Of a stretch of 64,000 bases of DNA, positions 1 to 64,000 are shown piece after piece (the stretch's first letter is position 1; the number at the start of each line of letters is the position of its first letter). Made by a program: the position numbers and the translations under genes. The notes under the pieces are model-generated. The model saw nothing but the letters and a program-made list of their open reading frames with translations. It had not been told where the DNA came from and searched no databases. The DNA lies in the IMG/VR virus record IMGVR_UViG_3300029305_012082, positions 1 to 64,000 of that record. The stretch is one strand, 5' to 3'. This DNA comes from a virus. Its lineage: Duplodnaviria; Caudoviricetes.

Positions 1-1707
1 TTACGAATAGACAAACCGAATAGTAACATCATTCGAGAATTGCAATGACGTAATTTTTCCGCCTGTGGCTTCGATGTTCTTGATAACGGATCGGATGAAC
101 ATTCGAGGTATTTGGGGGTCAATTCCTCGGATGTACTTTTCATAGTCAACAAATCTTTCATTCAGAAGCTTTTCCGCCATAACAAAGTAGCTCGCCTTGC
201 GGAGAAAATCATCTTCTGAAAGTGCAGCTTCCTCGTCGTTCTGTTTAAGTTCGGAAATTCCTTTGTTTGTTTCCTCTAACTCATCCAGCAATTTCTTTCG
301 CTCGATAATATATTCTGCCTCCGACATCGCATCTTCGCCGAACAAGAATATCGACTTCAGCCTATTTAGTGCGATCTCGGTCTTTCTGCGCCTTTCCTCC
401 AGAATATCAAGCTTATTCTCTTGCTTTTCGGTTCCAGCGAATACGTCTTCGGGCTTGAATTCTACTCCAGAAACGGTAGACAAAATCATCTTCTTGAGTT
501 TTACCAAGTCTTCGTCGCATATTGCAACGCCCAAAAAGGGAGAACCTTTCAAAACCTTCTTCGCCAAGACAGGGAGCGGCGTCTTGGGATTTATCTTTTC
601 TCTGCACTGCATAATGTTAGCAATAAAGTTGAAGACAAACGGACCTATTATGATGTCGGAAATGTATTTATTGCCGCAGGATTTATCAAGTCTTCTCTTG
701 TAACAAGAATAAATCGACGGTCTCCATCCGTCCGCTCTGCGGCGATCTAGAGTTGCCGACATATTGTGTCCGCATTCTCCGCAAGTTATTAAGCCAGCGA
801 AGATGTGAATGTTTTTATTCATTCGAGCTGTACCTACCTTTATCCCGCCACGTCGGTTTCTTGTAAGAGAAAGTTGGATTCTCTCGAATCTGGCCTCACT
901 CAGAGCCGGCAAATGGTGGTTCTCTATGACGATCCATTCTGCCTCGTCTCTTTTTGCAACTCCCTTTCCGTCGGAGTGGACATTGTATTTGTAAGATCCA
1001 ATATACCAAACGTTGCGGAGGATCTTGTTTATCGCTACCGGAGACCACTCCAATCCTTGCCGAGTACGATAGCCATTGCTATTCAACCATTTAGCAGTTG
1101 CAAGCAGGGAGTTTGTTTCCTCGTATTTGTCGCACATAGATAAATAAATCCTGTGTTCGTATTGGTTTAAGGTAAAACATTTTTCTTCCGTATCGTAATT
1201 GTATCCATACGGGACTCTTCCGCCGTTCCATTTTCCACTGTCAGCTCTGGAGAGCATAATTGCTGTGACTCTTTCGGCCGTAACTTGCCGTTCCAGCTCA
1301 GCAAATACCAAGATTATTTTCACCATTGCCTCGCCCATGGCTGTACTCGTGTCGAACTGCTCGTTTTTAGATACGAAGGCAACGCCTAAAGATTTCAGTT
1401 CGGCATGCATATTTGCAAAGTCTAAAAGATTTCTGCTTATACGATCGATCTTCCAGACGAGCAAATGTGAGAATTCACCTGTTCTCAGCCTTTCCATCAT
1501 TCTCTGATAGTCAGGCCGATCTGTATTTTTGGCAGAATAGCCGGGATCTACGAAGACTTCGTAATCTGTTATTCCAAGAACAAGATCTGCAAATGCGATC
1601 AGCTCCCGGCGTTGAACCTGAAGGGAGTCCTTGTCAATCTGCCATTGTGTAGAAACACGAGTGTATATTGCCGCCTTCTTTTTCGATAGGCTTCTGGATG
1701 CATCCAC
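1..1707 (-). CDS. Large serine recombinase (phage integrase)
   Basis: YTRVST catalytic Ser motif, KIDRISRN, recombinase domain, CGECG...C zinc ribbon and coiled coil; GTG start after AGGTGG RBS. Confidence 0.95.
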   Translation of the reverse strand: MDASRSLSKKKAAIYTRVSTQWQIDKDSLQVQRRELIAFADLVLGITDYEVFVDPGYSAKNTDRPDYQRMMERLRTGEFSHLLVWKIDRISRNLLDFANMHAELKSLGVAFVSKNEQFDTSTAMGEAMVKIILVFAELERQVTAERVTAIMLSRADSGKWNGGRVPYGYNYDTEEKCFTLNQYEHRIYLSMCDKYEETNSLLATAKWLNSNGYRTRQGLEWSPVAINKILRNVWYIGSYKYNVHSDGKGVAKRDEAEWIVIENHHLPALSEARFERIQLSLTRNRRGGIKVGTARMNKNIHIFAGLITCGECGHNMSATLDRRRADGWRPSIYSCYKRRLDKSCGNKYISDIIIGPFVFNFIANIMQCREKINPKTPLPVLAKKVLKGSPFLGVAICDEDLVKLKKMILSTVSGVEFKPEDVFAGTEKQENKLDILEERRRKTEIALNRLKSIFLFGEDAMSEAEYIIERKKLLDELEETNKGISELKQNDEEAALSEDDFLRKASYFVMAEKLLNERFVDYEKYIRGIDPQIPRMFIRSVIKNIEATGGKITSLQFSNDVTIRFVYS

Positions 1708-1739
1708 TCTGACACCACCTTATCTTATGGAAAATCACA

Positions 1740-1830
1740 GGAATTTCCACGGAATTTCCACGGAAATTCCGGCGCAACCGTAACCGTAAACGGAATCGTA
1801 ACCTATATACCGTAATCATAATATATATAA
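1740..1830. repeat. Iteron-like GGAATTTCCAC repeats, (AACCGT)n tract and AT-rich tail (copy 1)
   Basis: 11-bp tandem repeats; 1755-1789 is identical over 35 bp to 51143-51177. Confidence 0.85.
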
Positions 1831-1871
1831 AGACGGAGGATGGCTCTTTGCGATCGTCCGTCTTTTGCTAT

Positions 1872-2408
1872 TTAACCATCAATGAAGAACACATCAAAGA
1901 GAGGAGTACGGCATTTCGAGAGAGTTTCTTTAAGCGAGGAACGGTCCTCCTGAGAAATACCGACAGCAAGAACCAAAATCTTTCCGCTGGAAATACCCGA
2001 GGCGATTTTTGCCTCAAAATCAGTCTCATCAGCATACGATAGCAGTCCTCTAGATGCCATTATATCGATTACATCTGCTGCTTGCCCTTTGTGTAAGAAT
2101 GTGTAATTTGCAGAAAGCTCATTCAGAAGATTGAAACCGTATGCACGAAGGATCTTTACTTCTGAAACTATTTCCGCAGCTGAAATCGCAGACAAGACCA
2201 ACACCAAATTCCCATCGGGGGCAACAAAAAGGCAATCGAAGTCAAAACGACCTATTTTTCCTTTTCTGGCAATGCAAACGAAGCTTTTTGATCCGAATGA
2301 TGTAGAAATTCTCGATTTGTATTTTGCCATAAATCTGTTTAACTCGGCGGTCGTTAATGTAGCAGGGTCTCTTTGATCTTTTGCTGATGTAGGTTGAGCG
2401 ATTTTCAT
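1872..2408 (-). CDS. Hypothetical protein in the lysogeny module
   Basis: 178-aa ORF co-oriented with the repressor and integrase. Confidence 0.7.
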   Translation of the reverse strand: MKIAQPTSAKDQRDPATLTTAELNRFMAKYKSRISTSFGSKSFVCIARKGKIGRFDFDCLFVAPDGNLVLVLSAISAAEIVSEVKILRAYGFNLLNELSANYTFLHKGQAADVIDIMASRGLLSYADETDFEAKIASGISSGKILVLAVGISQEDRSSLKETLSKCRTPLFDVFFIDG

Positions 2409-2414
2409 AATATA

Positions 2415-2756
2415 TTACTCCTTCCGGTATTTTTGTAAGACTGCATTTATTACGAGCTTGTCATCATCGGATGCGGCAGCATAAAGGCTTCCGATTTCTC
2501 TGCTCTCGCGGGAAAGAACATCTCCGCTCTTTTCTGAAAGGCCGAGAAGCCAATCGATTGAAACAGAGAAAAATTCAGAAATCAGAATAACATACTTGAG
2601 GTTCGGCACACGGGTAGGCTCAGACAAGTATCTTGAAATTGCAGCAGCACTAACTTTTAGAGCGGCCGAAAGAGAAGAAATGTTGTGCCCATGACTTTCC
2701 ATCAGAATCCCCAAGTTGTATCCAAATGTGGAAAACTCCATGTTTTTGATATCCAT
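2415..2756 (-). CDS. CI-like XRE-family HTH repressor
   Basis: HTH-like LSAALKVSAAAISRYL...FSVSIDWLLG; divergent from the Cro-like gene. Confidence 0.88.
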   Translation of the reverse strand: MDIKNMEFSTFGYNLGILMESHGHNISSLSAALKVSAAAISRYLSEPTRVPNLKYVILISEFFSVSIDWLLGLSEKSGDVLSRESREIGSLYAAASDDDKLVINAVLQKYRKE

Positions 2757-2856
2757 AACGTATCTCCTTTTTTACCGAAATGAATGGATTTTCCTCCATA
2801 ATATAACAGTCTGGTAAGAAACGCAAATAATTTTATCAAAAATGATAAAAATATTA

Positions 2857-2919
2857 TTGACTTTTACCGATCGGTAAATTATAGTATATATAACGGTAAA
2901 ATACGTTACCGATCGGAAA
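2857..2919 (+). promoter_or_regulatory. Early rightward promoter overlapped by palindromic operators
   Basis: TTGACT(2857)-17-TATAGT; TTTACCGATCGGTAAA at 2863-2878 and a variant at 2906-2919. Confidence 0.8.
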
Positions 2920-2941
2920 AAATGGGAGAAGGTGGTAATAG

Positions 2942-3181
2942 ATGAATACGAAGCCTAACGAAATAGGAGGAGCAAGGAAACGGCTCCGAATTACACAACA
3001 GGAAGTGGCTAACAGACTAGGAATACCGCTTCCGACATACATTAAGAAAGAAAGAGGAGAAAGTCCGTTCACAGATACGCAGAAAGTAGAACTGGCAAAA
3101 ATCCTAGATTGGACGCCACTGCAAATGAACAGGTTCCTGTACGACGGACTCCTGCCTATCAATGCAGAAAACCATTGGTAG
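2942..3181 (+). CDS. Cro-like HTH regulator
   Basis: ITQQEVANRLGIPLPTYIKKERG XRE-type HTH. Confidence 0.88.
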   Translation: MNTKPNEIGGARKRLRITQQEVANRLGIPLPTYIKKERGESPFTDTQKVELAKILDWTPLQMNRFLYDGLLPINAENHW

Positions 3182-3199
3182 TTTTTTTAGCAATATGAG

Positions 3200-3233
3200 T
3201 TACCGATCGGTAAAATGTATTGCTGATAGGTAA
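3200..3233. promoter_or_regulatory. Operator pair
   Basis: TTACCGATCGGTAA at 3200-3213; variant TTGCTGATAGGTAA at 3220-3233. Confidence 0.7.
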
Positions 3234-3261
3234 ATTATATGTTATTTGGGGAGGAAAGAAA

Positions 3262-3753
3262 ATGGGACGTGGAGCCACGAAAGCAGCCGGCAATCTCTGG
3301 TACGAAGCCAGAATAAACGCAGCAAAATATAACGACAAGCTATCTAGTCGTGAAGGTGCTGCCGAGTTGCTGGGATGCTCGGTTGATGTGCTTGTTAGAG
3401 TTGAAAATGATCTTTACAAGTGCATGCCCGTGGAGACAGCGATTCTTATGGCCGACCTGTACAATGCCCCTCATTTGCTAAATCACTACTGCAGAAATTG
3501 TCCAATCGGATGTGATAGTCCCATATCCGACGAAAATCCAGACTTGGATCGTGTGACTGTGAAACTTCTGAAAAAGCTGAAGCTAGAAAAGATAGCCAGC
3601 ATTAAAGAGAGATTGCTCGAAATCGCAGAAGACGGGGTTATCAGTGAGGACGAAAAACCGGAGCTGGAAGAGGTTGTAGGTTTTTTAGAAGAAATTGTCA
3701 CGACTGTCAGCGAACTTAGATCGATCACAAGAAAAGTATTAAACGGAGGATGA
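3262..3753 (+). CDS. Phage regulatory protein (HTH; CII/YmfL-like)
   Basis: SREGAAELLGCS HTH and IAEDGVISEDE C-terminus; ATG after GGAGG. Confidence 0.7.
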   Translation: MGRGATKAAGNLWYEARINAAKYNDKLSSREGAAELLGCSVDVLVRVENDLYKCMPVETAILMADLYNAPHLLNHYCRNCPIGCDSPISDENPDLDRVTVKLLKKLKLEKIASIKERLLEIAEDGVISEDEKPELEEVVGFLEEIVTTVSELRSITRKVLNGG

Positions 3754-3756
3754 ACC

Positions 3757-3921
3757 GTGGAGGCATACAGATCAGCGATAAGGATTCTAGAGGAAGAATA
3801 CGGGATCACCTCTTTAGAAGAATTGCAAAATGCAATCCGCAAAATAGGTCCGATCGATGTAAGCCTGTTTTGTGCAGATATAGAACCTGAAAAAAGGAGA
3901 ACTCGCCATGAAAAGAAATAA
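3757..3921 (+). CDS. Small hypothetical protein (54 aa, not in ORF track)
   Basis: GTG after GGAGG; open frame filling the gap between neighbouring genes. Confidence 0.55.
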   Translation: MEAYRSAIRILEEEYGITSLEELQNAIRKIGPIDVSLFCADIEPEKRRTRHEKK

Positions 3922-4654
3922 CAACAAAGCAAGATCTGGATGCTTGTTTTTAAGAAGAGCACTTGCGTTTGTAATTGTTGCAATTGCATTTTCGCTTGTT
4001 ATTGCAGACACAGCAAAAAGCCATGACACAAACACCGAAATGAGCATAGCTTCGCAGTCCGGAAGCGAACAGAATCGGCCCGAGGCAACTGTTGTAGCTG
4101 CGGCTCAGGAAACCCCTGAGGTTGTCGTACATACTGTTTCTGCTGAACTGATCTGTACTGTGAATTATGAAGAAAAGGACGTCTCGACCGGACCTGAACC
4201 ATCCGAACAGGAAGACATAGACACAGAAGCAGAAGATGAGATCCTTTACTACACGGAAGAAGACGTTCTTGCTCTTGCTCAAATGGGAGAAGGAGAAGCC
4301 GGCGGAATTCCTTCCGATATGGAGGTAGCTGCAACGATGTGGAGTGCCTGCAATCGCTTAGACAGCGGAGATCCCTATTATGCTGGGCTTGAGTCCATCA
4401 AGGATATCGTCGCTCAGCCCTACCAGTATCATGGCTACAATCCTGATCGAGTTCCTTCAGAAAGACTTATGGCTCTTGCCAGAGATGTTCTGAGCAGATG
4501 GAATGCAGAAAAAAATGGTGCAACTGATGTGGGGCGTGTGCTTCCCCGCGAGTATATGTTCTTCCACGGAGATGGCTGGCACAATTATTTCACCACAGTT
4601 CCGGGCGGGTATGATGTGTACGATTGGTATCTTGGTTCCCCCTACGAGAGTTGA
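3908..4654 (+). CDS. SleB-like cell wall hydrolase with N-terminal TM/signal segment
   Basis: LAQMGEGEAGG...NRL...IVAQPYQY motifs of the Hydrolase_2 family. Confidence 0.8.
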   Translation: MKRNNNKARSGCLFLRRALAFVIVAIAFSLVIADTAKSHDTNTEMSIASQSGSEQNRPEATVVAAAQETPEVVVHTVSAELICTVNYEEKDVSTGPEPSEQEDIDTEAEDEILYYTEEDVLALAQMGEGEAGGIPSDMEVAATMWSACNRLDSGDPYYAGLESIKDIVAQPYQYHGYNPDRVPSERLMALARDVLSRWNAEKNGATDVGRVLPREYMFFHGDGWHNYFTTVPGGYDVYDWYLGSPYES

Positions 4655-4665
4655 GGAGTAAGCAC

Positions 4666-4917
4666 ATGGATATGCTTGAACAACTTTCAGACATTGTATT
4701 TGCGGTGCAAGACGAAACGAAGTATCCGTTCGACCTTTCTGAAATCTTTCGAGTGATGCAACATACTCTCCGGAAGATCGAATTAAACGGACAAGGCGAT
4801 GGATACATTCCCATCTTGTTTAGAAATGAGCTGCAAGATCTCGTTATGAGACATGAAATCAATAAGAGAGGAAGCGAAAGAACATGTGTAGTCTCTGCAA
4901 TTCCAGCCCTTGTGTAA
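4666..4917 (+). CDS. Hypothetical protein
   Basis: ORF with GAGGAG RBS within the early operon. Confidence 0.6.
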   Translation: MDMLEQLSDIVFAVQDETKYPFDLSEIFRVMQHTLRKIELNGQGDGYIPILFRNELQDLVMRHEINKRGSERTCVVSAIPALV

Positions 4918-5120
4918 GCCGATGCCCAAACGCACCGGAGCCAATCGCCGTTGCGACATGCGACTATTGTCATGAGAGCATTTATCGCGGAGAAGAGTAC
5001 GGCGAGATTAACGGCAAAGCATATTGCGAAAGCTGTTTAGAGATTATGCCGTACAGTGAAATGATCGAACTCTTCGGTGGGAAATGGAGGCTTGCGGAGG
5101 AACCCGATGCAGGATACTGA
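4884..5120 (+). CDS. Small Cys-rich zinc-binding protein
   Basis: Multiple CxxC pairs. Confidence 0.65.
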   Translation: MCSLCNSSPCVSRCPNAPEPIAVATCDYCHESIYRGEEYGEINGKAYCESCLEIMPYSEMIELFGGKWRLAEEPDAGY

Positions 5121-5742
5121 AAACAAGATTATCCAAATGCCTGACTTCCCCGAGCTGACATTCGATGAAACAAGCCACATATATCGGCTGGACGGGGATG
5201 TGATACCGAGTGTTTCTGAGATAATGACCCCTTTGTCGACCGCAAAGTATAAAGGCATAAGTGACAGGACGCTGAATAACGCCGCAAACAAAGGGTCAGC
5301 AGTACACGATGCAATCGAGTTTTGGATAAAGTACGGTGTCGTAGATATCGAAAAAGAACACGCCGGGTACTTCAATGCTTTTCTCCGTTGGTGGGAAAAG
5401 GAAAAGCCGGTTGTTATTGGATCTGAGAACCGTGTGTATCACCCTATCCTGCAATACGGTGGAACGGTTGATCTGTACTGCCTTACCGGACAATCAGAAC
5501 CCACTCTCGTAGATTATAAATGCACATACCAGCTAAGTGAAATGACCTGCCGTGTCCAGCTGGAAGCGTATTCTCAAGCCTTGGCAAGTCATGATTTGCC
5601 CGTTATGAAAAAGAACATTCTTCATCTCAAGAAGGATGAAACATATGAGTACAGGCCGTTCCTAGCTAAAGATCCAGTTGCGTGGCGGGTCTTCGGAAAT
5701 CTAAAGGGAGTTTACGACTACTTGAAGTCGTACCAAAATTAG
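5107..5742 (+). CDS. PD-(D/E)XK exonuclease
   Basis: PSVSEI, GSAVH, GTVD...VDYK and QLEAY motifs. Confidence 0.8.
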   Translation: MQDTENKIIQMPDFPELTFDETSHIYRLDGDVIPSVSEIMTPLSTAKYKGISDRTLNNAANKGSAVHDAIEFWIKYGVVDIEKEHAGYFNAFLRWWEKEKPVVIGSENRVYHPILQYGGTVDLYCLTGQSEPTLVDYKCTYQLSEMTCRVQLEAYSQALASHDLPVMKKNILHLKKDETYEYRPFLAKDPVAWRVFGNLKGVYDYLKSYQN

Positions 5743-5751
5743 GAGGGAAAT

Positions 5752-6441
5752 ATGATGAACACCGAACTCACCACTTACCCGGGAGAAAGCAGGCTTGCTA
5801 CCGAAAACGTTTCGGTTATCGAGGTCGCAAAAAGTCTGGTTGTTACCAATGAAGCAGATTATCAATCCGCCGGAGAATATCTGAAAGCAATTAAAAGACA
5901 GCAAAAAGCTGTCACAGAATTCTTTGAGCCGATGAGAGTAAGCTCCAAAGCCGCATATGATGCCGTCCTCTCCAGAAAGAAGGCTATGTTAGATCCCCTG
6001 AAGGATGCAGAAGCTGCACTCAAGGAAAAACTAGACGCATTTATTGAGGTCCAGAAGGAACTTCAGGAAGAGAAAAACGCTTCGTTAAAGGAACGAGCTG
6101 CAAGGCGGCTCGATGAATGTCTTGCTGAAGCAGCTGCCGCTGAGAAGGCCGGAGATGTTCTCGCTGCAGAGATGGCGTTGGCTGAAGCAGAGATGATGGA
6201 CGATGCGGCAAATGGCGTAGGTGCGAGATCGATGCTTCCCAAGGTAAATGGCATCAGCACTGTAAAGTCGTGGGAAATTATCAGCATTGACCACAAAGCT
6301 GTCCCTGCTTATGTGGGCGATGTTGTAATCCGCCCTGTTGACGAAAAGGCAGTAATGACACTCATCAAAGCCACGAAGGGACAGGTAGTGATACCCGGTG
6401 TCCAATTCAAGGAGACCGTATCTCATAGAGTAAGAACTTAG
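5752..6441 (+). CDS. Coiled-coil phage protein of the recombination module
   Basis: Helical ORF ending IPGVQF, between the exonuclease and the annealase. Confidence 0.65.
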   Translation: MMNTELTTYPGESRLATENVSVIEVAKSLVVTNEADYQSAGEYLKAIKRQQKAVTEFFEPMRVSSKAAYDAVLSRKKAMLDPLKDAEAALKEKLDAFIEVQKELQEEKNASLKERAARRLDECLAEAAAAEKAGDVLAAEMALAEAEMMDDAANGVGARSMLPKVNGISTVKSWEIISIDHKAVPAYVGDVVIRPVDEKAVMTLIKATKGQVVIPGVQFKETVSHRVRT

Positions 6442-6460
6442 TAATTAGGAGGAGTACAAA

Positions 6461-7474
6461 ATGGCTGATAACAAAAGAGAACTGGCAACTGCTGCCCCGA
6501 AAGGTGCTATGCAGATGCCCAAAACAACAGGGATGAATGTTTTCTCAGATGCAAAAAGTTTTGAAGCAGCATTCAAAATGGCTGACTGTCTTGCGAAATC
6601 TACGATCGTCCCCAAGGAGTATCACAACAATGTTGGTAACTGCATGATTGCTCTCGAAATGGCATCCCGAATCGACACTAGCCCCATGATGGTTATGCAG
6701 AACCTGTACATCGTCAACGGTCGTCCCGCTTGGTCCAGCCAGTGGATTATTGCGATGATTAACTCCAGCAAGAGATACAAGACTGAACTGCAGTTCGAAT
6801 TTGGTCACGATTCCAGAGATGGCGGTCTTAGCTGTACCGCATGGGCTGAAGATTACTTTGGTCACAAAGTATTTGGACCGAAGATCACAATGAAGATGGC
6901 AAATGACGAAGGCTGGACGACTAAGAATGGCAGCAAGTGGAAGACAATGCCTGAAGTCATGATCCAGTATCGTGCTGCATCTTTCTTTGGTCGTCTGAAT
7001 TGCCCCGATATGATTATGGGAATCTACAGTGCAGACGAAGCATATGAGATCGACGATAACGCAAACGCCGGCGGAACATATAGCCTTGATGTTGACCCCA
7101 ACACCGGAGAAATTATCGCCACAAAAACGGAGTCCAGTGAACCGATCAACAAAGAAGATCGAGAAATCCTGTTCGCTCTTGTTTCCAAGTGCTTTGGCGT
7201 AGGAGATGGGAATGCTGTGCTGAAAACTCTGATTGAAAATGAGGGTTATGCAAACACCAAGGAACTTTCTCGGGCTGCATATGACAGGATCGTAGGCAAC
7301 ATTTCCAAAATGCTTCCGGAGGAACAATATGAAGCCATCATCGGTGAGCTGAGCGAGGTGGTTGGGAACGGATGTCCGGGATGTACTGAGTCTGCAGCGA
7401 ATCGTATTCAGAACAACTTCCAGCTGATGATTTCCGCAAGAGATGAAATGGCAAGAGAGACTGACAAGAATTGA
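6461..7474 (+). CDS. RecT-like single-strand annealing protein
   Basis: NCMIALEMA...PMMVMQNLYIVNGRP...W...PEVMIQYRAASFF. Confidence 0.8.
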   Translation: MADNKRELATAAPKGAMQMPKTTGMNVFSDAKSFEAAFKMADCLAKSTIVPKEYHNNVGNCMIALEMASRIDTSPMMVMQNLYIVNGRPAWSSQWIIAMINSSKRYKTELQFEFGHDSRDGGLSCTAWAEDYFGHKVFGPKITMKMANDEGWTTKNGSKWKTMPEVMIQYRAASFFGRLNCPDMIMGIYSADEAYEIDDNANAGGTYSLDVDPNTGEIIATKTESSEPINKEDREILFALVSKCFGVGDGNAVLKTLIENEGYANTKELSRAAYDRIVGNISKMLPEEQYEAIIGELSEVVGNGCPGCTESAANRIQNNFQLMISARDEMARETDKN

Positions 7475-7532
7475 GACGGTGAATGATATGCAGTTTCAAC
7501 TGTGTGTTCAGGAAAAAGAGGCAGGTGAGATA

Positions 7533-8324
7533 ATGGCGTGGGTTAGCATACACGATAATGTGGTTGGAGGGAAGCTCAGAGAGCTTGCCAAGGAGGTCTC
7601 GAAAGAAGGCCTCCCATACATAGAGGAACTTGCATTGGGCATTCTTGTAAAATTCTGGCTTTGGGGACTTAACAACGCCGACAAAAACGGAATGATTATC
7701 AATGCTGACAAAGAAGACATTGTTGATGCATTTAGCTCTCGCCTTGTATCTCACCTTCCTAATGTTGTTGGTATATTATTGAGAACCCACTGGATAGATG
7801 CAACAGTGGAAGGGTACAAAATCCACGACTGGGATCAGTGGCAAGAACAATGGTACAAAGCCATGGAGAAGAGAGAACGGGATAAAATCAGAAAGAGGGA
7901 CGCAGATGCATCGAAGAAAAAAGATGCTGCTGTTCCTCCTTCTGAAGAACCTGATGCAGAGGCTCCGCCAGAAGGCGGTGGCGATCCACCCGATGAACCA
8001 GAACATCCGAGGTATGTTCCTGCTTTTGAGACTTTCTGGGAAGAATATCCGAGAAAGATCGATAAAGGAGCAGCATACAAGAAGTATATGGCCAGACGAC
8101 GGGATGGATATTCGGACGAAGATCTTCTCCGTGCTGCGAAGAACTATGCATATGTCTGTAAAAGGAACAAAACTGACAAGAACTACATCAAACACGGAAA
8201 GACCTTCCTTGGTGACAGTCTCCCGTTCCTTGATTATCTTCCAAAGCGAGAGGCGCAATCGCCCGAAACACAACTTCCCGACACAAGCAACCCGTTTGCT
8301 GATTGCGTAGGAAAGGGAGGATGA
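7533..8324 (+). CDS. Phage replication initiator/replisome organiser
   Basis: MAWVSIHD start, IHDWDQWQ, FETFWEEYPRK and HGKTFL motifs; lies upstream of the loader ATPase. Confidence 0.8.
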   Translation: MAWVSIHDNVVGGKLRELAKEVSKEGLPYIEELALGILVKFWLWGLNNADKNGMIINADKEDIVDAFSSRLVSHLPNVVGILLRTHWIDATVEGYKIHDWDQWQEQWYKAMEKRERDKIRKRDADASKKKDAAVPPSEEPDAEAPPEGGGDPPDEPEHPRYVPAFETFWEEYPRKIDKGAAYKKYMARRRDGYSDEDLLRAAKNYAYVCKRNKTDKNYIKHGKTFLGDSLPFLDYLPKREAQSPETQLPDTSNPFADCVGKGG

Positions 8325-8328
8325 TCTG

Positions 8329-9216
8329 TTGGCTATTTTCAACACGTTTCCTATGGCACGAAGACTTGCTGAAAAAGGAATTAGAGAACAGGTGATAAAT
8401 CCTTCTGATGTTGCAGGAGAAGATGGAACTCTTTACTGCGGTCTTTGCGGAGAGAAAAAGAGGATGTACAAAGACTTTCCTGATCCTGTCGAGGGAGATG
8501 AGCAAAGAGTAAGCAGACTTCTTGTTGCACTGGAATGCGGATGCGATCGTGCGAAAAAAGAAAAGGAAAAGCAAGCAGCCATAGACAAAGCTGATATGGA
8601 GTCTATAGAAAAGCTCAGAGTTGCTAGTCTCATGGACGACCACTTCAGGCTTTGCTCGTTCGATTCTTTTCAGACAAATCAGTATAACCAAAGAAATCTA
8701 AAGATCTGCCGGCGTTACGCTACTGCATTCGATAAGATGGTTTCTGAGAATCGGGGTCTTCTCCTTTGGGGCGGAGTCGGAACAGGGAAAACATTTGCGG
8801 CAGCGTGTATTGCCAACTATCTTCTTGGGAAAAAAGTTCCTGTCATCATGACTTCTTTCCTGAAAATATTGAACATGATACAGGCGGACAGAGACCAAGA
8901 GACACGGATTATAAATCAACTAAATAGGGCTAGGCTGGTTGTATTTGATGATATGGGCGTAGAAAGAGGGTCTGATTACGTTTTAGAAAAAGTCTATAGC
9001 ATTATAGACAGCAGATACAGACGGCAGCTTCCTATGATTGTCACAACGAATCTCACCATGGATGAAATGAAAAACGAGACCGATATACGATATGCGAGAA
9101 TATACGATCGGCTTTTCGAAACATGTTATCCGATGCAATTTACCGGTGTTAGCTGGCGAAGAGTAACTGCAGCGAAGAGATTTCAGGAAATGGGGGCATT
9201 ATTCGATGAGGATTAA
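8329..9216 (+). CDS. DnaC/IstB-like helicase loader ATPase
   Basis: Walker A GGVGTGKT, Walker B VVFDDMG, TTNL. Confidence 0.9.
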   Translation: MAIFNTFPMARRLAEKGIREQVINPSDVAGEDGTLYCGLCGEKKRMYKDFPDPVEGDEQRVSRLLVALECGCDRAKKEKEKQAAIDKADMESIEKLRVASLMDDHFRLCSFDSFQTNQYNQRNLKICRRYATAFDKMVSENRGLLLWGGVGTGKTFAAACIANYLLGKKVPVIMTSFLKILNMIQADRDQETRIINQLNRARLVVFDDMGVERGSDYVLEKVYSIIDSRYRRQLPMIVTTNLTMDEMKNETDIRYARIYDRLFETCYPMQFTGVSWRRVTAAKRFQEMGALFDED

Positions 9217-9634
9217 ATTCTCTGTTTTTGGAGAGCCGAAAGGCAAGGGGCGTCCCAGAATGACAAAAACAGGGCACACCTACACTCCGAGTGAAACGGT
9301 GGAATACGAAAACTTGATAAAGCTTGAGTATCGCCGGCAATGCGGAAATGTATTCTACGATAAAGAAACCCCTCTCGATGTAAGAATCACCGGATACTAC
9401 GGCATCCCAAAGAGTGTGAGCAGAAAAAAGCGGCAAGCTATGATTGACGGAGTTATTAGACCGATTAAGAAGGTCGATGCAGATAACCTTTGCAAGGTTG
9501 TCTGCGACTCGCTCAATGGCTATGCGTACCACGATGACACGCAGGTTGTAGACTGCCAGATCAGGAAGTTTTACAGTGAAACCCCAAGAGTTGTTGTGAC
9601 GATTCAAGAAGCAGGCCGACTGGTCAGGAGGTAA
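9206..9634 (+). CDS. rusA: RusA-family Holliday junction resolvase
   Basis: GEPKGKGRPR, DADNLCK...D.LNG...DDTQV. Confidence 0.9.
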   Translation: MRIKFSVFGEPKGKGRPRMTKTGHTYTPSETVEYENLIKLEYRRQCGNVFYDKETPLDVRITGYYGIPKSVSRKKRQAMIDGVIRPIKKVDADNLCKVVCDSLNGYAYHDDTQVVDCQIRKFYSETPRVVVTIQEAGRLVRR

Positions 9635-9636
9635 AA

Positions 9637-9876
9637 ATGAGCAAACATCTAAATTTTGATGGCTACTGGGAAGGCGAAGCCGTGTACGAATGCGACCAAT
9701 GCCAGACCGATCAGAAGTTCCGCTTTGATGACGAAGAAGAAGCGAAAGATTCGAAAACCCACAGGAAAACGCTGCGTGAGAACCACGGGTGGGTGATGGC
9801 GAAAGTCAACGGTCAGTGGAAGGAGTTCTGCTGCGAAGACTGCAGAAACAAGTACATCAGAAGCAATACGCTTTGA
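9637..9876 (+). CDS. Small zinc-binding protein
   Basis: CDQC and CCEDC motifs. Confidence 0.65.
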   Translation: MSKHLNFDGYWEGEAVYECDQCQTDQKFRFDDEEEAKDSKTHRKTLRENHGWVMAKVNGQWKEFCCEDCRNKYIRSNTL

Positions 9877-9893
9877 GTTTAGGAGGAGTTACA

Positions 9894-10793
9894 ATGAACA
9901 AAAACAAAGTCATGCCTGTCAGCTTGGATGGTGAGGCTTTTGCCTCGCTGAAGAGAGATTTCGACAAACTCGTAAACAGAACAATCGGAAACATGGAAAT
10001 GAGACGGGCTGAAGAAGCGACCGTGACCGTCAAGCTTTCTATCAAGCTCGAAAAGACGAAGGTCGATACTCCTGATGGTCTCATTGATGTTACAAAGCCT
10101 ACCTTCAAGCACGATATCAATTCCGTCATGCAGGTCAAGGACAAGATGACTGGTCAGCAGGTTGGCGAGTATGCCATTGTCTGGGACGAAGAAGAGGAAC
10201 GCTACGTCATGAAGAAGATCGACAATGGGCAGATCGGTCTGTTTGACAAGGAAGAAGGATATGTTGACGTTGAATTCGAAGATGTCACCGCGAACAATGC
10301 CAACGCCTTGCCTTCCGGCATTGCTGCACTCCCCGAAGCAGAACATCTTCCTGAAGAACCTGACGTCATTCCCGCAGAAGACGGAACGCCTTTTCAATGG
10401 CTGAACCATTTTGTTGGTGAGCAGCTGCATGTCACCGAGGCGATGGGCAACTACACAGTAAGGACGAATGACAATAAGGTCGTCCTCTCTACTGCGACAA
10501 CCCCTGCGTCTATTTTCTACTGCAAGAAGACGACGCTTGTTGGGCATGCGGGACACACGCTGTATATCTCCAGACAAGATGACGACTATGCGGCTTCTAT
10601 CAAGGTTACGTGCTTGGATTGCGAAAAGGTTCTGTTCACCGTTAGTGTGGCATCTACTCTTACAACAACCACGAACTACGAAAATGACGAGGATGATTGC
10701 GCCGGTGGCGAAGAGGATCTGGCAGAATGTCTCGAAGACGAAGACGATGACGAATTCGAAGACGACTATGACTATGAAGATCCTGAGGACTGA
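9894..10793 (+). CDS. Hypothetical protein with acidic C-terminus
   Basis: Strong AGGAGG RBS; long ORF. Confidence 0.7.
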   Translation: MNKNKVMPVSLDGEAFASLKRDFDKLVNRTIGNMEMRRAEEATVTVKLSIKLEKTKVDTPDGLIDVTKPTFKHDINSVMQVKDKMTGQQVGEYAIVWDEEEERYVMKKIDNGQIGLFDKEEGYVDVEFEDVTANNANALPSGIAALPEAEHLPEEPDVIPAEDGTPFQWLNHFVGEQLHVTEAMGNYTVRTNDNKVVLSTATTPASIFYCKKTTLVGHAGHTLYISRQDDDYAASIKVTCLDCEKVLFTVSVASTLTTTTNYENDEDDCAGGEEDLAECLEDEDDDEFEDDYDYEDPED

Positions 10794-10817
10794 TCGTTAA
10801 GGCTGGAGGAGATTTGC

Positions 10818-11483
10818 ATGAAAACACCAGTGGATATCGTGCGAGGGCGCATCGTAGATATCGATGAACGAGGCGTTCTCACGATTAAAGCTGTGTATCC
10901 TGACTGGCCTATTTTGGTCAAAAGAGGGTATAGGGAATGCGACATCCAGCTCATAGACAGCCGGCCCCTATCAGACAAGCAGCGTAGAGCATGCTACGCT
11001 CTTATTCGAGAGATCTCCAGACACACGGGTCAGGGGCTGAATCCTACAAAGGAACGACTGAAAGAAATGTTTGTCCAGGAGGAGCTGGGGCTTCCTCCGG
11101 ACAAAACATTTTCACTCAAGAACGCTCCAATGAGTCTTGTGTGTGCCTACCAACGATACTTGGTCAAATTTATTCTGGACTGGGACATACCGTGTGGTTT
11201 CTCCTTGATCGACTTTGTTGACGATGTTTCTGATTACATATACAACTGCTTAGTCAACAAGAAGTGCTGCATCTGTGGACTGCCAAGCGACCTTCATCAT
11301 GTTGACCATGTGGGTGCAGGTCGGAACAGAGACGAGATCATCCACGAAGGGATGGAAGTCTTGCCACTATGCAGAAAACACCACACGGAAGTACACAATA
11401 TGGGATGGATTACATTCCAAGAGAGATACCACATAACGGCTGGAATCATCCTTGATATGTTCTTGTGCCAGATATATCCTTAA
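10818..11483 (+). CDS. Putative HNHc nuclease (DUF968-like)
   Basis: CCICG...DLHH...LPLCRKHHTEVH. Confidence 0.8.
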   Translation: MKTPVDIVRGRIVDIDERGVLTIKAVYPDWPILVKRGYRECDIQLIDSRPLSDKQRRACYALIREISRHTGQGLNPTKERLKEMFVQEELGLPPDKTFSLKNAPMSLVCAYQRYLVKFILDWDIPCGFSLIDFVDDVSDYIYNCLVNKKCCICGLPSDLHHVDHVGAGRNRDEIIHEGMEVLPLCRKHHTEVHNMGWITFQERYHITAGIILDMFLCQIYP

Positions 11484-11501
11484 ACATAAGGAGGAAGAAG
11501 A

Positions 11502-11939
11502 GTGCTCAACAGAATTGTACTCATGGGAAGACTTACCAGAGACCCCGAATTGAGACGCACTGGCAGTGGGGTAGCCGTTGTATCCTTTACCATTGCTGTT
11601 GATCGAGATTTTCAATCAGGAGACGGCAATAAAGAAACTGATTTTATCGATATTGTTGCTTGGAGAGGTACTGCTGAGTTCGTCAGCAAATACTTTGCAA
11701 AGGGGCAGATGGCTGTCGTTTCGGGCCGGCTCCAGATCCGCAACTGGAACGACAAGGACGGAAACAAGAGACGGAGTGCAGAAGTAGTTGCCGACAGCGT
11801 CTATTTTGGAGAACCCAAGAAGTCCTCAGGCGGCTTCCATGAGAACGATACTCCATCTTCGCACTCCCCGTTGCCTGAAAATTATGGTCCGGAAGAGTAC
11901 CCTGTTGTGGATGACGACGACGGTGAACTTCCGTTCTGA
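11502..11939 (+). CDS. ssb: Single-stranded DNA-binding protein
   Basis: LNRIVLMGRLTRDPELR; acidic C-terminal DGELPF. Confidence 0.95.
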   Translation: MLNRIVLMGRLTRDPELRRTGSGVAVVSFTIAVDRDFQSGDGNKETDFIDIVAWRGTAEFVSKYFAKGQMAVVSGRLQIRNWNDKDGNKRRSAEVVADSVYFGEPKKSSGGFHENDTPSSHSPLPENYGPEEYPVVDDDDGELPF

Positions 11940-11957
11940 TCGCTTATAGGAGGAAAC

Positions 11958-12735
11958 ATGGAACGGACAAACATAGAATGGGCAGACAGCACATTCAACC
12001 CCGTAACCGGATGCTACAATACATGTGAATACTGTTATGCAAGAAGGATCGCAACTCGCTTCAAAGGGTACGATGCTTCTCCTGAAGGCAACACAGTTCA
12101 GAAAATCGTCGATCTAAATGAACCCCTCATCATTTCATCTAAAGATGGGAATAAGCCTAGAAACGCGGCTTATCCATTTGGCTTCACGCCTACTTTCCAT
12201 CGATATCGGTTAGATCAGTTCAACCGCCTGAAGTTCGGAGAGACGATTTTTATGCTCCATGGGAGATCTATTTGCTCCGTGGATTCCGGACGAATGGATC
12301 GAAGCTGTATTCCGGACTTGTCTGGATTATCCGAAGCACAGGTATCTGTTTCTCACCAAATTCCCAAAGCGGTACTTGGAGTTGGGCGAAGCCAGAAAGC
12401 TTCCCGAAGAAAAAAACTTCTGGTATGGATCTACTGTTACCCGCCCTGACGTCCCATATTTCTACAGCGAGGGACATAACACCTTCCTTTCTATAGAACC
12501 CATGCTTGAGCCTTTTATGGCTTCTGGCGAAGCCTGTAAGCCTCCCAAGACGGATTGGATCATCATGGGAGCTATGACGGGACCCGGAAGTGCTGAACAT
12601 CAGCCTTCTCGCAGTTGGATTGAAGATATGGTTTCTGGTGCGAAAGAATGGGGAACGCCAGTCTTTATGAAGAATAGCTTGAAACCTGTTTGGGGAGAAG
12701 AGCTTATCACAGAATTCCCTTGGGGAAACAAATAG
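11958..12735 (+). pseudogene. Gp37/Gp68 (DUF5131) family protein, frameshifted near 12250
   Basis: IEWADSTFNPVTGC...CEYCYA in one frame; CSMGDLF...FLTK...SIEP...PVFMK in another. Confidence 0.8.
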
Positions 12736-12746
12736 CGAGGTTCAAT

Positions 12747-13088
12747 ATGAGCAGAAACGGGTACTTAGAAAGAAGAAAGAACCAGATATCCAGCTGGAGA
12801 CGCGCCGAAAAAGAGACGTATATCCAGTTTATGACCGATACTCTAATAGATACGCTCAATGACCCAGAGGTCATGGGCAAGGATGTATTCGGCCAAGAAA
12901 GAATCCTTGGTGTTATCCATGGATGGCAGAAAAAGTTCCGCTTCTGGCACCCAGCTTTAGAAAAACGAGATGACACCGATTGGTATCGAAAAAGATTCGA
13001 CGATAAGATACGAGGGATTGTTGGCGATGAGAACTTCACCCCGTTCGAAGATCGTTATGAATGGGCAGGTCTCCTTGACGATTTATAA
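12747..13088 (+). CDS. Hypothetical protein
   Basis: ORF with GAGGT RBS. Confidence 0.65.
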   Translation: MSRNGYLERRKNQISSWRRAEKETYIQFMTDTLIDTLNDPEVMGKDVFGQERILGVIHGWQKKFRFWHPALEKRDDTDWYRKRFDDKIRGIVGDENFTPFEDRYEWAGLLDDL

Positions 13089-13135
13089 TGTCCGTTGAAA
13101 GAACTTAAAAGCGAGGTGAACGGGTCTGCCACAAT

Positions 13136-13618
13136 ATGGAGAATAAAAGATACGATGTTGCTTCTGTCAGAAGTAGGCTCGATGCTTATTTAGCCAAGGA
13201 GGCAGAGATCGACAATCAGATAGAGCGTCTGGAACGACTCGAAACAAAGATGGAAGGCGTAGGTGCTCAGGTCATATCTGACATGCCAAGATCCCACAAT
13301 GCTTCGACAGACCGGTTTGCCGATATGCTTCACAGAAAGTCACTGCTCGATGAGGAAATCAGGACAATGGTCAAGGACCAAAAAACCGAATGGGAAGCAA
13401 TCGAGACCATATTGATGAACGTCGACAATCCTGACGAAAGAGCAGTGATTCGGATGAGGTATTTGGACAGATCGAGTTGGGATGATGTGAACGATATGAT
13501 TTTTGGAGGGAAGAAAGATTTCCTTGATAAAGAAGAATCATATAAGCGGAGAGTATTTAGGCTCCACGGTGCAGCTCTCCTTGATATGGCCAGATACATA
13601 GACGCCACCAACAAATAG
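13136..13618 (+). CDS. ArpU/RinA-like late transcriptional activator
   Basis: ISDMPR...ERAVIRMRY...W...RLHGAAL; at the end of the replication operon. Confidence 0.75.
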   Translation: MENKRYDVASVRSRLDAYLAKEAEIDNQIERLERLETKMEGVGAQVISDMPRSHNASTDRFADMLHRKSLLDEEIRTMVKDQKTEWEAIETILMNVDNPDERAVIRMRYLDRSSWDDVNDMIFGGKKDFLDKEESYKRRVFRLHGAALLDMARYIDATNK

Positions 13619-13645
13619 AATCGAAAACCGCACAGAAATAGATTT

Positions 13646-13671
13646 AGGCAGGCAGTTATGCCTGCCTTTTT
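13646..13671 (+). terminator. Intrinsic terminator
   Basis: AGGCAGGCA-GTTA-TGCCTGCCT followed by a T run. Confidence 0.8.
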
Positions 13672-13723
13672 ATATCATAAACGAAAGCTCTAGAAAAAAT
13701 TTTCAGGAACAGCCAAAAACATA

Positions 13724-13801
13724 TTGACTTTACTGATAGGTGTGCTACGATATAGTCACAAAAAGGATTACCGATCGGTAAGCGAAATTACCGAAAGGAA
13801 A
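13724..13801 (+). promoter_or_regulatory. Promoter of the accessory operon with repressor-type operators
   Basis: TTGACT-16-TACGAT; perfect TTACCGATCGGTAA at 13768-13781; variants at 13730 and 13788. Confidence 0.8.
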
Positions 13802-13826
13802 GTTTTGAAAGGCTGGTTGATCTATA

Positions 13827-14036
13827 ATGACAAGAAAAAGATTTCAGAAGCTCTTCAGATCCGAGATGACCAAGCTTATGGCACATAAAGATGGTGCCGC
13901 TAAGTGCATCAAACACGCAGCAACAAACAGAGCAAGCGTTTGGGGCAAAGAATGGGCTGGGAAAAGCTACCTCGAAGCGTGGACCCTTCTTCGCTCTGCA
14001 TTTACCTACCCCGGCAATGTGCCTCCGGTCAAGTAA
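13827..14036 (+). CDS. Hypothetical protein
   Basis: First ORF after the promoter. Confidence 0.5.
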   Translation: MTRKRFQKLFRSEMTKLMAHKDGAAKCIKHAATNRASVWGKEWAGKSYLEAWTLLRSAFTYPGNVPPVK

Positions 14037-14100
14037 CCACAAGAAACTGCCGTGCGGTGCAACCCGCCCACCTTATGACGGTTAAGGGGAGATGATATAA

Positions 14101-14604
14101 ATGAGCAGAAACATCAGACGAGGAACTACACAGAACCGAATTCGATATATCTGGAAGACAATCAAGGAGATGTACAAGATCTGCGGAGATGACGAAGAGT
14201 TCCGGAATAATTGCGAGTGTTTTTTCTATTCCGAAGCAAGCAGCATCTTCGATCACACCATGTACGAAAAGGTTGTAGATGCAGTAATTGCATGTAACCG
14301 GCACGATCAGGAAGAGGAAAGGCACGAGGCAAAGCTCGTCAAGACCTTTATCGACGATCAATGGGCAGGATATCAAACGATGAAAGAGGTTGTCCGTCTT
14401 CGAAATAAGTTCAATCGTCTTGCCATCGATCTCCAAAAATCGAACCCTGCTGAGCATCGGGTGTTCTGCCACTACGACATCGATTGTTATGGAGAAGTCG
14501 TCGCAGCATGGTTTTACTCCGACGAAACATACTCAGACGAGCGATTCGATCGACTCACCTTGCTGTCCGGTGTTCATATCTGGGCACTCCACGCAAGACA
14601 CTAA
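14101..14604 (+). CDS. Hypothetical protein
   Basis: 167-aa ORF with RBS. Confidence 0.65.
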   Translation: MSRNIRRGTTQNRIRYIWKTIKEMYKICGDDEEFRNNCECFFYSEASSIFDHTMYEKVVDAVIACNRHDQEEERHEAKLVKTFIDDQWAGYQTMKEVVRLRNKFNRLAIDLQKSNPAEHRVFCHYDIDCYGEVVAAWFYSDETYSDERFDRLTLLSGVHIWALHARH

Positions 14605-14622
14605 CAGATTTTGGAGGTTGTT

Positions 14623-14832
14623 ATGAACGAGTATTACATCAGGATTTCCACTTATGGGACAAACACCCCTCATATTGTTGATCTTGCTGCAATCGAAGGG
14701 ATGAACTATTTGGATGCTGAGAATTTCATGTTTCACTGTGAGGCGAAGAACATGGAAGAAGCTGAGAAGATCTACTGGGAAGAATTTAGCCGGCTTGCCT
14801 TTGACATGCAGGCAGAGCGGATGCATCCCTGA
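14623..14832 (+). CDS. Hypothetical protein
   Basis: GGAGGT RBS. Confidence 0.6.
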   Translation: MNEYYIRISTYGTNTPHIVDLAAIEGMNYLDAENFMFHCEAKNMEEAEKIYWEEFSRLAFDMQAERMHP

Positions 14833-14924
14833 TATTACAGAACACCTCAGACAAGGAGGCATTTATGAAAGCAACTTATAGAGAAGGAGCTTGCATTGCA
14901 CATGAACTAAAAGGAGATTGAAAC

Positions 14925-15137
14925 ATGAAAGAAACACCCAAGCTGACCGTTGATCTCACTGACGTCAAAAAGGAACTCGCGAAGCTTGCTCGGCTCCATG
15001 CTGACAAAGTAACCGAAGCAAATCGGATGGCGCAAAGTGACGATACACCGTTTTCCGAGGTGATTAAATATCAGTTTGACGAACTGTGCCATAGTGGTTT
15101 TGTACAAGGGATAATCGAAGCGATGAAATTGCTGTAA
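14925..15137 (+). CDS. Hypothetical protein
   Basis: AAGGAG RBS. Confidence 0.6.
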   Translation: MKETPKLTVDLTDVKKELAKLARLHADKVTEANRMAQSDDTPFSEVIKYQFDELCHSGFVQGIIEAMKLL

Positions 15138-15188
15138 TTAGACCGTAAATCAATACAAATATACTTAGACAAGAAAGGATTTTGCAAA

Positions 15189-15842
15189 ATGGCTATCAAG
15201 AAGACTGAACTCGTTGAAATCACCCCCATCAAGGTCAAGAAGGTTGCGCTGAGAATTGTCGGCGACTCCCCGCTGCTGGTTCATGCGTGGAGTGAAAAGG
15301 ACAAGAAAATGATGCTGGACGCACAGATGGGGAAGGCGAAGGGCAAGAAAAAGGACCCCAAGAACCCTGTTGCAGACTTTATCAACTCCATGTACTGGCT
15401 CGACAACAAGCCCGAAGAGATGACGATGGAGGCTTTTGAAGAGTCCATCCAGAACGGTGCCCGCTTCGGCTTCCCTGTATCTGGTCTCAAGCAGGCTGCT
15501 ATCAGCGCAGCTTACAGAATGGGCTGGGTCAAAGACAAGATGGGCCTGAGAGGCGCATTCTTCATCGAAGCAGACAGGGACGGTATGATTGAGATCAAGG
15601 GCGATGCACCCGAAATGCGGGAAGACATGGTCAAGGTCGGCATGGGCACCGCCGATATTCGCTACAGGGGCGAATTCCGTAATTGGTACGCAGATATTGT
15701 CTTGACCTACAATGAGGCTGGCCAGTACAGCCTGGAGAACATTGTCAATATCATCAACGCTGGCGGCTATGTGTGTGGCATCGGCGAGTGGCGTCCCGAG
15801 AGAGACGGCCAGTACGGCATGTTCCATGTAGATATTGCCTAA
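15189..15842 (+). CDS. Stand-alone Cas7/RAMP-like RNA-binding protein, candidate effector for the adjacent GGY-NN array (VIPR-like)
   Basis: RAMP-like layout: N-terminal LRIVGDSPLLVH, FPVSGLKQA helix, DIRYRGEF, C-terminal Gly-rich loop GGYVCGIGEWRPERDGQYGMF. Confidence 0.75.
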   Translation: MAIKKTELVEITPIKVKKVALRIVGDSPLLVHAWSEKDKKMMLDAQMGKAKGKKKDPKNPVADFINSMYWLDNKPEEMTMEAFEESIQNGARFGFPVSGLKQAAISAAYRMGWVKDKMGLRGAFFIEADRDGMIEIKGDAPEMREDMVKVGMGTADIRYRGEFRNWYADIVLTYNEAGQYSLENIVNIINAGGYVCGIGEWRPERDGQYGMFHVDIA

Positions 15843-15865
15843 CAGCATAAGCAGCTTCCCTACAT

Positions 15866-16076
15866 GGCTTAACAGGCTGGGCTAGGCAAGGTGACGTGAG
15901 TTATGTTGAGTCGAGGCTGGGTGCGGCGCGGTCTAACAGGCGGGGCTGGGTCAGGCGTTGCAAGGCGGGGCGCGATGGGGCAAGGCGAGGTTTAACAGGC
16001 GAGGTGAGGCGTGGCAAGGCGCGGTGAGGCTTGGCGAGGCGAGGCGGGGCAAGGCTAGGTGCCGCCCAACAGGCAA
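15866..16076 (+). ncRNA. Array of GGY-NN pentamers in three AACA-delimited units (candidate guide-RNA array)
   Basis: Units 15875-15934 (12 pentamers), 15939-15993 (11) and 15998-16067 (14); AACA at 15871, 15935, 15994 and 16068; 30 of 37 pentamers start with GGY and the rest differ by one base. Confidence 0.8.
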
Positions 16077-16113
16077 GAAATTATAAACCAACAACGACAA
16101 GGAGAAATCAACT

Positions 16114-16569
16114 ATGGTTTATCAATACAAACCCAGATCGATGATTAAAGCACCTGCACAGGTAGCAGGAGAGATGTGCGAGAGGCTATCTCAGACCGGT
16201 GGCCTTACCCCCAAAAGGCTGGTAGATGCAAACCGTGATGTGAACGCACCTCTCCACAATGAGTTCGAGTGGAATGATGAGATCGCAGCCGAAGCGTACC
16301 GAGAATCGCAGGCGGCGCACATTATCCGGTGCATTGTAATTAAACCGGAAGTCAATGAAGAGACGCCGATGAGAGCATTTGTAAGGGTTACGGAGGCAAC
16401 AAGCGACTACACGCCCATGAAAGTCGTGATGAGCAGTGAGCAGATGATGGAGTCTTTGCTTGTATCTGCGAGAAAGGAAATGGAGACATTCGTCAAAAAG
16501 TACACCGGCGTTCAGGAACTGAACAGAGTGATCGAGAGTATGAACGAAGCGCTCTACATCGCCGGATAA
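16114..16569 (+). CDS. Phage protein downstream of the array (putative accessory factor)
   Basis: LTPKRLVDANR...PLHNEFEWNDEIAAEAYRESQA motif; AAGGAG RBS. Confidence 0.75.
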   Translation: MVYQYKPRSMIKAPAQVAGEMCERLSQTGGLTPKRLVDANRDVNAPLHNEFEWNDEIAAEAYRESQAAHIIRCIVIKPEVNEETPMRAFVRVTEATSDYTPMKVVMSSEQMMESLLVSARKEMETFVKKYTGVQELNRVIESMNEALYIAG

Positions 16570-16683
16570 CTACAGCTTTAATTCTGCGGCTCGTTTCGGA
16601 ATCACATGGGATAAAAGCTATACAAAACGAGCTGCAGTTTTCGCATCATATATGCTCAGCATCGAAAATAAGGAGAAAAACGA

Positions 16684-17016
16684 ATGCAAGCACAATATAT
16701 TAAGGTGAACCTTCCGCTGACAGAAGAAGATTATCAATCCGGTAACGGAGAAGGCGTTTGGGTCATTGTAGATAACAAGACAAAGGCTGACTATTATCAC
16801 GACGCTTATGGACCTGGATTTGTAGGAATGCTGGCCAACGACAGTTTTTACTATCCCGGACTGTGCTGTGGAGACTCTGTCGAGTTCGAAATGCGCGGTG
16901 ACAAACGTCCTGTAGCAGATTATCACAATTTCCTTTGTGGTCGCACAAAACTTACGAAAGAGGGCAAAGCCATTCTCATTGCTGCAATTGCAAGTCAAGG
17001 AGGAAATCCGAAATGA
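16684..17016 (+). CDS. Hypothetical protein
   Basis: AAGGAG RBS. Confidence 0.65.
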   Translation: MQAQYIKVNLPLTEEDYQSGNGEGVWVIVDNKTKADYYHDAYGPGFVGMLANDSFYYPGLCCGDSVEFEMRGDKRPVADYHNFLCGRTKLTKEGKAILIAAIASQGGNPK

Positions 17017-17480
17017 ACGAAGATAATAAATTGACAAAGAAGCTTTCAGAGTTCATCTTTGCGTATGCCGAGATGAATATGAATGCAAGCAAGACTGCCA
17101 TCAGTCTGCGTTGTAGTCCATCCACGGTTACACGGTATATCGAGCAGACTTTGGAGCTTACCGGTTTAGACGTCCGGTATGTATTCGATCTGGTTGAGCT
17201 GCTTGAAATGGCGAGAGATGTATTATATGGCAACGAGGAAACCGAGCAATTCTGTTCTGATTTTAAGAGGGGGACAAGAATGAAAGTAAGAGATTTACTG
17301 AAGAGATTCCGAATGAGCAGTGCTGTTGGCGTTGCAATTCAGGTAGTGCCAAATGGCGAGGAAATTCACCTCACAGAAGCTCAGGTTCGAGACCTTAAAC
17401 CTGCTGAGCTAATGGAAATGACGGTCCAGACTTTTTATGTGCGAGAAGATTTGATGACCGTGTATGCCAAGGAGCGGTAA
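17013..17480 (+). CDS. Hypothetical protein with N-terminal HTH-like segment
   Basis: NMNASKTAISLRCSPSTVTRYI. Confidence 0.55.
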   Translation: MNEDNKLTKKLSEFIFAYAEMNMNASKTAISLRCSPSTVTRYIEQTLELTGLDVRYVFDLVELLEMARDVLYGNEETEQFCSDFKRGTRMKVRDLLKRFRMSSAVGVAIQVVPNGEEIHLTEAQVRDLKPAELMEMTVQTFYVREDLMTVYAKER

Positions 17481-17518
17481 GCCGAAGAAAACTTTTCTCT
17501 GTAATTTCGTATTTTCTA

Positions 17519-17546
17519 TTGACTAGGTTGGTAGGTATGCTACGAT
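17519..17546 (+). promoter_or_regulatory. Promoter TTGACT-16-TACGAT
   Basis: Same architecture as the promoters at 13724, 27027, 33978 and 34649. Confidence 0.7.
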
Positions 17547-17622
17547 AAGTTTGCAAATAAATACAAAACTTTAATAAAACCATCGCTTTTTGATGCAAAT
17601 AGTTTCGAACGGAGGATATGCT

Positions 17623-18069
17623 ATGATCTACTTAACCGATCGTCACGAGATCGCAAAGGCGATCAATTTCGGGAAACATCCAGTCCTGTATCTGAACAGA
17701 GAAAACCACAAGGGTTTTACCAACACAGACTATGCCGTTGGCTGCAGAGTCAGAGTTGCCTGGGATCACAAAGACCCTCGATACGCCGGAATGACCACCC
17801 ACGGCAACCTGTACATCGAAAACGGAAGACTCGCCATCTCTTCGGAGGGAGGCTGCCTCCACGCGGACTTCGGATATCGCGATGTGATCGAGATGCAGGA
17901 AGAAGCCCGAGCCGTCGTCGTACATAAGAGCCAGACAGTTGTCGTTGTGGAAGACTGGCCCAGCAAAAAGGTTTGCACCGTGCGGATGATGAAAGTCTCT
18001 GATTGGATTGATCCTCACTGCATGACAGTTGCCAGACTCGAAGACTTGGAGGAATTCATCAATGAATGA
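17623..18069 (+). CDS. Hypothetical protein
   Basis: GGAGG RBS. Confidence 0.65.
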   Translation: MIYLTDRHEIAKAINFGKHPVLYLNRENHKGFTNTDYAVGCRVRVAWDHKDPRYAGMTTHGNLYIENGRLAISSEGGCLHADFGYRDVIEMQEEARAVVVHKSQTVVVVEDWPSKKVCTVRMMKVSDWIDPHCMTVARLEDLEEFINE

Positions 18070-18364
18070 GCAGGTTTATTTCGCAGGAGGTTATTATGCA
18101 ATCTTCGGCAAAACGGACGAGGTGGAATTCGACATTGTAAGAGGCGGAAGCAGCGACCTTCCGTATCTTACAAAGAATGCGAAAGGTCTTCGCTCCACTT
18201 CCCATCATGCAAATCTGTACCAATTGTCCGAGGATGGAATGACAGCGACAGTTGTAGATATTCGCTGTCCTTCAGTTGGATCTGGTAAACACACTATCGT
18301 TCTCTCTCTTGACCACCAGCAGATCATCAAAGAAGCGATCGCAAGAGAAAACTTTTTCGATTAA
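18062..18364 (+). CDS. Hypothetical protein
   Basis: Translationally coupled ORF. Confidence 0.6.
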   Translation: MNEQVYFAGGYYAIFGKTDEVEFDIVRGGSSDLPYLTKNAKGLRSTSHHANLYQLSEDGMTATVVDIRCPSVGSGKHTIVLSLDHQQIIKEAIARENFFD

Positions 18365-18377
18365 GGAGGATATTCAA

Positions 18378-18977
18378 ATGAACAAGAAGCAAGTCAATAG
18401 CAATGCATGTGGAGGCGAACCGGTCATCGGGTTTATCATGCCTCCTGATTATAGCTCTGATTATTATCGACTCGCAGAGTTTCCAGTGGTGCTAGATCCC
18501 AGCTTCCCTGATATGGTGTTCACAAATGCAATCCAGCCTGTCCCCAGAGAAATTCTCCGGCGCAACACTTACTTTATGGAAGGGGACGAGGGCGATTTTG
18601 TCTTAGTTCAAGAGCCATTCATTCTCAATGAAGAAACAAGACGCAGGGCTGAACACTGGGTACAAAATGCAAATACCCAGCCTGAAGAAATCGTCACAGC
18701 TAGGCAATATCAAATGAATGCAGAGAAGGTCAGCGAAGCCGTTGACGATCGAATTCAACTCTACAGGAAATACGGGAAAGCACACAACGTCCAACGTCAT
18801 CACCTGATCGTCTGTGGTTCTGCTGACCAGACGCATGCGGACGTTGAATTTCGCGATGGTTTTTATTTCTGCAGAAACTGCGGATCGAAGCTCTGCGAAA
18901 AGAAGGAAGAGATCGGGTTTTACTGCAAGTATTGTGGCGGACACATCACAAATCTGAACGAACTGGGAGGTAAGTAA
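18378..18977 (+). CDS. Hypothetical protein with C-terminal zinc ribbon
   Basis: CRNCG...CKYCG. Confidence 0.65.
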   Translation: MNKKQVNSNACGGEPVIGFIMPPDYSSDYYRLAEFPVVLDPSFPDMVFTNAIQPVPREILRRNTYFMEGDEGDFVLVQEPFILNEETRRRAEHWVQNANTQPEEIVTARQYQMNAEKVSEAVDDRIQLYRKYGKAHNVQRHHLIVCGSADQTHADVEFRDGFYFCRNCGSKLCEKKEEIGFYCKYCGGHITNLNELGGK

Positions 18978-18978
18978 T

Positions 18979-19461
18979 ATGAAGTACCATTTCTTGTTTT
19001 GCCTGTGCGGCAGAATTCATATCGTTCCCGACAAGCTTCTTTCTTGGGCCATGGACGGCCGTGATGAAAGAAGCATTATCCAAACCTGCACAAACTGCGG
19101 TAGAACAAGCAGGTTGTTTTTCCAGAGCCATGATAGCGGTGTCTCTTTAACCTTGGAAGATATTTTTGATGAATTTAGCGGGACCTTTCGTTTCCAAGCT
19201 CACTCCGGCATTCCTGTTCCTATGATGACAGGAAAGGAAGCAGATACATATTACAACGGGTTCTTCCTAAACGATACAGACTGGGAGGAGCATGAAACCG
19301 AGAGCATGCTGAAGGCTTTTCAAGCCAGAGAAGACTGGATCACTGTTGATACAGAAAAGCTCGCAAAAATGCTGGAGCAGCAGTTCGAAGATGCGAGGTG
19401 CATTTTGGAAATCTTGGGTTCCTACAACAATAACATTGTTTTCAAAAATTCCTCCAATTAA
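18979..19461 (+). CDS. Hypothetical protein
   Basis: CLCG...CTNCG; GGAGGT RBS. Confidence 0.65.
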   Translation: MKYHFLFCLCGRIHIVPDKLLSWAMDGRDERSIIQTCTNCGRTSRLFFQSHDSGVSLTLEDIFDEFSGTFRFQAHSGIPVPMMTGKEADTYYNGFFLNDTDWEEHETESMLKAFQAREDWITVDTEKLAKMLEQQFEDARCILEILGSYNNNIVFKNSSN

Positions 19462-19498
19462 GAGAAGAAGCTCAGCTTGAGCGACATATCAAAAAGGA

Positions 19499-20263
19499 GT
19501 GAACATTATGAACGAATTCAGAGACTTTGTAGGAAATCCTATCAACATTGGAGACACAATCGTCTATGCACAAGGACGAAGCAGCGGCATCGAAATGTTT
19601 ACCACCGAAGTTCTTGGATTTACACCCAAGTGGCTTAGAGTCAAGAAGTTGCCTAACTCTTGCTCGGCGAAGCCTTACTCAGTAGTTAGCCCTAACCACT
19701 GCGTCGTTATCCAGCCTGCCAGTCGAGAAGACAGAAAATCAAAACTGCGAGACAACCTTCTTGTCACAGCAGGCATTAGGGCAGGAAGCATGGACACGCA
19801 AGCATGCATCTCTCTCCCCAGTGATGTTGAAGGCGAAGCAGGCACAGCCGATCTCATTGCAGGAGCGGTAAATAACTTCCTTGAATGCTATCCTGAAAAA
19901 CAGTGCTTCGATCTTTACATCGAGGCAATGCTTCAGGAAGAATTCCCCGCAGGCAAACGTGCAGAGCTTTGCACAGAAAAACTGCTTGTTCTTTCCACGG
20001 CGCACATCAAACCCGAGACAGCTGAAAAGCTTTCGAAGCACGAACTTGATTCTGATCTTGCGATCTACCCGAATGAGTATGGCGCATTCATTCATATTCC
20101 GGACGAAAATCTGGATGCTTACGATGGGATTCCATATGACCTAAAAAAATGCGCGGTTTATGCTCAGGATGCTGGGTGCTCGTGGATAAAATTCGACAGG
20201 GATGGATATACCGCACCGTTCTTGCCGACTCATTTGGGCAAATGGAGGAGAATCAATGAATAA
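19499..20263 (+). CDS. Hypothetical protein, C-terminus DUF5983-like
   Basis: LVLSTAHI...YGAFI...GCSWIKFDRDG. Confidence 0.6.
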   Translation: MNIMNEFRDFVGNPINIGDTIVYAQGRSSGIEMFTTEVLGFTPKWLRVKKLPNSCSAKPYSVVSPNHCVVIQPASREDRKSKLRDNLLVTAGIRAGSMDTQACISLPSDVEGEAGTADLIAGAVNNFLECYPEKQCFDLYIEAMLQEEFPAGKRAELCTEKLLVLSTAHIKPETAEKLSKHELDSDLAIYPNEYGAFIHIPDENLDAYDGIPYDLKKCAVYAQDAGCSWIKFDRDGYTAPFLPTHLGKWRRINE

Positions 20264-20462
20264 ACACCAGAGAGAAACCGACATGATCGTTATTCAATTG
20301 CCTCGATCTGACTGGGAAGACATCATCGATGCTGTATCGTATGCAGCAGAAGACAGGCAGTACCAATGTGAGTGCACCACAGATCCTGAGGATAAAGAAA
20401 CAATTGAAGCGTGTGCCGAAAGATGGTCCGATCTGGCTTCGTTTTTGGCCGAACTTATCTGA
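20256..20462 (+). CDS. Hypothetical protein
   Basis: GGAGG RBS, coupled ORF. Confidence 0.55.
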   Translation: MNKHQRETDMIVIQLPRSDWEDIIDAVSYAAEDRQYQCECTTDPEDKETIEACAERWSDLASFLAELI

Positions 20463-20477
20463 AGATAAATTGAAGGA

Positions 20478-20870
20478 GTGTCTGATATGAAAATTGGCGA
20501 CAAAGAAGAAATGAAACAGTTTTTGTACAAGCTAATGGAATACAGAATTATATATTGGCTCATGCCGAAATATACAAAGTTTATTTACTGCTTCAATATC
20601 ATGTTGAACAACAAATCAGGCTGTCTGCATCTGGGTAACGGATATTGGCTGAACTTCAAAACCATGACCATTGAAGGGGAAAACACACCCTACGATAGCT
20701 GGAATGATTGCTATGTAGCATTCAAGAATGGAAAGTATTTTTCTGGAACTGACGAATCCGGGAATTTTACTCATACAAAAAACGAAGAAGAAGCTGCTAG
20801 ATTTCATTGCTTCCCTGACGCAATGAGGCTTTTTGAGCAGGGCTATGCGATCATCAAAATTACAACCTGA
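20478..20870 (+). CDS. Hypothetical protein
   Basis: ORF in operon. Confidence 0.55.
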   Translation: MSDMKIGDKEEMKQFLYKLMEYRIIYWLMPKYTKFIYCFNIMLNNKSGCLHLGNGYWLNFKTMTIEGENTPYDSWNDCYVAFKNGKYFSGTDESGNFTHTKNEEEAARFHCFPDAMRLFEQGYAIIKITT

Positions 20871-20880
20871 AAGGCTTTAT

Positions 20881-21141
20881 ATGAACAGAGGAAAGAAATT
20901 AAAGCAAAGGCGGAAGTTTATCATTAAGCATGGGAGGATTGATAGGGAATACAAAAGAAAGGCAGATAAAAACTATCCGCCTTATAGAAAAGGAAGCTAT
21001 TTTGCATCCTTTGTTTCCGACGAGTTGGGGCTCTCTGTGTGTGTTGGGCACATCGACAAATACCGCGTATATAAGGAAATTGTAAACCTAATCAGAACTA
21101 CTCCAAAATATATTTCTGGGGACAGTGAAAGTGGAACGTGA
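20881..21141 (+). CDS. Hypothetical basic protein
   Basis: ORF in operon. Confidence 0.5.
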   Translation: MNRGKKLKQRRKFIIKHGRIDREYKRKADKNYPPYRKGSYFASFVSDELGLSVCVGHIDKYRVYKEIVNLIRTTPKYISGDSESGT

Positions 21142-21206
21142 ATTCACGCCTTTAACGTGATTAGAATACAACGCAGCAAAATGTAAACTGCTCATAGGAG
21201 GAAAAT

Positions 21207-21458
21207 ATGGACCACATCATTTATACACACGACTTGGCGGCTAAGATTGTTGAGTTATTTGAAGATTTACTTGATGAAAACGGCGTTAAAATCCCCAGCC
21301 CGGAAGATTCTGAGCGAGAAGATTGCAACGGGGCTTCCGTTTATGGAAGCGTATATTGCGACCTTCTGGATGAAGTTGAACATCTTCTGGTCGATGCGTT
21401 GTGCAGGGCAAAGAGCGGCGCGTCGGTTATCCCGTATAGATTTTCCGGCAACGCATAA
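21207..21458 (+). CDS. Hypothetical protein
   Basis: AGGAGG RBS. Confidence 0.65.
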   Translation: MDHIIYTHDLAAKIVELFEDLLDENGVKIPSPEDSEREDCNGASVYGSVYCDLLDEVEHLLVDALCRAKSGASVIPYRFSGNA

Positions 21459-21484
21459 AACCATCAACGAGAGGAGAATGCTTT

Positions 21485-21727
21485 ATGGATAACAGAACAT
21501 CCTTGTACTTTCCGTCGGCCATTGTTCAAGCAAAGAGTGGTGGGCGTGTTTACTTATGGTCCTCGTCTATCGGTGAATTATCAATCAACGAAGCTATGAC
21601 TATATTGGATTATATTAAGATGCAATATAAAGTTTATTCGGAGTGGATTGACGAATTCTGCGGAGGGAATAAAAAGAAAACAGTACACCACAAATGCTTT
21701 GTCAATTGCTTCGGCGATATCATGTAG
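21485..21727 (+). CDS. Hypothetical protein
   Basis: GAGGAG RBS. Confidence 0.55.
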   Translation: MDNRTSLYFPSAIVQAKSGGRVYLWSSSIGELSINEAMTILDYIKMQYKVYSEWIDEFCGGNKKKTVHHKCFVNCFGDIM

Positions 21728-21747
21728 ACGGAAGAAAGGAAAAAAGT

Positions 21748-22140
21748 ATGAATACACATAAACTGATGGCAACCGATCTAGGAAAAGCATACTACATCAC
21801 TTGGCCTCAATTCGATCGCATGATTGACGATTGGGCAAAGAGTGCTGTAGCGAAGCATGTTGATGGAGAAGGAATCAGAGAGGATCGGGATATCTACATT
21901 CATATCAAGGAGCTGACAGAAGAGGATAAAGCTACCGTATTTTCTCTTTGTTTGAAATACGCCGGCTATATTGACGACGAACCCGAAGATGTGCGGACTG
22001 AATTAGTTCTTCCGATTGAAGCAACTCTTTCTATTGTCCGTGAATGCATCGGAAAGGAAATCGGTGCAACCACAAATTATCTGATAGCAGACGAGTACGG
22101 TGTATTTCTGTTTGAAAACCGCCTTGCTGAAGGGAGATGA
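21748..22140 (+). CDS. Hypothetical protein
   Basis: AAGGA RBS. Confidence 0.6.
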   Translation: MNTHKLMATDLGKAYYITWPQFDRMIDDWAKSAVAKHVDGEGIREDRDIYIHIKELTEEDKATVFSLCLKYAGYIDDEPEDVRTELVLPIEATLSIVRECIGKEIGATTNYLIADEYGVFLFENRLAEGR

Positions 22141-22144
22141 CCAT

Positions 22145-22735
22145 ATGTACAAAGATGTTTGTGGAATCCTGCAAGACGGAAAATGCGGTGACTTCAAAAT
22201 TGACCATTTCGAAGTCACAAAAGGCAACTTTCGTTATGCATTGCAAGGGATCTCTCCCGGACGGTACGTTCGGCTTACCAAGAATGGTGAAGTAGTTATG
22301 AGTGACACTGATATGGAAAAGCGCACAAACGCAGAGTTTATCATAAGGGCTCATGGAGATGTTATTGTTGGAGGGCTGGGAATCGGCTTGATTTTGCTTG
22401 CTATTCAAGATAAAGAGGATGTGACTTCCATCACCGTTATAGAAAAGAACATGGAAGTAATTTCTTTGGTTATGCCGTATTTAGGTCCTCATCTCAACAA
22501 AAAAGTAAAAGTCGAATATGGAGACGTCTTCACTTGGCGACCTCCTAAAGGTCGAAGATACGACTGCATCTACATGGACATCTGGCCGTTTATCAATCGA
22601 GATGTTTATGAGGAAGAGATGGTTCCTCTGAAACGAAGATACGGGCATTACCTGAAACCTCTTTCCCAAAGCCCGAACCGGTTCAACATGGCATGGGCAG
22701 AGTATAACGCTAAGAACGAGATCAGACTTGTATAA
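22145..22735 (+). CDS. Class I SAM-dependent methyltransferase-like protein
   Basis: VIVGGLGIG motif I, ITVIEK, GDVF, YDCIYMDIW. Confidence 0.75.
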   Translation: MYKDVCGILQDGKCGDFKIDHFEVTKGNFRYALQGISPGRYVRLTKNGEVVMSDTDMEKRTNAEFIIRAHGDVIVGGLGIGLILLAIQDKEDVTSITVIEKNMEVISLVMPYLGPHLNKKVKVEYGDVFTWRPPKGRRYDCIYMDIWPFINRDVYEEEMVPLKRRYGHYLKPLSQSPNRFNMAWAEYNAKNEIRLV

Positions 22736-22822
22736 TCCAATGACAACTCAATATAAAATAAGTATAATATATTGACTTTTTCACATACTTATTATACGAT
22801 AAGTATGAAAGGAGCGATATTC

Positions 22823-23104
22823 ATGGCAAAAGTAGCAACAAGCATTTCTTTAGATACGGAGATCAAGGATCAGGCCGTTTCCTTATTGAGAGAACTTGGA
22901 CTTGATCTCTCGACCGCAGTGGGCATGTTTCTCAGGCAGACAATTCGTGAACAGCGCATCCCCTTCGATGTTTCTCTGAATACTCCCAACGCCATCACAG
23001 CAGCTGCACTGAATGAGACTGATGCTATGCTGAACAACCCCGAAGCATATAAGAGGTACAGATCATTTGCGGAACTTCTCAAGGAGGTAGAAGCGGATGC
23101 TTGA
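22823..23104 (+). CDS. dinJ: RelB/DinJ-family antitoxin
   Basis: IKDQAVSLLRELGLDLSTAVGMFLRQ...IPF...PN; own promoter TTGACT-17-TACGAT at 22772-22800. Confidence 0.9.
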   Translation: MAKVATSISLDTEIKDQAVSLLRELGLDLSTAVGMFLRQTIREQRIPFDVSLNTPNAITAAALNETDAMLNNPEAYKRYRSFAELLKEVEADA

Positions 23105-23369
23105 AATTGTCGCTTCTAACCAGTTCAAGAAAGACTTGAAGCAGGCGGTTAAGCGTGGGCATAAGATGCACCTCCTCGAAGAAGTGGTTGACAAACTCGC
23201 CTCAGGAGAAGTTCTAGGTGATAAGTACCGAGATCATCGTTTGATCGGCAATTATGCAGGATTTCGAGAGTGCCACATTGAACCGGATTGGCTGCTAATC
23301 TACCAGATCCGGGAGCACGAGCTTATTCTTCTTCTGTTCCGCACTGGAACCCACAGCGACTTGTTCTGA
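23097..23369 (+). CDS. yafQ: YafQ-family mRNA interferase toxin
   Basis: FKKDLK, YRDHRL.G, RECHIEPDWLLIY, RTGTHSDLF. Confidence 0.93.
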   Translation: MLEIVASNQFKKDLKQAVKRGHKMHLLEEVVDKLASGEVLGDKYRDHRLIGNYAGFRECHIEPDWLLIYQIREHELILLLFRTGTHSDLF

Positions 23370-23374
23370 AATGC

Positions 23375-23398
23375 AAAGCCCTCTTCGGAGGGCTTTTT
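23375..23398 (+). terminator. Intrinsic terminator
   Basis: AAAGCCCTC-TTCG-GAGGGCTTTTT. Confidence 0.85.
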
Positions 23399-23500
23399 CA
23401 TTTTTCCGGATACAGCGATTTATACCGGGCGATCCATACAAACCTATATTGCTGAAAGAAATAACAGCTCCATTCTGATTTCAGACGGAAAATATCCCTG

Positions 23501-23570
23501 AAATGTCAGCAAATGTCATCGGATGTCAGCAAATGTCATTGATAGTCACCGTTTCCATAGTGTATTTTGT
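23501..23570 (+). promoter_or_regulatory. Putative late promoter with 10-bp direct repeats (activator sites)
   Basis: AAATGTCAGC AAATGTCATC GGATGTCAGC AAATGTCATT GATAGTCACC upstream of the late operon. Confidence 0.55.
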
Positions 23571-23659
23571 ACAACAGAAAATAGGATGAACCGCAGGGGG
23601 CGGGGATTCCAGTGAAGCGTCGCTTGTGAGCGGCGTTTTTCTGTTTTGGAGGGTTACGA

Positions 23660-24289
23660 ATGGAGAAAAGAATTGAGCTTTGCAGGGTTAAGGCCGGCGA
23701 CATCAAAACTGGCTTTGGAAATCCCAGAAAGATCAACAAAAAGAAGCTCGAAGAGCTTGAACGCAGCATGCTCGAAAACGGTGATTTCGGCATCTATCTG
23801 CTGGACGAGAAGAACAATATTATCGGCGGCAACCAGCGGCTCAAGGTTGTGCTGAAGAATTTCGGTCCAGACCACGAACTTGACTGCAAGCGATTGATCG
23901 GTTATACCGAGGCAGAGCTGAGAGCAATCAATATCAAAGACAACACACACGCTGGCGAATGGGATCTGGAAGCCCTCGCGGATTGGACAGCAGACCTTAC
24001 TGTTGATCTTGGGATTAAAGCAAAAGATGATTCCACCGAGGAACGTTCCATCAAAGAAATGGAACTCATCCACTACGAGAAATACGACTATGTTATGATC
24101 GTCTGCCGGAGCGAGTTGGACTATAACGATCTAGTACGGCGGCTTGGTATCGAAGGTGCAGAGGTCAGCATAGCAAAAAGAAAGATCAAAGCAAGAGCCA
24201 TCTGGTACGATCAAATGAATGCAATGATCGTTCCCATTGAACCGGATGCTGCTCCAAGCTCAGTAGAGGAAGGAACTGATGAGGAGTGA
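23660..24289 (+). CDS. ParB/Srx-like N-terminal domain protein
   Basis: NPRKI...L..SM, IIGGNQR, N...GEWD. Confidence 0.8.
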   Translation: MEKRIELCRVKAGDIKTGFGNPRKINKKKLEELERSMLENGDFGIYLLDEKNNIIGGNQRLKVVLKNFGPDHELDCKRLIGYTEAELRAINIKDNTHAGEWDLEALADWTADLTVDLGIKAKDDSTEERSIKEMELIHYEKYDYVMIVCRSELDYNDLVRRLGIEGAEVSIAKRKIKARAIWYDQMNAMIVPIEPDAAPSSVEEGTDEE

Positions 24290-24918
24290 AGAAACTCGTC
24301 ATAATTGGGGCAGGAGGTCACGCAAAGTCAGTCCTTGACTCTGTCGACCCTGAGTTCTTTGAAATTTACGGCTTTGTCGATGAAGTTAAGGTCGGGAATT
24401 ATATGGGCAAACCGATATTCGGACATGATGTTACCAATGTTCCTGACTTCGCACAATGCGTGTATCTTATTGCGATAGGAGATGTTCAAGTACGGAAGCG
24501 TTGGTATGAAACGCTAACTGGGTTGAACTTAGAACTTGTCAACATCATTGACAGATCCGCTCTTGTCTCCCCTTCAGTAAAAATGGGATGCGGAAACTTC
24601 ATCGGTAAGCTTGCTGTCGTGAACGCAGGCTCCGTTCTTGGAGATAACAACCTCATAAACACAATGGCACTTATCGAACACGAGAGCCGAATTTTCAATC
24701 ACACAAATCTATCCACGAAATGCACCGTCAATGGAGATGTAGTCGTAGAAGACTGCGTATTTCTTGGTAGTGGTGCAACGTGCAATGGTCAATTGACCCT
24801 TGGAGAAAACTGCATTGTTGGTTCAGGCAGTGTTGTTATACGAGATGTCGAAGCCGGGACAACTGTGGTCGGGACACCGGCAAGGGTTGTAAAGCCGGCA
24901 AAAGGAGGCACTGAATGA
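24286..24918 (+). CDS. NeuD/PglD-family sugar acetyltransferase
   Basis: IIGAGGHA, left-handed beta-helix hexapeptide repeats, VVGTPAR. Confidence 0.9.
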   Translation: MKKLVIIGAGGHAKSVLDSVDPEFFEIYGFVDEVKVGNYMGKPIFGHDVTNVPDFAQCVYLIAIGDVQVRKRWYETLTGLNLELVNIIDRSALVSPSVKMGCGNFIGKLAVVNAGSVLGDNNLINTMALIEHESRIFNHTNLSTKCTVNGDVVVEDCVFLGSGATCNGQLTLGENCIVGSGSVVIRDVEAGTTVVGTPARVVKPAKGGTE

Positions 24919-25577
24919 GAGTTCTTGTAATCGCTCCACATCCAGACGATGAAGTTCTTGGTGTCGGTGGAACAATGATAAAAAGAGTTCTTCAGGGGCA
25001 CGAAGTCCATGTGTGTGTTGTCACTCGTGGATATCCTCCGATGTTTGACCAGAAATACATCTCTCAAGGAGTCAGAGAGTGCCGGCTGGCAAATGCGCTG
25101 CTTGGAACGAGCGGAATATATTTCCTGAGAAAACCTGCTTCCTCCATGGATACCATTTCCCTTGTAAGCGTAATCGAGCCACTTAGAAACATCATCCTTG
25201 AACTGAAGCCCGATGAAGTTTATATTCCGCATCGAGGTGATGTGCACAATGACCACAAAGCAGTCGTTGATGCAGCCATGGTTGCTCTGAGACCAAAGCA
25301 TAGCCACAAAGTTTGCAGGATTTATTCTTATGAGTGCCCCTCTGAAACAGGTTGGGATATTCCTGCAGAATACAACGCTTTTATTCCAAATGTTTTCGAA
25401 GACATCTCAGACACTTTGGATTTGAAAATACAAGCCATGGAAAAGTATAAATCACAGATTGAGAAATATCCTGGCGCAAGGAGTCCCGAAGCAATAAGGG
25501 CACTTGCCGTTCACAGAGGAACGACGGTTTATACTGCAGCGGCAGAAGCGTTCAGTCTAGTCAGAGAAATTAAGTGA
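24915..25577 (+). CDS. PIG-L/LmbE-family de-N-acetylase
   Basis: APHPDDE and H.DH motifs. Confidence 0.9.
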   Translation: MRVLVIAPHPDDEVLGVGGTMIKRVLQGHEVHVCVVTRGYPPMFDQKYISQGVRECRLANALLGTSGIYFLRKPASSMDTISLVSVIEPLRNIILELKPDEVYIPHRGDVHNDHKAVVDAAMVALRPKHSHKVCRIYSYECPSETGWDIPAEYNAFIPNVFEDISDTLDLKIQAMEKYKSQIEKYPGARSPEAIRALAVHRGTTVYTAAAEAFSLVREIK

Positions 25578-25584
25578 GGAACAT

Positions 25585-26277
25585 ATGGTTTTATCTTCTC
25601 ACCAACCGAACTTCGTTCCCTACATGGGTTTTTTCTATAAACTCATGCAAAGCGACATTGTCGTTATGTCAGAGGACGTGCAGTTCTCAAAAAAAGGAAT
25701 GCACAACTGGAACCGCATCTACACGCAGAATGGAGTTAGGAAGCTAACCGTTCCGGTTCATGCTCACCATGATATGCCTCTTTCAGAGATATTTGTAGTC
25801 GATCACAAATACTCCATTCCCAAGATTGCCAAATCTTTGGAGCAGGAGTATAGAAAGGCTCCCTGCTTTGATGAAGGCATGGAACTTGTTGCATGGATGG
25901 CTAGTCATGTTTATCGAAGCAATCTCAAGATGGTTGACCTCAACGTGAATTTGATTTCCTTCGTAATGGACAAGTTCGATATCCGCACAAAGATCCTTCG
26001 ATCCACAACTGATTTGAAAGTGTCCGGGCATAAGGATGAGCGGATATTCCAGATGTGTGAGCAGACCGGTGCTGATGTCTACTACAGCGGTACCGGAGCA
26101 AAGGCTTATCATCAAGAAGAAGAGTATGAGAGGCGGGGGATATGCCTGACATACTCAGATTACAAGCCGGTAGAATATAATCAGATCCACGGTTGTTTCG
26201 AACCGAACCTTTCTGTGATCGACTATATTTTCAACAATGGCTATACACTTCCGGAAGGATGGAGGCGTAACCAATGA
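25585..26277 (+). CDS. WbqC-family protein
   Basis: HQPNFVPYMGFF, D.VQF, NRI, YYSGTGAKAY, LSVID. Confidence 0.88.
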   Translation: MVLSSHQPNFVPYMGFFYKLMQSDIVVMSEDVQFSKKGMHNWNRIYTQNGVRKLTVPVHAHHDMPLSEIFVVDHKYSIPKIAKSLEQEYRKAPCFDEGMELVAWMASHVYRSNLKMVDLNVNLISFVMDKFDIRTKILRSTTDLKVSGHKDERIFQMCEQTGADVYYSGTGAKAYHQEEEYERRGICLTYSDYKPVEYNQIHGCFEPNLSVIDYIFNNGYTLPEGWRRNQ

Positions 26278-26987
26278 ACGGAAACCCACTGTTCGGGATA
26301 TACGTTCCTAGCTACAAAAGGTACGAGACAACCTGTACTTTTGAGATTTTGGAATACTGCACTTATGTGGTGCGGAAATCTGAAGAAGAGAAATACAGGG
26401 CTAGGGGAATTAAAAGCATCTGGGCCGTCGAAGATCATCTGATCGACAATCTGGTAAAGGTTGTCAACTACATTGTTGATAATGCTCCAGAGCAGATCAT
26501 TTGTATGATTGACGACGACGTTCCTAATATGGTGTATCGCATGGACACCAACGAGAAGTTCTCCGATCCAGAAACTGTCACTGCGGAATTCGAGAGGATC
26601 GGGCAGCTTATGCTTGATCTTGGAATCGGATACGGGGCAGTTGATGCCAGCATGGCACCTTGGAACTACAACTCGGAATTTGAGTTCAAGGGGACAAGCG
26701 GTGGTATGAGATGGTTTAATAAGGCTGCGTACAAGTCTCGCTTCCTTGAAGAGGTTTATCACAACTGTGATTTGGACGTGGTCCTTCACGAATTGCTCGT
26801 AAATCGAATCATTCTCAAGCCCAAGTACCTTTGCACTCACGGAGGCACAGATACGAATGCCGGCGGAAACTCCAGCAAAAAAAGATCTGAGCAACGAGCA
26901 TGTGCGGATATTATGAGAGCCAAATGGGGCAGATACTTCAGCTACAACTTCGACACAAACAAGCCAGCAATTAGAGTAAAAAGGTGA
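26274..26987 (+). CDS. GT-A fold glycosyltransferase, TET-associated (TAGT/GREB1-like)
   Basis: IYVPSYKR, MIDDD, D.D..L, TNAGG, KWG motifs. Confidence 0.72.
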   Translation: MNGNPLFGIYVPSYKRYETTCTFEILEYCTYVVRKSEEEKYRARGIKSIWAVEDHLIDNLVKVVNYIVDNAPEQIICMIDDDVPNMVYRMDTNEKFSDPETVTAEFERIGQLMLDLGIGYGAVDASMAPWNYNSEFEFKGTSGGMRWFNKAAYKSRFLEEVYHNCDLDVVLHELLVNRIILKPKYLCTHGGTDTNAGGNSSKKRSEQRACADIMRAKWGRYFSYNFDTNKPAIRVKR

Positions 26988-27026
26988 TGATTTTCGGAAA
27001 AATTTCTAGTTATCCGAACATTTTAC

Positions 27027-27054
27027 TTGACTTTAGGTCGGCATCTGCTACGAT
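27027..27054 (+). promoter_or_regulatory. Promoter TTGACT-16-TACGAT
   Basis: Member of the promoter family. Confidence 0.7.
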
Positions 27055-27086
27055 ACGATAAAGTATTACAAGGAGGTGCTAAATGG

Positions 27087-28379
27087 TTGGCTAGATACAA
27101 CCCGACAACAAGAAGCGGCTTCAATATGTTCGATATGGCAAGCATGCTTCAGAAAGCAGTAAGAAGAGGCGACACCGAAAGAGCCGGCTTGGCAGCTTAT
27201 GAGCTGTATGGAAGCTATCAGTCTATGATGTGGAAAAGAATTCTTACCATTTCCGCAGAAGACTGCTGGGGTGTCCTCACGAAGGAACTCGTTCATCTCC
27301 GCAAGATGGACGAAATGCTGAACGCTGGTAAGACTGGATATCATAAGGACCCCAAATATGTTTCCATGGCAATTGCGTTGTTGTGCAAGGCGAAGAAAAG
27401 CAGAGATGCTTGTTATTTCGCCTGTAACTTCATTCTTGCAGAAAACCCCAGACACGAAATCGAGTGTAGTGCAGAGGAGGTAGAGAGAGTCCGAAGCACA
27501 GTTGACGTTATCCCGGGAGAGGCGTTCTCTCTCGATGTTATGCGATCCCCTCGATTGATCGAAGAACTTTTCTCTCCTCTTGTCGAGGAGCAAGCAGGCT
27601 TATTCGCAACAGCAAGACCTGCTGCAAACAGGAAGAAGTTTGCTGAGACAACCCCCGATGGATCTGACCCTTATCTCGTTGCATCTGTTCTCGTGAAGGC
27701 TGTTTCCTATCGAGATATGGAAAACATCGGATACGCCTCTGGTCAGCTGAGATCGTTCCATAGGGATATTCTTTGGAGAACCCTACTCGCAACAAATATT
27801 CTTTTCTGTTCCGGTCGCCTTACAAGCGAGATCGTAGGTCTGAAGTTGACGGATGATATGGTCAACGGCAGAAAGAAGCCTGAAGAGCGAGATGAAATCT
27901 TTATTGCAAAGGCTCTGATGAACATCTGCTATGATCTGAGCGATGACTTTGGTTCCGTAGAGGCATATCAGGCAGTGCATCTCTATGAGTTAATCGAATG
28001 GAGCAAGTACAAGATCGGCAGTGTCGCTGACTGCAAGCTTCCTGATGGCATCATTCCCGAATGGGTGTATGATGTCCACACGATTAGAGGAAAAAAAGCT
28101 GGAAAGACTGATTGGGGCATGAACTTGGTGGAACAGGAAGCCCTAAATCCTCTGCAGATTGCATTTTTCGATGAAGGAAGTTGGGCACCTCGATACGACT
28201 ACAAGCATGAACACAACATGTGTTCCCAGCTTGAGTATGACCTAAGTCTGGAATACAGAAAAGATCATGATGCAAACCCCACACCTCAGTTCATCGAAGA
28301 GAGAAGAGTAGAGGACAACAGCCACGGGAATTTCAAAGAGACTTTTGCGTTCCTGTCGTCTAGATACTTGGGGGTTTAA
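27087..28379 (+). CDS. MgsA/RarA C-terminal-like protein lacking the AAA+ ATPase
   Basis: SMLQKAVRRGD...WKRILTISAEDC...KKSR; IPEWVYDVHT.RG; no Walker A seen. Confidence 0.65.
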   Translation: MARYNPTTRSGFNMFDMASMLQKAVRRGDTERAGLAAYELYGSYQSMMWKRILTISAEDCWGVLTKELVHLRKMDEMLNAGKTGYHKDPKYVSMAIALLCKAKKSRDACYFACNFILAENPRHEIECSAEEVERVRSTVDVIPGEAFSLDVMRSPRLIEELFSPLVEEQAGLFATARPAANRKKFAETTPDGSDPYLVASVLVKAVSYRDMENIGYASGQLRSFHRDILWRTLLATNILFCSGRLTSEIVGLKLTDDMVNGRKKPEERDEIFIAKALMNICYDLSDDFGSVEAYQAVHLYELIEWSKYKIGSVADCKLPDGIIPEWVYDVHTIRGKKAGKTDWGMNLVEQEALNPLQIAFFDEGSWAPRYDYKHEHNMCSQLEYDLSLEYRKDHDANPTPQFIEERRVEDNSHGNFKETFAFLSSRYLGV

Positions 28380-28381
28380 CC

Positions 28382-28612
28382 ATGGAAAGCAAAAGCGACA
28401 CCGTGAGAAGGCTGGTTGCATCCGGTCAGTATAAAGCTGCTCTTAGGATTGCCAAAGACTTTCGCCTGGGCATCACAAAAGAACAGGCCGGCAATTTGAA
28501 ACGCGGCTATGAATGTCTGGTTCATCCTGCTTTCTATCAATCAATTGGCGTAGATGTAGACCACGCTGTCTCAACCGGCGTGGCTACCCTGAAACTCCTT
28601 TACGGAACATAA
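28382..28612 (+). CDS. Hypothetical protein
   Basis: 76-aa ORF followed by a hairpin at 28639-28673. Confidence 0.65.
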   Translation: MESKSDTVRRLVASGQYKAALRIAKDFRLGITKEQAGNLKRGYECLVHPAFYQSIGVDVDHAVSTGVATLKLLYGT

Positions 28613-28692
28613 ATTATCATTCAGAAATATATGACTAGAACAGCTTCCACATCCCTTGGTGTGGGAGCTGTTTCATTGAAAACGGTGATGAA

Positions 28693-29325
28693 ATGGAAGG
28701 AACAAATACCCCGAACGATATCGTTGAATTAGGAAAGAAAACACGGTTTCAAAGCGGCGAACAAGCGGCGGAAATGGGACGGCGTGGGGGCATTAAATCA
28801 GGCGAGGTAAAAAGGGCGAGAAGGACGGCAAGAGAGGCTGCTCAACGGCTTCTCGACATGGCTGCAACCGGCAAGATGAAGCAGAATCTCATCGAACTTG
28901 GGTATAAGGAAGATGACCCCGATGGGATTAAGAACATCGACGTCCTCGTGGCTCGTTTGATGGTTCAGGCCGCCGGAGGAAACCTTCAGGCGTCCGAGAG
29001 ACTTACCAAGATCGCCGGCTACGATTATGAAGAAAACCGTGCCGAACGAGAAAGCATTAACGCAGATAACCGGAGGAACCAAGAAAGTTTGGCTCGTCTT
29101 CAGGCGATGGAAGCAGGGGTGATCGGAAGGCACTCCACTACCGTGTTGGATGGAGACGAAGATGGTGCTGTCGAAGACGTCTTCATATATCTTCCTGACA
29201 ACGGGCGGGACAAAGATCTTCAGAAGGTCGCCCCGAAAGATATGCAAGATGATTTTGATCTGGATGATGATGGAATTCCTGAGCTTGAAGTCGAGGCAGT
29301 CGAACACGATGTCCCCGAAGAATAA
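28693..29325 (+). CDS. Terminase small subunit (putative)
   Basis: AAEMGRRGGIKSGEVKR motif and IYLPDNGR; position just before TerL. Confidence 0.7.
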   Translation: MEGTNTPNDIVELGKKTRFQSGEQAAEMGRRGGIKSGEVKRARRTAREAAQRLLDMAATGKMKQNLIELGYKEDDPDGIKNIDVLVARLMVQAAGGNLQASERLTKIAGYDYEENRAERESINADNRRNQESLARLQAMEAGVIGRHSTTVLDGDEDGAVEDVFIYLPDNGRDKDLQKVAPKDMQDDFDLDDDGIPELEVEAVEHDVPEE

Positions 29326-29342
29326 GATCGGGGGTGATCGAA

Positions 29343-30743
29343 TTGGCTATCGTCCTGAAACCCCAGAAGGGTCCTCAAGAACGATTTCTTTAGCTTGCCT
29401 CATCTGCAGATATTGTAATCTACGGCGGAGCTGCTGGTGGCGGCAAAACCTACGGACTGTTACTTACTCCCCTTCGTTATAAGAATGTTCGAGGTTTTGG
29501 CTTTACCGTCTTCCGTCAGAACTTCAATCAGATCTTTTCTGACGGTGGTCTTTGGGATACCTCATCCAATATGTATAGCAGCATAAAAGGTGCTATTCCC
29601 AAATTTTCGAGAGGCAAGTGGATATTTACCGATAAAGACGGCCGACAGATGTCCAAGGTCACTTTTGCCCATATAGAGAAAGAGGATTCTCTAAAAAAAT
29701 GGCAGGGCGCACAGTTGTGCGGAATAGGATTTGACGAGCTGACCCACTTTTCGGAGAAGACGTTTTTTTATATGCTGTCCCGAAATAGATCTACCTGTGG
29801 TGTCACACCATTTGTTAGAGCCACTTGCAATCCGGATGCAGACAGTTGGGTTGCGAAATTCATTGCATGGTGGATAGATCAGGATACCGGATATGCCATT
29901 CCCGAGCGGAGCGGTGTTATCCGGTATTTTATTCGCCGCAATGAGGAGATCTATTGGGCAGACACAAAAGAGGAATTGTGGGAGCAATTTGATCTCACAA
30001 CCCCAGAAGAAAAAGATGAACCTAAGTCATGTACCTTCATCAAATCAGAACTGACTGACAATCAGGAACTCCTTAGGGTGAATCCTGGTTATCTGGCGAA
30101 CCTGAAAGCTATGTCTGAGGTTGATCGAGAGAGACTTCTGCACGGTAACTGGAAGATCAAAGCCGCAAGCGGATTGTTTTTCAAACGGTCTCAGGTTGAG
30201 GTCATTGACGTTGTACCGAAAGACATCCAAGCCCTTTGCAGAGCATGGGATATTGCAGCGACAGCAGAAAAAGGAACAGGAGACCCCGACTACACATCTG
30301 GTGTTCTCATGGGTATCAGGAAAGACAAGACGGTTGTTGTTCTGGATGTTATCAACCAAAGAATAAAAGCGGCCGATGTCAAAAACCTCATATACAACAC
30401 AGCCGTATCCGATCGAGCAAAATACGGAAATAAATGTCGTGTTCGGCTTCCTCAAGATCCGGGTGCCGCAGGAAAGATCGTAGCATCTACCTATGTGAAA
30501 ATGCTTGCTGGCTTCTCTGCTAAAGCCGTCCCCGTTTCGGGCAGCAAGCAGCTTCGTGCAACACCATTTGCAGCTCATTGGCAAAGTGGAAACGTTCAGG
30601 TGTTGGCAGCATCTTGGAACGACGCTTACTTCACTCAGCTTGAATCGTTCCCTGAGTCGAAACACGACGATATGGTTGATGCAAGTGCGGATTCTTTCAA
30701 TGACTTAACATCGTCCAGCTTCAATGTAGGAAATCTACTGTAA
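29343..30743 (+). pseudogene. terL: Terminase large subunit with in-frame TAG at codon 17 (29391-29393)
   Basis: TTG start after GGGGTG; MAIVLKPQKGPQERFL*LASSADIVIYGGAAGGGKT in frame with FDELTHF, ATCNP, RAWD.A and HDDMVDA. Confidence 0.85.
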
Positions 30744-30814
30744 ATAAATGTACCGTTCGGCAGCCACCCGTTGGATGCTGAACTCAGAATTACCAGAAAG
30801 AGGTGGCAGGAGAT

Positions 30815-33800
30815 ATGGGTGCATCGAATAACCAATCAGATCGCATCAGAGCATATGCGAAGCTGATTGAGGCACAGACAGGAAGAGCTGTCAGACCATT
30901 TCGCAAGGATGGGTATGTAAATCTCCTTAACCGATATGGGACTGCCAAAGATTCGGCTGAACAGTACCGTTTTGTTGCCGAGCCGATGATACCCGATGAC
31001 ATGCTAACGATGCATTACGAGGGCAACGGCCTGTTTGCCAAGATCATAGACGCTCCCGCTGAAGAAGCCGTCAAACACGGATTCAAGCTGGCAGATATTT
31101 CAGACGAGCAAACCGAAGCGTTCTACCAAGAAGCTCTGGACGAGCTTGATTGGGAAGAAGTCTTTATGACTGGTATCAAGTGGGCAAGACTCTTCGGCGG
31201 TGCAATAGGCGTTATGCTTATCAATGACGGAGGAGCACTTGAAGATCCTCTGAATTGGAAGAACATCAAGTCAATTGATGACATTCGCATCTACGACAGA
31301 TCTGTTATCCAACCGGATTATCAGAGCATGTACACATATAACAGGGAAGACCCCTTCCGAACAAGAGGAAGCAGACTTGGAACTCCCGAAAGATACTTTG
31401 TCAGCAGTAAGTACGGAAACTTCGTCGTCCACGAGAGTCGCTGCCTGCTATTCCAGAACGGTATCCTCCCGGAAAACTGTACGAATTCGATCTATCAGTT
31501 TTGGGGAATTCCCGAATATGTTCGTCTCCATAGAGCGTTACGGGATGCCGAGATAGCCCATGGAACAGCCCCCAAGATGCTGGATAGATCCGTACAGGCT
31601 GTTTACAAAATGAAAGACCTTTCTGCTGAATTGGCAACCGAAGAAGGCGAAGGAAAGGTTCTTCGAAGACTGCAAACCATAGATATGGCTCGTGGTCTTC
31701 TGAACAGCATAACGATTGATAGCGAGGGCGAAGACTATGACTTCCGCACATTCCAGTTTAGCGGCGTGTCTGATGTCATAGATGCAACGTGTAATTTCTT
31801 GTCAGCACTCTCGAACATTCCTCAAACTATTTTGTTTGGAAGATCACCTGCAGGAATGAACGCAACTGGCGAAAGCGATCTGGAGAATTGGTATAACTTT
31901 GTTGACAGAATTCGTGCAAAGAACATCCGAAGCAACCTTCGTTACTTGCTTTCTGTAATCTTCCAAGCTGGTGTTTCGACTGGTGAAATTAACGAAGTTC
32001 CCAAGATCAAGATCGAATTCAATCCGCTGTGGTCTTTGAGCGATGTAGAACAAGCTGATCTCGACAACAAACGGGCAAACACCGAGTTGGTGAAGGCACA
32101 AACCGCACAAGCATACATCGACATGCAGGTCTACGATCCAAGCGAGATCAGAAAGAAGCTTGCCCAAGCAAATGACTTCGAAATCGATGATGTAATTAGC
32201 GAAGAGGATCTGGAAGAAGATTTCTTTGCTTCTTTGGAAGAAACGGCTGAACCTACAACTAGGTTGGCTGCAAACCCCGACGCTGTCCACGAGACAAAGA
32301 CAGCGGCTGAAGGTAGTACGCCTACGAATGCGCCGGCAGCAACGAAGCTTCCTCAGGATATGACGGCGCAGGAAATCGGAGAGGTAGCAAAGAACACCGA
32401 TGAAGATGATGCAGTGTGGAATCCTTTTGGCGTTGGCGTTCTTGTAATAAAGGATGGAAAAATTCTTACTGGAACGAGGCACAATGACTCCGGATATGGA
32501 CTCATCGGAGGCCCCGGTGGTCATGGAGAAGAAGGTGAAAGCCCTGAAGAGGCAGCTTTTCGTGAAACCGAGGAAGAATTCGGTATCAGCGCAAAAGAAC
32601 TGATCCCCATTGGATTAGGCCCTTTTGAACCCGAAAGTGGGCTGCAATCTCATCTTTTCATCTGCACAGAATATGACGGTGAACCCGACTGTGTTGATAT
32701 GGAGATGGTCAATCCCAAATTCCGCACCTTGGAAGAATTGGAACAGCTGGATGCGTCCCTGTTCCCACCGTTCAAGGACAGCTTAGAGATCCTGAAAAGG
32801 GAACTCTGTGGAAAACGGGATGACGGTGGCCCCGGCTCCGGTAACTGGGGACATGCTGGTAGACCCGGTAAAAAGGGTGGCTCTTCAGGAGGTGGCGGTG
32901 CACATAACCGCATGGGATCTTCTGAGGAAGGATATACTTCCTTCTCCAAGGAAAAAAAGAAGATGGCAAAGCCGCACAAGCTCTCTCACGAAGAACTTTC
33001 CAAGTGTCCCAATGGTACTGTCATCGCTGGCATGGCTGGTCACTACAAAAAAGCCAAGATTGAAGTTTGGAACAACGAGACGTTCGACTATGAATTTAAG
33101 GAAGGCTTCGTCAGCGATGACTGGGGAGATTTCCTTGAAATCGATCAGGTAATTTCTGCTGCCGGTAACGATTCCTATGGTCTCGCAATTCCCGACAGCG
33201 CCAACAAGAACTACCTCAAACCGAAGGGAGATCCTTTCTCTGACGAACGGAGAACCAACGCATTCAAGGCATCTGAAGCTCGTGATGCTGATGACCTGCT
33301 CAGAGAGAAAAGTGGACATATTTGGCGAGGACTGGATGATGCATCCAAAGATGCCCTCGTTGGATACACGGGCGAAACATACTTTGATATAAACAGCGGC
33401 TTACGAAATGGCTATAATGTATCAGACAGCATCCGGAAAGACACGGAACTCTTGACAAATGCAATTTCTCAATCTGTTCTGGATAGAGACATGTATCTGT
33501 TCCGTGGCACTAGCAGCAGCGCGGCAGAGAAACTTTTCGGCTTAAAATCTGGCGATCTCGCTACTTGGAGCGGTCAGATCGAAGATCTGAGCACATTGGT
33601 CGGAACACGAGGTATCGACAACGGCTTTTTGTCCTGCGGAACGTCTGAAGGCAAAGGATTCACCAGCCGAGATGTCCAGTTGAAGATATACTGTCCTGCC
33701 GGAACACAGGCACTTTACGCCGAACCCTTCTCTGCATTCGGACGTGGCGATCAGCGAAGCTGGGATGGTATCAGCAAGCAGAATTCCTTCTCTTCTGAAA

Positions 33801-34438
33801 ACGAAACAATCCTTCAAAGAGGATGTGAGCTGCGTATTGTTGGTGCGGAATGGTCTGGAAACAAGGCTATTCTGGAAGTTGAAGTGCTATCCCAGATGAA
33901 TAATACCATCAAATCAGATGGAGATGACCTAGATGGCTTCTCAAAATCATCGAATCCTGATAATCTCGAAAAACATCTTGACTTTTACGGTCAATCAGCT
34001 ACGATAAAGTCACAAGATAACTTCGATGGCGGCTCCGGCTCCGGAAACCATGGACACAGAGGTGTTAAGGGTCAACGGGGAGGATCTGCAGCAAAGTCCT
34101 CCCATCCCAAAGTCACAAAGTTCACAACCCAGAATGGGAGAATGAAGATTACTTCAGATCTTAAAGTCAAAGCGAGTAAATCTGGGAAAGTATCTGTTAC
34201 GATAAAAGCGGGACAGGAAATCGAAGGGATTTATTCTTTTGCTGGGAAGGGGTCGAATGCAAATCTTGTGGTATCCGGCACACTGTCCAAACAATATGGA
34301 GGCAAACCGAAAGACTGGTCCCACTTGTGTGGTTATGCAACCGTTGTCAATTCAAACGGAAGCCAAGAACGGGCGGAGATCCACTGGTTTGAGCATGAAA
34401 CGGTAGGCCAGATAAATTTCAAAGTTAAAAAAAGGTAG
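30815..34438 (+). CDS. Portal protein (DUF1073-like) fused to Nudix hydrolase, ADP-ribosyltransferase and a C-terminal putative toxin domain
   Basis: Portal motifs RLFGG and IPQTILFGRSPAGMNATGESD; Nudix box GHGEEGESPEEAAFRETEEEFG; ART motifs Y...IN..LR, LFRG, GFLS, ENE; C-terminal AEIHWFE. Confidence 0.85.
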   Translation: MGASNNQSDRIRAYAKLIEAQTGRAVRPFRKDGYVNLLNRYGTAKDSAEQYRFVAEPMIPDDMLTMHYEGNGLFAKIIDAPAEEAVKHGFKLADISDEQTEAFYQEALDELDWEEVFMTGIKWARLFGGAIGVMLINDGGALEDPLNWKNIKSIDDIRIYDRSVIQPDYQSMYTYNREDPFRTRGSRLGTPERYFVSSKYGNFVVHESRCLLFQNGILPENCTNSIYQFWGIPEYVRLHRALRDAEIAHGTAPKMLDRSVQAVYKMKDLSAELATEEGEGKVLRRLQTIDMARGLLNSITIDSEGEDYDFRTFQFSGVSDVIDATCNFLSALSNIPQTILFGRSPAGMNATGESDLENWYNFVDRIRAKNIRSNLRYLLSVIFQAGVSTGEINEVPKIKIEFNPLWSLSDVEQADLDNKRANTELVKAQTAQAYIDMQVYDPSEIRKKLAQANDFEIDDVISEEDLEEDFFASLEETAEPTTRLAANPDAVHETKTAAEGSTPTNAPAATKLPQDMTAQEIGEVAKNTDEDDAVWNPFGVGVLVIKDGKILTGTRHNDSGYGLIGGPGGHGEEGESPEEAAFRETEEEFGISAKELIPIGLGPFEPESGLQSHLFICTEYDGEPDCVDMEMVNPKFRTLEELEQLDASLFPPFKDSLEILKRELCGKRDDGGPGSGNWGHAGRPGKKGGSSGGGGAHNRMGSSEEGYTSFSKEKKKMAKPHKLSHEELSKCPNGTVIAGMAGHYKKAKIEVWNNETFDYEFKEGFVSDDWGDFLEIDQVISAAGNDSYGLAIPDSANKNYLKPKGDPFSDERRTNAFKASEARDADDLLREKSGHIWRGLDDASKDALVGYTGETYFDINSGLRNGYNVSDSIRKDTELLTNAISQSVLDRDMYLFRGTSSSAAEKLFGLKSGDLATWSGQIEDLSTLVGTRGIDNGFLSCGTSEGKGFTSRDVQLKIYCPAGTQALYAEPFSAFGRGDQRSWDGISKQNSFSSENETILQRGCELRIVGAEWSGNKAILEVEVLSQMNNTIKSDGDDLDGFSKSSNPDNLEKHLDFYGQSATIKSQDNFDGGSGSGNHGHRGVKGQRGGSAAKSSHPKVTKFTTQNGRMKITSDLKVKASKSGKVSVTIKAGQEIEGIYSFAGKGSNANLVVSGTLSKQYGGKPKDWSHLCGYATVVNSNGSQERAEIHWFEHETVGQINFKVKKR
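33978..34005 (+). promoter_or_regulatory. Internal promoter TTGACT-16-TACGAT inside the portal fusion gene
   Basis: Exact family match, followed by AAAGTCA as at 34649. Confidence 0.65.
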
Positions 34439-34447
34439 GGGATTTCG

Positions 34448-34606
34448 ATGACAGGAATTTGGAGAGGCGATACTGATCCTCTGGAGCTTATCCATGGGAA
34501 AGAGTACGAAATTATCGGAGAAGGTTTCGACGGTACATTTTTCGAAGTGGTTGACGAAACGGGGGAGGCATTCTTGTATCCTGCGGAAGATTTCGAAATC
34601 GTTTAA
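34448..34606 (+). CDS. 52-aa putative immunity/antitoxin protein (not in ORF track)
   Basis: MTGIWRGDTDPLELIHGKEYEII...VVDETGEAFLYPAEDFEIV directly after the toxin domain, with AGGGG RBS. Confidence 0.7.
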   Translation: MTGIWRGDTDPLELIHGKEYEIIGEGFDGTFFEVVDETGEAFLYPAEDFEIV

Positions 34607-34648
34607 TAGCGGTTCTTGAAATAATTTCTAGGCATATAGAAAAACCAC

Positions 34649-34676
34649 TTGACTAGGTCGGTAGGTAAGTTACGAT
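34649..34676 (+). promoter_or_regulatory. Promoter TTGACT-16-TACGAT
   Basis: Spacer nearly identical to that at 17519. Confidence 0.72.
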
Positions 34677-34714
34677 AAAGTCAAGATGATACTACCGAGC
34701 AAGGAGGGGTTAAA

Positions 34715-34945
34715 ATGGCAAGATGGGACAATGAAGAGTTTGCGCTCCAGCGCCCTGATGAAAACCGGATTATCTGCAAGGATTGTGTGTTTAGAGAAAA
34801 AGATCGTCAGTTTGGCAAGAGTGTTATCTGCGGATGCACACTTGACATCTGTCAAGTTTATTCGAACAGCAATCCGAAGCCGCACGATATTCTTTTCAAG
34901 AACAAACCCTGTGGGTATTATGTGAGCGAGAATGATGAAGACTAA
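34715..34945 (+). CDS. Small Cys-rich protein
   Basis: CKDC...C...KP...C.YY; AGGAGG RBS. Confidence 0.7.
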   Translation: MARWDNEEFALQRPDENRIICKDCVFREKDRQFGKSVICGCTLDICQVYSNSNPKPHDILFKNKPCGYYVSENDED

Positions 34946-34975
34946 GATCAGAAGCAGAGTAAAGGAAAAGGAACT

Positions 34976-35767
34976 ATGATTGGTGCAATTGTAGGAGATA
35001 TTGTAGGCTCCATTTATGAATTCGATAATCACAGAGGCAAGGAGTTTCCTTTGTTCGGAAAAGGATGCTTCGCAACAGATGACAGCATTATGACTTTGGC
35101 GATTGCCAAGGCGGTTATGCTCAGTAAGCCGGATCACAGTGATCTTGGCAGAAATGCCGTCAAGCACATGCGAGAAGTTGGTCAGCCGTACCCATCTTGC
35201 GGGTATGGAGGCCGGTTTTTTCAGTGGATGTACAGCGACAATCCAGCCCCGTACAACAGCTTCGGAAACGGGGCCGCCATGAGAGTTAGTCCTGTTGCAT
35301 ACGAAGCGAAGTCGTTGGAAGATGTGAAGCTGATGTCTCGGCTTGTGACTGAGGTAACTCACAATCATCCCGAAGGGATTAAAGGCGCAGAGGCTGTAGC
35401 GGTGGCCACATGGCTTGCGCTTCATGATTTCGATAAAAGCGAAATCGATCATTATATCCGGGAGAACTACTATCCGATGGATTTCACGATTGATGAGATC
35501 CGTCCGACATATCGGTTCAATGAAACCTGTCAGGATACTGTCCCCCAAGCGATCAAGGCATTTTTGGAGTCCGAAAACTTCGAGGATGCGATCCGGATTG
35601 CGATTTCTGTTGGCGGTGACAGCGACACTTTAGCGTCTATTACTGGAGCAATAGCCGGTGCGTACTACGGTGTGCCCTCGGCAATCAAAATTCAAGCAAA
35701 TCGGTATCTCGATGATCGGCTTTCTGTGATTTTAAGGGATTTTTGTTTGCGTTACGGCGCAGCATGA
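34976..35767 (+). CDS. ADP-ribosylglycohydrolase (DraG/ARH family)
   Basis: GAIVGD, TDD, GNGAAMR, THNHP, GGDSDT. Confidence 0.93.
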   Translation: MIGAIVGDIVGSIYEFDNHRGKEFPLFGKGCFATDDSIMTLAIAKAVMLSKPDHSDLGRNAVKHMREVGQPYPSCGYGGRFFQWMYSDNPAPYNSFGNGAAMRVSPVAYEAKSLEDVKLMSRLVTEVTHNHPEGIKGAEAVAVATWLALHDFDKSEIDHYIRENYYPMDFTIDEIRPTYRFNETCQDTVPQAIKAFLESENFEDAIRIAISVGGDSDTLASITGAIAGAYYGVPSAIKIQANRYLDDRLSVILRDFCLRYGAA

Positions 35768-35772
35768 TAATG

Positions 35773-35802
35773 AAGCGGGTTGGCATTTGCCGACCCGCTT
35801 TT
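35773..35802 (+). terminator. Intrinsic terminator
   Basis: AAGCGGGTTGGC-ATTT-GCCGACCCGCTTTT. Confidence 0.75.
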
Positions 35803-35825
35803 ATAAGGACAATTTCAATGAATAA

Positions 35826-35900
35826 GTCGTGGTAGATCAGAAGGTAGATCACCGGGAAGGCATAGCCCGACAGTCGCAGGTTCAAGTCCTGCCCACGGCA
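35826..35900 (+). tRNA. Atypical/pseudo tRNA (enlarged CAT-containing loop)
   Basis: Acceptor GTCGTGG/CCACGGC, D-stem GATC, T-arm GCAGG-TTCAAGT-CCTGC; irregular anticodon arm. Confidence 0.6.
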
Positions 35901-36003
35901 CAACTCCCGGAAGCGGGGCTATTTTCTACTCCTTTGTAACTTGACGGCTCGGAAAAGACGAGAAGTGCTGTGTAGCGTGGTTGAGCTACACAGTGCGCCT
36001 TAT

Positions 36004-36088
36004 GGGGCAGTGGCGAAATGAAAACGCTGGGGACGATTTCCTCTAGTGCTGTTGCACCTTGTTGGTTCAAATCCAACCTGCCCCACCA
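36004..36088 (+). tRNA. Atypical class II tRNA-like gene with a shortened anticodon loop
   Basis: GGGGCAG/CTGCCCC-ACCA, T-arm GTTGG-TTCAAAT-CCAAC, variable arm GTGC-TGTT-GCAC. Confidence 0.6.
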
Positions 36089-36188
36089 CCCACGAAAGTG
36101 GGATCTTCCTCTCTTTTTCTTGTTTTGACAGCTCGGAATAGACGGCAATGCCCTGTAGAATTCATTCGCCTCTGCAGGGCAAACATAC

Positions 36189-36264
36189 GCTGCTATAGCT
36201 CAGTCGGTAGAGCAGCTGATTTGTAATCAGCAGGTCGTCGGTTCGAGTCCGACTAGCAGCTCCA
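36189..36264 (+). tRNA. tRNA-Thr(TGT)
   Basis: Canonical cloverleaf, anticodon arm CTGA-TTTGTAA-TCAG, CCA end. Confidence 0.93.
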
Positions 36265-36367
36265 CTGTGGTGTGGTGAACCACAGAGGCTTTCATTTCTC
36301 ATTCTTCTGGCAGCTCGGAAAGACGAGCAGTGCTGGACGATCCTCCTATTCGCCCAGCACATCATAT

Positions 36368-36441
36368 GCCGCAGTAGTTCAATGGCAGAACACCAGCCTT
36401 CCAAGCTGGTTGCGCGGGTTCGATTCCCGTTTGCGGCTCCA
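36368..36441 (+). tRNA. tRNA-Gly(TCC)
   Basis: CCAGC-CTTCCAA-GCTGG anticodon arm, CCA end. Confidence 0.92.
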
Positions 36442-36666
36442 AATCCGAGGTGTACATGGGCCGTTGCCGACATAAGGCAGCGCAAGCCGGTTGCCGCGCT
36501 ACACGATAGGAGAAAACAGCTGGGTCGCTCCCATCCGACAGCCGGACGGAATACAGACCGATAGTACTGTGACACGACGGACAGCGACGCCGAACAGGCC
36601 AGAACGAGAGGCCGGCAGACACGCCGCCAGCTGACTTAGAGAGCAGAAAAGATGCGTGTCCGATAT

Positions 36667-36741
36667 AGGGGTGTCGCCAAGAGGAAAGGCACGGGACTTT
36701 GACTCCCGTATTCGCAGGTTCGATCCCTGCCATCCCTGCCA
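36667..36741 (+). tRNA. tRNA-Gln(TTG)
   Basis: CGGGA-CTTTGAC-TCCCG, CCA end. Confidence 0.92.
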
Positions 36742-36854
36742 AGGACATATATGTCCTTACCAAGAGCCGAAAACAACCTGCTTGCGCGACAACGACTGCG
36801 TACCACGCGGGAACAGTGTAAGCGGGTTCTTTCGGTAATTGCCAACATTGAAAT

Positions 36855-36942
36855 GGGAGCTTCGCCAAGCGGTGAAGGCATCGGTCTTGAAAACCGACAG
36901 GGCAGTAATGTCGCATGGGTTCGAATCCCTTAGCTCCCGCCA
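36855..36942 (+). tRNA. tRNA-Ser(TGA)
   Basis: TCGGT-CTTGAAA-ACCGA, long variable arm, GCCA end. Confidence 0.88.
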
Positions 36943-36967
36943 AAACCAACAGTGATGAAGATTTGAC

Positions 36968-37050
36968 CTCCGCATGAAGGAATGGTAGACTAACTTGTCT
37001 CAAAAACAAGTGCCATCGGCGTCCCGGTTCGAGTCCGGGTGCGGAGACCA
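36968..37050 (+). tRNA. tRNA-Leu(CAA), divergent
   Basis: CTTGT-CTCAAAA-ACAAG, variable arm, ACCA end. Confidence 0.8.
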
Positions 37051-37209
37051 GCCGGTATGCTTCATCTAGACATAGTGTTGGGCGACTGTGACCCGGACTC
37101 TCGGAGTCCTCCTTCCAAAGAAAATCGCAGTCTGATCTTAAAGTGAGGCCGCTTACCCTTGTGGTGGAAAAGTAGCGGGAAAGAACAGAGGCGGGGCTGT
37201 TCATTTCGT

Positions 37210-37286
37210 GGGCCTTTAGCTCAGCGGGTCAGAGCCTCCGGCTCATAACCGGATCGTCCACGGTTCGAATCCGTGAAGGCCCACCA
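37210..37286 (+). tRNA. tRNA with CAT anticodon (Ile2 or Met)
   Basis: TCCGG-CTCATAA-CCGGA; GGGCCTT acceptor resembles Ile2. Confidence 0.88.
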
Positions 37287-37695
37287 TAAATGCAAGCGAT
37301 GGATAGATCCGCCAAACACTAGGATCACCAGAGGTCGAGACTCTGGGCTTGCTCATGGCCGCGAGGCTTCTTCCTTTTGTTGTGCATAACGGAGGAAGAT
37401 AAAGAATACCATCTGGACCCGGATTGAGTGAAACGGATGCGACTTTTGCACGAGCGCAGGGCTGAAAAGTTCCGTGGCAAAAACAGGAATGCAAATAGTG
37501 GTAAGGATGAGGTGAGGTGCCCGTATAGGAGAGGCAACGCCGACCAACCATTAGGTGTCGAGGCGTTGGGTAGTTCTGAAGGCTATTTGCATTCTTGTTA
37601 TTGCTGTGAAAAATCCATTCGCATAGTGGCAAATAATGCCGCTATGCTTTTTTGTTGTCCTACAAACGCCCCAAGCAGCAGGGAGGAGATAATCC

Positions 37696-38634
37696 TTGAA
37701 CCATAACCAACACCAACAAGCTGTAAAAAAGGCGGTAAAAGCGAAATTCAGGGGTCACACGACCCTGCACAGCAAGCGAACCCCACTATATCCAGACACG
37801 GCAGAGCGGGAATATATGAGGATCACAGCTGGTTACGTCAGGTTGATGAATCAGGTGTTGAGAGAGAACCTGCCTGAAATAATGACCGAGTACAGAGCGC
37901 AACGAACAGATGGTGTCAGAAACGACGATCTTCGTGACTTGGAATCTTGGCTGAGACAAAAGTTCCGACAAATGGCGCAAGAACTTGAAAAACGGGTTTC
38001 TGTATTCGGGCTAGAGAGACTTGTGGACAAAGTATCCAGAATGACACAACGGATGTCCCTGAGGGAATGGAAAAAGTCGGTTAAAGACACCTTGGGAATT
38101 GATCTCATGGATGACTACTATAGCGGAGAATTCTACGAGTCGATAGTTCACAGGTGGGTGGATGAAAACGTTCTAAAAATCAAAACGCTCCCTCAGAACA
38201 CACTGGATGAGATGCAGCAAATTATACTGCATGGCTTTAAGTCTGGCTCGACGATCAGAGACATCACGAAAGAGATCCAACGTGAATATGGAGTAACCAG
38301 AAGACGGGCAAGAACTCTTGCCAGAGATCAAATTGCAACACTGAATTCGCAGATAACAAAAGCCCAGCAACAAGATGCCGGATGCAACAGATACAGATGG
38401 TCCGATTCCCGTGATTCTCGTGTCCGAGAATGCCACCACGCTTTGAACGGCAAGATCTTCAGCTGGGACGATCCTCCGGAGATGTGGTACACGACCAAGA
38501 AACGAGGAGTTGTTCGCACCGGAAGACGTTGTCATCCCGGCGAAGATTACTGCTGCAGATGCATTGCTATTCCAGTATTCGATTATGAGACACTTGATGT
38601 CCCTATAAAAGAAACAGTAAGTCCCAAGGGGTAA
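37696..38634 (+). CDS. Minor head protein (Mu gpF/SPP1 gp7 family)
   Basis: ARDQ, YRW..SRDSRVR..H, HPGEDYCCRC. Confidence 0.9.
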   Translation: MNHNQHQQAVKKAVKAKFRGHTTLHSKRTPLYPDTAEREYMRITAGYVRLMNQVLRENLPEIMTEYRAQRTDGVRNDDLRDLESWLRQKFRQMAQELEKRVSVFGLERLVDKVSRMTQRMSLREWKKSVKDTLGIDLMDDYYSGEFYESIVHRWVDENVLKIKTLPQNTLDEMQQIILHGFKSGSTIRDITKEIQREYGVTRRRARTLARDQIATLNSQITKAQQQDAGCNRYRWSDSRDSRVRECHHALNGKIFSWDDPPEMWYTTKKRGVVRTGRRCHPGEDYCCRCIAIPVFDYETLDVPIKETVSPKG

Positions 38635-38640
38635 ACCACC

Positions 38641-38814
38641 ATGCAGAACAAAGAAAAGATCAACGTTTACATCTATTTCAAAGATGGTAAAACGATTTGC
38701 ATATGCAAACGGTCGAATAAAAAATGTGGTAGAAACTGCACACCGGATGTTGTTGAACGAGACAAATTTGCTGGATGGGAAGACTCGTTCAAAAGAGACC
38801 GCTTTGGTCGTTGA
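38641..38814 (+). CDS. Small hypothetical protein (57 aa, not in ORF track)
   Basis: MQNKEKINVY...CICKRSNKKCGRNC ORF with AAGGGG RBS. Confidence 0.5.
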   Translation: MQNKEKINVYIYFKDGKTICICKRSNKKCGRNCTPDVVERDKFAGWEDSFKRDRFGR

Positions 38815-38934
38815 GTTCCGTATTCAAGGAAGGCGGTAACACACATGGTAGTATCCGGCATTATAAGGAGCCGAGATCCCCCCAATCTTGCGACAGGACC
38901 TCCCGGCAGAATACTTTGAAAGGAGAAAAGACCC

Positions 38935-39276
38935 ATGAGAAACTACAGAGCAGTCGAAGATGTCAGCAGACATCTTTCGAAGATTTGCGAAAGCATTCAG
39001 AATTTGGCTTGCTCCATTGAGATGTACCAGCACATGGATGGTGATCTGGAAGCAACTTATGAAACTCTCATGCTCGACAAGCTTGAACATCTGCAGATGC
39101 TCACCTTGAAACTGACCGAACTGATTACTTCGGCAGAGGAGAGATCTGACAGTCAGGAGAACTTGGACGAAGGCGGCGGTGCTTTCTTTGCCGGCGAACT
39201 AGACGATGTCAAGAGAGATGAAGCGGCTGATGACAGAGATCCCACTTCCGTTAAAGCTGCGACAGCTGCAGAATAA
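38935..39276 (+). CDS. Hypothetical head-region protein
   Basis: AAGGAG RBS. Confidence 0.7.
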   Translation: MRNYRAVEDVSRHLSKICESIQNLACSIEMYQHMDGDLEATYETLMLDKLEHLQMLTLKLTELITSAEERSDSQENLDEGGGAFFAGELDDVKRDEAADDRDPTSVKAATAAE

Positions 39277-39304
39277 TCACCATTCTCCGAAAGGAGGGGA
39301 GCGC

Positions 39305-40837
39305 ATGCCCCCTAGCTTAGCAAAGGTGATTCGTCTGGACAATTTGCCATTGAACCAGACTTATTTCACCTCTGAAGGATATCTCGTAGACCGTCCTATT
39401 CTTACAACAACGGGTATATTCGAGTATCACAATGCTGACGGAAGCGTCAGAAGGGAGCTTCGACTCCCAGATGAAGTCTTTTCTGCTGAAAGCCTGAAGT
39501 CGTACAAGGGTCATCCGATTATCATAACCCATGATGCAGGTGAAGTTGACAAAAACAATGTCACCTCCCACCAGATCGGAACCATCCTTACAGAAGGATA
39601 TCGCAGTGGAGACGATGTCAGAGCTGAGATCATCATCCATGATACGGATAAGATGAAAGCAGCAGGACTCAAAGAACTTTCTCTTGGCTATCATGTCGAC
39701 CTAGACGAAACGCCCGGAGAATGGAATGGACAGCGATATGATGCCATTCAAAGAAACATTAGAATCAATCACCTCGCTTTGGTAAGAAACGCCAGAGCAG
39801 GTGAGCAGGCACGTCTGAACATTGACAGCCGTGATCCTGTCAGAAAACTACAAGGAGGAAAAGCAATGGCTAATCCCAAGCAAACTGAGACCAAGCCCAC
39901 TCAGCATGCCGACGGTCTCTTGACTTCAGAGCAGCTGGCTCAGGCAATTTCTGAGTACAAGGCTCGACGCAGTCAACAGCCTGTGCAGGACGAAGACCCC
40001 GTGCCTGCAGAAGAAACTGTCGTTGAAACCGCCGAGGAAACTGTTGTGGACGAAAACGCTGTTAGCGATGTCGAACAAAACGTTCTCACCACAGATGAAA
40101 AGATCTCTGCGATTAAGGAACGACAGGTGGCACGAGCCGGCGGAGAAGGTCCTTCTGATCTTGATGCCGCAAAGAGCGTTATTCTTCAGCAGGATGAGGA
40201 TCTGGCAACTCTGGTTGGTATCATCGATCAGATGAAGGCTGCTGAAGACTACAAGAACGCAAAGAATGATGCCGAGGACGATCAAAAGGACGAAGAAGTC
40301 CTGCCCGAGGACGACGTCAAAAATGATGAACAAGAGCCTGCCACTCCCGAAGAAACTGAAACGCACGAGGATCAAACTGATGTAGAAGATCCTGACGATC
40401 AGGATGATAAGAAGGATGGTGCTGGGTGCAATGAAGACTCTGCCGAAAGTGAGCCGACTACAGAACCTGCAGCCGAAGATGATAAGACCACCCTGAACGA
40501 AGATTCCATCGATGCAATCGTTACTCAGCGAGTGACCCTTGGCATTATGGGCCGCCAGCTGAATTTGGACGGCCTTGAGCACATGCCTGTTCTGGATGCA
40601 AAGAAGGCTATTATCTCCGCTGTCCGTCCCGGCATGCGGCTCGATGGCAAGAGTGAAGATTACATTGCTGCGGCGTTTGACCTTGCAGCTGCTGAAATCG
40701 AAGCTCAAAGTGAAAAGGACACCGCTTATCAAAAGCGACAGATGTTCAACAAGGACTCTGGTGCCGCAGAAGAAGCCGGCACCTCTGCTGCTGACGCTCG
40801 TCAGAGAATGATCGACCGTCAGACCAATAAGATTTAA
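39305..40837 (+). CDS. DUF2213-family prohead protease/scaffold
   Basis: EGYL...TGIFEY, ELSLGY, QRNIRINHLALV..ARAG; acidic scaffold-like C-terminus. Confidence 0.85.
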   Translation: MPPSLAKVIRLDNLPLNQTYFTSEGYLVDRPILTTTGIFEYHNADGSVRRELRLPDEVFSAESLKSYKGHPIIITHDAGEVDKNNVTSHQIGTILTEGYRSGDDVRAEIIIHDTDKMKAAGLKELSLGYHVDLDETPGEWNGQRYDAIQRNIRINHLALVRNARAGEQARLNIDSRDPVRKLQGGKAMANPKQTETKPTQHADGLLTSEQLAQAISEYKARRSQQPVQDEDPVPAEETVVETAEETVVDENAVSDVEQNVLTTDEKISAIKERQVARAGGEGPSDLDAAKSVILQQDEDLATLVGIIDQMKAAEDYKNAKNDAEDDQKDEEVLPEDDVKNDEQEPATPEETETHEDQTDVEDPDDQDDKKDGAGCNEDSAESEPTTEPAAEDDKTTLNEDSIDAIVTQRVTLGIMGRQLNLDGLEHMPVLDAKKAIISAVRPGMRLDGKSEDYIAAAFDLAAAEIEAQSEKDTAYQKRQMFNKDSGAAEEAGTSAADARQRMIDRQTNKI

Positions 40838-40851
40838 GGAGGAATTCCATT

Positions 40852-41346
40852 ATGAGCGCACAAACCAGATACGGATTCACTACTCCCATTGGCGTCGCAG
40901 GTGGCATTTATGATCTCGCCCCCTACGAAATCAACACATTCCTGAACGAAGAAGAAACCGGCGTTATGAGCTTTGGCGTTGGCGTTGTGAAGGGCACCGC
41001 TCCCGGTGCAAACGTCAAGCTGCCTGCGGAAGGTGCAACTGCTGCTGATTTCGAAGGCATTACCGTCAACAACCGCACAACCGAGTACGGACTGGACGAC
41101 AAGGTCCGTGTTCGCAAGGGTGCCTCTATGGGCGTCATGCGCTATGGTCGTATTTACGGCCGTGTCGCAGCTGATGTTGAACCTGAATACGGCGAAGCCG
41201 TTTACATGGTTGCATCCGGCGAAGAAGCAGGTTTCTTCACCAATGTTGCTTCCGGCAATGTTGCGATCAAGGCACGTTTCGGCGGCAGTGTTGATCCCAT
41301 CCATAAGGTCGCACTGATTGAACTGTTCAATCAAGCACAGGCGTAA
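40852..41346 (+). CDS. Head decoration/cement protein
   Basis: Position before the major capsid gene; FGVGVV, VMRYGRIY. Confidence 0.7.
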   Translation: MSAQTRYGFTTPIGVAGGIYDLAPYEINTFLNEEETGVMSFGVGVVKGTAPGANVKLPAEGATAADFEGITVNNRTTEYGLDDKVRVRKGASMGVMRYGRIYGRVAADVEPEYGEAVYMVASGEEAGFFTNVASGNVAIKARFGGSVDPIHKVALIELFNQAQA

Positions 41347-41358
41347 GCAAGGAGGTAA

Positions 41359-42396
41359 ATGAATATGAGCACTCATACCAACTACAACCCTTCTGAAATG
41401 AAGGCTCTGCAGAATTCTGCTATCCCCACCGCCATCATGGCTTCTCCCGGCACAAGATTTGACAGCGCAGAACAGGCATCTGTTTTCTTTGCACAGGAAC
41501 TGGATCACGTCAAGGCTCAGTCCTACGACGTGGAATATCCTGAACTGACAGCTCTGAGCCTGTTCCCCGTCAGCTCTGAAGTTGACCCCGGCGCTGAGAC
41601 CGTTACTTATCATACCTACGATAAGACCGGCCTCGCAAAGGTCATCGACAACTATTCCACCGATCTGCCCCGTGCAGACGTGAACGGCAAGCCCGTCCAT
41701 GCAATCATCAAGTCCGTCGGCGACTCCTATGGTTACTCCGCACAGGAAATGAGAGCATCCAGACTGGCTGGCAAGTCCCTGGACTCCAGAAAGGCCGAAT
41801 CTGCACGTTTCCAGATCGACAACATTCTGAACAAGATCGCATGGGCCGGCGATGCAGAGTCCGGCCTGATGGGCGTTCTGTCCGAAGGTCAGAATATTCC
41901 TCTGTTCGCCATCGGCGCTGGTGCAAGCGGTGCTACCTCTTGGCTGGAAAAGACCGCAGATGAAATTCTGGCCGATGTTGCCGGTATGCAGAAGCAGGTC
42001 GCAAAGATGACAAAGAACGTTGAGCGTCCTGATACCCTTTGCCTGCCCTCCGATGTCTATCTGCATCTGAGCACTACCAGAATCCCCGACACTACCACCA
42101 CCGTGCTGTCCTTCATCAAGGAACATGCTCCCTATATCAAGAACATCGTTTCTGCCGCCGAGCTGGACAGCGACAGCACCTTCACCAATCCCTATGCTGC
42201 TGAAGAAGACGGTCAGGGCGTTGCATTCCTGTTCAAGAACGACAAGCGCAAGCTGTCTCTGGAAAATCCCATGCCCTTCTATCAGTATCCTCTGCAGGTC
42301 AGAAATCTGGAAACCATCATTCCTTGCGAGGCACGAACTGCCGGCGTCATTGTGTACTATCCCATGTCCGCTCTGATTGCCGTTGGCGTGTCCTGA
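41359..42396 (+). CDS. Major capsid protein (DUF2184/HK97 fold)
   Basis: DLPRAD, SYGYS.QE, IAWAGD...GLMG, RTAGV..YYP. Confidence 0.88.
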   Translation: MNMSTHTNYNPSEMKALQNSAIPTAIMASPGTRFDSAEQASVFFAQELDHVKAQSYDVEYPELTALSLFPVSSEVDPGAETVTYHTYDKTGLAKVIDNYSTDLPRADVNGKPVHAIIKSVGDSYGYSAQEMRASRLAGKSLDSRKAESARFQIDNILNKIAWAGDAESGLMGVLSEGQNIPLFAIGAGASGATSWLEKTADEILADVAGMQKQVAKMTKNVERPDTLCLPSDVYLHLSTTRIPDTTTTVLSFIKEHAPYIKNIVSAAELDSDSTFTNPYAAEEDGQGVAFLFKNDKRKLSLENPMPFYQYPLQVRNLETIIPCEARTAGVIVYYPMSALIAVGVS

Positions 42397-42411
42397 TTTT
42401 TTTCGGCAACA

Positions 42412-42427
42412 CTTACCGATCGGTAAG
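42412..42427. promoter_or_regulatory. Repressor-type operator after the capsid gene
   Basis: CTTACCGATCGGTAAG perfect palindrome, followed by a hairpin at 42439-42462. Confidence 0.65.
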
Positions 42428-42482
42428 AGAAATGAAAGGGAGGCTACCGCTTGGTAGCCTCCTTAACTTTAGGAGGTAAAAC

Positions 42483-42776
42483 ATGATTATCAAAAACACC
42501 AGCCCCAAGATCGTAAACATCGGCACCACAATGCTGCTGCCCGACAAGACCATGACCATCACCCCTGTTGTTGCAAATACTCCCGCAATCAAGGCTTTTA
42601 TCCGAACCAACGTGATTGCTGTCGTTCCTGAAGAAGTTCCGGAACAGGAGCAGCCTGATCCCAACGAAACCGACGACACCGCCGATCCCGAAACCGACGA
42701 CACTCAGGGCACAAAAACACCGAAGCCCAGAGGCCGGAAGAAGAAGGAAGAGGAGACCGAAAATAACGCCGAATAA
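42483..42776 (+). CDS. Hypothetical head-associated protein
   Basis: AGGAGG RBS. Confidence 0.7.
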   Translation: MIIKNTSPKIVNIGTTMLLPDKTMTITPVVANTPAIKAFIRTNVIAVVPEEVPEQEQPDPNETDDTADPETDDTQGTKTPKPRGRKKKEEETENNAE

Positions 42777-42789
42777 GGAGTGACCGTCC

Positions 42790-43194
42790 ATGAAAATGTC
42801 AGCCATAGACATGATCCGGTTGATCGGAGCTGAGTTTGTCGACGTCGATGAAGATACGCTCAACGATTGGATCGAAATGGTAAGACCTATGGTAAGCCGT
42901 AAACAATTCGGCAGTCTCTATGAACAAGGACTTGCCTATTTGGTCTGTCACAAAATGAAGATGGCTGGCTATGGAGTCAATCCTTTGGGAGATATGGGAA
43001 CTATCGGCGTCGGCTTCTCCGTAGGAAGTGTTTCAGAAGGCGGCAGCAGTGTAAGCTACGGCGCGAACCAATCGTCGAATCTAGCAACGGATGCCGAGCT
43101 GGGTCTCACAGCCTATGGGGTGCAGTTTTTGCAGATTCGAAGATCCGTTATTGTGCCCATTCATTGTGGTGGGGAGAATGATTTGAATGTTTGA
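42790..43194 (+). CDS. Head-tail adaptor (DUF4054-like)
   Basis: [21 protein letters not shown]. Confidence 0.78.
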
Positions 43195-43636
43195 TCTGAA
43201 AGACCTTACTCCTGAAGGCAAGAGGTATATGGAGCAGCTTAAACGGCTAACCGAACTTCAAGTCCACGTTGGATTTCAATCGGGAGATGATCCTTATGAA
43301 GACGGAACGGATCTGGTAAGTGTCGCTGCCTATAACGAATTCGGTTCCTCGTCAACTCCGGCCAGACCTTTTATGAAACAGAGCTTCGATAACAACGAAG
43401 ACAAGCTGAAGGCTCAAGGGGCGAAGGCAAACAGAGATCTCGCCAACGGAGCTTCCGCAGAAAGCATCTTAAAAGAGATGGGAGTTGTGGTGAAAGGCAT
43501 TGTTCAGCAGGAAATTGTTGAAGGCGACTTTGCTCCAAACGCTCCCTCTACTGTCCGGAGCAAAGGATCGGGACAACCTCTGATCGACACTGGCCACATG
43601 CGGCAATCGGTCAACTTCGTCATAAAGAAAGGATAG
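43187..43636 (+). CDS. Neck/tail completion protein
   Basis: NEFG...PARPF, PNAPST...PLIDTG. Confidence 0.78.
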
Positions 43637-43643
43637 TAGACCG

Positions 43644-44075
43644 ATGAATATTAGGTTATTCAACAAGAAATACTGGGTCAGACGTTTCGAGGAGCAACGA
43701 GAAGTTCGTGGTTATCTCGCATCCGGTTACTCGGACTTTGTTGCAGATTTGAATGTCCACCCTCTGGGGACAGATCAGGTCATGACCCTTCCTGAAGGTC
43801 AGCGAAAAATCAAACGGCTCGAAGCTCACGGCGAGATTCAACTCGTCGTCGCAGATCAAGACAGCAACAGAAAAGGCGATCTTCTATTCTATCACGGAGA
43901 ATGGTTTGAGTGCATCTCATCACAGATGTGGGATCATACGGTCTTATCTCACTATAACTATCAGTTTGTGCTTGTTCCCAGAGATGCAGCACTTTCGACG
44001 GATATCGAACACGATCCAGTAGGAATACCCGGATCTCAAAAGGAGTGTCATTGCCATGAGAGTATCTGCTGCTAA
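43644..44075 (+). CDS. Head-closure protein
   Basis: Synteny; LPEGQR motif. Confidence 0.65.
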   Translation: MNIRLFNKKYWVRRFEEQREVRGYLASGYSDFVADLNVHPLGTDQVMTLPEGQRKIKRLEAHGEIQLVVADQDSNRKGDLLFYHGEWFECISSQMWDHTVLSHYNYQFVLVPRDAALSTDIEHDPVGIPGSQKECHCHESICC

Positions 44076-44808
44076 AGAACTCTTCCGGACTCTTGTGAAG
44101 AGGTATTTTCCCGGAGCTGTTGTTATTTTTGCGAACCAAAGCCGAGTAGCAAAGCCGCCGATTCCTCTTGTTGTTATAACGCCCGGAGCAGTAAGACGGA
44201 ACCAAACTCCCAATTACTCAATTGTAAACGGCGTCAATGTCGGGTTCTATCATTCGAAGATCCCGATGACTATTGATCTGTTTTCTCCCGGCGATCCAAT
44301 AAAGGATGACGATACAGGGCAGGTTGTTGCATACGCCAATTCTGCAGTGGACGATATGCTTAGTCTTGCAGACTATATCAACTCTCAAGATTCTGTTGAG
44401 TGGTCTCATCAGCATGACGTCAGTATGGTTATAGACGGAGATGTGCAGGATCTGACATCGATCGTTAATGATTCAAACTATGCATACCGCTCAAGAATGG
44501 TCGTCCAGTTTTACTTCACTCAAGCAGCTGTGGGATACTCCGCTGTTCTGTCTGAAGGCAGTATCCACTATCCCACACGCATAGACGATCCGATAACAGG
44601 AGAACCGCAATATACAGATCAAGAACCTGTTACTACGACAAGCCCGACTGGGGATTACGTTGATGAAGCAACAGAAAAAGAGCGAGATGCGGTAATAATT
44701 CCTGTTCAAGAACAGACGCCTAGCGGAGGCGGGTCTGTTGAGCTGGCCGATAAAGAAGCCGGCTACTTCACAAATGTTGTAATCAAGGAGGAAACAGGCA
44801 ATGAGTAA
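44056..44808 (+). CDS. Tail terminator/neck protein
   Basis: Synteny just before the sheath gene. Confidence 0.6.
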
Positions 44809-45955
44809 AAATTACGACCAGATTGCAACTGTCAGCATCGACCTCGCCACCCCGCTGGTTGATGACACCAGTTTCGACAATCTCTGTATCGTAGGTCCTC
44901 TGCCCAAGACCGAACCCGATAATGCACCTCCCAAGATCGGCGTTTATGCCTCTTTGGAGGAAGTTGTTTCTGCTGGCTGGGTTGTCGTAGGCGAAGAGGC
45001 TGATCCTGTCGGTCTCGCAGCACTCGCCGCTTTCAGTCAATCTCCCACTCCGTCTAGCATCTACATTGCACCTCTGCAGACGGTTGAAACTGCAGAACTC
45101 GACACAGATGGAAACAACATCTATGTCTCAGAACCTGCCGTTAATGCTGTCCAGAGAGCCTGCGATGTCACTGGCTGGTACGTCCTTTGCACCGCTGGCG
45201 TTGATGCATCTGAGTACGAAGAAATTGCGGCTTATATCGAAACTCAGGACAGAATGTTCTGCTACACAGAACTGGACTGTTTCGAAGATGAGGTTGTAGA
45301 ATTTAAGCCTGCAGTCGGTGACGTGTATTACCGCACCATGTCTATCTACGGAAGACAGTACGCTGGTCAGCCCACAGAAGAAATTCCTGATGCAAACAAG
45401 TACATCAACTGCGCTTGGGTTGCAAAGTGGCTCAACTACGAGTCTGGTACTGAGACATCTGCTTTCAAGTCTCTTTCTGCAATCTATCCCAGTCAGCTCA
45501 CCTCTACAGAAATGGCAGCAATGAAGGCTGGCAATGTCAACTATTTCATTACTGTCGGCAATAAGAAGGTCTCCATGAACGGCAAGGTACGAGCCGGCGA
45601 ATGGGTTGACATCATCCGTTTCCGTGACTGGCTCAAGAACGACATGCAGGTCCGTGTTGTGAACCTGTTTGTCACGACTCCGAAGATCCCCTACACGGAT
45701 AATGGTATCAGTCTGGTGCAGAACCAGATGATCGCCTCTCTCAAGAATGGTCAAGATATTGGCGGCATCGCTCCCGATGAGTTTGACGTAGACGGCAACC
45801 GCATCCCCGGTTACTCTACGTCTGTGCCTCTGGCAGCAAGCATTCCTGCTTCCGACAAGGCATCCCGTGTCCTGACTGGCTGTAAATTCAAGGCAAGACT
45901 CGCCGGCGCAATTCACTTTGCGGAACTCAACGGCAGCTTGACCTACGAAATGTAA
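44801..45955 (+). CDS. Tail sheath protein (DUF3383-like)
   Basis: [26 protein letters not shown]. Confidence 0.85.
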
Positions 45956-45972
45956 GGAAGGAGGCGCAATAA

Positions 45973-46389
45973 ATGGGTAAGATTAAGACTTACAATCCCA
46001 AGGAAGTTACTGTTGCATTCGGTAATCATATCGTCACTGGTTACGCTGATGACAGCTTTTTGTCCATTGATCCCGCAGGTGATGGCATGACAAAGAAAGT
46101 TGGATGCGATGGCGAAATTGTAAGAAGCGTAAACCCTGATGATACGTTTGTCGTTAAGTTGACTCTTCTGCAGACTTCTGATACAAATTCTTTCCTCCAG
46201 CAGAAACTTGCTCAGGACAGAAAGAGCGGAGACGGCATGTTCCCTGTGCTTATTAAGGATCTGAAAGGCGGTATGGTGTTCAGCACTGATGCCGCTTGGC
46301 CGATCAAAGCCACTTCCCGCAGCTTTGGCAAAGAGTCGTCCAACAGAGAGTGGGAGCTTCACACTGGTTCTGGTGAACTTACTGAATAA
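45973..46389 (+). CDS. Tail tube protein (DUF3277-like)
   Basis: TYNPKEV, VGCDG, LLQTS..N, REW. Confidence 0.82.
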   Translation: MGKIKTYNPKEVTVAFGNHIVTGYADDSFLSIDPAGDGMTKKVGCDGEIVRSVNPDDTFVVKLTLLQTSDTNSFLQQKLAQDRKSGDGMFPVLIKDLKGGMVFSTDAAWPIKATSRSFGKESSNREWELHTGSGELTE

Positions 46390-46457
46390 AAATAGCAGGG
46401 TCGCTCCGCATGAGCGACCCTGTTTCACCAAGAAGAATGTCTATAGGGGGTAACATA

Positions 46458-47039
46458 ATGGCATTAAAACGAATGGAGGTCGTCACGAAAACCATTGGTG
46501 ACGCAACTTTCTACATCAAGCCTTTTGGCGCATTCACGTCCGCAAATCTGAGCGGAGAACTTGCAAAGATCATTTCCCCGTTTATCGGTGGAATTCTGCC
46601 TGCTGTATCTGCCGTATTTGGCAAACTTGATCTTGATGTTGAAAAAACACAAGCAACAACAACCGAAAATACTGGCGATATTATGGACATGCAACTGGAC
46701 GATGCTATCGGTGCATTTACAGATGCTTTTTCTACTCTCTCTGGCGATAAAATCGAACAACTCATGATGCAGTTGCTCATCAACAACCAGAATATATCCG
46801 TCAATTGCTATGCAACGGAAGATAGACCTCAACTTCTCACCAAAGATCTTGCTGATGAAATTTTCTGTACCGACATTCAGGATATGTATATTCTCTGTTT
46901 TGAGGTTATCAGAATTAACTTCAAGGGTTTTTTCAAGAAGCTCGGAGGCCGATTTGGAAAGCTGCAAGGAATTATTCAGCGGTTGACTCCGAGTACAGCA
47001 AATACGGATACCTCGATGCAAGCCAGTTCTGCGAACTAG
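46458..47039 (+). CDS. Tail assembly chaperone (G)
   Basis: Between tube and tape measure; NFKGFF encoded over the slippery site GGGTTTTTTC. Confidence 0.78.
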   Translation: MALKRMEVVTKTIGDATFYIKPFGAFTSANLSGELAKIISPFIGGILPAVSAVFGKLDLDVEKTQATTTENTGDIMDMQLDDAIGAFTDAFSTLSGDKIEQLMMQLLINNQNISVNCYATEDRPQLLTKDLADEIFCTDIQDMYILCFEVIRINFKGFFKKLGGRFGKLQGIIQRLTPSTANTDTSMQASSAN

Positions 47040-47200
47040 AAATGAGAATGTACACGCTAATCAAGGCGAAGATCGCCTCAAAATCAGAGCTTGATGAAGC
47101 ATACACCCTTGATGAAGCGTTGAAGTTATACGCACTTTATAGCATGGACTGTGACATAGAACGTGCCGTTTCAGAAGAAATGAAGCGACAGTCTGATTAA
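46925..47200 (+). CDS. -1 frame extension of the tail chaperone (GT)
   Basis: The -1 frame is open from GGGTTTTTTC (46925) to TAA at 47200: ...LEMRMYTLIK...YTLDEALKLYAL. Confidence 0.65.
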   Translation, partial: GFFQEARRPIWKAARNYSAVDSEYSKYGYLDASQFCELEMRMYTLIKAKIASKSELDEAYTLDEALKLYALYSMDCDIERAVSEEMKRQSD

Positions 47201-47230
47201 AAGATTCTCTCCTTCCGCATATGCGTATTC

Positions 47231-47262
47231 AAAAGACCTCCCATTGGTGTGGGAGGTCTTTT
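47231..47262. terminator. Bidirectional terminator
   Basis: AAAAGACCTCCCA...TGGGAGGTCTTTT. Confidence 0.8.
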
Positions 47263-47270
47263 GTTACGGG

Positions 47271-47639
47271 TCAGTATAGAACAGAAAGCAAAAATTTATG
47301 AGTTTTTTCATCAATTTCGCAGAGAGCCTTCTTACCGTCATTGAAAACTATAGATACTTGATAGGTTGTTTTGCTTTTGCCTGATGCTGCTCCGGCAATA
47401 GCACCGACCCCACCGAACAATAATGCTCCAGCAGCCCCTCTTGCGGCTCCACTGATAAGGCTTTTTCTAGACGACTGATCTACGACCTCCCATTCAGAAA
47501 CAGTGTTTTTGTTCACAAAAATCTTTTTTGGGCCGATAAGAAATCTTGGCACAGAAATCAACAGGCCCTTTCTGGCGTTCTTCCATGTTATAACGCCGCC
47601 CTTATAATCGCCAGCAATTACTTGATTCAAATCCGACAC
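47271..47639 (-). CDS. Moron gene, hypothetical (Gly-zipper segment)
   Basis: Opposite strand inside the tail operon; GAAGALLFGGVGAIAGA. Confidence 0.75.
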   Translation of the reverse strand: MSDLNQVIAGDYKGGVITWKNARKGLLISVPRFLIGPKKIFVNKNTVSEWEVVDQSSRKSLISGAARGAAGALLFGGVGAIAGAASGKSKTTYQVSIVFNDGKKALCEIDEKTHKFLLSVLY

Positions 47640-47727
47640 ACTCCTTTGTAATTAGTGGAAGCGATTTCATTTTAACAGTCTTTCTTCTGTGCGTCAATCC
47701 TCATATGGTACGAACGGTGGTGTTCTT

Positions 47728-50133
47728 ATGACCCTAGCAGAATTTATTAACGTTGTTGGCTTCAAAGTCAAAGACGGCGATATAAGTAAAGTAAACAACT
47801 CGATCAATACTATAAAAAACACAGCGCAAAAGGCTTTAGGTGCTATAGGAATATCCCTTTCGATTGCAGGGATTACGAGCGTTATAAAGGATTGTGTTTC
47901 CCTCGCGTCTGAAGCCGAGGAAATGCAAAACAAGTTTGATGTCGTGTTCCAAGGCATGAACGAAACCGTAGAGGAATGGGCGAAAAACTACTCAGATGCA
48001 ATAGGTCGAAATGCAAATGACATAAAAACCTACATGGCAGATATGCAAAATCTGGTTGTAGGTTTCATGGGAACTGATATGAGACAAGAAGCCTATGAGC
48101 TTACTCAGTCTATGACAACCCTGGCTTTAGATCTGGCATCCTTCAACAACATAGACGAGGGTATTGCTGTAAACGCAATGCAAAAGGCGGTTATGGGCGA
48201 ATCGGAAGCAGCGAAAACAATCGGTGCTGTCCTCAATGATGTTACACGAGCCGAAGCTATGCATCAGCTTGGGCTTAAAGGAAAGTACGACGCCTTGGAT
48301 CAAGCGACCAAGATGATGGTCAATTACCAAGCAATTCTACTTCAAAGCACTGATGCCGTTGGAGATTGTGAACGAAGTCTTGGTTCATACAGAAGCACCT
48401 TAATTGCATTTCAATCCAAACTCAAAGAGATTAAAACTATAGTTGGTCAATTTTTCATGCCAACTGCACAGAAAATACTCCAAATTGGCACGAAAGGACT
48501 TACCGTCGTTCGCAATTGGGTTCAGAATATAAGTGATTTTGCGGAAGAACTAGGAGGAGCGCACAGAATAATCACGATTATCGGCGGTGCTCTAGCGGGA
48601 ATGTTGTTGGTACGAAACCTCGGCAAAGTAGCAGCTTTAGTGAAAGTTGTTGTCGGGCTTCTTTCTCCCGCCAAGCTTCTTATCGCTGCCATTGCTGCAG
48701 CATTTACTCTTGTGGCTCTAGTCGTAGAGGATTTCTTTGCATTTGTTCAGGGTAAAGACAGCTTGTTTGGTGATTCCTTGAAGAAAGCAGGAATTGATCT
48801 CGCCCAATTCCGCACATCTATTTTACTGTTGAAAAATCGCCTTAAAGATGCATTTGGAGGAATCAAGGATTTTGCTGGTGAAATAGGAACGGGTCTATTT
48901 AATGCGCTCCAACAAATTCTGCCGATCATTGTAGATTTCGTTGTTGCAAAAGGTCCCGGAATCATTGACATCATAAAGAAAGTTGCGCCGCTTATCGGAA
49001 ATCTTGCAAGTGGCAAGCTCTCGATGCTTTTTAGTGTTGCAAAAAAATTGTTGCCCGTTGTTGCAAACGTAGCAAAGACCCTTAGCGGACATCTCGTAAA
49101 CGCAATTTCGACACTTATTCCGTTCATAGGAAATCTTGCTTCCAGTCTGGGCGGATTTTTATTAGAAGCAATACAGACATTGCTGCCTCCACTGGTTGAG
49201 TTTGCGATGAGTATTCTTCCGGTGATTCTTTCGTGTGTAAACGCTATTCTGCCTGTGATTCTTGAGTTCGCACAAGCTGCACTGCCCATAATCATAGACC
49301 TTATAAACCAGCTTCTTCCGGTTCTTCTTCAGATCATAGAGGCGGTTCTTCCTGTGTTGTTATCCTGTATAGAGCAGCTTCTTCCTATCATTCTTCAGCT
49401 TGTTCAAGAACTACTTCCGATTATATTGGAAGTCATAATGATGATTCTGCCACTGCTGGTTCAGGTCATTGAGGCAATATTGCCGGCAATCATGTCGTTC
49501 ATCGAGGAACTTCTTCCTCTTGTCAGTCCACTGATTGAGATAATTGCAAATCTAGCATCTTCTATTCTGCCTGTCATCATCACCTTGCTTGAGTCAATTT
49601 TGCCGATTCTCGAACCGATTCTCGGCATACTTCAGCCAATTGCAGATGTACTGGCTGTAATAATTGATGCTCTCGGAAAGGTTGCTGGAGGTATAGCAAC
49701 AGGGATTCAATGGCTTGTTGATGCTGTGACTGGCGGTGGAAGTGACACAGACGCTTCCAGCACAGTCCCCGGATATGCTGTTGGTACAGATTATTCAGAG
49801 GATACATTTGTCGCAGGCGAAAATGGGCCGGAACTCATAACAGGACAAAGAGGCAAAAAAGTTTTTACCGCCCTCCAAACAGGAAGTATATTTGCTACAG
49901 CCAAGGAAGTAATATCTGCGGCGATCGCTCTGTCAAATATTAGAACAGCTCGGCCAGCAACGGCTGCAAACGTTACAAGTTCTCAATCCACCAGAAATGT
50001 ATTCCAAAATGTATCAATTAGCAATCAGTTTAATGGAGACAAGGCAATCCAGCGTCAGGCAGCTAACACCATGGGAAAATCTGCAAATGACATAACAAGA
50101 GAGCTGGCTCGTGGATTGGCGTATGCAAGATAG
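47728..50133 (+). CDS. Tape measure protein
   Basis: LALDLASF, ~11-aa amphipathic LLP repeats, AGENGPELI. Confidence 0.9.
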   Translation: MTLAEFINVVGFKVKDGDISKVNNSINTIKNTAQKALGAIGISLSIAGITSVIKDCVSLASEAEEMQNKFDVVFQGMNETVEEWAKNYSDAIGRNANDIKTYMADMQNLVVGFMGTDMRQEAYELTQSMTTLALDLASFNNIDEGIAVNAMQKAVMGESEAAKTIGAVLNDVTRAEAMHQLGLKGKYDALDQATKMMVNYQAILLQSTDAVGDCERSLGSYRSTLIAFQSKLKEIKTIVGQFFMPTAQKILQIGTKGLTVVRNWVQNISDFAEELGGAHRIITIIGGALAGMLLVRNLGKVAALVKVVVGLLSPAKLLIAAIAAAFTLVALVVEDFFAFVQGKDSLFGDSLKKAGIDLAQFRTSILLLKNRLKDAFGGIKDFAGEIGTGLFNALQQILPIIVDFVVAKGPGIIDIIKKVAPLIGNLASGKLSMLFSVAKKLLPVVANVAKTLSGHLVNAISTLIPFIGNLASSLGGFLLEAIQTLLPPLVEFAMSILPVILSCVNAILPVILEFAQAALPIIIDLINQLLPVLLQIIEAVLPVLLSCIEQLLPIILQLVQELLPIILEVIMMILPLLVQVIEAILPAIMSFIEELLPLVSPLIEIIANLASSILPVIITLLESILPILEPILGILQPIADVLAVIIDALGKVAGGIATGIQWLVDAVTGGGSDTDASSTVPGYAVGTDYSEDTFVAGENGPELITGQRGKKVFTALQTGSIFATAKEVISAAIALSNIRTARPATAANVTSSQSTRNVFQNVSISNQFNGDKAIQRQAANTMGKSANDITRELARGLAYAR

Positions 50134-50141
50134 GTGATAAA

Positions 50142-50786
50142 ATGGCAAAAGCAAAAAGACCAGTAACAGTAGCCGGAATACAATTCGATGCACTTATTAG
50201 TGAAGAAAGATCGTTGACAGCAACTGTACCAACATATTCTGTCGAGTCTGGGTTTTGTGTAAGCGACGCCATCATTCTAGAGCCTGAGACATTGTCTATG
50301 GTGCTATTTCTCACCGATACCCCAGTGACTTGGAGAAGAAACGGTGGGCGTGGAAAGACGGAGAGGATTGTTAGCCAACTCGAAGAACTGTATTATTCTG
50401 CTTATCCTGTAACCATCGTTACTTCGGATAAGACATATACGAACATGGCAATTACAAGCCTTGGACTAAACAAAAGCACAGAGATTGGCTACGCAAGAGA
50501 GATTCCGATTGAATTTCAAAAAATTCGAATAACTACCGCTTCAACGACGACAATCCCTGACTCCTATGGAAAAAGCGGAACAACAGGAGCGCAAGCCGGA
50601 ACAGCAAGCGTTACTACTGAGTCAACTTCGCCCTCGACCGGGGCAAGTACATCCGCAAGAGACACAGAAACAACCGTTTCAGAAAACGGTCAATCTATAG
50701 CAAGAAATATCACACAGATGACCGTTACTGAAACAAAATATCATAATGCACAGGATGTGCTGTGGGAGAAACGGAATGGATTATAG
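50142..50786 (+). CDS. Baseplate/tail tube initiator protein
   Basis: VESG...SD, YTNMAITSL. Confidence 0.7.
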   Translation: MAKAKRPVTVAGIQFDALISEERSLTATVPTYSVESGFCVSDAIILEPETLSMVLFLTDTPVTWRRNGGRGKTERIVSQLEELYYSAYPVTIVTSDKTYTNMAITSLGLNKSTEIGYAREIPIEFQKIRITTASTTTIPDSYGKSGTTGAQAGTASVTTESTSPSTGASTSARDTETTVSENGQSIARNITQMTVTETKYHNAQDVLWEKRNGL

Positions 50787-51093
50787 TTTCATCGAAGTTC
50801 CTGATATGAATGATAGCATTTCCCGCATCGTCCTTTCTGGGACACCATACCAGATCCGGTTTACCTACAACGATACCGGAGACTACTGGAAATTTGGGTT
50901 GCTCAACACTCTCGGAGAGCCGATTATTCAAGGAATGAAAATCGTCCCGAGATTCCCGCTAAATATTTTTTACACCGTTGCCAAGATTCCAGCCGGAATA
51001 TTTGGTGTCAGAACAAAACTCGAACGCATTGGTCGCAATGACTTCAAAAACGGAAACGCAAGCTTCATATTTTGCCCTATCGACATTGGGTAA
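50776..51093 (+). CDS. Baseplate plug-like protein
   Basis: Synteny and size. Confidence 0.65.
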   Translation: MDYSFIEVPDMNDSISRIVLSGTPYQIRFTYNDTGDYWKFGLLNTLGEPIIQGMKIVPRFPLNIFYTVAKIPAGIFGVRTKLERIGRNDFKNGNASFIFCPIDIG

Positions 51094-51105
51094 AACCTCT
51101 GCTTC

Positions 51106-51212
51106 GGAATTTCCGTGGAATTTCCGTGGAATTTCCCGCGACTTTCCACGGAAATTCCGGCGCAACCGTAACCGTAACCGTAACCGTAACCAATATACCG
51201 TAACTATATATA
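51106..51212. repeat. Iteron-like GGAATTTCCGT repeats, (AACCGT)4 tract and AT-rich tail (copy 2)
   Basis: 11-bp tandem repeats; 35-bp identity with 1755-1789. Confidence 0.85.
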
Positions 51213-51291
51213 GATTCTGCGCTAATGCGTGTTTTTTATGAAATTGCAGAATGACCATTGCAATGGTTTGTGATAGATAAGAGGTGAGAGA

Positions 51292-52155
51292 ATGGCAGGT
51301 CTTGAGAATTTTGATCGGCAATATCGTCTGTCTGCCGGCAAGGCCGGGGGCACAGGATTTGAGATCGGCGGAGAAAAGCCTGTTCCGCTGCACATAGATT
51401 TCTCTGTGGAAAGAACCGACCAAGAAACACAGAACACCGCCACTCTCAGCATTTGGAACCTCAATGATGCCCATTTGGCAGCTCTTGAAGAAAAAGACTG
51501 TGTTGTGGCACTTAGAGCAGGATACGGGAACCGTATGCCTCTAATTTTTTCCGGAATCGTAACTCAAGCAGTAACTTCGAATGATGGCGCAGACAGAAAA
51601 ACTGAGCTTGACATAGTAGACAACCTTGTGGAGATCCGAGACACCTATGTAAGCCTCTCGTACAACGGGACTGTCAATTGGAAAACAATTTTTGATGATG
51701 TTTCTTCCCAGATGGGTGTCGCCATCTCCTACTCCTACAATGCCGAGTTTGTCGATATTCCGAATGGATTTAGCTTTGTTGGTATGGCTAGAGACATAAT
51801 GACCAAGGGCTGCGCTTGCTGCGGTCTTGTTTGGAGTCTCCAGAATGGGGTCATGCAAGTGAAAAAGCCCGGGGATGTAATGTCCAAGGAAGTCTATGTT
51901 CTGTCCCCGGAAACTGGACTGCTTGGTATTCCCGCCCGAATCACGGAAGCGTCCGACAAGTCTGACGAAAAAAATACAATCGGCTGGGATGTCGAGTATT
52001 TTATGAACGGCGCAATCAACATAGATGACTATGTTAAGCTTGAGAGCAAAATGGTGACTGGGTATTTCCGCGTCTATTCGTTAAGCATTTCTGGCGATAA
52101 TGTTTCTGGCGACTGGATATGCAAGGCCCGACTGAAAGAGGTGAAGGAATCATGA
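51292..52155 (+). CDS. Baseplate hub protein
   Basis: IWNL, LRAGY...IFSG, WSLQNG, TGLLGIP. Confidence 0.8.
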   Translation: MAGLENFDRQYRLSAGKAGGTGFEIGGEKPVPLHIDFSVERTDQETQNTATLSIWNLNDAHLAALEEKDCVVALRAGYGNRMPLIFSGIVTQAVTSNDGADRKTELDIVDNLVEIRDTYVSLSYNGTVNWKTIFDDVSSQMGVAISYSYNAEFVDIPNGFSFVGMARDIMTKGCACCGLVWSLQNGVMQVKKPGDVMSKEVYVLSPETGLLGIPARITEASDKSDEKNTIGWDVEYFMNGAINIDDYVKLESKMVTGYFRVYSLSISGDNVSGDWICKARLKEVKES

Positions 52156-52748
52156 TGCAGGAGTTTGTCCAAGAGATTACCAACACTGTCAATCAGTCTT
52201 TGAAGGGCGTCCATACAGCAATGCCTGGTACTATCGTCTCATACGATCCCGGAAGCGGAACGGCAACAGTGAAGCCGGCGATGAAGTTCAGGAAGCCAGA
52301 TGGAACAACTATCGACTATCCGCAGATCTCTGGTGTCCCTGTTTCCATTTCTCAGGGATCTGGTGGTCAGGCAACAGTTGCTATCCCCATCAAAGGCGGA
52401 GACGGATGCATGATCGTAGTTTCCGAGCAATCTCTCGATTATTGGATGTATGGACAGGAAACCCCCACTGATCTGCCCTTCGACATGAGCAACGCCATGT
52501 GTATTCCGGGTCTTGCTCCTGCTGCGAATGCTGCCATGCAGAAAGCATGTGCTGAAAACTGCATTGTGATAACGGCCGGAGGAGCAACAACCGTCAAAGT
52601 AAAAGGGGACGAAGTTGAGATCGAAGCTCCTTCCGTCAACATGAAATCGCCACAGGTGAAAATAGAAGGTTCTCTGGAGGTAGGGAGCGGAATGACTGTC
52701 AGTGGTGGGTTGTCTGTAGAGGGAGGCATTGAAGAAACCTTGAAGTGA
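52152..52748 (+). CDS. Baseplate spike protein (Gp138-like)
   Basis: HTAMPGTIVSYD, VPV, PIKGGDGC. Confidence 0.8.
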   Translation: MMQEFVQEITNTVNQSLKGVHTAMPGTIVSYDPGSGTATVKPAMKFRKPDGTTIDYPQISGVPVSISQGSGGQATVAIPIKGGDGCMIVVSEQSLDYWMYGQETPTDLPFDMSNAMCIPGLAPAANAAMQKACAENCIVITAGGATTVKVKGDEVEIEAPSVNMKSPQVKIEGSLEVGSGMTVSGGLSVEGGIEETLK

Positions 52749-52887
52749 TCGCCCTACAATTCGCTTCACAGCCGCCCAAATTGCCTCTAACGGGACTTTT
52801 TGGCAGACATCAACTTACAAACAAAGCAAAGAAACTCCGACCTCACAAGACACAGTGGGTTCTCAGCTTATAAACAAAGGGAGGACA

Positions 52888-53244
52888 ATGATGGCCGATA
52901 TTAGGTTGAACAAAGATGGCGATATCGACGTGTCGAAGACAGGTGACATCTACCTCACAAACAGCGTTCGACAGGCGATCCTGATTAAATTGAGATGGAT
53001 TTATGGCGAATGGCGGCTCGGTCCAGAATTAGGTTTCCCTTGGTTTGAACAGGTCTTCATTAAGAACCCGAACACAGATGCGATCAAGGGTTTACTTCGA
53101 GAAAAGATCCTTCAGGTAGAAGGAGTAGATGCGGCGATTGTAACAGAGGTCGAATATAGCCGTGAAAAAAGATCTGCAACCTTCCGCTACACCGTAACGG
53201 TAGGGGAGGAAGTGTTCAAGGAAGAGGTGACGCTTTATGAGTGA
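52888..53244 (+). CDS. Baseplate wedge protein (gp25/DUF2634-like)
   Basis: GEWRL...GFPW. Confidence 0.75.
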   Translation: MMADIRLNKDGDIDVSKTGDIYLTNSVRQAILIKLRWIYGEWRLGPELGFPWFEQVFIKNPNTDAIKGLLREKILQVEGVDAAIVTEVEYSREKRSATFRYTVTVGEEVFKEEVTLYE

Positions 53245-54679
53245 ATATGGGCTTACACCGAAAGGGCCGAATATCAAAAGACTTGATGAGATCATTGAGT
53301 CCTTGCATAAGAACCTCTCAGAGCGGTGGGGTGTCAATACCCGTCAGAACCCCGAGTCTCTGATAAATCATGTTTTGACAAATGTTGCCGATCAGATCGC
53401 AGAATTGTGGGAGTTTGGAGAGAGTGTTTATTATTCTCAGTATCCTGCCACAGCGGAAGGCATCAATCTGGATAATGCTGCTCAGTACGGCGGCTCCACG
53501 AGAGAGCCGGCGGCGAAATCCTATTACCCCATCCACTGCACAGGCAAAGATGGAACGGTCCTTGCAGCAGGAACGATCATTGCCTCTACCACGAATCCGA
53601 CAACACAGCTGTCTCTTGCCGAGAGCCGGACCATATCGAGATCTGCTTTCAATAAAGCTGCGATAAAAGTGGCATCCCTGCAAACGGGAAATCCGTACAT
53701 AGTAATCATCAACAACAAAGACTACCGGCATACAGCTGGAACCCTCAGTGCTCTTGAAATTCTGAATGGGTTGGCCGAAGAAATGGGCAATGACTTCACC
53801 GTCAGCGTAGATACCGAGAACGAGCTGCTGAATATCGAAGCTGACGCAGGAACAACAAACGACTTGACTCTTTCAGAGAATCTGACCACAGAAACCGTCA
53901 CATCAATCATCACGTTCGGCACTGTCGAAACAGGAAACATTCTGCTTCCGGACGGAGTCATTACGAATATCGTAAAGGCAGATGCCGGCCTCCAAAGCGT
54001 TGTAAATGTCAGCGGCTACATTGCGGGACGAGATGAAGAAAGTGACGCAGAGTTCCGGATGTCATATGCAGATAAGATTTTCAACCGATCCAAGACAATG
54101 CTTGACACCATACGCAGTGCGATTTTGAACAACGTACAAGGCGTCGCTAGTGTTGCTACATACGAGAACGATAGCGACATTACCGACGAATATGGCCGTC
54201 CCCCTCACAGCATCGAAATCGTTGTTGATGGAGGAGACAACTACGAAATTGCACAGCAAATATTCGCAAACAAAGCCGCAGGCATTTCCACACATGGAAA
54301 TGAAGAAGTGACTATAGTAGGTTCCTATGATGAAAATTTCACTATCAAGTTCAGCCGCCCCGAGATTGTCTATGTGTGGTTCCATCTGAAATTGGAGCGA
54401 AATTCTTCTCAGAGCATTCCGGACAATTACGAAGAACTACTGCGATCGGTTGTAACAAAAAATATGGAGAATTTGGACGCAGGAACCGATGTGGTTCCCA
54501 TGCGCTTCATGACCGAACTTTACGATGCTTTCTCAGGCATCAACTACATCGACATTACATTGACAGCAACCTCGAACAAAGAAAAACCGAGCGTGTACAC
54601 AGCTCGAAGCCAAGCAATTACAGCTAGACAGAGAGCCTTCACCAGCGAAGACATGATAACGGTGGATTTCTATGAGTAA
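53237..54679 (+). CDS. Baseplate J-like protein
   Basis: ATAEGINLD, GRDEESDAEFR, PPHSIE.VV.GG. Confidence 0.88.
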   Translation: MSEYGLTPKGPNIKRLDEIIESLHKNLSERWGVNTRQNPESLINHVLTNVADQIAELWEFGESVYYSQYPATAEGINLDNAAQYGGSTREPAAKSYYPIHCTGKDGTVLAAGTIIASTTNPTTQLSLAESRTISRSAFNKAAIKVASLQTGNPYIVIINNKDYRHTAGTLSALEILNGLAEEMGNDFTVSVDTENELLNIEADAGTTNDLTLSENLTTETVTSIITFGTVETGNILLPDGVITNIVKADAGLQSVVNVSGYIAGRDEESDAEFRMSYADKIFNRSKTMLDTIRSAILNNVQGVASVATYENDSDITDEYGRPPHSIEIVVDGGDNYEIAQQIFANKAAGISTHGNEEVTIVGSYDENFTIKFSRPEIVYVWFHLKLERNSSQSIPDNYEELLRSVVTKNMENLDAGTDVVPMRFMTELYDAFSGINYIDITLTATSNKEKPSVYTARSQAITARQRAFTSEDMITVDFYE

Positions 54680-55334
54680 TAGATATGTTGTAAATCTCCA
54701 AAGTGATCTGCTTGAGCAATTTCGAGGAAAGCCGAATATCGAGGCTCTTGTTGAGGTAATTGGCGTTGAACTCCAAGAAGTGTATGATTTTTTCTCTCAA
54801 CTCCTGATCGAGCGAGACATCAAGGTCGCAGTCGGAAAACAGCTGGACGGAATAGGCAGCATTGCAGACATGACCCGCAGCGAGGCGATTGCTCTTGCAA
54901 GAGACGCCAATTACCCCTATACCGATGAAGATGAGATGTATCGAGTATTCCTACTCTACAAAATCTTCGTCAACACGGCAAAGGGGACATATGCCGATGT
55001 TCTAAGATCCATCCACATGTTATGGGAAGGAACACTGACATATGAGGAGGATGCAACAGTTCCTGCGACCATTATCCTGAATTTTGAGCGGTTTAATGGG
55101 CTTGATATTCAGAGACTTCTAAAGGTGCCCATTGTCAAACCTGCAGGCGTTAGAATTCTTTTCCGAGCCACTGGTCGAAAGGATCATTCTTTCTATACTG
55201 CAGGAACAATCACACATAGCAAAAGAATAACCTACACCCAAGAAGAATACGACTTCTCTATCCCTGACATCCTCGTAGACGAAGACCAAAACCTTCTTCT
55301 TGATGAAAATGGTAATATCCTAACCGAAGGCTGA
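54672..55334 (+). CDS. Baseplate wedge protein (DUF2612-like)
   Basis: AVGKQLDGIG, KPAGV. Confidence 0.75.
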   Translation: MSNRYVVNLQSDLLEQFRGKPNIEALVEVIGVELQEVYDFFSQLLIERDIKVAVGKQLDGIGSIADMTRSEAIALARDANYPYTDEDEMYRVFLLYKIFVNTAKGTYADVLRSIHMLWEGTLTYEEDATVPATIILNFERFNGLDIQRLLKVPIVKPAGVRILFRATGRKDHSFYTAGTITHSKRITYTQEEYDFSIPDILVDEDQNLLLDENGNILTEG

Positions 55335-55351
55335 CAGGGAGGTAATGAAAT

Positions 55352-56413
55352 ATGTCCATATTCGTTGAAACTACCGACAGTGGCATCGGCTTGATGGTTC
55401 AGGCCCTGTTTGGAGACGCCACTATAGAGTTTACAAGGTTTGAATTCGGGAATGGGGACGTCCCCTCTGAACCCGAAAAGATGACCGAACTGGGCAACAA
55501 AATCTTTGAAAGCCCCGTTGTTGGTGAAATTGTTAAAGGCGAAAACTATGTCGATGTAGCAACGAAATTCGACAACAGAAATGTATCGCACGATTTCACT
55601 CTCACGGAAATTGGAGTATTTGCTATCGATGTGGGCACTCAGGAAGAGGTGATGTTTGCTTACATTCATCTCGGCGACCAAGGCGAACCTGTTCTTAGCA
55701 CTGCGGCAAATAAACTGGTTGAGAATGAGATTGTCGTTCGTATCATTATCGACAAAGCCATAAACGTTACTGCTTCGGTTGCATCCACCATGTATGCATA
55801 TCAAAAGGACTTTGATGACCACTTGAAAGACTACGACAATCCGCACAAGGTCACAAAAGCACAAATTGGGCTTGGTGAAGTTCCGAATACGCATCCCAAA
55901 GACACAGAGATTAAATTTACAGAAGCACAGGAAATCGGAAATATAATGTCAGGAGATACGATCGGAACTGTCTTCGGAAAAATTGCGGCTGCAATCAGAG
56001 CTTTGATTGCCCACATCGCAAACAAAAACAACCCGCATCAGATTACGCCCATGTCTATTGGTGCTGCTGGAGAAGGACACTCACACGCAACTTCCGACAT
56101 TAAAACCGGCGTGCTTACTGTTTTGAGAGGTGGCACAGGGAAGAACAACTGGATAGCCAACAGAATTCTTTTCGCTGCTGCAAGCGATGAACTCGGCCAA
56201 ATCAAGAATCCTGACAAAAAGTCTTTCCTCGTCCAAGGATCTAGTGGAGCACCATATTTTGAAGCCATTTCCGAGTTCGCCTTTTTCTCTACAGGAAAAG
56301 AAGCCCCTGATAGTACGAATATCTTGTGGATTGATACAACTCCTACTACCGGCGGACTTAAATACCACAACGGGACAGAATGGACACATGTGCCTGTTGC
56401 ATATGTGCAGTAA
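55352..56413 (+). CDS. Tail collar/fibre protein
   Basis: TEIGVFA collar domain; H...NPHKVTKAQIGLG repeats; RGGTG. Confidence 0.8.
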   Translation: MSIFVETTDSGIGLMVQALFGDATIEFTRFEFGNGDVPSEPEKMTELGNKIFESPVVGEIVKGENYVDVATKFDNRNVSHDFTLTEIGVFAIDVGTQEEVMFAYIHLGDQGEPVLSTAANKLVENEIVVRIIIDKAINVTASVASTMYAYQKDFDDHLKDYDNPHKVTKAQIGLGEVPNTHPKDTEIKFTEAQEIGNIMSGDTIGTVFGKIAAAIRALIAHIANKNNPHQITPMSIGAAGEGHSHATSDIKTGVLTVLRGGTGKNNWIANRILFAAASDELGQIKNPDKKSFLVQGSSGAPYFEAISEFAFFSTGKEAPDSTNILWIDTTPTTGGLKYHNGTEWTHVPVAYVQ

Positions 56414-56422
56414 GGAGAGAAT

Positions 56423-56752
56423 ATGAAAACGCTTGTATTTGATATTCCGTATGATCTTTCCAGTTTGATAGAAATGCTCGATTATGAAACGGGAGCATTG
56501 AGAGAACTCCTTGCGTATGCAGCCTCCAAAGGGTTAGAGAACACTACTGCATATCAAAAGTGGGAACAGGACTACCACGCCACCTACAAAGAATTCCAGA
56601 TTGCAAAACAAACTCTGCAGAATGATTATCTGCCCCGTGTCGTCGAAGGAACCGTTTTGAACTGGGAGCTGACTTACTCAACCAACTCGATCGAAGTACA
56701 AGTCTGTCAATGCGAGGGGGAGCAGAATGAAGAAGCACGAGTCGTTCTCTGA
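56423..56752 (+). CDS. Small protein of the CXXX-repeat modification cassette
   Basis: Helical ORF overlapping the radical SAM start. Confidence 0.6.
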   Translation: MKTLVFDIPYDLSSLIEMLDYETGALRELLAYAASKGLENTTAYQKWEQDYHATYKEFQIAKQTLQNDYLPRVVEGTVLNWELTYSTNSIEVQVCQCEGEQNEEARVVL

Positions 56753-58046
56753 TAAGCTTGGACGGATTTATCACCCGATTGATGCCGATGATACCTTCAA
56801 GGTAAACGATTGGAGAGCAAAAACAATCACATTTCAGATCACAGAGGAATGCAACCTGAATTGCTCCTATTGTTATCAGGGAGCGAAATCTCGAAACAGA
56901 ATGAGTTTTGAGACAGCCAAAGAAATTGTAGACACCCTTTTGGCTGCAGACAGCAGGACGAATCAATATATCACATCGGACAAAATCAGCGGTGTTATCT
57001 TGGATTTCATAGGTGGAGAGCCACTGCTCGAAGTAGATTTGATCGATCAAATCATGGACTATTTTCTGGAACAGGCGTTTTTGCTCAATCACCCTCTGGC
57101 GACCAGATATATGATCTGTATATCTTCGAATGGCACCTTGTATTTCACAGAAAGCGTACAGAGATTTCTGGAAAAATGGGAAGGTCGAATCTCTTTTTCT
57201 GTTAGCGTTGATGGGAACAAGGAACTCCATGATTCCTGCAGAGTCTTTCCTGATGGGACTGGAAGTTATGACCTTGCAATTGCTGCAGCCAAAGACTACA
57301 TGAACAAACATGGCTTCATAGGAAGTAAAATGACGATAGCTCCCGGAAATGTCATGCATGTAAGAAGTGCTGTAAACAGCCTGCTTCAGGAAGGGTATGA
57401 CGAGATTTATCTGAACTGCGTTTTCGAAGAAGGGTGGGAGCTTTCTCATGCCCAAATTCTGTACAGACAGCTCAGAGGACTGGCTGACGATTTGTTGGCT
57501 ATGGAAAATCAACCCTATCTGTCCATATTTGACGAACACATCGGACACCCCATGAAGGAATCAGATAACCAAAACTGGTGCGGTGGGTGCGGAAGCATGC
57601 TTGCGGTCAATTGGAAAGGAGAATTCTTTCCTTGCCTCAGATACATGGGATCTAGCCTGAACGGAGCACAAGAGCCGTTCATAATCGGAGACCTTGAGAA
57701 TGGGATTATGAATTTGCAGGAACACCGCGACAGGGTACAGGAACTCTCTGTCATCGACCGGAAGTCTCAAAGCACAGAGGAGTGCTGGAGCTGCCCCATC
57801 GCATCTGGATGTGCATGGTGTTCGGCATATAACTATCAGGTATATGGAACACCGAATAAAAGAGCGACCTTTATTTGCAAAATGCACCAGGCTAGAGTCT
57901 TAGCAAACGCATACTACTGGAACCTGATATACAAAAAAGAAAACATAGGAACACGGTACTTGTTAGATATTCCTGCTGATTGGGCTGTCGAAATAGTTGG
58001 CGAGAACGAATACGCTATGCTCAAATCTTTGGCGGAGGAGGTGTAG
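56727..58046 (+). CDS. Radical SAM/SPASM peptide maturase (CXXX-repeat target type)
   Basis: CNLNCSYC, FIGGEPLL, SVDG...HD; SPASM cysteines CGGC...PC...CWSC...GCAWC...C. Confidence 0.9.
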   Translation: MKKHESFSDKLGRIYHPIDADDTFKVNDWRAKTITFQITEECNLNCSYCYQGAKSRNRMSFETAKEIVDTLLAADSRTNQYITSDKISGVILDFIGGEPLLEVDLIDQIMDYFLEQAFLLNHPLATRYMICISSNGTLYFTESVQRFLEKWEGRISFSVSVDGNKELHDSCRVFPDGTGSYDLAIAAAKDYMNKHGFIGSKMTIAPGNVMHVRSAVNSLLQEGYDEIYLNCVFEEGWELSHAQILYRQLRGLADDLLAMENQPYLSIFDEHIGHPMKESDNQNWCGGCGSMLAVNWKGEFFPCLRYMGSSLNGAQEPFIIGDLENGIMNLQEHRDRVQELSVIDRKSQSTEECWSCPIASGCAWCSAYNYQVYGTPNKRATFICKMHQARVLANAYYWNLIYKKENIGTRYLLDIPADWAVEIVGENEYAMLKSLAEEV

Positions 58047-58049
58047 TAG

Positions 58050-58721
58050 GTGGCATATATCGACCATGAAAGATTTCTTGATCTCAAAAAGCGAGTACGA
58101 GAAGAATGCCTCAAAAGGTGCTACACTGGATCGGTGCTGATGTATGGAAGTCAAGACTTTGACTTTGAAAACCAACCTGCGGAAGGAAATCTGATTCTTG
58201 GGGAGCATTATGAGAAAATTGCAACCCCCCTCGCTGCGATCAATTCTGACCTAGTTCCAGATTTAGATCCCAAACGAATTGTCTCCGAAGAAGAACTCGC
58301 TATGTTGGAGGCGGCAGTAACTACATTTGAGGCAGAGTCGAAAGCAAGGACAACTCCGGGTGAATGCAAATCGTCCTGCACCGGAACCTGTTATACAGAA
58401 TGCTCCGCATCATGTACCGGAAGTTGTGGTGGAAACTGTTCCGGTGGTTGTCTTACAAGCTGCAATGGGTGCGACGGATGTAGTGGCAGCTGCACCAACG
58501 TATGTTCTGGATGCACAAGTACATGCAAAACGCACTGTACTGGAGGATGCAGCGGTTCCTGCAAGGAGACCTGCACTGTTTCTTGTGGATTTAGGGGTTG
58601 CTCCGGAAGCTGTAGAAATCATTGCTACAATGGTTGCGTTTCTTCTTGCGGTGGAGGCTGCTCAACTTGTGGCAGCAACTGTTCGGGCGTTAGTCTAGTA
58701 GGAACGCAAAGCAGTCATTAA
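58050..58721 (+). CDS. Cys-rich CXXX-repeat protein (putative radical SAM substrate)
   Basis: 28 Cys spaced mostly every 4 residues in the C-terminal half. Confidence 0.85.
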   Translation: MAYIDHERFLDLKKRVREECLKRCYTGSVLMYGSQDFDFENQPAEGNLILGEHYEKIATPLAAINSDLVPDLDPKRIVSEEELAMLEAAVTTFEAESKARTTPGECKSSCTGTCYTECSASCTGSCGGNCSGGCLTSCNGCDGCSGSCTNVCSGCTSTCKTHCTGGCSGSCKETCTVSCGFRGCSGSCRNHCYNGCVSSCGGGCSTCGSNCSGVSLVGTQSSH

Positions 58722-58732
58722 GAGGTGACAAC

Positions 58733-59281
58733 ATGAATATTGCATCAAAGTTTGATATAGCTGCCTTGAACCTTTTCGTGGCAGCAAGTGAGGGAACTGT
58801 TTCTACGGAACATAGAATGGAAATTTTCGAAAGCGTTGCTGGCGATCTTGACCTTATGGTCGAGGCCCTTAATGCGTTGATCGTCGGACACAATGCTAGA
58901 GTGTACTCTGGAACGCTTTCTGCGGAGAAGGCTTTTAAGTCCATTAAAGCAGAATACAAAGCAATTGGTTTTGGAGAAATTGTTCCTTTCGATTGCATGG
59001 AAGGTCCTCTTGAGATGCTTTATTATAGAAAAAGCTCAGATGAAATAGATATGGACCACATGTTCGAGATCATCCAGAAGATGTTCCAAAAAAATGAAAC
59101 CTGTCCCAACGAGAGAATTAAGTGTGGCGTATATCAGCTTGCGCTGAGAACAATTACGCACTACAACCTCGTAGCAAAGGACATAAGTTTCTCCAGACAA
59201 GTCATCGATAAAGTAAATTCCTACACACAGGAACAAAAAGATTCCGCTCTTTTGCCCCCTGCCATTGTGACAGAACTGTAG
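58733..59281 (+). CDS. Hypothetical protein
   Basis: GAGGTG RBS. Confidence 0.65.
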   Translation: MNIASKFDIAALNLFVAASEGTVSTEHRMEIFESVAGDLDLMVEALNALIVGHNARVYSGTLSAEKAFKSIKAEYKAIGFGEIVPFDCMEGPLEMLYYRKSSDEIDMDHMFEIIQKMFQKNETCPNERIKCGVYQLALRTITHYNLVAKDISFSRQVIDKVNSYTQEQKDSALLPPAIVTEL

Positions 59282-59291
59282 GAGGTATTCT

Positions 59292-59615
59292 ATGGCTATT
59301 GAAAAAATCACAGATAAGCCGGTGGCTGCATCGGCTGAATTGGCAGATCATATTTTGATCGTCATAGACGGAAAGCTCCGAAGGGCTACTGTTGAAACAC
59401 TGGCGGATATTTTGGTGGAAGGGCATATAGTCAAAATCAACGCTGATGTTACTTCTGCCGTCAATGAAGCGACAGAGCTTGCTGATAGAATTAGAACATC
59501 GCTGGATAACGGGGAATTCAACGGAACGCCCGGTGCTGCAGGAATTTATATCGGCAAGGACGAACCGACAGATCCTCACCATCCCGTATGGCTGTACTAT
59601 GATCCCGAAGCATGA
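59292..59615 (+). CDS. Tail-associated hypothetical protein
   Basis: GEFNGTPG, YIGKDEP...VW motifs. Confidence 0.6.
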   Translation: MAIEKITDKPVAASAELADHILIVIDGKLRRATVETLADILVEGHIVKINADVTSAVNEATELADRIRTSLDNGEFNGTPGAAGIYIGKDEPTDPHHPVWLYYDPEA

Positions 59616-59656
59616 TTTGCAAGGATTAGAGAATCCCAAATAAAGGAGTACGGAAC

Positions 59657-60616
59657 ATGGATAAACAGTATGCGAGAAAAAGATCTCCCGTTACAATCGG
59701 AAGGCATGGCGAAAACAAAGCAAGGCAGATTCTGTTCGATATCTCGCGCTGGAAAAAGCTCTACGGGTCTGGAACCGTAGCTCTTTTGCACAGGAGATGT
59801 GGAGACATCGAAGCATATCCTTGTCTCATCGAAATTGACGGAAACTTTGTTGTCTGGACGATCATGGAATCTGACCTTGCCAAAGTTGGACAAGGTCAAT
59901 GCGAACTCCAGTATCTTAAAGGCGAAACGGTCGTCAAATCTGAGGTCTGGGTCACAAAAGTAAATAAATCCCTCACACACTGCGGAAACAGCTGCGATAA
60001 CCCCCAAGACAGCTGGGTGACAAAAGTATTGCAGGCAGGTGCAGCTGTCCTTGAGGCGCAAATGCACCCTCCGATGATTGGAGACAACGGGAACTGGTTG
60101 GTTTGGTCATCCGAGGAAAGCGCATACAAGGACACAGGAATTTCTGCCGGCGGATACAACGATGCAGATAAACTGGATGTAGATCAAGGCGTAGAAAATT
60201 TCGGGAAAGCCATGGTGGTCGGACCAGACGGGCGATTGGTTCCGGCTTATGTGTCTCCCGTCATTTCTGAAGAGCCTCCGGACGATCTTAATGTCGGGGC
60301 ATACATCGACCCGAGAGAGGATTATGAGGAAGAAGAAGGTGTCCCTGTCGCTTCTGGTGGAAGCGTCAGATACGACAACCCTCAAAATCTATCCGAAGAT
60401 CAGAAAAGACAAGCCAGAGAGAATATCGGAGCTTTTGCCTCAAGCCAAGGCGAAGAAAACGCCGAAAAACTCCTGTTTGTAGACAAGAACGGCATTGTCT
60501 CTGTACTAGCCATTGGAGCAGGGCTTGCGATAGTAGGAGGAAAGCTTACTCTTGCAACGCTCGCTACAACAACAGCCATACTGGGCACAGCGAAGCTCGG
60601 AGAAATGATCCTTTAG
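59657..60616 (+). CDS. Tail fibre/BppU-like protein
   Basis: IGRHGEN, G.GQCELQ, P.IGDNGNW...Y.DTG. Confidence 0.65.
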   Translation: MDKQYARKRSPVTIGRHGENKARQILFDISRWKKLYGSGTVALLHRRCGDIEAYPCLIEIDGNFVVWTIMESDLAKVGQGQCELQYLKGETVVKSEVWVTKVNKSLTHCGNSCDNPQDSWVTKVLQAGAAVLEAQMHPPMIGDNGNWLVWSSEESAYKDTGISAGGYNDADKLDVDQGVENFGKAMVVGPDGRLVPAYVSPVISEEPPDDLNVGAYIDPREDYEEEEGVPVASGGSVRYDNPQNLSEDQKRQARENIGAFASSQGEENAEKLLFVDKNGIVSVLAIGAGLAIVGGKLTLATLATTTAILGTAKLGEMIL

Positions 60617-60630
60617 GAAGGAGGATTTAC

Positions 60631-61131
60631 ATGAGCTACAAAAAACATATTTTTGCAGACGGGCATATACTAAAAGCCGAACATCTCAATGCCATGGAAG
60701 ATCAGATCGCCCAGAACGAATCCAACAATGGCAACTTGGCTGACCTTTCCACAGACTCCAAATCATCCACTGTTTCGGCGATCAATGAACTTAATTCAAA
60801 AAAGGCAAATGCACCAACCAAGGCAGCGGTTGGACAGATACTTGTCGTAAAATCGGTCGACTCAGAAGGACATCCAACAGAGTTTGAGACTATCGCACTT
60901 CCTCAATGTGATTTTGGAGAAGAAGCAAAGATACTGTTGGTGGATATTCTTGGAAGCGCAAAATTTGAATCAGACCAAACATCCAACATTTCTGCTCTGG
61001 CAGAGGCGTTGGGTGTTGTTTTTTCACCTGAGCTTCCTGAAGAAAATGGCGTAGAAAAGGTCGACGAGACGCTGGTTATCACTGACAATGTCGACGCAGT
61101 ACAAGATGGAAACACACTGGTAATATCTTGA
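60631..61131 (+). CDS. Tail fibre-associated protein
   Basis: AEHLNAMEDQI, GNLADLST..K...VSAINEL. Confidence 0.6.
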   Translation: MSYKKHIFADGHILKAEHLNAMEDQIAQNESNNGNLADLSTDSKSSTVSAINELNSKKANAPTKAAVGQILVVKSVDSEGHPTEFETIALPQCDFGEEAKILLVDILGSAKFESDQTSNISALAEALGVVFSPELPEENGVEKVDETLVITDNVDAVQDGNTLVIS

Positions 61132-61144
61132 GAGGAGTGAATTT

Positions 61145-62554
61145 ATGAGCAAAGACGTATTGATCGGCGAACAGACGTATTCAGGAATAACAGACGTGCA
61201 GCTTAAAACCACAACTGGTCAAGCCGCCACGTTCAAAGATGTTGACGAGATCGTCACACCGAGCGGTGAAAAGGAAATCACAGCAAACGGCACATACGAT
61301 ATCACGGGATATGCCAGCGTGGTCGTAAATATTCCGACGGAGGGTGAAGCAATGACGATTAACACAGAAGCAAGCACAACATTTGAACTTGCAAATGGCA
61401 CCGAATTCAGACGGGGAGAGGTAGCGGAACTTGTTCTTACAATCCCCGAGGAACTCCCCACAGCTTTTAGCTGTCAAGTTGCATTTACAAGTGGTGAAAA
61501 CGCAACTAGCATTACAATGCCCACAGATGTCGTAATGCAAGGCGAATCTGTGTCCAATGGAGTTTTCACACCCAAGGCCCATTATCGATATGGTCTCATG
61601 TTCTGGTACGACGGCGAAATCGTGTGGTGTGTCATTTGTGCCGCAGCTCTGGAAGGAGCAGAAGACAATCCTGACGAAGGCGGCAGCGGAGATAATACCG
61701 GAGATGACACCGGCGATACTGGAAATACCGGAGGTTCTGGATCTGGCGGCGAAGATGATAACACCGAGATGACTGGTAGCGGAACGGAGTCTGATCCGTA
61801 CATGATTGCAACTGCAGCACAGTTCGTTGCACTTGGAGAAGAAGTTGATGCCGGCGATACGAAGAGTGGAGTTTATTACGCCGTTGCAAACGACCTCGAT
61901 TTGGATGGCATCGAATGGAACCCCATTGGCGCAAACTATAAGAATACCAACAGTGACACCGACAATAGCGGTAGCTTTGCCGGTACGATTGATGGTCGTG
62001 GTCACGTCATCCGCAATATCAGCATAAACGGCATGCAGTATGCAGGTCTGTTTGGCTCGAACTTTGCCGGTACAGTAATGAACCTTGGACTTGAAGGTGG
62101 CTCCATCAGCACGACTTATGCAAGTTCCACTTGCGGTGCCATTGCACGCAAGGGTTCCGGCAAGATCGTAAATTGCTACGCACGAGTTCCCGGTCAAGCT
62201 GTTACTCGTTCGTCCGGTATCATTGATGAGATCGAAGCTGGCGGCATGGTCCTTGGCTGTTACCAAGCTGCAGCTATCAACAACGGAAATGGCTATGCGA
62301 TCAAGTCTGCTACTACAACAACCGGAACAATTAAGTATTGCCTGTGGGATAGCACATTGACAGAAAAGGGTATTGCCGGGACTTCTTCTTCTGATTCCAA
62401 CAATAACGGTATTACAACCGCAGAGTTTGCAACAGCTCATACAACCCTCAATAATAATCTTTCCGCTGTTGCTGCTGCGGCCGGAATCGATGTTGCCAAG
62501 CTGTGTGCTTGGGAGGCTGGTTCTGACGGTTATCCCAGACTGGTGGTGGCGTGA
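61145..62554 (+). CDS. Putative receptor-binding/fibre protein with a GLUG-like beta domain
   Basis: GSGTESDPYMIATA, WNPIG, FAGTIDGRGH.I.N, AGLFG. Confidence 0.65.
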   Translation: MSKDVLIGEQTYSGITDVQLKTTTGQAATFKDVDEIVTPSGEKEITANGTYDITGYASVVVNIPTEGEAMTINTEASTTFELANGTEFRRGEVAELVLTIPEELPTAFSCQVAFTSGENATSITMPTDVVMQGESVSNGVFTPKAHYRYGLMFWYDGEIVWCVICAAALEGAEDNPDEGGSGDNTGDDTGDTGNTGGSGSGGEDDNTEMTGSGTESDPYMIATAAQFVALGEEVDAGDTKSGVYYAVANDLDLDGIEWNPIGANYKNTNSDTDNSGSFAGTIDGRGHVIRNISINGMQYAGLFGSNFAGTVMNLGLEGGSISTTYASSTCGAIARKGSGKIVNCYARVPGQAVTRSSGIIDEIEAGGMVLGCYQAAAINNGNGYAIKSATTTTGTIKYCLWDSTLTEKGIAGTSSSDSNNNGITTAEFATAHTTLNNNLSAVAAAAGIDVAKLCAWEAGSDGYPRLVVA

Positions 62555-63486
62555 TGAGTCTTACGATGAGACGATTTGCTGCAATTGCTCAACTATCGTC
62601 AGGTAGTGCAGTTGCGCCTGTTCTTCGGTACAAGCTCGGAATTATATCGGACTCTCACTCTGGATACACAAATGCAGTTCCGCATTTAACGGCAACCTTG
62701 AATACGCTTCATAATCGTGGGGCGCAAGAAATCGTCACTTGCGGAGATAGTGCTGTAAATGGTACTCAGGCAGAATGGGAGCAGTATATCAGCACAATCG
62801 AATCGTCCCCGTACAAGAGAACTCAAGTTCATGAGTGCAATGGCAACCACGATGGTGCCGCCCCCGATCTGACCACGTTTAAGCAGTATTCAAACAATGG
62901 AGCTTTGGTGGGAAAAGATCCGTACTTTGCGATCGACCTGTTTGGAGATCGTTTCATTTTCTTGGCTTTCGATGTTGGAACGTCTCCCAGCGGTGGAAAC
63001 TGCTTCTCAACAGCACAGCTTGATTGGCTTGAAGAAGAGCTTCAGGAGCACTACGGCAAAGGGAAGAATGTGTGGATCATTGAACACTCTCTTTTCTATG
63101 GTTGGGGTGCTGGTGATATTATTTCCGCCCCTAGATACCCAAGAGCCTTGTCCCTTTCCTTTGATAGCCATATCCGCCTGAAATCCATTTTGGAAGCACA
63201 TCCCAAGCTTATCTTCCTCCACGGACATACGCATATTAGGCTTGAAGATGTTTCCGAAGGACTCGTTGCCCATGCACTTCCTGCGGATGCCGGATGCAAT
63301 CAGATTCACGTCCCTGCTGTTACCGCAGGTAAGTTTATTGGAGGCAGCGGCGAACCCTCGGCGGATTTTAGTATGGACCCGGAATGCTGGTACTGCGAAG
63401 TTTACACAAACAAGATTGTTTTCATCGGTCTTAACGGCAATACTGGTGAAGAAATAGCAAACGTTTCTCATACTATTGCAGTCTAA
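62551..63486 (+). CDS. Calcineurin-like metallophosphoesterase
   Basis: DSH, GD, GNHD, H, GHTH motifs. Confidence 0.88.
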   Translation: MMSLTMRRFAAIAQLSSGSAVAPVLRYKLGIISDSHSGYTNAVPHLTATLNTLHNRGAQEIVTCGDSAVNGTQAEWEQYISTIESSPYKRTQVHECNGNHDGAAPDLTTFKQYSNNGALVGKDPYFAIDLFGDRFIFLAFDVGTSPSGGNCFSTAQLDWLEEELQEHYGKGKNVWIIEHSLFYGWGAGDIISAPRYPRALSLSFDSHIRLKSILEAHPKLIFLHGHTHIRLEDVSEGLVAHALPADAGCNQIHVPAVTAGKFIGGSGEPSADFSMDPECWYCEVYTNKIVFIGLNGNTGEEIANVSHTIAV

Positions 63487-63512
63487 GAGAAGCGAAGAGT
63501 TGAGGTGTGAAA

Positions 63513-64000
63513 ATGGCAAGATATTACGTTCGAAATCCCGACAATCCTCAGGAGTGGCTGCTTGTAGGTGGTAACGCCAAAGGGGCTGTCCTGTACAACA
63601 GACCTCAAACTCTTAGCGAAGAAGCAAAGAGCGTTGCAAGAGACAATATTGGCTCAGCTTCCAAGGCAATCGTCGGCGATCTTAAAAAACTCAACACTTC
63701 GTCAAAGAACGATTTGGTCGAAGCCATAAACGAAATTCTCAGACTTGTTGGAACAGGAGTCGGAGGAACTGTTGATCCGGAACAGATCGAAAGAATTGTC
63801 GAGGATTATTTAGAAAATAATCCGCCCGAAGATGGTCAGGATGGTATTTCTGCAACGCATAGTTGGGAAGGTACTGTCCTGACCATGACAAGTGCAAGCG
63901 GCACATCGAAGGTAGATCTTCAAGGCCCCAAAGGGGATGACGGAATATCACCGCACATCTACCTCGAACAGATCGATGGCGGACATAGAATCACCATTGA
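63513..64000 (+). CDS. Tail fibre-like protein, partial (runs off the window)
   Basis: ATG after GAGGTG; MARYYVRNP...QTLSEEAKSVARDNIG...LVEAINEI...QGPKGDDGISP, open to the window end. Confidence 0.65.
   Translation, partial: MARYYVRNPDNPQEWLLVGGNAKGAVLYNRPQTLSEEAKSVARDNIGSASKAIVGDLKKLNTSSKNDLVEAINEILRLVGTGVGGTVDPEQIERIVEDYLENNPPEDGQDGISATHSWEGTVLTMTSASGTSKVDLQGPKGDDGISPHIYLEQIDGGHRITI

Follow-up and report, generated by a model that had tools for sequence, protein, structure and literature searches.

A probable VIPR locus with a tail-less, AACA-joined guide array in a temperate phage of Clostridia from gut or rumen

What might a phage gain from a lone gene for a Cas7-like protein that is followed by a non-coding, G-rich tract repeating every five nucleotides? 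This question is raised by positions 15189 to 16569 of a 64,000-nucleotide stretch of viral DNA (IMG/VR record IMGVR_UViG_3300029305_012082; the whole stretch is referred to here as the window), a region predicted from its sequence to encode an RNA-guided system. The analysis indicates that the region is very probably a locus of the VIPR (Viral Interference Programmable Repeat) kind, carried by a temperate phage with Clostridia of the gut or rumen as hosts and with a mechanism proposed by homology to described systems. The paper announcing VIPR dates from April 2026, covers 667 representative systems of seven types, staggered arrays included (bioRxiv 10.64898/2026.04.26.720920), and was followed by two further studies, the first using cryo-EM and the second concerned with infection biology; a language-model survey recovered 99 period-5 clusters. 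In the systems of Escherichia phage SUSP1 and P. fulva, one Vipr protomer is bound per GGYNN pentamer, with GGY flipped out and held and NN displayed. The resulting filaments base-pair with dsDNA, passing over one target base in every three, and this leads to transcriptional silencing of satellites or prophages.

The window is derived from a temperate tailed phage and its IMG/VR record is classed as a virus. A serine integrase is encoded at positions 1-1707 on the minus strand, and genes for RecT, a DnaC-like loader and an HNH nuclease are also present, followed by those for terminase, portal, protease, major head, tape measure and baseplate proteins, all on the plus strand. The locus is situated between the replication and packaging modules. 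Prophage relatives occur in MAGs labelled Acutalibacteraceae, Oscillospiraceae, Ruminococcaceae and Lachnospiraceae. VIPR systems are mostly carried by phages or proviruses, and this setting conforms to that.

Some features elsewhere on the contig were also observed. The portal gene of the window (30803-34438) continues in frame into Nudix and ADP-ribosyltransferase domains (PHROG annotations: portal, MutT/Nudix, Bxa/ART exoenzyme). Two distant places, 1740-1770 and 51105-51162, contain short tandem repeats of 11 nt that share the core GGAATTTCC, and one of them adjoins the integrase gene. Outside the window, at contig position 75543-76170, about ten copies of GGCATCAAGGCTGGCGATGGC are spaced at multiples of 18 nt; they probably belong to a structural gene, as the coding sequence of a G-I-K-A-G-D-G repeat, and not to an RNA array.

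The locus consists of the following features, all on the plus strand:

15189-15842, plus strand: vipr gene (stop codon 15840-15842), encoding a 217-aa RAMP (Cas7-like) protein, a predicted guide-RNA-binding filament subunit
15843-15870, plus strand: short leader from the vipr stop to the first junction, with neither promoter nor terminator
15871-15874, plus strand: AACA junction 1, at the place of the GGCA junction of related arrays
15875-15934, plus strand: guide unit 1, 12 GGYNN pentamers, 8 perfect, with four consecutive pentamers having lost one G
15935-15938, plus strand: AACA junction 2
15939-15993, plus strand: guide unit 2, 11 GGYNN pentamers, 9 perfect
15994-15997, plus strand: AACA junction 3
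15998-16067, plus strand: guide unit 3, 14 GGYNN pentamers, 13 perfect
16068-16071, plus strand: AACA junction 4, the end of the array
16114-16569, plus strand: conserved accessory (vap-like) gene, 151 aa, phrog_15946

Inspection of the array bore out its predicted layout of three units of 12, 11 and 14 pentamers separated by AACA, the junctions beginning exactly at 15871, 15935, 15994 and 16068. The first guide starts 32 nt 3' of the vipr stop, and the tracts between junctions measure 60, 55 and 70 nt, which are exact multiples of five. Direct counting gave the predicted numbers of pentamers, with perfect GGY in 8 + 9 + 13 = 30 of 37 and a single changed G in each of the other seven, in which the pyrimidine is always kept. 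The tract is 49% G, and Tandem Repeats Finder (TRF), run independently, called a period-5 array at 15997-16059, in keeping with the G-rich, five-nucleotide periodicity originally described. A register-aware scan found the array to be unique on both strands of the 104,687-bp contig, where 0.05 arrays of at least 5 units would be expected from shuffled contigs. Folding of the array region was no better than that of shuffles (z = 0.19), and a search of positions 15000-17000 against Rfam yielded no family at E <= 1, from which it follows that no hammerhead ribozyme is present in the array region; the 4-nt junctions likewise leave no space for a structured 3' tail or a ribozyme. The vipr gene, the tail-less three-guide array and the accessory gene share one strand. 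Neither promoter-like nor terminator-like sites were found from the vipr stop to the next gene, which suggests that the parts of the locus are co-transcribed.

The 217-aa protein was matched by a phmmer search of PDB sequences to chain 36pp_D, "SUSP1 Vipr protein" (E 2e-7), and a profile built from 94 diverse relatives matched 36pp at E 1.5e-13, with SUSP1 Vipr the only match at E <= 0.01 in this profile search. No model in Pfam, NCBIfam or PADLOC matched the protein, and PHROGs places it in phrog_4652, a family listed there as of unknown function. The Vipr family is large: one search retrieved 6,666 homologues, and at 50% identity 2,770 clusters were counted. An AlphaFold2 model of high confidence (pLDDT 96, pTM 0.88) predicts an RRM core with a beta-hairpin thumb (residues 142-163) and a G-loop, CGIGEWRP (196-203). 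The RAMP/Cas7 motifs recognised at the outset (SPLL.H, FP.S.LK and the GIGEWR loop) are all present and can be placed on this model, SPLLVH being RRM strand 1, FPVSGLK RRM helix 1 and CGIGEWRP the G-loop. The Foldseek comparison suggested for the original prediction of a lone Cas7-like protein with an RRM-type fold returned Csm3/Cas7 of type III and type VII effectors as the best PDB matches, Cas7-11 also being matched (best E 6e-6, probability 1.0, 56 matches at E <= 1e-3).

The cryo-EM preprint on SUSP1 Vipr names H17, R138, C173, D177, W178 and R179 as the residues that hold GGY. In a HMMER alignment of the two proteins these correspond to H32, R160, C196, E200, W201 and R202 of the window protein, with the H17/H32 pairing coming from a low-scoring N-terminal segment of the alignment and Asp177 being replaced conservatively by Glu (E200). 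Among the 94 relatives R160, G197 and R202 are invariant, and G199 is invariant or nearly so. Since SUSP1 Vipr matches in sequence and its GGY-contacting residues align, the 217-aa protein is identified as Vipr, with a predicted Csm3/Cas7-type RAMP fold; the likeness to VIPR systems noted in the original prediction is thereby substantiated. The two proteins are distant, and their alignment is confident in the C-terminal third only.

A class 1 CRISPR-Cas system or CRISPR mini-array was also considered and rejected. No repeat-spacer series of the CRISPR type was found in the window, the ORFs sampled belong to phage modules and include no cas genes, the genes next to the locus are phage genes, and PADLOC matched neither gene of the locus, as would be expected from the initial description of a region free of cas genes and CRISPR arrays; the likeness to Cas7 is one of fold only. 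Like Cas7/Csm3 of type III and type VII effectors, the window protein is predicted to possess an RRM core, a thumb hairpin and a glycine-rich loop, and in both Cas7/Csm3 and Vipr each subunit covers a step of guide RNA of fixed length. However, this step is 5 nt for Vipr and 6 nt for Cas7/Csm3, sequence identity is only 10-15%, and the window has no CRISPR array, Cas10, Cas5, Cas6, small subunit or acquisition genes. According to the VIPR papers the guide is discontinuous and the target is dsDNA as opposed to RNA.

The association of the protein with its array was examined in 62 IMG/VR viral loci that encode a Vipr relative at 42-73% protein identity. A GGYNN array on the same strand was identified in 59 of these and on the opposite strand in none; in the other three the sequence ends just after the vipr gene. 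The expectation that homologues would sit beside GGYNN arrays was thus borne out, and in ten complete related phage genomes such arrays occur at the vipr locus only. Entropies at pentamer positions 1 to 5 were 0.33, 0.81, 1.22, 1.88 and 1.98 bits (277 unique units); as the units were scanned by GGY, only the near-maximal values at NN count as independent evidence. Three relatives at 76-81% protein identity (L079, L080 and L063) carry one to five guides whose NN content is unrelated to that of the window. The original prediction held that NN should differ among relatives and would be undermined by invariant NN; the guides do differ. An identical protein with a base-for-base identical array was present in four other metagenome contigs, indicating that the same phage was resampled. 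In IMGVR_UViG_3300013426_000044 (L033) three separate GGYNN arrays were observed near vipr (1045-1290, 3679-3842 and 4579-4722), one approximately 1.7 kb upstream of the gene, one directly downstream and one past the accessory gene.

These comparisons bear on the reading of the tract as a gene for a Gly/Arg-rich peptide, or as a microsatellite generated by slippage. A coding role could be argued from short ORFs of 42-49 aa that overlap the tract and from the equivalent tract of Gordonia phage UmaThurman, which is annotated as a CDS (gp40). Against this, the period is five and not three, stops occur in all three forward frames, and the conserved sites are pentamer positions 1-3 and not codon positions. 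Slippage would not be expected to give units that differ at NN, this being the opposite of its usual outcome, and linkage to vipr is strict in both strand and position, which speaks against either version. Both are accordingly given a negligible probability, and the tract is treated here as an array of guides.

Sequences that these guides might recognise were sought in several collections. On the 104.7-kb contig, self-targets allowing skips of 0-3 nt were not found above the level of shuffled guides; the lack of a self-target has been published for other VIPRs too. Exact patterns with a 1-nt skip gave no match for any of the three guides in IMG/VR and no match for two guides in JGI metagenome contigs. 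The first ten NN of guide 3 were matched in codon register by two IMG/VR contigs, and these were rejected as targets: the genes concerned are unrelated to each other, the match ends at unit 10 in each, and 1-2 such matches would be expected by chance (a rough estimate from codon frequencies for a GAN-rich codon pattern, with approximately 5e10 bases assumed). With up to three mismatches allowed, guide 3 gave one match, against one control match, in 401 genomes from the family of the closest prophage-bearing MAG, labelled Acutalibacteraceae. Under every skip rule applied, no excess over shuffled guides was seen for 181 guides of relatives against 0.5 Mb, nor for 167 guides of the clade against 1.1 Mb of related phage DNA that included the ten full genomes.

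When seven competing models were compared, NN usage was best fitted by positions 1-2 of sense codons in 95 of the 167 guides, and the guides of the window have the same preference (-3.68 versus -3.95 bits per NN for the background). NN usage therefore agrees with the published wobble-skipping register and lends it indirect support.

The absence of a competitor target from every collection searched might favour a Vipr-guide complex that works, but that regulates genes of its own phage or host, or targets RNA, and takes no part in conflict between phages. The locus also lies amid early/middle genes, downstream of the replication module, as a regulator might. Such a role is nevertheless judged unlikely: the phage's own 104.7-kb contig contains no match above shuffled controls at skips of 0-3 nt, published VIPRs bind the dsDNA of other elements, and the high turnover of NN in close relatives fits an arms race better than housekeeping. 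Interference with other elements is the preferred reading.

Junctions of a related kind are found in the relatives. GGCA forms 159 of 190 unit boundaries, and where guides are joined by it the following guide begins one base "early"; the legend to fig. S18 of the discovery preprint (bioRxiv 10.64898/2026.04.26.720920) refers to "staggered vrRNA arrays" with 1-nt overlaps, and the window's relatives possess this published overlap at their GGCA junctions. In the VIPR papers staggered arrays are described from bioinformatics only, and that preprint reports no small-RNA data for them. The window resembles them in possessing a Vipr homologue, an adjoining accessory gene and a phage setting, and in guides (9-16 GGYNN units in the staggered arrays) that are joined directly, with no structured tail or ribozyme. 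It differs in having AACA for GGCA within the same layout (n x GGYNN + 4 nt), so that its junction is not itself a GGY-like unit. Among the relatives compared, AACA junctions occur in the lineage of the window only. A 78%-identical relative (L080:2158-2320) has one guide only, of 16 units, with GCTAACAG at its end and a strong hairpin after it; this relative shares an AACAG motif with the junctions of the window.

The restriction of AACA to this lineage, together with the lost G in seven of 37 pentamers (four of them consecutive in unit 1) and the lack of identified targets, could be taken to mean that the locus is decaying or inactive, its guides disabled by mutated junctions and degenerate pentamers. 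Several observations make this very unlikely, more so than a regulatory role. Both ORFs are intact and the RNA-contacting residues are conserved; the same AACA stands at all four junctions, which looks like a coherent variant and not like random decay; and the array is unchanged, base for base, in the four other metagenome contigs. Degenerate pentamers, moreover, are common among the relatives and were noted in the VIPR discovery paper. Since 4-nt junctions break the 5-nt register, we infer that they delimit the guides. AACA is also a plausible putative processing site, as it stands where published staggered arrays have their GGCA junction.

The remaining component of the locus is the accessory gene. 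A homologue is located beside vipr in 70 of 81 loci examined, and among GenBank phages the accessory protein and Vipr have homologues in an identical set of 33 records from cultured phages, made up of 27 Mycobacterium, 5 Gordonia and 1 cyanophage. Close relatives share the gene order vipr-array-accessory gene. In distant relatives (42-47% identity; L043-L060, L071 and L072) the order vipr-accessory gene-array was observed; it occurs in Alphaproteobacteria, including prophages in Methylobacterium and Ancylobacter. In Gordonia phage UmaThurman (NC_031249), the CDS "gp40 hypothetical protein" at 33362-33685 (L120:2128-2451) is a GGYNN array with GGCA junctions. It is flanked by gp39, which is homologous to Vipr, and gp41, which is homologous to the accessory protein, and directly follows the genes for the immunity repressor and excise.

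The AlphaFold2 model of the 151-aa protein (pLDDT 92.8) has an N-terminal alpha/beta domain and a C-terminal helical hairpin, and H48, F51, A58, A59 and R63 are invariant in the family. Searches of Pfam, NCBIfam and PADLOC gave no matches; a PDB profile search returned nothing below E 0.1 and Foldseek against PDB nothing below E 1.6; BFVD contained uncharacterised homologues only, and the ESM Atlas unnamed viral clusters only. Wide VIA-align comparisons reached Z <= 6.6, mainly over the C-terminal helical hairpin, while residues 9-114 gave weak winged-helix or nucleic-acid-binding rows. The protein is thus a strictly co-inherited partner of Vipr with a confident yet unmatched predicted fold. 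It has been reported in a preprint that SUSP1 requires Vipr plus Vap1 to fend off its satellite, and, according to the VIPR preprint, the vap genes of several types are predicted to encode proteins that bind DNA.

Apart from targets for the 1-nt-skip rule, none of which was found in the collections searched, every feature of VIPR membership that could be tested was found at the locus, except for the tail that is specific to type II. Like the type II VIPR of Escherichia phage SUSP1 (PDB 36pp; vap1), the window has a homologous Vipr, a GGY/NN code and a two-gene locus, and binding of dsDNA with a 1-nt skip is presumed to be common to both. SUSP1 guides, however, finish in an invariant 3' tail whose pseudoknot caps the filament, whereas the array of the window has neither tail nor structure, and for its accessory protein no similarity to a solved or named protein was detected. 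Another described type has hammerhead ribozymes interspersed between its guides, and these too are lacking in the window. With no tail or structure and no Rfam match, the locus is neither of the SUSP1-like type II nor of the ribozyme-interspersed type. It is not categorically new, given that VIPR systems, tail-less staggered arrays among them, have already been published.

By homology to SUSP1, vipr, array and accessory gene would be transcribed together and Vipr protomers would bind the guide RNA, one per pentamer. GGY would be held by His32, the thumb residue Arg160 and the G-loop residues Cys196, Glu200, Trp201 and Arg202, leaving the NN pairs exposed. The filament may then pair with dsDNA by reading NN-x-NN-x, with one base skipped, usually the wobble base of a codon, and this pairing would keep a competing phage, satellite or prophage from being transcribed. 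The AACA junctions would mark where one filament and its guide end and the next begin. The original prediction, in which each subunit grips GGY and displays NN to give a discontinuous guide for silencing between phages, agrees with the description of VIPR in the preprints and, by homology, very probably applies here.

How guides are matured and finished without a tail invites a more tentative suggestion. It is possible, though on balance doubtful, that in tail-less VIPR the register-breaking 4-nt junction (mostly GGCA, AACA here) is the sole punctuation of the filament and that the 151-aa protein, which has an invariant H48/F51/R63 motif, cuts, loads or caps the guides or acts at the target. 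If true, this would constitute a route of maturation or effector action unlike those of the pseudoknot-capped and ribozyme-cut VIPR types described.

The locus leaves the known picture of how VIPR works unchanged. It represents a clean and compact tail-less "staggered" example from a phage of gut or rumen Clostridia, and it shows that the junction between guides can be AACA instead of GGCA. It has been proposed that the CRISPR RAMP effectors descend from VIPR and that VIPR is a minimal platform for programmable DNA binding, and the presence of the same architecture in cultured Mycobacterium and Gordonia phages, where an array has been annotated as a protein gene, offers tractable laboratory systems for its study.

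What the first reader, a model, noticed from the sequence alone, without database searches (positions are those of the whole stretch)
15875..16067. The variable dinucleotides read like the first two bases of codons (wobble-skipping target code)
Seen, NN strings: unit 1 TG TA AA GA GA AT GA GA TG GC GC CT; unit 2 GG TG CA GT AA GG GC GG AA GA TT; unit 3 GA GA GT AA GC GA TT GA GA GG AA TA GC CC. Inference: if the target is NNx-NNx with one skipped base, unit 3 gives [DE][DE]V[KN]A[DE][FL][DE][DE]G[KN]YAP, unit 2 gives G[CW][HQ]V[KN]GAG[KN][DE][FL] and unit 1 gives [CW]Y[KN][DE][DE][IM][DE][DE][CW]AAL. These look protein-like, with the purine-first bias typical of coding DNA. A guide that ignores third codon positions would resist synonymous escape mutations. 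I saw no matching peptide among this window's proteins, but I only checked by eye.
Basis: inference. Interest (0 to 1): 0.88.

Follow-up and report, generated by a model that had tools for sequence, protein, structure and literature searches.

The report
Phage VIPR guide RNAs, wobble-skipping code

Summary
Window 15873-16074 (+) holds three staggered units. Each has a CAGGC header, 10-12 NNGGY pentamers and a YTAAC junction sharing one base with the next header.

- **System:** the gene upstream (15189-15842) is a Vipr protein. Its profile hits PDB 36pp "SUSP1 Vipr protein" (E 2.9e-12), and its model resembles Cas7/Csm3. A partner gene (16114-16569) accompanies it in 68 of 74 related loci.
- **Unit 1:** read as NNx with one skipped base, it matches 65 IMG/VR contigs and 22 bacterial species genomes exactly. 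Every match lies in frame in a DUF2800 nuclease gene (peptide WYNEEME[ED]CAA). The same dinucleotides in shuffled order gave 0 matches.
- **Unit 2:** it matches 1 viral and 30 metagenome contigs. Of these 31, 29 lie in DUF2188 genes (GWQVKGAGN[DE]).
- **Unit 3:** no credible target was found.
- **Skip rule:** among 157 guides from related loci, only skip 1 gave real non-array targets. The skipped phase was the most variable codon phase for 10 of 10 guides.

This is the VIPR "1-nt skip rule" (bioRxiv 10.64898/2026.04.26.720920). The locus is a new member of a known kind. Earlier notes of this scan report VIPR arrays in at least 15 other genomes.

The parts
15189..15842 (+). vipr gene: 217-aa Vipr protein (minimal RAMP/Cas7-like), phrog_4652
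   Evidence: A profile of 38 homologues hits PDB 36pp 'SUSP1 Vipr protein' at E 2.9e-12. The thumb Arg and G-loop residues R138, D177, W178 and R179 of SUSP1 align with R160, E200, W201 and R202 here. R160, W201 and R202 are invariant in the clade and E200 is nearly so. The AF2 model has pLDDT 83, and its top Foldseek hits are Csm3/Cas7, type VII Cas7 and Cas7-11.
15873..15937 (+). vrRNA unit 1: header CAGGC (15873-15877), 11 guide pentamers (15878-15932), junction CTAAC (15933-15937). Guide NN string: TG TA AA GA GA AT GA GA TG GC GC
   Evidence: Searches give the sequence. With a 1-nt skip it has 65 exact IMG/VR matches and 22 genome matches, all in DUF2800 genes in frame 0. Four central pentamers have degenerate GG (GACGT GAGTT ATGTT GAGTC), yet their NN still match the target.
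15937..15996 (+). vrRNA unit 2: header CAGGC (15937-15941), 10 guide pentamers (15942-15991), junction TTAAC (15992-15996). Guide NN string: GG TG CA GT AA GG GC GG AA GA
   Evidence: Searches give the parse. Exact 1-nt-skip matches: 1 in IMG/VR (L143, a DUF2188/phrog_3220 gene) and 30 in metagenome contigs, 28 of them in DUF2188 genes in frame 0.
15996..16070 (+). vrRNA unit 3: header CAGGC (15996-16000), 12 guide pentamers (16001-16060), degenerate GCCGC (16061-16065), junction CCAAC (16066-16070). Guide NN string: GA GA GT AA GC GA TT GA GA GG AA TA (GC). Target unresolved
   Evidence: Searches give the parse. There are no exact matches with 13 or 12 NN in IMG/VR, metagenomes or GTDB genomes. 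None was found at 3 or fewer mismatches in 30 unit-1 target phages. The first 10 NN hit two unrelated ORFs, which is chance level.
16070..16074 (+). terminal CAGGC header with no guide after it; end of the array
   Evidence: CAACAGGC at 16067 is followed by AT-rich leader sequence and the start of the next gene.
16114..16569 (+). vap-like accessory gene (151 aa, phrog_15946), function unknown
   Evidence: tblastn finds a homologue next to vipr in 68 of 74 related loci, either as vipr-array-vap or as vipr-vap-array. It has no Pfam, NCBIfam, PADLOC or PDB match. The AF2 model has pLDDT of only 62. Its Atlas neighbours are viral hypothetical proteins.

Best explanation
This is a VIPR (Viral Interference Programmable Repeat) locus of a roughly 105-kb provirus: vipr, a staggered array of three vrRNAs, and a vap-like gene.

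**Mechanism taken from the published SUSP1 and P. fulva work, not tested here:**

- One Vipr protomer binds each pentamer.
- Adjacent protomers lock away the GGY bases and present the NN dinucleotides.
- The NN pair with double-stranded DNA while every third target base is flipped out.
- The resulting protein-held R-loop triplex blocks transcription.

**Shown here by computation:**

- Unit 1 spells WYNEEME[ED]CAA of the DUF2800 PD-(D/E)XK nuclease. That gene heads the replication module of a widespread family of temperate phages of gut Clostridia.
- Unit 2 spells GWQVKGAGN[DE], the core motif of small phage-borne DUF2188 genes.
- The skipped base is the codon wobble base.
- The phage's own genome has neither gene family and no self-match.

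**Inferred:** the prophage uses the guides to silence competing phages in its host. Reading only codon positions 1 and 2 of conserved motifs lets one guide cover many diverged variants and resist synonymous escape.
For: - **Vipr identity:** sequence match to PDB 36pp with the GGY-contacting residues conserved, and a Cas7-like fold.
- **Array:** pentamer array with hypervariable NN, CAGGC headers and 1-nt overlaps across the clade. This fits the 'staggered vrRNA arrays' of fig. S18.
- **Partner gene:** conserved in 68 of 74 loci.
- **Unit 1:** 65 + 22 exact skip-1 matches against 0 for the shuffled order. All lie in frame 0 of DUF2800. They form 21 distinct 32-mers that vary only at skipped bases, while flanks fall to 67% identity.
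- **Unit 2:** 29 of 31 exact matches lie in DUF2188, in frame.
- **Clade test:** of 157 guides, those matching at 90% or more numbered 0 at skip 0, 12 at skip 1 (6 perfect), 0 at skip 2, and 1 when shuffled. The skip-3 hits are mostly homologous guide units in other arrays.
- **Convergence:** guides of nine other loci hit the same target phages, in DUF2800, DNA polymerase A and other genes of those phages.
- **Wobble phase:** skip phase equals the most variable phase for 10 of 10 guides.
- **No self-targeting:**
- **DNA, not mRNA:** units 1 and 2 carry the sense-strand sequence, so they cannot pair with the mRNA. Other clade guides match the antisense strand. The papers likewise report targets on both DNA strands.
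Against: - There are no expression or processing data. The vrRNA boundaries are inferred from sequence alone.
- Unit 3 has no target.
- The 87 unit-1 hits are homologous copies of one gene, so they count as one evolutionary target, not 87 events.
- Most unit-2 hits come from metagenome contigs whose habitat I did not establish, so the actual DUF2188 target in this phage's habitat is not pinned down.
- Skips 0, 2 and 3 were tested only against 0.55-1.1 Mb of local sequence, not whole collections.
- The host of this provirus is unknown. The Vipr clade was not found in 401 sampled genomes of one Clostridia order.
- Repression rather than cleavage is assumed by analogy, because Vap's function is unknown.
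Confidence: 0.9

Rival explanations
1. The tract is a protein-sequestering or ring-wrapping RNA. This would resemble the 11 triplets with 2-nt spacers bound by TRAP, or the GGA repeats of CsrB. The GGY triplets would be the functional part and the NN mere spacers without information.
For: The 5-nt period of a constant triplet plus a 2-nt spacer, in units of 10-14, resembles TRAP sites (own knowledge). This was my first reading.
Against: The spacers of units 1 and 2 carry highly specific information, giving exact in-frame matches to conserved genes against 0 for the shuffled order. The neighbouring protein is a Vipr/Cas7-like RAMP, not a TRAP or CsrA relative.
Confidence: 0.02
2. The gapped matches are chance products of codon-like, GA-rich dinucleotide strings searched in very large databases.
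For: Unit 3's first ten NN do give two unrelated in-frame hits. A codon-aware null expects about 0.7 per 1e10 codons for that pattern. Two of the 30 unit-2 metagenome hits are unrelated proteins.
Against: For unit 1 the null expects about 0.004 per 1e10 codons, and the shuffled order gave 0 hits against 65. The hits fall in a single gene family at a single motif, always in frame. Only skip 1 is enriched among 157 clade guides.
Confidence: 0.02
3. The guides act on RNA (mRNA of the rival phage), as type III CRISPR Cas7 filaments do, rather than on DNA.
For: Vipr's closest solved folds are RNA-targeting Csm3 and Cas7-11. The structure paper reports that the filament can pair with ssRNA.
Against: Units 1 and 2 have the same sense as the target mRNAs, so they can pair only with the template DNA strand. 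Clade guides hit both strands. The papers show dsDNA binding and note that ssRNA gives mostly incomplete filaments.
Confidence: 0.04
4. It is a VIPR system, but here the outcome is target destruction or another Vap-dependent activity rather than plain transcriptional repression.
For: The paper describes VIPR types whose vap genes are nucleases or helicases. The Vap here has no recognisable domain, so its activity is open.
Against: No nuclease or helicase motif was detected in the 151-aa Vap. The model is mostly helical. The paper says the nuclease-bearing types are enriched in cellular defence islands, whereas this locus is in a provirus.
Confidence: 0.1

Closest known systems
VIPR systems with staggered vrRNA arrays (bioRxiv 10.64898/2026.04.26.720920, fig. 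S18 legend)
   Same: - Phage-borne vipr plus vap two-gene locus.
- vrRNAs made of YNNGG/GGY-NN pentamers.
- Consecutive vrRNAs overlap by 1 nt, so units are 5k+4 nt.
- NN read with a 1-nt skip that falls on the codon wobble base.
- Targets are genes of other phages.
- No self-targeting.
   Different: - Which of the seven published types this clade belongs to could not be determined, because the supplementary tables are not held.
- In this phage the junction pentamer is YTAAC rather than the NNGGC usual in relatives.
- The natural targets found here are specific to this work: a DUF2800 nuclease of gut Clostridia phages and DUF2188.
Type II VIPR of Escherichia phage SUSP1 and a Pseudomonas fulva prophage (same preprint; structures in 10.64898/2026.04.26.720927, PDB 36pp; biology in 10.64898/2026.10.15.759431)
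   Same: The Vipr C-terminal half aligns at E 2.9e-12, with the thumb Arg and the G-loop (D/E)WR conserved. The pentamer code is the same.
   Different: - SUSP1 vrRNAs are about 100 nt, separate, and capped by a roughly 40-nt 3' tail with a pseudoknot. Here units abut with a 1-nt overlap and leave no room for a tail.
- Only the C-terminal ~75 residues are alignable by sequence.
- SUSP1 targets a satellite, whereas this locus targets replication and accessory genes of full-size phages.
Class 1 CRISPR Cas7 backbone filaments (Csm3/Cmr4, type VII Cas7, Cas7-11)
   Same: They share the RAMP fold (Foldseek E about 1e-5, TM about 0.5). Both use thumb-interrupted guide-target pairing on a helical filament.
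   Different: - This locus has no CRISPR repeats or spacers, and no other cas gene lies beside vipr and vap.
- The CRISPR guide is contiguous with one flipped base in six. Here three of every five guide bases are sequestered and one of every three target bases is skipped.

Membership tests
VIPR system | Vipr protein: minimal RAMP with RRM core, glycine-rich loop and thumb | tested here: met
   The profile hits the SUSP1 Vipr chain 36pp_D at E 2.9e-12. The AF2 model (pLDDT 83) matches Csm3/Cas7 chains at E 1e-5 to 1e-3.
VIPR system | Residues that hold the GGY bases (SUSP1 R138, D177, W178, R179) | tested here: met
   They align with R160, E200, W201 and R202. R160, W201 and R202 are invariant and E200 is at least 90% conserved in 38 homologues. 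D to E is a conservative change.
VIPR system | vrRNA of about 9-16 YNNGG repeats with conserved GGY and hypervariable NN | tested here: met
   The three units have 11, 10 and 12-13 pentamers. Clade-wide, G is 93% and 88% at positions 3 and 4, and Y is 88% at position 5. NN is unconstrained, and runs hold 8-16 repeats.
VIPR system | Adjacent vipr-accessory (vap) gene | tested here: met
   A homologue of 16114-16569 lies beside vipr in 68 of 74 loci. Homology to the published vap1-6 could not be tested because no sequences are held.
VIPR system | NN specify targets by the 1-nt skip rule | tested here: met
   Units 1 and 2 give exact skip-1 matches in collections, while the shuffled control gives 0. 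Skip 1 is the only rule enriched among 157 clade guides. Unit 3 remains unresolved.
VIPR system | Skipped base coincides with the codon wobble position | tested here: met
   All DUF2800 and DUF2188 hits are in frame 0. Variation among the 87 sites occurs only at skipped bases. The phase test gave 10 of 10.
VIPR system | No self-targeting of the source genome | tested here: met
   The best skip-1 scores in the 104.7-kb genome are 17/22, under 15/20 (15/20 is the best in the whole local database) and 19/26, within the shuffled range. No DUF2800 or DUF2188 gene is present.
VIPR system | vrRNAs are expressed, processed and bound by Vipr | not testable with these tools
No promoter or terminator consensus lies inside 15843-16113, which suggests co-transcription with vipr.
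Type II VIPR (SUSP1 type) | Separate vrRNAs of about 100 nt, each with a conserved 3' tail or pseudoknot | tested here: not met
   Units abut with a 1-nt overlap and only an 8-nt constant junction (TAACAGGC), so there is no space for a roughly 40-nt tail. The locus fits the staggered architecture instead.
CRISPR-Cas (class 1) | CRISPR repeat-spacer array and a multi-gene cas operon | tested here: not met
   Only the pentamer tract is repetitive in 14000-18000. The eight ORFs scanned around the locus (12259-18977) gave no Cas family in Pfam. PADLOC finds no defence-system model in Vipr or Vap.
TRAP-like ring-protein RNA sites | Informative triplets with non-informative spacers, and a TRAP-family binding protein | tested here: not met
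   The spacers carry target information. The partner protein is a RAMP.

The most novel reading that the evidence does not exclude
This Vipr clade of gut-phage VIPR systems may wage family-level, motif-directed interference. Guides from at least ten different loci converge on the replication module of one widespread family of temperate phages of gut Clostridia: DUF2800 nuclease, DNA polymerase A and other genes of those phages. Each guide spells a highly conserved peptide, so a single guide covers variants whose flanks are only about 67-80% identical in DNA. One further guide aims at a rival's vipr G-loop. The tail-less staggered arrays with CAGGC headers, and a guide that works through four pentamers lacking GG, would then point to processing and repeat-recognition rules looser than those solved for SUSP1.
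Probability: 0.45. Interest if true: 0.45.

Novelty: new member of a known kind. Interest (0 to 1): 0.35.

Why it matters
This locus adds three things.

- **Independent confirmation.** It is a purely computational confirmation of the rule in a Vipr clade that shares only about 75 alignable residues with the studied E. coli phage protein.
- **Natural targets.** It gives concrete natural targets in gut Clostridia phages.
- **A measure of the benefit.** One 11-dinucleotide guide matches 21 different 32-mers at 87 sites. A contiguous guide copying the commonest variant would match 26 of the 87.

These points could help map phage-phage competition networks in the gut microbiome.

Tried and rejected
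- **TRAP-like or protein-sponge reading.** This was my first idea. I dropped it once targets were found.
- **Catalogue and similarity searches.** Rfam at gathering and permissive thresholds gave no family. blastn of the locus against GenBank phages gave no match.
- **Unit 3.** Exact scans with 13 and 12 NN in IMG/VR, metagenomes and GTDB genomes gave nothing. A search at 3 or fewer mismatches in 30 full records of the unit-1 target phages gave nothing. The first 10 NN gave two unrelated ORFs at chance level.
- **Unit 2 in the unit-1 target phages.** No match at 3 or fewer mismatches, so the two guides aim at different elements.
- **Apparent self-match.** A 17/22 unit-1 score at window 2923 lies in an unrelated region and is within the shuffled range.
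- **Host identification.** No Vipr-clade homologue was found in 5 target-bearing genomes or in 401 sampled genomes of one Clostridia order.
- **Vap.** There are no Pfam, NCBIfam, PADLOC or PDB sequence matches. The AF2 model was too weak (pLDDT 62) to justify a fold search.
- **Closed or unavailable resources.** The look-up of sequencing runs and the look-up of encoding contigs were closed, so expression, processing sites and near-identical sister loci could not be examined. The paper's supplementary tables are not held, so the VIPR type could not be assigned.

Full report
**1. What is in the sequence**

Between the stop of a 217-aa gene (15189-15842, +) and the start of a 151-aa gene (16114-16569, +) lies a G-rich tract with a strict 5-nt period. 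It parses into three units.

- Each unit opens with CAGGC, at 15873, 15937 and 15996.
- Each continues with 11, 10 and 12 pentamers of the form NNGGY.
- Each ends in a junction pentamer (CTAAC, TTAAC, CCAAC). The last C of that pentamer is also the first base of the next CAGGC. This is why the units measure 64, 59 and 74 nt, each 5k+4.
- A last CAGGC (16070-16074) closes the array.

However, the final dinucleotide of each string (CT, TT, CC) sits in the junction pentamer and, as shown below, is not read. Rfam has no family for the tract. The window is part of a 104,687-bp IMG/VR provirus record.

**2. It is a conserved element, not a local oddity**

Searching IMG/VR with the two flanking proteins returned 74 related loci. 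Nearly all carry NNGGY tracts on the coding strand next to the homologue of the 217-aa gene. Across 173 distinct parsed units:

| Feature | Value |
|---|---|
| G at pentamer positions 3 / 4 | 93% / 88% |
| C or T at position 5 | 88% |
| Positions 1-2 | unconstrained |
| Units starting with CAGGC | 114 |
| Consecutive units overlapping by exactly 1 nt | 76 cases |
| Start-to-start distances equal to 4 mod 5 | 114 of 140 |
| Usual pentamers per unit | 9-14 |

The 151-aa gene accompanies the 217-aa gene in 68 of 74 loci. The order is either gene-array-gene or gene-gene-array.

**3. Identification**

[quoted passage not shown] It describes VIPR systems as follows:

- a phage-borne minimal RAMP (Vipr) and an accessory gene (vap);
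- vrRNAs of 9-16 YNNGG repeats;
- NN dinucleotides that pair with dsDNA under a "1 nt skip rule", with the skipped base usually the codon wobble base;
- "staggered arrays" in which vrRNAs overlap by 1 nt (fig. S18 legend).

Companion preprints give the structural mechanism (10.64898/2026.04.26.720927) and the biology in E. coli (10.64898/2026.10.15.759431). A fourth recovers VIPR arrays by language model (10.64898/2026.10.21.760802).

I tested membership directly.

- A profile of 38 homologues of the 217-aa protein hits one PDB sequence only, "SUSP1 Vipr protein" 36pp, at E 2.9e-12.
- In that alignment, the SUSP1 residues reported to hold the two guanines and the pyrimidine (R138, D177, W178, R179) align with R160, E200, W201 and R202. 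R160, W201 and R202 are invariant in the clade and E200 is nearly so.
- The AlphaFold model (pLDDT 83.4) finds Csm3/Cas7, type VII Cas7 and Cas7-11 as best folds (E 1e-5 to 1e-3, TM about 0.45-0.5).

**4.

*No self-match.* In the phage's own genome plus the related loci, no gap size gave anything above shuffled controls. The only exception was the trivial skip-3 self-match of the array.

*Unit 1.* Written NNx, unit 1 is TG.TA.AA.GA.GA.AT.GA.GA.TG.GC.GC.

- It has 65 exact matches in IMG/VR and 22 in GTDB species-representative genomes. The genome record titles name mostly Clostridia (Oscillospiraceae, Ruminococcus, Lachnospiraceae, Youxingia), plus Erysipelotrichaceae and Merdibacter and one Bacteroidaceae MAG.
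- The same eleven dinucleotides in shuffled order gave 0 matches in IMG/VR.
- A codon-aware null built from 252,018 local codons expects 0.004 matches per 1e10 codons.
- Every hit lies in a roughly 376-427-aa ORF, in frame 0, encoding I-E-N-L-S-WYNEEME[ED]CAA-G-Y. The ORF is a DUF2800 / PD-(D/E)XK nuclease (E 1.9e-156).
- The 87 sites comprise 21 different 32-mers that differ only at skipped bases. Entropy inside the site is 0, 0 and 0.51 bits at codon positions 1, 2 and 3.
- The surrounding 183-nt windows fall to 67% pairwise identity, with a median of 80%.
- The commonest 32-mer accounts for 26 of 87 sites, so a contiguous guide would cover under a third of what the gapped guide covers.
The codon before it does not match the header CA.

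*Unit 2.* Written NNx, unit 2 is GG.TG.CA.GT.AA.GG.GC.GG.AA.GA.

- It has one exact IMG/VR match and 30 in metagenome contigs.
- The viral hit and 28 of the 30 metagenome hits lie in frame 0 of small ORFs reading NQHVT.HP.GGWQVKGAGN[DE][KR]AT. These are DUF2188 genes (E 4e-24 and 1.5e-27).
- In L143 this gene is phrog_3220. It sits between an ArpU-like late regulator and the small terminase.
- The two remaining hits are unrelated proteins, about what the null predicts for 20 specified bases.

*Unit 3.* No target emerged.

- There are no exact matches with 13 or 12 dinucleotides in any collection.
- None appears at 3 or fewer mismatches in 30 full records of the unit-1 target phages.
- The first ten dinucleotides hit two unrelated acidic stretches, one in a Mu-F-like protein and one in an unknown protein. 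Each scores 22/24 overall.
- The null expects about 0.7 such hits per 1e10 codons, so I treat them as chance.
- In the preprint only about half of the SUSP1-clade vrRNAs had identifiable targets, so one orphan of three is unremarkable.

**5. The rule in the whole clade**

I parsed 157 guides of 8-16 dinucleotides from the related loci. I scored them against 1.1 Mb of local sequence with the arrays masked.

| Rule | Guides with at least 90% match |
|---|---|
| skip 0 | 0 |
| skip 1 | 12 (6 perfect) |
| skip 2 | 0 |
| skip 3 | 8 |
| shuffled, skip 1 | 1 |

- The skip-3 hits are almost all homologous guide units in degenerate, unmasked parts of other arrays.
- Guides from nine other loci land on the same phages that unit 1 targets. 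They hit DUF2800 on both strands and a 650-aa family-A DNA polymerase (peptides SYGPKFVEN, GKIAELALG, DIYCASASQMF). They also hit two other ORFs of those phages that I did not identify.
- In L088 the target module reads DUF2800, Enc34-type ssDNA-binding protein, Pol A, DUF7768, VapE-like primase, SNF2 helicase, sigma-like regulator and small terminase.
- One guide (L074/L075) matches the G-loop coding sequence VGVGEWRPEK of another locus's vipr at 20/22. [quoted passage not shown]
- In an ORF-free test I measured per-phase entropy in the unselected 45-nt flanks of the hits. The skip phase was the most variable phase for 10 of 10 guides. The chance of that is (1/3)^10.

**6. Mechanism and what remains inferred**

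*Shown here:*

- the system's identity;
- the code, with skip 1 falling on the wobble base;
- the targets of two guides;
- the absence of self-targets and of DUF2800 and DUF2188 genes in the phage itself.

Units 1 and 2 carry the sense-strand sequence, so they can pair only with template-strand DNA and not with mRNA. Other clade guides match the antisense strand. This fits DNA targeting on either strand.

*Taken from the papers and not tested here:*

- one protomer binds per pentamer;
- the GGY bases are sequestered;
- an R-loop triplex forms;
- transcription is repressed.

*Inferred:*

- The prophage silences superinfecting or co-resident phages.
- The array is co-transcribed with vipr and vap. 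No promoter or terminator consensus lies in 15843-16113; the nearest promoter-like sites are at 13724 and 15086, after a terminator at 13646-13667.

Two details go slightly beyond the published description. Four consecutive pentamers of unit 1 lack GG (GACGT GAGTT ATGTT GAGTC), yet their dinucleotides match the target perfectly. Also, the junction pentamer here is YTAAC instead of the clade's usual NNGGC.

*Weak ecological support.* Two metagenome samples (3300045988 and 3300029584) contain both VIPR-clade contigs and unit-1 target contigs.

**7. Limits**

- The host is unknown.
- Vap's function is unknown.
- The VIPR type could not be assigned.

**8. Verdict**

It coincides with a mechanism already published in 2026. 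The locus is a new member of a known kind. Earlier notes of this scan report VIPR arrays in at least 15 other genomes.

Noticed in passing
L074:4205-4264 and L075:4205-4264 (guide); L012:2345-2376 (match): A guide of one VIPR locus matches, at 20/22 with skip 1, the G-loop coding sequence (VGVGEWRPEK) of the vipr gene of a different locus. This looks like an anti-VIPR guide of the kind the preprints report.
   Followed up: partly
L057:3878-3927; also L055:3895, L050:4121, L053:3800, L052:3770: Several diverged VIPR loci keep the same guide (GG AA AT GC GA TT GC CT GG TA, or a shorter form). It spells GKIAELALG of the target phages' family-A DNA polymerase. Guides can therefore be inherited or shared, not only turned over.
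   Followed up: partly
L058-L075 versus L016-L057: There are two locus layouts. Closer relatives have vipr-array-vap, as in this window. More distant ones (about 44% Vipr identity) have vipr-vap-array.
   Followed up: partly
L048:1033-1298 and 4562-4735; L062:2857-2961; L066:2852-2961; L076:2115-2945: Some relatives carry extra pentamer arrays upstream of vipr or further downstream. In L062 and L066 the array begins right after a terminator-like GC hairpin with a T-run and ends in a T-run before a ribosome-binding site.
   Followed up: no
window 35826-37283: There is a cluster of seven tRNA genes on the + strand (Rfam tRNA, 40-77 bits).
   Followed up: no
window 13136-13618 and 13646-13756: An ArpU/phrog_36-type late transcriptional regulator gene is followed by a strong terminator hairpin (13646-13667) and promoter-like sites at 13724 and 13729. 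This is a possible start of the transcript that carries vipr, the array and vap.
   Followed up: no
L012:4451-4500 (+) and 1290-1614 (-): A 10-nt periodic GGACAGGT/CGCC repeat was picked up by my pentamer scan. It lies on both strands of one region and is probably a coding pentapeptide-type repeat, not a vrRNA array.
   Followed up: no
L143:2818-3048: The DUF2188 (phrog_3220) gene hit by unit 2 sits alone on the opposite strand between the late regulator and the small terminase of its phage. That is a moron-like position, and the family's function is unknown.
   Followed up: partly

Follow-up and report, generated by a model that had tools for sequence, protein, structure and literature searches.

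A ParB-linked TAGT-type glycosyltransferase module with interchangeable amino-sugar tailoring cassettes in gut phages, and phage DNA as its candidate acceptor

Post-replicative DNA hypermodification clusters of phages combine a C5-methyltransferase and/or a 5mYOX (TET/JBP) enzyme with GT-A or GT-B glycosyltransferases, in some cases together with a ParB gene (bioRxiv 10.1101/2023.12.21.572611; PMC13229309). The phage T-dioxygenases in these clusters are activated by ParB-like proteins, and the clusters often adjoin glycosyltransferases and terminases (PMC13229309). ParB-CTPase folds also often form fusions with DNA methyltransferases, and prophage regions are strongly enriched in these (PMC12704722). 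The T-even beta-glucosyl-HMC alpha-glucosyltransferase, a member of the TAGT family (PHROG 842; PMC13390438), works on DNA-borne substrates, adding a second glucose onto glucosyl-5hmC that originates from pre-replicative hmdCTP. The mycothiol (MshA-MshB-MshC-MshD) and bacillithiol (BshA-BshB-BshC) pathways share one order of reactions: GlcNAc transfer, de-N-acetylation by a PIG-L-family enzyme, ligation of an amino acid onto the sugar amine and, optionally, N-acetylation. In addition, a bacterial GT4-WbqC-LmbE operon with a dedicated ProRS paralogue and tRNA-ProX unites a transferase, a PIG-L-family enzyme and WbqC (PMC10404621). Its description gives WbqC no function, but we take the arrangement as a hint that the substrate of WbqC is an amino acid in activated form.

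The locus compared here with these systems occupies positions 23660-26987 of the window, that is, the whole stretch of 64,000 nucleotides that was analysed. The source record is a provirus of 104,687 b (104.7 kb) of a gut bacterium. The features of the region are:

23375-23396, + strand: terminator-like hairpin (9 pairs, then a T run) closing a RelB/YafQ toxin-antitoxin pair
23539-23568, + strand: promoter-like site (a consensus match only)
23614-23639, + strand: hairpin of 11 bp with a T run, just 5' of the ParB-like gene (like the promoter-like site a consensus match only, the count not exceeding the shuffled expectation)
23660-24289, + strand: ParB-like gene (PHROG 498, PHROG 620)
24286-24918, + strand: NeuD/PglD acetyltransferase gene (TIGR03570, PF17836, PF00132)
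24915-25577, + strand: PIG-L deacetylase gene (PF02585)
25585-26277, + strand: WbqC gene (PF08889)
26274-26987, + strand: TAGT-family GT-A glycosyltransferase gene (profile, fold and motifs)
27087-28379, + strand: gene of an MgsA_C-like helical protein, with a TTG start at 27087 behind an AAGGAGG ribosome-binding site
28382-28612, + strand: gene of a basic 76-aa protein (pI 9.5), usually next after the MgsA_C-like gene
28693-30743, + strand: packaging genes, encoding a 210-aa protein and then TerL

The five genes of 23660-26987 are all present and intact on the + strand at the coordinates given in a preliminary description of this DNA, and profile, motif and fold evidence bears out its naming of each. 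They are translationally coupled, with a 4-nt overlap at three junctions and a 7-nt gap at one, as its phrase of tight coupling implied. Their position ahead of the terminase is also right, with three more genes intervening before TerL (29343-30743), and their placement at the head of the late operon is plausible: the 290-nt gap downstream of the YafQ gene, which ends at 23369, holds the two terminator-like hairpins and the promoter-like site. Judged from sequence, the promoter-like site and the adjoining hairpin (23539-23639) possibly form a regulated late-operon start. The label of a packaging-linked cluster holds in a positional sense only.

Near TerL, no small terminase was recognisable with Pfam, PHROG and NCBIfam profiles. 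The 210-aa protein upstream of TerL is fused to it in some relatives. The TerL gene has a TTG start at 29343 and an in-frame TAG at 29391-29393. Recoding of TAG was rejected as the reason, as TAG closes 11 of the 76 long + strand ORFs, and the absence of a suppressor tRNA disfavours it further.

The conservation of the module was surveyed in IMG/VR over 78 loci, with the ParB homologue as seed. In all 78 the ParB homologue is followed by a TAGT-like transferase, and in 73 the gene of the all-helical MgsA_C-like protein comes after the transferase. The unit is thus not the five-gene set put forward earlier; the conserved core consists of ParB, the transferase and the MgsA_C-like protein (27087-28379). 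The 76-aa protein, which matched no family in a profile search, is kept in most loci at 48-63% identity. The O-antigen-type sugar enzymes emphasised in the preliminary description are present here, but they are not constant and represent one of several interchangeable cassettes: PIG-L with WbqC; PglD with PIG-L and WbqC; an ATP-grasp protein with or without a PLP decarboxylase; or none. A NeuD/PglD acetyltransferase occurs in 17 of the 78 loci, and in the 12 cassette-free loci the ParB and transferase genes abut. WbqC has been replaced by ATP-grasp beside PIG-L at least twice, and the position of the ParB gene relative to PIG-L and PglD varies among loci. On the transferase tree, cassette type changes 8 times, compared with 36 in shuffles, and the clades track the cassette. 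In every locus the module precedes TerL, and this holds for two different TerL/portal families. The bacterial genomes carrying relatives are gut-type Clostridia MAGs.

The transferase scored 19.9 bits (7.7e-4) against Pfam TAGT (PF20691), for which the gathering cut-off is 27.5; 57 of 60 aligned homologues matched this family, the best at 6e-21, and PHROG 842 was matched at 9e-11. Its AF2 model (pLDDT 93.9) superposes on viral TAGT-domain proteins (BFVD) at TM 0.75-0.85, with E down to 8e-18, whereas cellular GT-A enzymes fit at TM ~0.5 only. The model adopts a GT-A fold, carries an acidic motif of the DxD type (metal/nucleotide sugar) and is closest to the viral TAGT proteins. One of these (TM 0.75), from Klebsiella phage PKO111, is annotated as a T-even-type beta-glucosyl-HMC alpha-glucosyltransferase, and by PHROG profile and by fold our transferase appears to belong to the same family as the T-even enzyme. 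Unlike the latter, it has no hmC pathway beside it, and its sugar is probably an N-acetylhexosamine. DDD (80-82) and D166-x-D168 are invariant. Of the three motifs reported for phage GT-A enzymes proven to act on DNA, two have counterparts here in R16 and DDD (bioRxiv 10.1101/2023.12.21.572611). TarP is among the PDB fold matches of the transferase; it is also the top PDB match of those proven enzymes (bioRxiv 10.1101/2023.12.21.572611). Public metagenomes contain > 240 transferase clusters at 90% identity, while neither a tblastn search of 50,697 phage records with the transferase nor megablast of the cluster against known phage genomes returned a match. Among the longer homologues inspected, no fusion to a DNA-binding domain was found. 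Rosetta-stone fusions were discarded as a guide: the longer homologues carry GT2, DegT or scaffold fragments, and several resemble merged gene calls.

The ParB-like protein matched PHROG 498 at 1.8e-18 and PHROG 620 at 5e-18, and neither PF02195/Pfam nor NCBIfam. PHROG 498, its best match, represents ParB domains that occur fused to DNA methyltransferases. The protein carries NPR and GxxR motifs, both conserved across 8 homologues. It is predicted to be a ParB/Srx-fold protein with an N-terminal NTP-binding-type domain and a conserved C-terminal domain of ~80 aa.

The third member of the core, overlooked in the preliminary description, contains two MgsA_C-like helical domains and a conserved C-terminal domain with an invariant H-T-x-x-G-x-x-x-G-K-T-type motif; a short one-repeat form also exists, and the stand-alone MgsA_C-like proteins are a largely viral set. 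VIA alignment of its AF2 model (pLDDT 87) with C-terminal fragments of MgsA gave Z 7.8-8.9 and rmsd 1.9-2.3 over 100-105 residues. The helical domain, here in two copies, is shared with MgsA/RarA (PF12002 C-terminal domain; PDB 3pvs, 2r9g, 8g28). In contrast to MgsA/RarA, the protein has a unique conserved C-terminal domain and lacks the defining AAA+ module, and because no AAA+ ATPase domain was matched in it, we do not regard it as an MgsA orthologue. A hidden enzyme was sought with Foldseek, which returned the MgsA_C domain only. The iron oxidases BTG13 and PaD were set aside as relatives because their VIA-align Z scores (6.3-6.7) are under the noise level quoted for helical proteins.

Of the tailoring enzymes, the PIG-L protein matched PF02585 at 2.6e-23 (83.4 bits; cut-off 28.2), with both metal-binding motifs, HPDDE and HxDH, intact. 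Its nearest NCBIfam models are BshB1 and BshB2, both under cut-off; for BshB1 (TIGR04001) the score was 58.3 bits against an equivalog cut-off of 182.5. The WbqC protein matched PF08889 at 9e-60 (202.6 bits, residues 7-220 of 230), and its structural neighbour in the ESM Atlas is a WbqC cluster (TM 0.91); a WbqC search of known phages gave three weak matches only. The 24286-24918 product scored 186.3 bits against TIGR03570 (NeuD/PglB/VioB; cut-off 160.8, residues 3-200) and matched PF17836 (PglD_N, 7e-16) and the PF00132 hexapeptide repeats; it is a NeuD/PglB/VioB-family sugar N-acetyltransferase with a left-handed beta-helix. PIG-L and WbqC travel together within the ParB/transferase module, and among 20 WbqC loci of non-phage Bacillota DNA 5 have the two genes side by side. 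This co-travel, together with the ATP-grasp ligases standing in for WbqC beside PIG-L in sister loci, backs the earlier proposal of sugar attachment, de-N-acetylation and re-acylation. WbqC would form an amide by transferring an aminoacyl group to the freed sugar amine.

With the hypermodification clusters, the module has in common a viral GT-A/TAGT enzyme with R...DDD, a ParB-fold partner, extra sugar-modifying genes and modular diversification. Terminase adjacency and a ParB-fold partner, both present here, are frequent but not universal in those clusters (PMC13229309). Unlike them, this provirus has no 5mYOX, thymidylate-synthase homologue or C5-methyltransferase and has a constant MgsA_C-like partner instead, and its tailoring would consist of de-N-acetylation and amide ligation rather than epimerisation or extra sugars. 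The module differs from mycothiol and bacillithiol synthesis in its GT-A/TAGT rather than GT-B transferase, in using WbqC or ATP-grasp in place of MshC/BshC, and in an acceptor that is probably polymeric rather than inositol or malate. The GT4-WbqC-LmbE operon is cellular, lies next to murG, has a transferase of the GT4 type and lacks both ParB and MgsA_C-like genes (PMC10404621). We regard the module as a putative variant of the phage hypermodification clusters, with DNA as its candidate target.

The remark in the preliminary description that no TET/JBP or hydroxymethylase is visible extends to the whole 104,687-b record, in which TET/JBP (PF12851), thymidylate synthase (PF00303), C5 methyltransferase (PF00145) and N6/N4 DNA methyltransferases gave no match. 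A methyltransferase-like gene at 22100-22735 was rejected as a base-preparing enzyme, as it has no Pfam/NCBIfam match and is absent among the matches of the 19 related loci inspected first. The early region, scanned with PHROG profiles, yielded genes for a replication initiator, a helicase loader, SSB and recombination, whereas a DNA polymerase or a gene of nucleotide metabolism was not found; incorporation of a non-canonical nucleotide is therefore unlikely. If the hosts are strict anaerobes, as we suppose from the Clostridia MAGs carrying relatives, an O2-dependent dioxygenase route would be unlikely too. In one minimal-core locus (L098), the 10 scanned proteins, five of them with no family match, included no acceptor-making candidate. 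To our knowledge, every characterised DNA glycosyltransferase requires a pre-made hydroxyl (5hmC, 5hmU or 5hoC). A survey of phage glycosyltransferases judged the contigs lacking such a partner to be less obviously DNA-directed (bioRxiv 10.1101/2023.12.21.572611).

These results lead us to propose, at about even chances, a late-expressed phage module for amino-sugar tailoring with the phage's own DNA as the likeliest acceptor. The transferase would place a HexNAc on the acceptor; its donor would be a nucleotide sugar supplied by the host, most likely UDP-GlcNAc or a different UDP-HexNAc, given that the module contains no sugar-nucleotide synthesis genes. The PIG-L enzyme would then strip the N-acetyl group, WbqC would ligate an acyl group, probably aminoacyl, to the free amine, and the NeuD/PglD-type enzyme would N-acetylate the new amine, yielding an N-(acetyl-aminoacyl)-hexosamine. 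The ParB-fold protein, perhaps with the MgsA_C-like protein, may load or activate the transferase on replicated phage DNA before packaging, and the modification would shield the injected genome from host nucleases. Gene identities, intact motifs, the folds of the transferase and its helical partner, the strict co-occurrence and the swapping of cassettes are observed. We infer the donor, the sequence of reactions, the nature of the acyl group and, most of all, the acceptor, for which DNA is suggested by the TAGT family, the likeness of the ParB domain, the published ParB-dependent enzymes and the pre-terminase position. A bolder version, which we think doubtful, is that the trio glycosylates phage DNA directly, at an exocyclic amine, a ring or carbonyl oxygen or the backbone, with no hydroxymethyl or hydroxy precursor base.

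The acceptor may instead be a protein of the virion or of the packaging machinery, or a polymer of the host envelope, wall teichoic acid for example, so that recognition or superinfection is altered, with the ParB-like and MgsA_C-like proteins serving packaging or another role. The absence of a base-preparing enzyme from the whole record fits this reading, as do the TarP and other teichoic-acid and polysaccharide GT-A enzymes among the PDB fold matches and the toxin-antitoxin moron that adjoins the module. TarP, encoded by a prophage, modifies wall teichoic acid (bioRxiv 10.1101/2023.12.21.572611), and GREB1, a TAGT-domain protein, O-GlcNAcylates a protein (PMC7968844). The tailoring enzymes, moreover, were recruited from cellular glycan pathways, and chromosomal WbqC/PIG-L pairs occur without ParB or TAGT. 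Against these points stands the linkage of the transferase, in 78 of 78 loci, to a ParB-fold protein nearest the ParB domains of DNA methyltransferase fusions, and the viral TAGT proteins are structurally much closer to the transferase than the cellular GT-A enzymes. Conversion genes usually lie near the attachment site, whereas the genes here overlap, are co-oriented with the downstream packaging genes and are not near it. Membrane and flippase components are also absent, all module proteins being soluble and free of hydrophobic segments. We therefore rate a non-DNA acceptor as possible but rather unlikely; were it true, the strict ParB linkage would call for a new explanation.

It is improbable that the association is incidental, with the ParB-like, MgsA_C-like and 76-aa proteins acting as packaging accessories in small-terminase-like DNA recognition and the sugar genes forming a mobile moron inserted between them. 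The lack of a recognisable small terminase near TerL, the shifting position of the ParB gene and the clear mobility of the cassettes are in line with it, but the transferase accompanies the ParB subfamily in every locus, including the 12 without a cassette, and the trio passes as one block between phages whose TerL and portal families are unrelated, which is unexpected for lineage-specific packaging factors. Synthesis of a soluble small molecule, such as a modified nucleotide sugar or an aminoacyl-glucosamine conjugate resembling bacillithiol, appears very improbable. The enzyme order does parallel BshA-B-C and MshA-B-C-D, and BshB1/BshB2 are the nearest models of the PIG-L protein. However, its score is far under the BshB cut-off (58 vs 182 bits), the transferase is a viral TAGT GT-A enzyme and not a BshA/MshA-type GT-B enzyme, in the 12 cassette-free loci the transferase occurs without any tailoring enzyme, and the ParB linkage would stay unexplained.

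If phage DNA is indeed the target, these phages would carry widespread genome decorations made with no TET-like or thymidylate-synthase-like step, amino-sugar and aminoacyl chemistry would join the known repertoire, and ParB-fold proteins would gain a second role, that of partner to enzymes that modify DNA. Direct glycosylation, if true, would provide an oxygen-independent route fitting phages of anaerobes, in which the cassettes build cationic or acylated amino-sugar adducts by a chemistry with no described precedent, in a module widespread among gut phages. The swapping of cassettes offers a natural experiment, as the predicted products differ by defined masses. Such modifications would bear on restriction, CRISPR and the sequencing of gut phage DNA, and may provide new DNA-labelling enzymes.

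The window is the left-hand part, 64 kb, of an IMG/VR provirus record of 104,687 b. The early genes at its left end encode a serine integrase, regulators, Exo/RecT, DnaD/DnaC-like loaders, RusA, and SSB. PHROG scans of this early region found neither a DNA polymerase nor a nucleotide-metabolism gene, and the phage appears to use host replication. Five ORFs, all on the + strand, occupy positions 23660–26987 and are joined by three 4-nt overlaps and one 7-nt gap. Profile, motif, and structure matches bore out the identities that the preliminary description had assigned to all five genes.

23660–24289, + strand, ParB-like protein (PHROG 620 and 498, ~1e-18; NPR and GxxR motifs conserved)
24286–24918, + strand, NeuD/PglB/VioB acetyltransferase (TIGR03570, score above the cut-off)
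24915–25577, + strand, PIG-L de-N-acetylase (both metal motifs present)
25585–26277, + strand, WbqC (match at 9e-60)
26274–26987, + strand, TAGT-like transferase (weak by Pfam, 7.7e-4)

The module is preceded by the genes of a RelB/YafQ pair and by a promoter-like site and two terminator-like hairpins. The pair, a RelB antitoxin and a YafQ-type toxin (22772–23369), has its own terminator and is directly 5' of the module; a few relatives (L004 and L005) have a RelB homolog in the corresponding position. A 211-aa protein encoded at 22100–22735 matches PHROG 15480 ('methyltransferase') at 2.5e-22, has no Pfam or NCBIfam match, and is absent from the matches in the first 19 related loci. Downstream of the transferase, three further genes precede TerL and the portal gene. 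The portal protein (30803–34438) carries fused NUDIX and ADP-ribosyltransferase domains.

The assignment of the transferase as TAGT-like is secure despite the weak Pfam score, because 57 of its 60 homologs match TAGT and the top structural matches of its AF2 model (pLDDT 93.9) are viral TAGT-domain proteins (TM 0.75–0.85), one of which is annotated as beta-glucosyl-HMC alpha-glucosyltransferase. Cellular GT-A enzymes (WrtF, AvpGT, RmlT, and TarP) reached a TM of only ~0.5. Some metagenomic homologs (P0262 and P0277) combine a transferase fragment with a GT2 domain or a DegT/EryC1 sugar aminotransferase. Such proteins, probably the result of neighboring genes being merged, hint at additional cassette types (4-amino sugars, second sugars) outside the survey counts.

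The loci found with the transferase as the seed (19 from IMG/VR and four from bacterial MAGs of Acutalibacteraceae, Lachnospiraceae, and Peptostreptococcaceae) all share one common neighborhood. The ParB-like seed yielded 78 new loci, every one of which carries a TAGT-like gene, and 73 of them also carry a homolog of the gene at 27087–28379; of the five that do not, at least three lie on contigs that stop at the transferase or shortly after it. This strict linkage led us to treat the product of 27087–28379, a 430-aa protein without a match in family-profile searches (Pfam and NCBIfam), as a putative partner of the transferase. Its model is good (pLDDT 87) and contains two helical domains resembling the MgsA/RarA C-terminal domain (Z 7.8–8.9), together with a C-terminal domain that is irregular and highly conserved. 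In relatives that have only one repeat, three invariant cysteines and the C-terminal motif are retained. The protein is not MgsA itself, being devoid of an AAA+ ATPase. In the ESM Atlas it groups with mostly viral stand-alone MgsA_C-like proteins; these neighbors, 180–360 aa long, seem to form large clusters, in one of which Nucleocytoviricota (giant viruses) is the commonest phylum.

What varies is a cassette located between or around the constant trio of ParB-like, TAGT-like, and MgsA_C-like genes. The cassettes were typed by tblastn with two reference sets, so that the counts may conceal unrecognized cassette genes, such as DegT-type aminotransferase or GT2 fragments.

Cassette types in the 78 ParB-seeded loci
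PIG-L + WbqC: 28
PglD + PIG-L + WbqC, as in the window: 17
None, ParB abutting the transferase: 12
ATP-grasp + PLP-dependent decarboxylase: 11
ATP-grasp + PIG-L + decarboxylase: 5
ATP-grasp + PIG-L: 2
Other, one locus each: 3

When 63 distinct transferases were placed in a quick maximum-likelihood tree, the cassette type tracked the transferase clade, with eight changes against a shuffled mean of 36, a contrast inflated by relatedness. The loci with no cassette form one fully supported clade, and a single large, weakly supported group (41 rows, SH-aLRT 80) takes in all but one of the PIG-L-bearing types. WbqC beside PIG-L has been replaced by ATP-grasp at least twice. Within the ATP-grasp/decarboxylase lineage (L029–L035 versus L025), the decarboxylases are 52–69% and the ATP-grasp proteins 63–79% identical, whereas the ParB, transferase, and MgsA_C-like proteins are 88–96% identical; the faster divergence of the tailoring enzymes is consistent with diversifying selection or an exchange of cassettes. 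Per species genome, the module is rare (1–2 of 399 sampled genomes of Clostridia, the class of the bacterial MAG G001); in metagenomes it is common (241 clusters at a 90% identity threshold, 263 at 50%).

The trio is found 5' of two unrelated TerL/portal families. In the window, alignment with relatives places the TerL start at TTG 29343, and an in-frame TAG follows at 29391–29393 (codon 17), just 5' of the Walker A motif; the next ATG, GTG, or TTG is only at 29571. In two related loci (L018 and L006), the reading frame is broken at this very position and restarts from a GTG that overlaps the TAG; in four others (L001, L008, L020, and L021), the TerL frame continues without interruption. TAG is an ordinary stop elsewhere, ending 11 of 76 ORFs, and no suppressor tRNA is present. 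A defective prophage, re-initiation, or recoding could account for the interruption. The acidic 210-aa protein 5' of TerL (28693–29325, PHROG 2412) forms one ORF of 607–629 aa with TerL in some relatives (L008, 9921–11744; L025, 10900–12789). It may be small-terminase-like or represent the N-terminal domain of TerL; near TerL, no gene was recognizable as a classical small terminase.

PIG-L enzymes, among them MshB, BshB, and the teicoplanin deacetylases, strip GlcNAc glycosides of their N-acetyl group. The nearest curated models to the PIG-L protein in the window are BshB1 and BshB2, with scores far below the cut-off. Since the module contains no sugar-nucleotide synthesis gene, the transferase would take host UDP-HexNAc as its donor; PIG-L would then de-N-acetylate the sugar to a free amine, to which WbqC would join an acyl or aminoacyl group, and the NeuD/PglD enzyme would N-acetylate after that step. 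Our main argument for WbqC as the ligase is that the amide-forming position beside PIG-L is occupied either by WbqC or, interchangeably, by an ATP-grasp ligase. This role is further supported by a survey of 401 Bacillota genomes, in which five of 20 WbqC genes outside phages have a PIG-L gene within 3 kb (rough expectation ~0.1), and by a published bacterial operon that combines GT4, WbqC, and LmbE with a ProRS paralog and a dedicated tRNA (PMC10404621). The NeuD/PglD enzyme is dispensable because it is missing from 28 loci. Overall, the proposed steps follow the same order as in mycothiol and bacillithiol synthesis. At 35826–37286 the phage carries eight tRNA genes (Cys, Pro-GGG, Thr, Gly-UCC, Gln, Ser, Leu, and Met). 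That an aminoacyl-tRNA might be the WbqC donor, with a tie to these tRNAs, is pure speculation prompted by the synthetase and tRNA of the GT4-WbqC-LmbE operon (PMC10404621).

We assign about half of the probability to DNA as the target of the module. Characterized phage members of the TAGT family and fold work on DNA-borne substrates. R and DDD motifs and TarP-type PDB neighbors have been reported for phage GT-A enzymes whose activity on DNA is experimentally proven (bioRxiv 10.1101/2023.12.21.572611), and the transferase has both features. The ParB domain is closest to those fused to DNA methyltransferases (PHROG match; PMC12704722), and activation by ParB-like proteins has been demonstrated for phage T-dioxygenases, in hypermodification clusters that often adjoin transferases and terminases (PMC13229309). 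The constant position of the module at the head of the packaging genes and the solubility of all its proteins, with no membrane component, also argue for DNA.

However, no TET/JBP, thymidylate-synthase homolog, or C5 or N6/N4 methyltransferase was found in the whole 104,687-b record, base-preparing enzymes were likewise absent among the proteins scanned in one minimal-core relative, and the apparent reliance on host replication also weighs against a DNA target. The longer homologs of the transferase revealed no informative domain fusion. Moreover, the TAGT-domain protein GREB1 glycosylates protein (PMC7968844) and TarP acts on teichoic acid (bioRxiv 10.1101/2023.12.21.572611), and we accord a non-DNA polymer or a protein a little over a quarter of the probability. 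An incidental association of the genes and a soluble product share the remainder.

Among described systems, the post-replicative sugar-hypermodification clusters of phages come closest; they combine 5mYOX (TET/JBP), with or without a C5-methyltransferase, and a glycosyltransferase, some with ParB. The module resembles them in its transferase family, its ParB partner, and its terminase neighborhood, whereas it lacks the base-preparing enzyme that defines those clusters and has a different constant partner and different tailoring chemistry. Many 'orphan' glycosyltransferase contigs of this general sort were counted, but not analyzed, in a published survey (bioRxiv 10.1101/2023.12.21.572611). We regard the module as a variant of the phage sugar-hypermodification clusters, with a putative role in DNA modification.

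Follow-up and report, generated by a model that had tools for sequence, protein, structure and literature searches.

On balance, we consider it likely that a temperate gut phage with a contractile tail has an extended portal gene, which encodes a polymorphic polyprotein with tagged, injected modules and is accompanied by antidote genes. The window analysed here is a stretch of 64,000 nucleotides (positions 1 to 64,000 of the IMG/VR record IMGVR_UViG_3300029305_012082, 104.7 kb in all), and the gene in question occupies 30815..34438 on the plus strand (1207 aa, stop codon TAG); all features described below lie on this strand unless stated otherwise. From the N-terminus onwards, the chain comprises the portal, a Nudix domain, a Gly/His element (tag 1), a C3-like ADP-ribosyltransferase (ART), a second copy of the element (tag 2), and a 117-aa C-terminal domain (CTD). 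In the literature searched, the fusion of Nudix and ART domains to the portal is already known, and the tag and the pairing of the CTD with a 52-aa protein are new.

The proteins that a phage delivers determine the course of the first minutes of an infection, and to our knowledge almost nothing is known of how cargo is chosen and released outside T4, P22, N4, and the giant phages. Here, a very large family of uncultured phages places cargo on the portal itself, fused and free cargo share one simple linear tag, and two candidate toxin/antidote sets are present, all of which is directly testable. If the tag does load cargo and mark a cut, thousands of gut phages would share a single "plug" from which exchangeable sets of injected enzymes are put together, whether encoded as individual genes or lined up on the portal, and a working tag would offer a practical means of packing proteins of choice into phage heads.

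Architecture of the portal polyprotein

The reading frame is open to 34438 without an internal stop from either a GTG at 30803 or the ATG at 30815, the latter preceded by gaaagaggtgg. The Phage_portal_3 domain (31013..32080, residues 67–422; Pfam 4e-72) matches PF06381 with 243 bits against a cut-off of 33.8 and covers profile positions 6–353 of 357, and a PHROG portal match extends over residues 17–723 of the polyprotein. Between the portal and the Nudix domain lies a conserved linker motif, APAATKLPQDM (32330..32362), the core of which (A[TS]K[LMIV]PxD) occurs in 112 of 121 portal homologues and was seen in portals only. The Nudix hydrolase domain (32426..32740, residues 538–642; Pfam NUDIX 4e-12) scores 46.8 bits with PF00293 (cut-off 21.1) and contains a complete Nudix box (GX5EX7REUXEEXGU; residues 569–590, nt 32519–32584). 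Its nearest solved relatives are of the MTH1/MutT type (E 1.5e-8), and no tag stands ahead of it.

The ART cargo module (32885..33904) consists of a conserved post-tag segment, a small beta domain, and the C3-like ADP-ribosyltransferase, which is recognised by Pfam ADPrib_exo_Tox (PF03496) at residues 838–1013 (9e-17, 61 bits). The enzyme is of the R-S-E (C3/VIP2) type, with the Arg, the Ser of the STS motif, the ExE motif, and a C3-like fold. The catalytic residues R897, S940, E995, and E997 are invariant in 21 aligned sequences, and the AF2 model (pLDDT 82) matches C3bot1 by Foldseek (E 8e-14, TM 0.79); judged from this alignment and the predicted structure, fold and catalytic residues are intact. 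A low-confidence linker that other ART modules lack (33905..34024) leads to tag 2 and the CTD. The original prediction had joined portal, Nudix domain, R-S-E ART, and a C-terminal domain in a single frame, and it holds for the one ORF and the Pfam domains found in it, with its coordinates right to within ~15 nt and the C-terminal ending as quoted.

We regard it as hardly credible that this fusion arose by misassembly or represents a decayed prophage gene. The record, a provirus recovered from a metagenome, and the in-frame TAG in the neighbouring TerL would both suit such an origin; however, the 3.6-kb frame has no stop, its catalytic residues are preserved, and the order portal, Nudix, ART recurs in many independent assemblies, for example in the portal homologue P0002 (59% identity over 85% of the length). 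Comparison of C-terminal cargo among portal homologues, suggested earlier as a check, was run and showed that the cargo varies. The portal and Nudix core is constant in thousands of relatives, and the parts C-terminal to it are swappable modules, including ART, Ntox50, Gln_amidase, and other Pfam domains. Because more than 5,700 portal+NUDIX proteins of 681–2060 aa, from independent assemblies, carry such variable cargo, sequence comparison indicates that the fusion is real.

The Gly/His tag

Tag 1 (DGGPGSGNWGHAGRPGKKGGS; 32822..32884, residues 670–690) and tag 2 (DGGSGSGNHGHRGVKGQRGGS; 34025..34087, residues 1071–1091), both foreseen in the original prediction, are copies of an element with a near-invariant 21-residue consensus, DGGxGSGNxGHxG[RV]xGxxGGS. 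The element contains five G-X-Y triplets and a conserved aromatic, His, Arg/Val, and Pro, and tag 2 is predicted to be disordered (AF2 pLDDT <50). The whole 104.7-kb record contains just these two copies, so a head protease does not use the tag as its general maturation site.

Among the 121 portal homologues, which were gathered by portal similarity alone, 105 carry the tag at module boundaries, in 1–3 copies each, a recurrence far beyond chance. A tag profile finds the element in 5,036 representative proteins, at most 10 times in any one of them. Multi-tag relatives bear ART-PolyVal and Zeta toxin. Furthermore, 77 stand-alone proteins carry the tag after leaders of 13–98 aa; they often occur 3–4 in tandem, and their cargo is ART, Zeta toxin, PBECR3, or CdiA_C. 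Carriers with an internal tag (n=56) contain Phage_portal_3 in 41 cases, DUF2213 in 2, and MuF in none, and the tag-bearing viral records contain Phage_portal_3 in 24 of 24 and DUF2213 in 22 of 24. The tag has no counterpart in the literature or family libraries searched, including a literature search with the tag as letter strings, and FP_Brigit lacks it.

The Gly/His motif had been read as either a packaging tag or a recombination junction for swappable modules. Its place at module boundaries stands, both in the portal homologues and at the heads of stand-alone proteins, and the DNA junction is not supported. For the VENN or DPxGL boundaries of other polymorphic toxins, a role in cassette swapping has been proposed, and the shuffling of modules among relatives, with a tag at every boundary, would agree with a tag that is mainly a conserved DNA stretch for exchanging toxin cassettes. 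We nevertheless consider this very unlikely. The codons at conserved tag residues are fully mixed, with all synonyms in use, including both Ser codon families, so that conservation acts at the protein level and not at the DNA level. Additionally, tag variant W accompanies the ART module in 23/25 cases versus 20/203, and the V-type tag accompanies the CTD in 13/14 versus 60/214; as the variant co-varies with the module that follows, crossovers lie outside the tag. The occurrence of tags near the N-termini of stand-alone genes also counts against a junction. These patterns suggest that a packaging or release tag is to be favoured over a recombination junction.

As a tentative proposal, the tag may be a self-contained, portable signal of Phage_portal_3/DUF2213 heads, which would load proteins into the prohead and mark a cut point. 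The candidate prohead protease is a DUF2213 protein with a scaffold-like tail (39206..40837) that carries the PHROG label "head maturation protease". Its H109, S159, and H189, spaced by 50 and 30 residues, occur in at least 95% of 34 domains. The sole solved relative of DUF2213 was deposited as a scaffolding protein, which counts against a protease, and the invariant 21-residue element exceeds usual protease sites in length, which counts against cleavage. S78, ClpP, and S49 proteases were searched for in the phage, and none was found.

An uncleaved docking or oligomerisation element, collagen-like or polyproline-II-like, which fixes cargo to portal, scaffold, or DNA, would account for several of these observations, and portal-fused cargo would then stay tethered or get out another way. 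We hold this to be unlikely, with real points in its favour: the tag is long and near-invariant in its aromatic, His, Arg/Val, and Pro positions, it strictly co-occurs with one portal family, the other head proteins of this genome lack it, and no classical protease was found. However, cargo fused to the portal would need no docking signal, yet the tag is kept at each cargo junction. Polyproteins with as many as 10 tagged enzyme modules are easiest to understand if these come apart, and in one locus (L061) the tag stands between a DUF2213 domain and the scaffold part.

Two further roles for the tag were rejected. Self-cleavage by Asn cyclisation at its N-x-G-H (FlhB NPTH-like) is not tenable as a general mechanism because a widespread variant has His for Asn, and AT-hook-like DNA binding through GRPGK is weak, many tags having Val for Arg or acidic neighbours.

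The C-terminal domain and candidate antidote genes

The beta-rich CTD (34088..34435; AF2 pLDDT ~95) has no match in Pfam (E up to 10), NCBIfam, or PHROGs, and a Foldseek search against the PDB returned nothing below E 0.001. With VIA-align the best Z was 4.2, without a clear match to a solved fold; a protein atlas search gave SH3-like leads only (0.85), and a BFVD search gave unnamed MuF-type relatives only. The domain is absent from the cultured phages of the collection searched. In its carriers, which are MuF1, MuF2, portal, and LPD3 proteins and mostly MuF toxins, it is terminal.

Gene neighbourhoods of tag and CTD carriers were read from IMG/VR loci. Directly downstream of the CTD lies orf52 (34448..34606), a 52-aa candidate immunity partner; a gene of this family occupies the same position in 45 of 46 CTD loci, and among 106 tag loci it is confined to the 4 CTD-bearing ones. 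Since the domain is always terminal, is found on MuF1/MuF2 toxins elsewhere, and is followed by a conserved small ORF, it appears toxin-like, in agreement with the second toxin-like domain of the original prediction. The CTD/orf52 pair has no counterpart in the literature or family libraries searched.

Two candidate immunity genes follow for the ART. The first, orf76 (34715..34945), encodes a Cys-rich 76-aa protein that may act by binding; homologues occur in 12 of the 106 tag loci, every one of them ART-bearing. The second encodes an ADP-ribosylglycohydrolase (ARH; 34976..35767; PF03747 3e-37), a candidate enzymatic antidote present in 7 of the 106 tag loci, all with ART, and the order ART, orf76, ARH was read in locus L048. 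An ARH gene that lies beside an ART gene and is inherited together with it is thus found here. The ARH matches Lmo0067 (8za7_A), ARH3, and 6dre_A in the PDB, as well as the NCBIfam Tri1 model, and the ART model matches Listeria 8za7_B by fold (Foldseek). Judged in this way, two putative toxin/antidote sets are encoded here, one of which is a new family. A promoter element of the phage is found upstream of the candidate immunity genes, with one copy inside the linker just ahead of the CTD module (33978..34005) and a second ahead of orf76 and ARH (34649..34676).

Proposed delivery and comparison with known systems

Twelve copies of the cargo would be built into the capsid interior, on the C-terminal side of the portal. 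The Phage_portal_3/DUF2213 head machinery would recognise the tag, at the protein level, as an address and/or a release signal; in the likeliest mechanism, the candidate DUF2213 protease would cut, and the freed enzymes would exit together with the DNA to act in the cell infected next. The products of orf52, orf76, and ARH would counteract the toxins in the cell that produces them, and perhaps in lysogens. Points against this explanation are that the Nudix domain lacks a tag ahead of it and that the CTD has no clear fold match.

In T4, the internal proteins and Alt bear a capsid-targeting sequence that is removed by the prohead protease gp21. The stand-alone tagged proteins resemble this system in the short N-terminal leader on the cargo and in the presence of ART among the cargo; loading into the prohead and ejection with DNA would be shared by analogy, as a proposal. 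In T4, targeting resides in the leader and cleavage takes place at a motif of 3 residues, whereas the Gly/His element here, invariant over 21 residues, stands behind leaders that vary and also inside fusions, with cleavage putative.

The closest comparison is with the MuF polymorphic toxins of temperate phages (Jamet et al. 2017, PMC5576092), which include Bxa-BAH-Bsi (PMC11699363) and Apk2. In both, a structural protein of the head interior has a variable C-terminal toxin, with candidate immunity genes directly downstream, in a temperate phage of a gut-bacterial host. Temperate lifestyle is indicated here by the classification of the record as a provirus and by a serine recombinase, so that variable toxin-like cargo, a conserved downstream gene with a putative immunity role, and a temperate phage are found together. 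As in Bxa-BAH-Bsi, there is a triad of ART, ADP-ribosyl hydrolase, and a small candidate binding protein, and elsewhere the CTD forms the end of MuF1 and MuF2 proteins. Unlike in MuF toxins, the cargo is carried by the portal, which is present in 12 copies per virion and in which no MuF domain was found, several cargo modules stand in series beside a constant Nudix domain, and a 21-residue tag, not seen in the MuF carriers examined, delimits the modules. The MuF minor head protein of this phage (37696..38634) has 312 aa with the MuF domain only and no cargo, as anticipated for a short MuF gene with the cargo on the portal instead.

The enzymes might alternatively act without injection, late in the producing cell, or on neighbours or the animal host after lysis, with portal fusion merely coupling their expression to the late genes. 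This appears improbable. In its favour, PMC11699363 recounts a description of Bxa as a fitness factor with epithelial cells as its target, the immunity genes indicate toxins dangerous to the producer, and the promoter element has an internal copy immediately before the CTD module. However, thousands of phages retain the fusion to a structural protein of which each virion has 12 copies, and the alternative carriers (MuF, DUF2213/scaffold) are all head-interior, which argues for encapsidation.

Two surveys (Iyer 2017, PMC5512222; Iyer 2022, PMC9503650) already note portal fusions with Nudix and ART, and describe ART, Nudix, 2H, PBECR, and InPase domains fused to MuF or portal, read as packaged and injected. 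The polyprotein resembles the polyvalent proteins of these surveys, multi-enzyme proteins encoded among head genes, in having Nudix, ART, and CTD on one chain in a gene adjoining TerL. A term search of Iyer 2017 finds neither "glycine" nor "linker", and the passages of Iyer 2022 consulted describe no boundary tag, portal-cargo immunity genes, or CTD/orf52 pair. The original prediction had mentioned neither immunity-like genes nor the published portal fusions (PMC9503650).

The ARH adjoins an arginine-type ART here as in Tre1-Tri1 (6dre) and Listeria Lmo0066-Lmo0067 (8za7), with neutralisation putative in our case, and both solved pairs match the ARH of the window by sequence. The Tre1 and Lmo0066 toxins are delivered by secretion systems, and the cargo here is on a phage portal. 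Precedents for the proposed explanation are thus found in Bxa-BAH-Bsi (PMC11699363), the Listeria ART-ARH pair (8za7), and the portal/MuF fusions (PMC9503650, PMC5512222).

Surrounding genes

Between the candidate immunity genes and MuF lies an array of 8 tRNA genes (35826..37286). Stop-codon recoding was rejected for the TAG in TerL, as TAG ends 20 normal genes and readthrough brings no gain in coding density. A 430-aa ORF on the minus strand (40834–42126) has no PHROG hit and is very probably a spurious antisense frame. Over the same stretch, the plus strand contains ORFs of 164 and 345 aa, which by position and length, in analogy with gp36 and gp37 of FP_Brigit, probably encode a virion protein and the major capsid protein.

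Architecture and genomic context of the portal polyprotein

The window covers the initial 64 kb of an IMG/VR provirus record of 104,687 bp, which is 100% complete according to CheckV and carries a large serine recombinase at its left end. The polyprotein is encoded on the plus strand by a single-frame ORF of 1207 aa, extending from an ATG at 30815, preceded by a Shine-Dalgarno-like sequence (gaaagaggtgg), to a TAG at 34436–34438. Pfam identified Phage_portal_3 (residues 67–422), NUDIX (538–642, with a complete Nudix box at 569–590) and ADPrib_exo_Tox (838–1013). PHROGs concurred and added the “Bxa ADP-ribosyl transferase” family at residues 824–1034. Two copies of a 21-residue Gly/His motif, hereafter the tag, were located at residues 670–690 (tag 1) and 1071–1091 (tag 2), and these are the only copies in the entire record. 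The original prediction of a portal continuing in frame into Nudix, tag, ADP-ribosyltransferase (ART), tag and a C-terminal domain (CTD, the last 117 aa) is borne out by this ORF and its Pfam and PHROG domains. The acidic linker joining portal and Nudix contains the motif APAATKLPQDM (32330–32362), which may serve as a second processing site or belong to the portal crown; its core recurs in 112 of 121 homologues and has been seen exclusively in portal proteins.

TerL lies upstream of the polyprotein. Other neighbours of the polyprotein include two small ORFs of 52 and 76 aa (orf52 and orf76), an ADP-ribosylglycohydrolase (ARH; PF03747, 3e-37), a MuF protein and a DUF2213 protein (39206–40837) whose tail is scaffold-like, with the tail sheath located farther along. 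The MuF is a bare protein of 312 aa, in agreement with the proposal that MuF is short and the cargo sits on the portal instead. Eight tRNA genes (Cys, Pro, Thr, Gly, Gln, Ser, Leu and Met; 35826–37286) interrupt the head-gene block between ARH and MuF. The large terminase gene (29334–30743) forms one frame from GTG 29334 or TTG 29343, yet it contains an in-frame TAG (29391–29393) about 20 codons from the start, directly ahead of the Walker A motif (YGGAAGGGKT). Twenty other genes end normally on TAG, with no sign of recoding; this codon may have arisen by nonsense mutation or by sequencing error, or it may be read through locally.

The portal-Nudix family

A portal-seeded search, in which 8,000 candidates were scored, recovered 5,735 proteins of 663–2113 aa. 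Among the matches listed, all 120 (681–2060 aa) contained PF06381 and PF00293, while their additional Pfam domains differed, including ART, Ntox50, Gln_amidase, DUF7211 and a phosphoribosyltransferase. Cargo thus varies among portal homologues and its modules are reshuffled: the ART module (residues 694–1030) and the last 117 residues reappear in other members in different combinations and orders, and one relative is arranged portal-tag-ART-Nudix-tag-ART. With so many portal and Nudix relatives bearing varied cargo, the fusion is a family and not an assembly artefact. The closest cultured phage, Faecalibacterium phage FP_Brigit, shares 54% identity across portal and Nudix; its 828-aa portal (L001 8923–11409) combines Nudix with a different C-terminal domain of ~130 aa and has no tag. 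Fusions of MuF or portal proteins with Nudix, ART, 2H, PBECR and InPase are already listed in surveys, where they are interpreted as head-packaged and injected (PMC5512222, PMC9503650). As far as we searched, the size of the portal-Nudix family and the modular grammar of its members are new.

Cargo modules

Residues R897, S940, E995 and E997 are invariant in an alignment of 21 ART sequences, and the ExE motif suggests, by family membership, an arginine-specific enzyme. The AF2 model of the ART (pLDDT 82) resembles C3 exoenzymes (E 8e-14, TM 0.79) and also the toxin component of an ART-ARH pair from Listeria. The segment right behind the tag is conserved among ART modules (HNR ... TSFSKK ... 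AKPH; window 32885–33120), and a small, confidently modelled beta domain lies between it and the catalytic domain. The Nudix domain is nearest to MTH1/MutT-type enzymes, at E 1e-8 only. Domain HMM and structure searches support the Nudix and ART assignments; for the CTD, structure searches gave no clear match among solved folds, and the family libraries searched contained no model for it. Its predicted fold is confident (pLDDT ~95), and AEIHWFE is its best-conserved stretch.

Candidate immunity partners

The 106 tag-bearing IMG/VR loci among the matches listed were scanned using the proteins of the window as queries. ARH was present in 7 of these loci and orf76 in 12, every time with ART, and the gene order ART-orf76-ARH was observed in one of them (L048). 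This set mirrors Bxa-Bsi-BAH (PMC11699363), a likeness by which the partner genes would neutralise the ART. A CTD profile scan identified 46 further loci, in all of which the CTD is the final domain of its ORF. In 45 of them the stop is followed, only a few bases away, by the start of an orf52-family gene, and the sole exception ends 8 nt past the CTD match. At 70% CTD identity the loci fall into 16 clusters, so the pairing does not come from a single lineage counted repeatedly. Among ten CTD carriers scanned with Pfam, five contained MuF1 (PF04233) and three MuF2 (PF06152), one was an LPD3 polyvalent protein and one a portal plus Nudix protein. CTD and orf52 bear the classic signature of a polymorphic toxin with a candidate immunity protein (PMC5576092) that would neutralise it. 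MuF toxins with immunity genes are already established (PMC5576092, PMC11699363); within our searches, the CTD/orf52 family and matched candidate immunity sets for portal cargo are new.

Only 9 nt separate the polyprotein stop from the orf52 start (34436–34450), in the same frame, such that read-through would join both. The shared frame is probably a coincidence, because such gene pairs in other loci overlap in different frames.

Distribution and possible role of the tag

The tag follows the consensus DGG-x-GSGN-[FWHY]-GH-x-G-[RV]-x-G-x-x-GGS and occurs in 105 of 121 portal homologues, in 1–3 copies and invariably at module boundaries. Its letter strings occurred in no paper of the literature searched and no Pfam or NCBIfam model covers it, and to that extent the tag is new. 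A DNA-pattern scan of IMG/VR detected at least 141 tag-bearing ORFs in at least 106 loci. Among the matches listed, 77 of 141 were stand-alone proteins with a variable leader (13–98 aa) followed by tag and cargo, frequently as 3–4 genes in tandem; the cargo was ART in 17 of 68, with Zeta toxin, DUF3626, PBECR3 and CdiA_C also represented. The 56 listed ORFs with internal tags comprised 41 portals, two DUF2213 proteins and no MuF. The W variant precedes ART in 23 of 25 cases (20 of 203 otherwise) and the V-type precedes CTD in 13 of 14 (60 of 214 otherwise), with p-values only indicative, as the sequences are related.

When 1.84 billion representative proteins were searched with a tag profile (35 columns, E ≤ 1e-3), 5,036 matched, some with as many as 10 copies, and a sister variant, RGGPGSGHFGHEGRPGEVGGS, exists. 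Polyproteins P0122, P0141 and P0123 (2,000–2,600 aa) carry 9–10 tags every 150–300 residues, some using the sister variant throughout; domains in multi-tag proteins include ART-PolyVal, ART and Zeta toxin.

The original prediction also considered a recombination junction. Tag positions 14–21 are conserved although outside the search pattern. Each conserved residue is encoded by all its synonymous codons; selection therefore acts on the peptide, which disfavours a DNA recombination element. Phage_portal_3 was present in 24 of 24 tag-bearing viral records tested and DUF2213 in 22, including all eight that were at least 90% complete. The tag, disordered in the AF2 model, would serve as a peptide signal that the head machinery of these phages recognises.

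We favour an “address plus release point”, because chains of as many as ten enzymes are easiest to explain if they are cut apart, and because portal-fused cargo still keeps the tag. The DUF2213 protein provides two further reasons. In another phage (L061:1296-3179:+), tags part the DUF2213 domain from a scaffold-like coiled-coil C-terminal region, in the order domain, tag, 80-aa module, second tag and coiled coil, with the same 13 residues preceding both tags. Across 34 diverse DUF2213 domains (26–81% identity), at least 95% also retain His109, Ser159 and His189, an order and spacing that we take to recall assemblin-type prohead proteases. PHROGs labels the protein a head maturation protease, in disagreement with the sole solved relative (9b40_G), deposited as a scaffolding protein. 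That deposit counts against the favoured reading, as do the lack of a classical prohead protease in the genome, the absence of the tag from other head proteins of the record, and the 21 invariant residues, long for a cleavage site. The main rival is a tag for docking only. Architecture and co-occurrence suggest packaging, cleavage and injection of the cargo, as well as its toxicity and matching immunity.

Promoter-like elements

The phage contains 11 near-identical promoter-like elements (TTGACT/A, 16–18-nt spacer, TACGAT), all on the plus strand, most of which extend TACGAT to TGCTACGATA. Six are in the window (13724, 17519, 22772, 27027, 33978 and 34649) and five elsewhere in the record (73919, 77945, 79065, 83209 and 89382). 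The 34649 copy lies upstream of orf76 and ARH, and the 33978 copy, identical to it at 47 of 81 positions, within the polyprotein ORF. The latter sits in a low-confidence linker of 40 residues that is missing from other ART modules, from which we infer that the CTD-orf52 cassette was formerly a separate unit, fused on later, and that transcription of the partner genes may not depend on the late operon.
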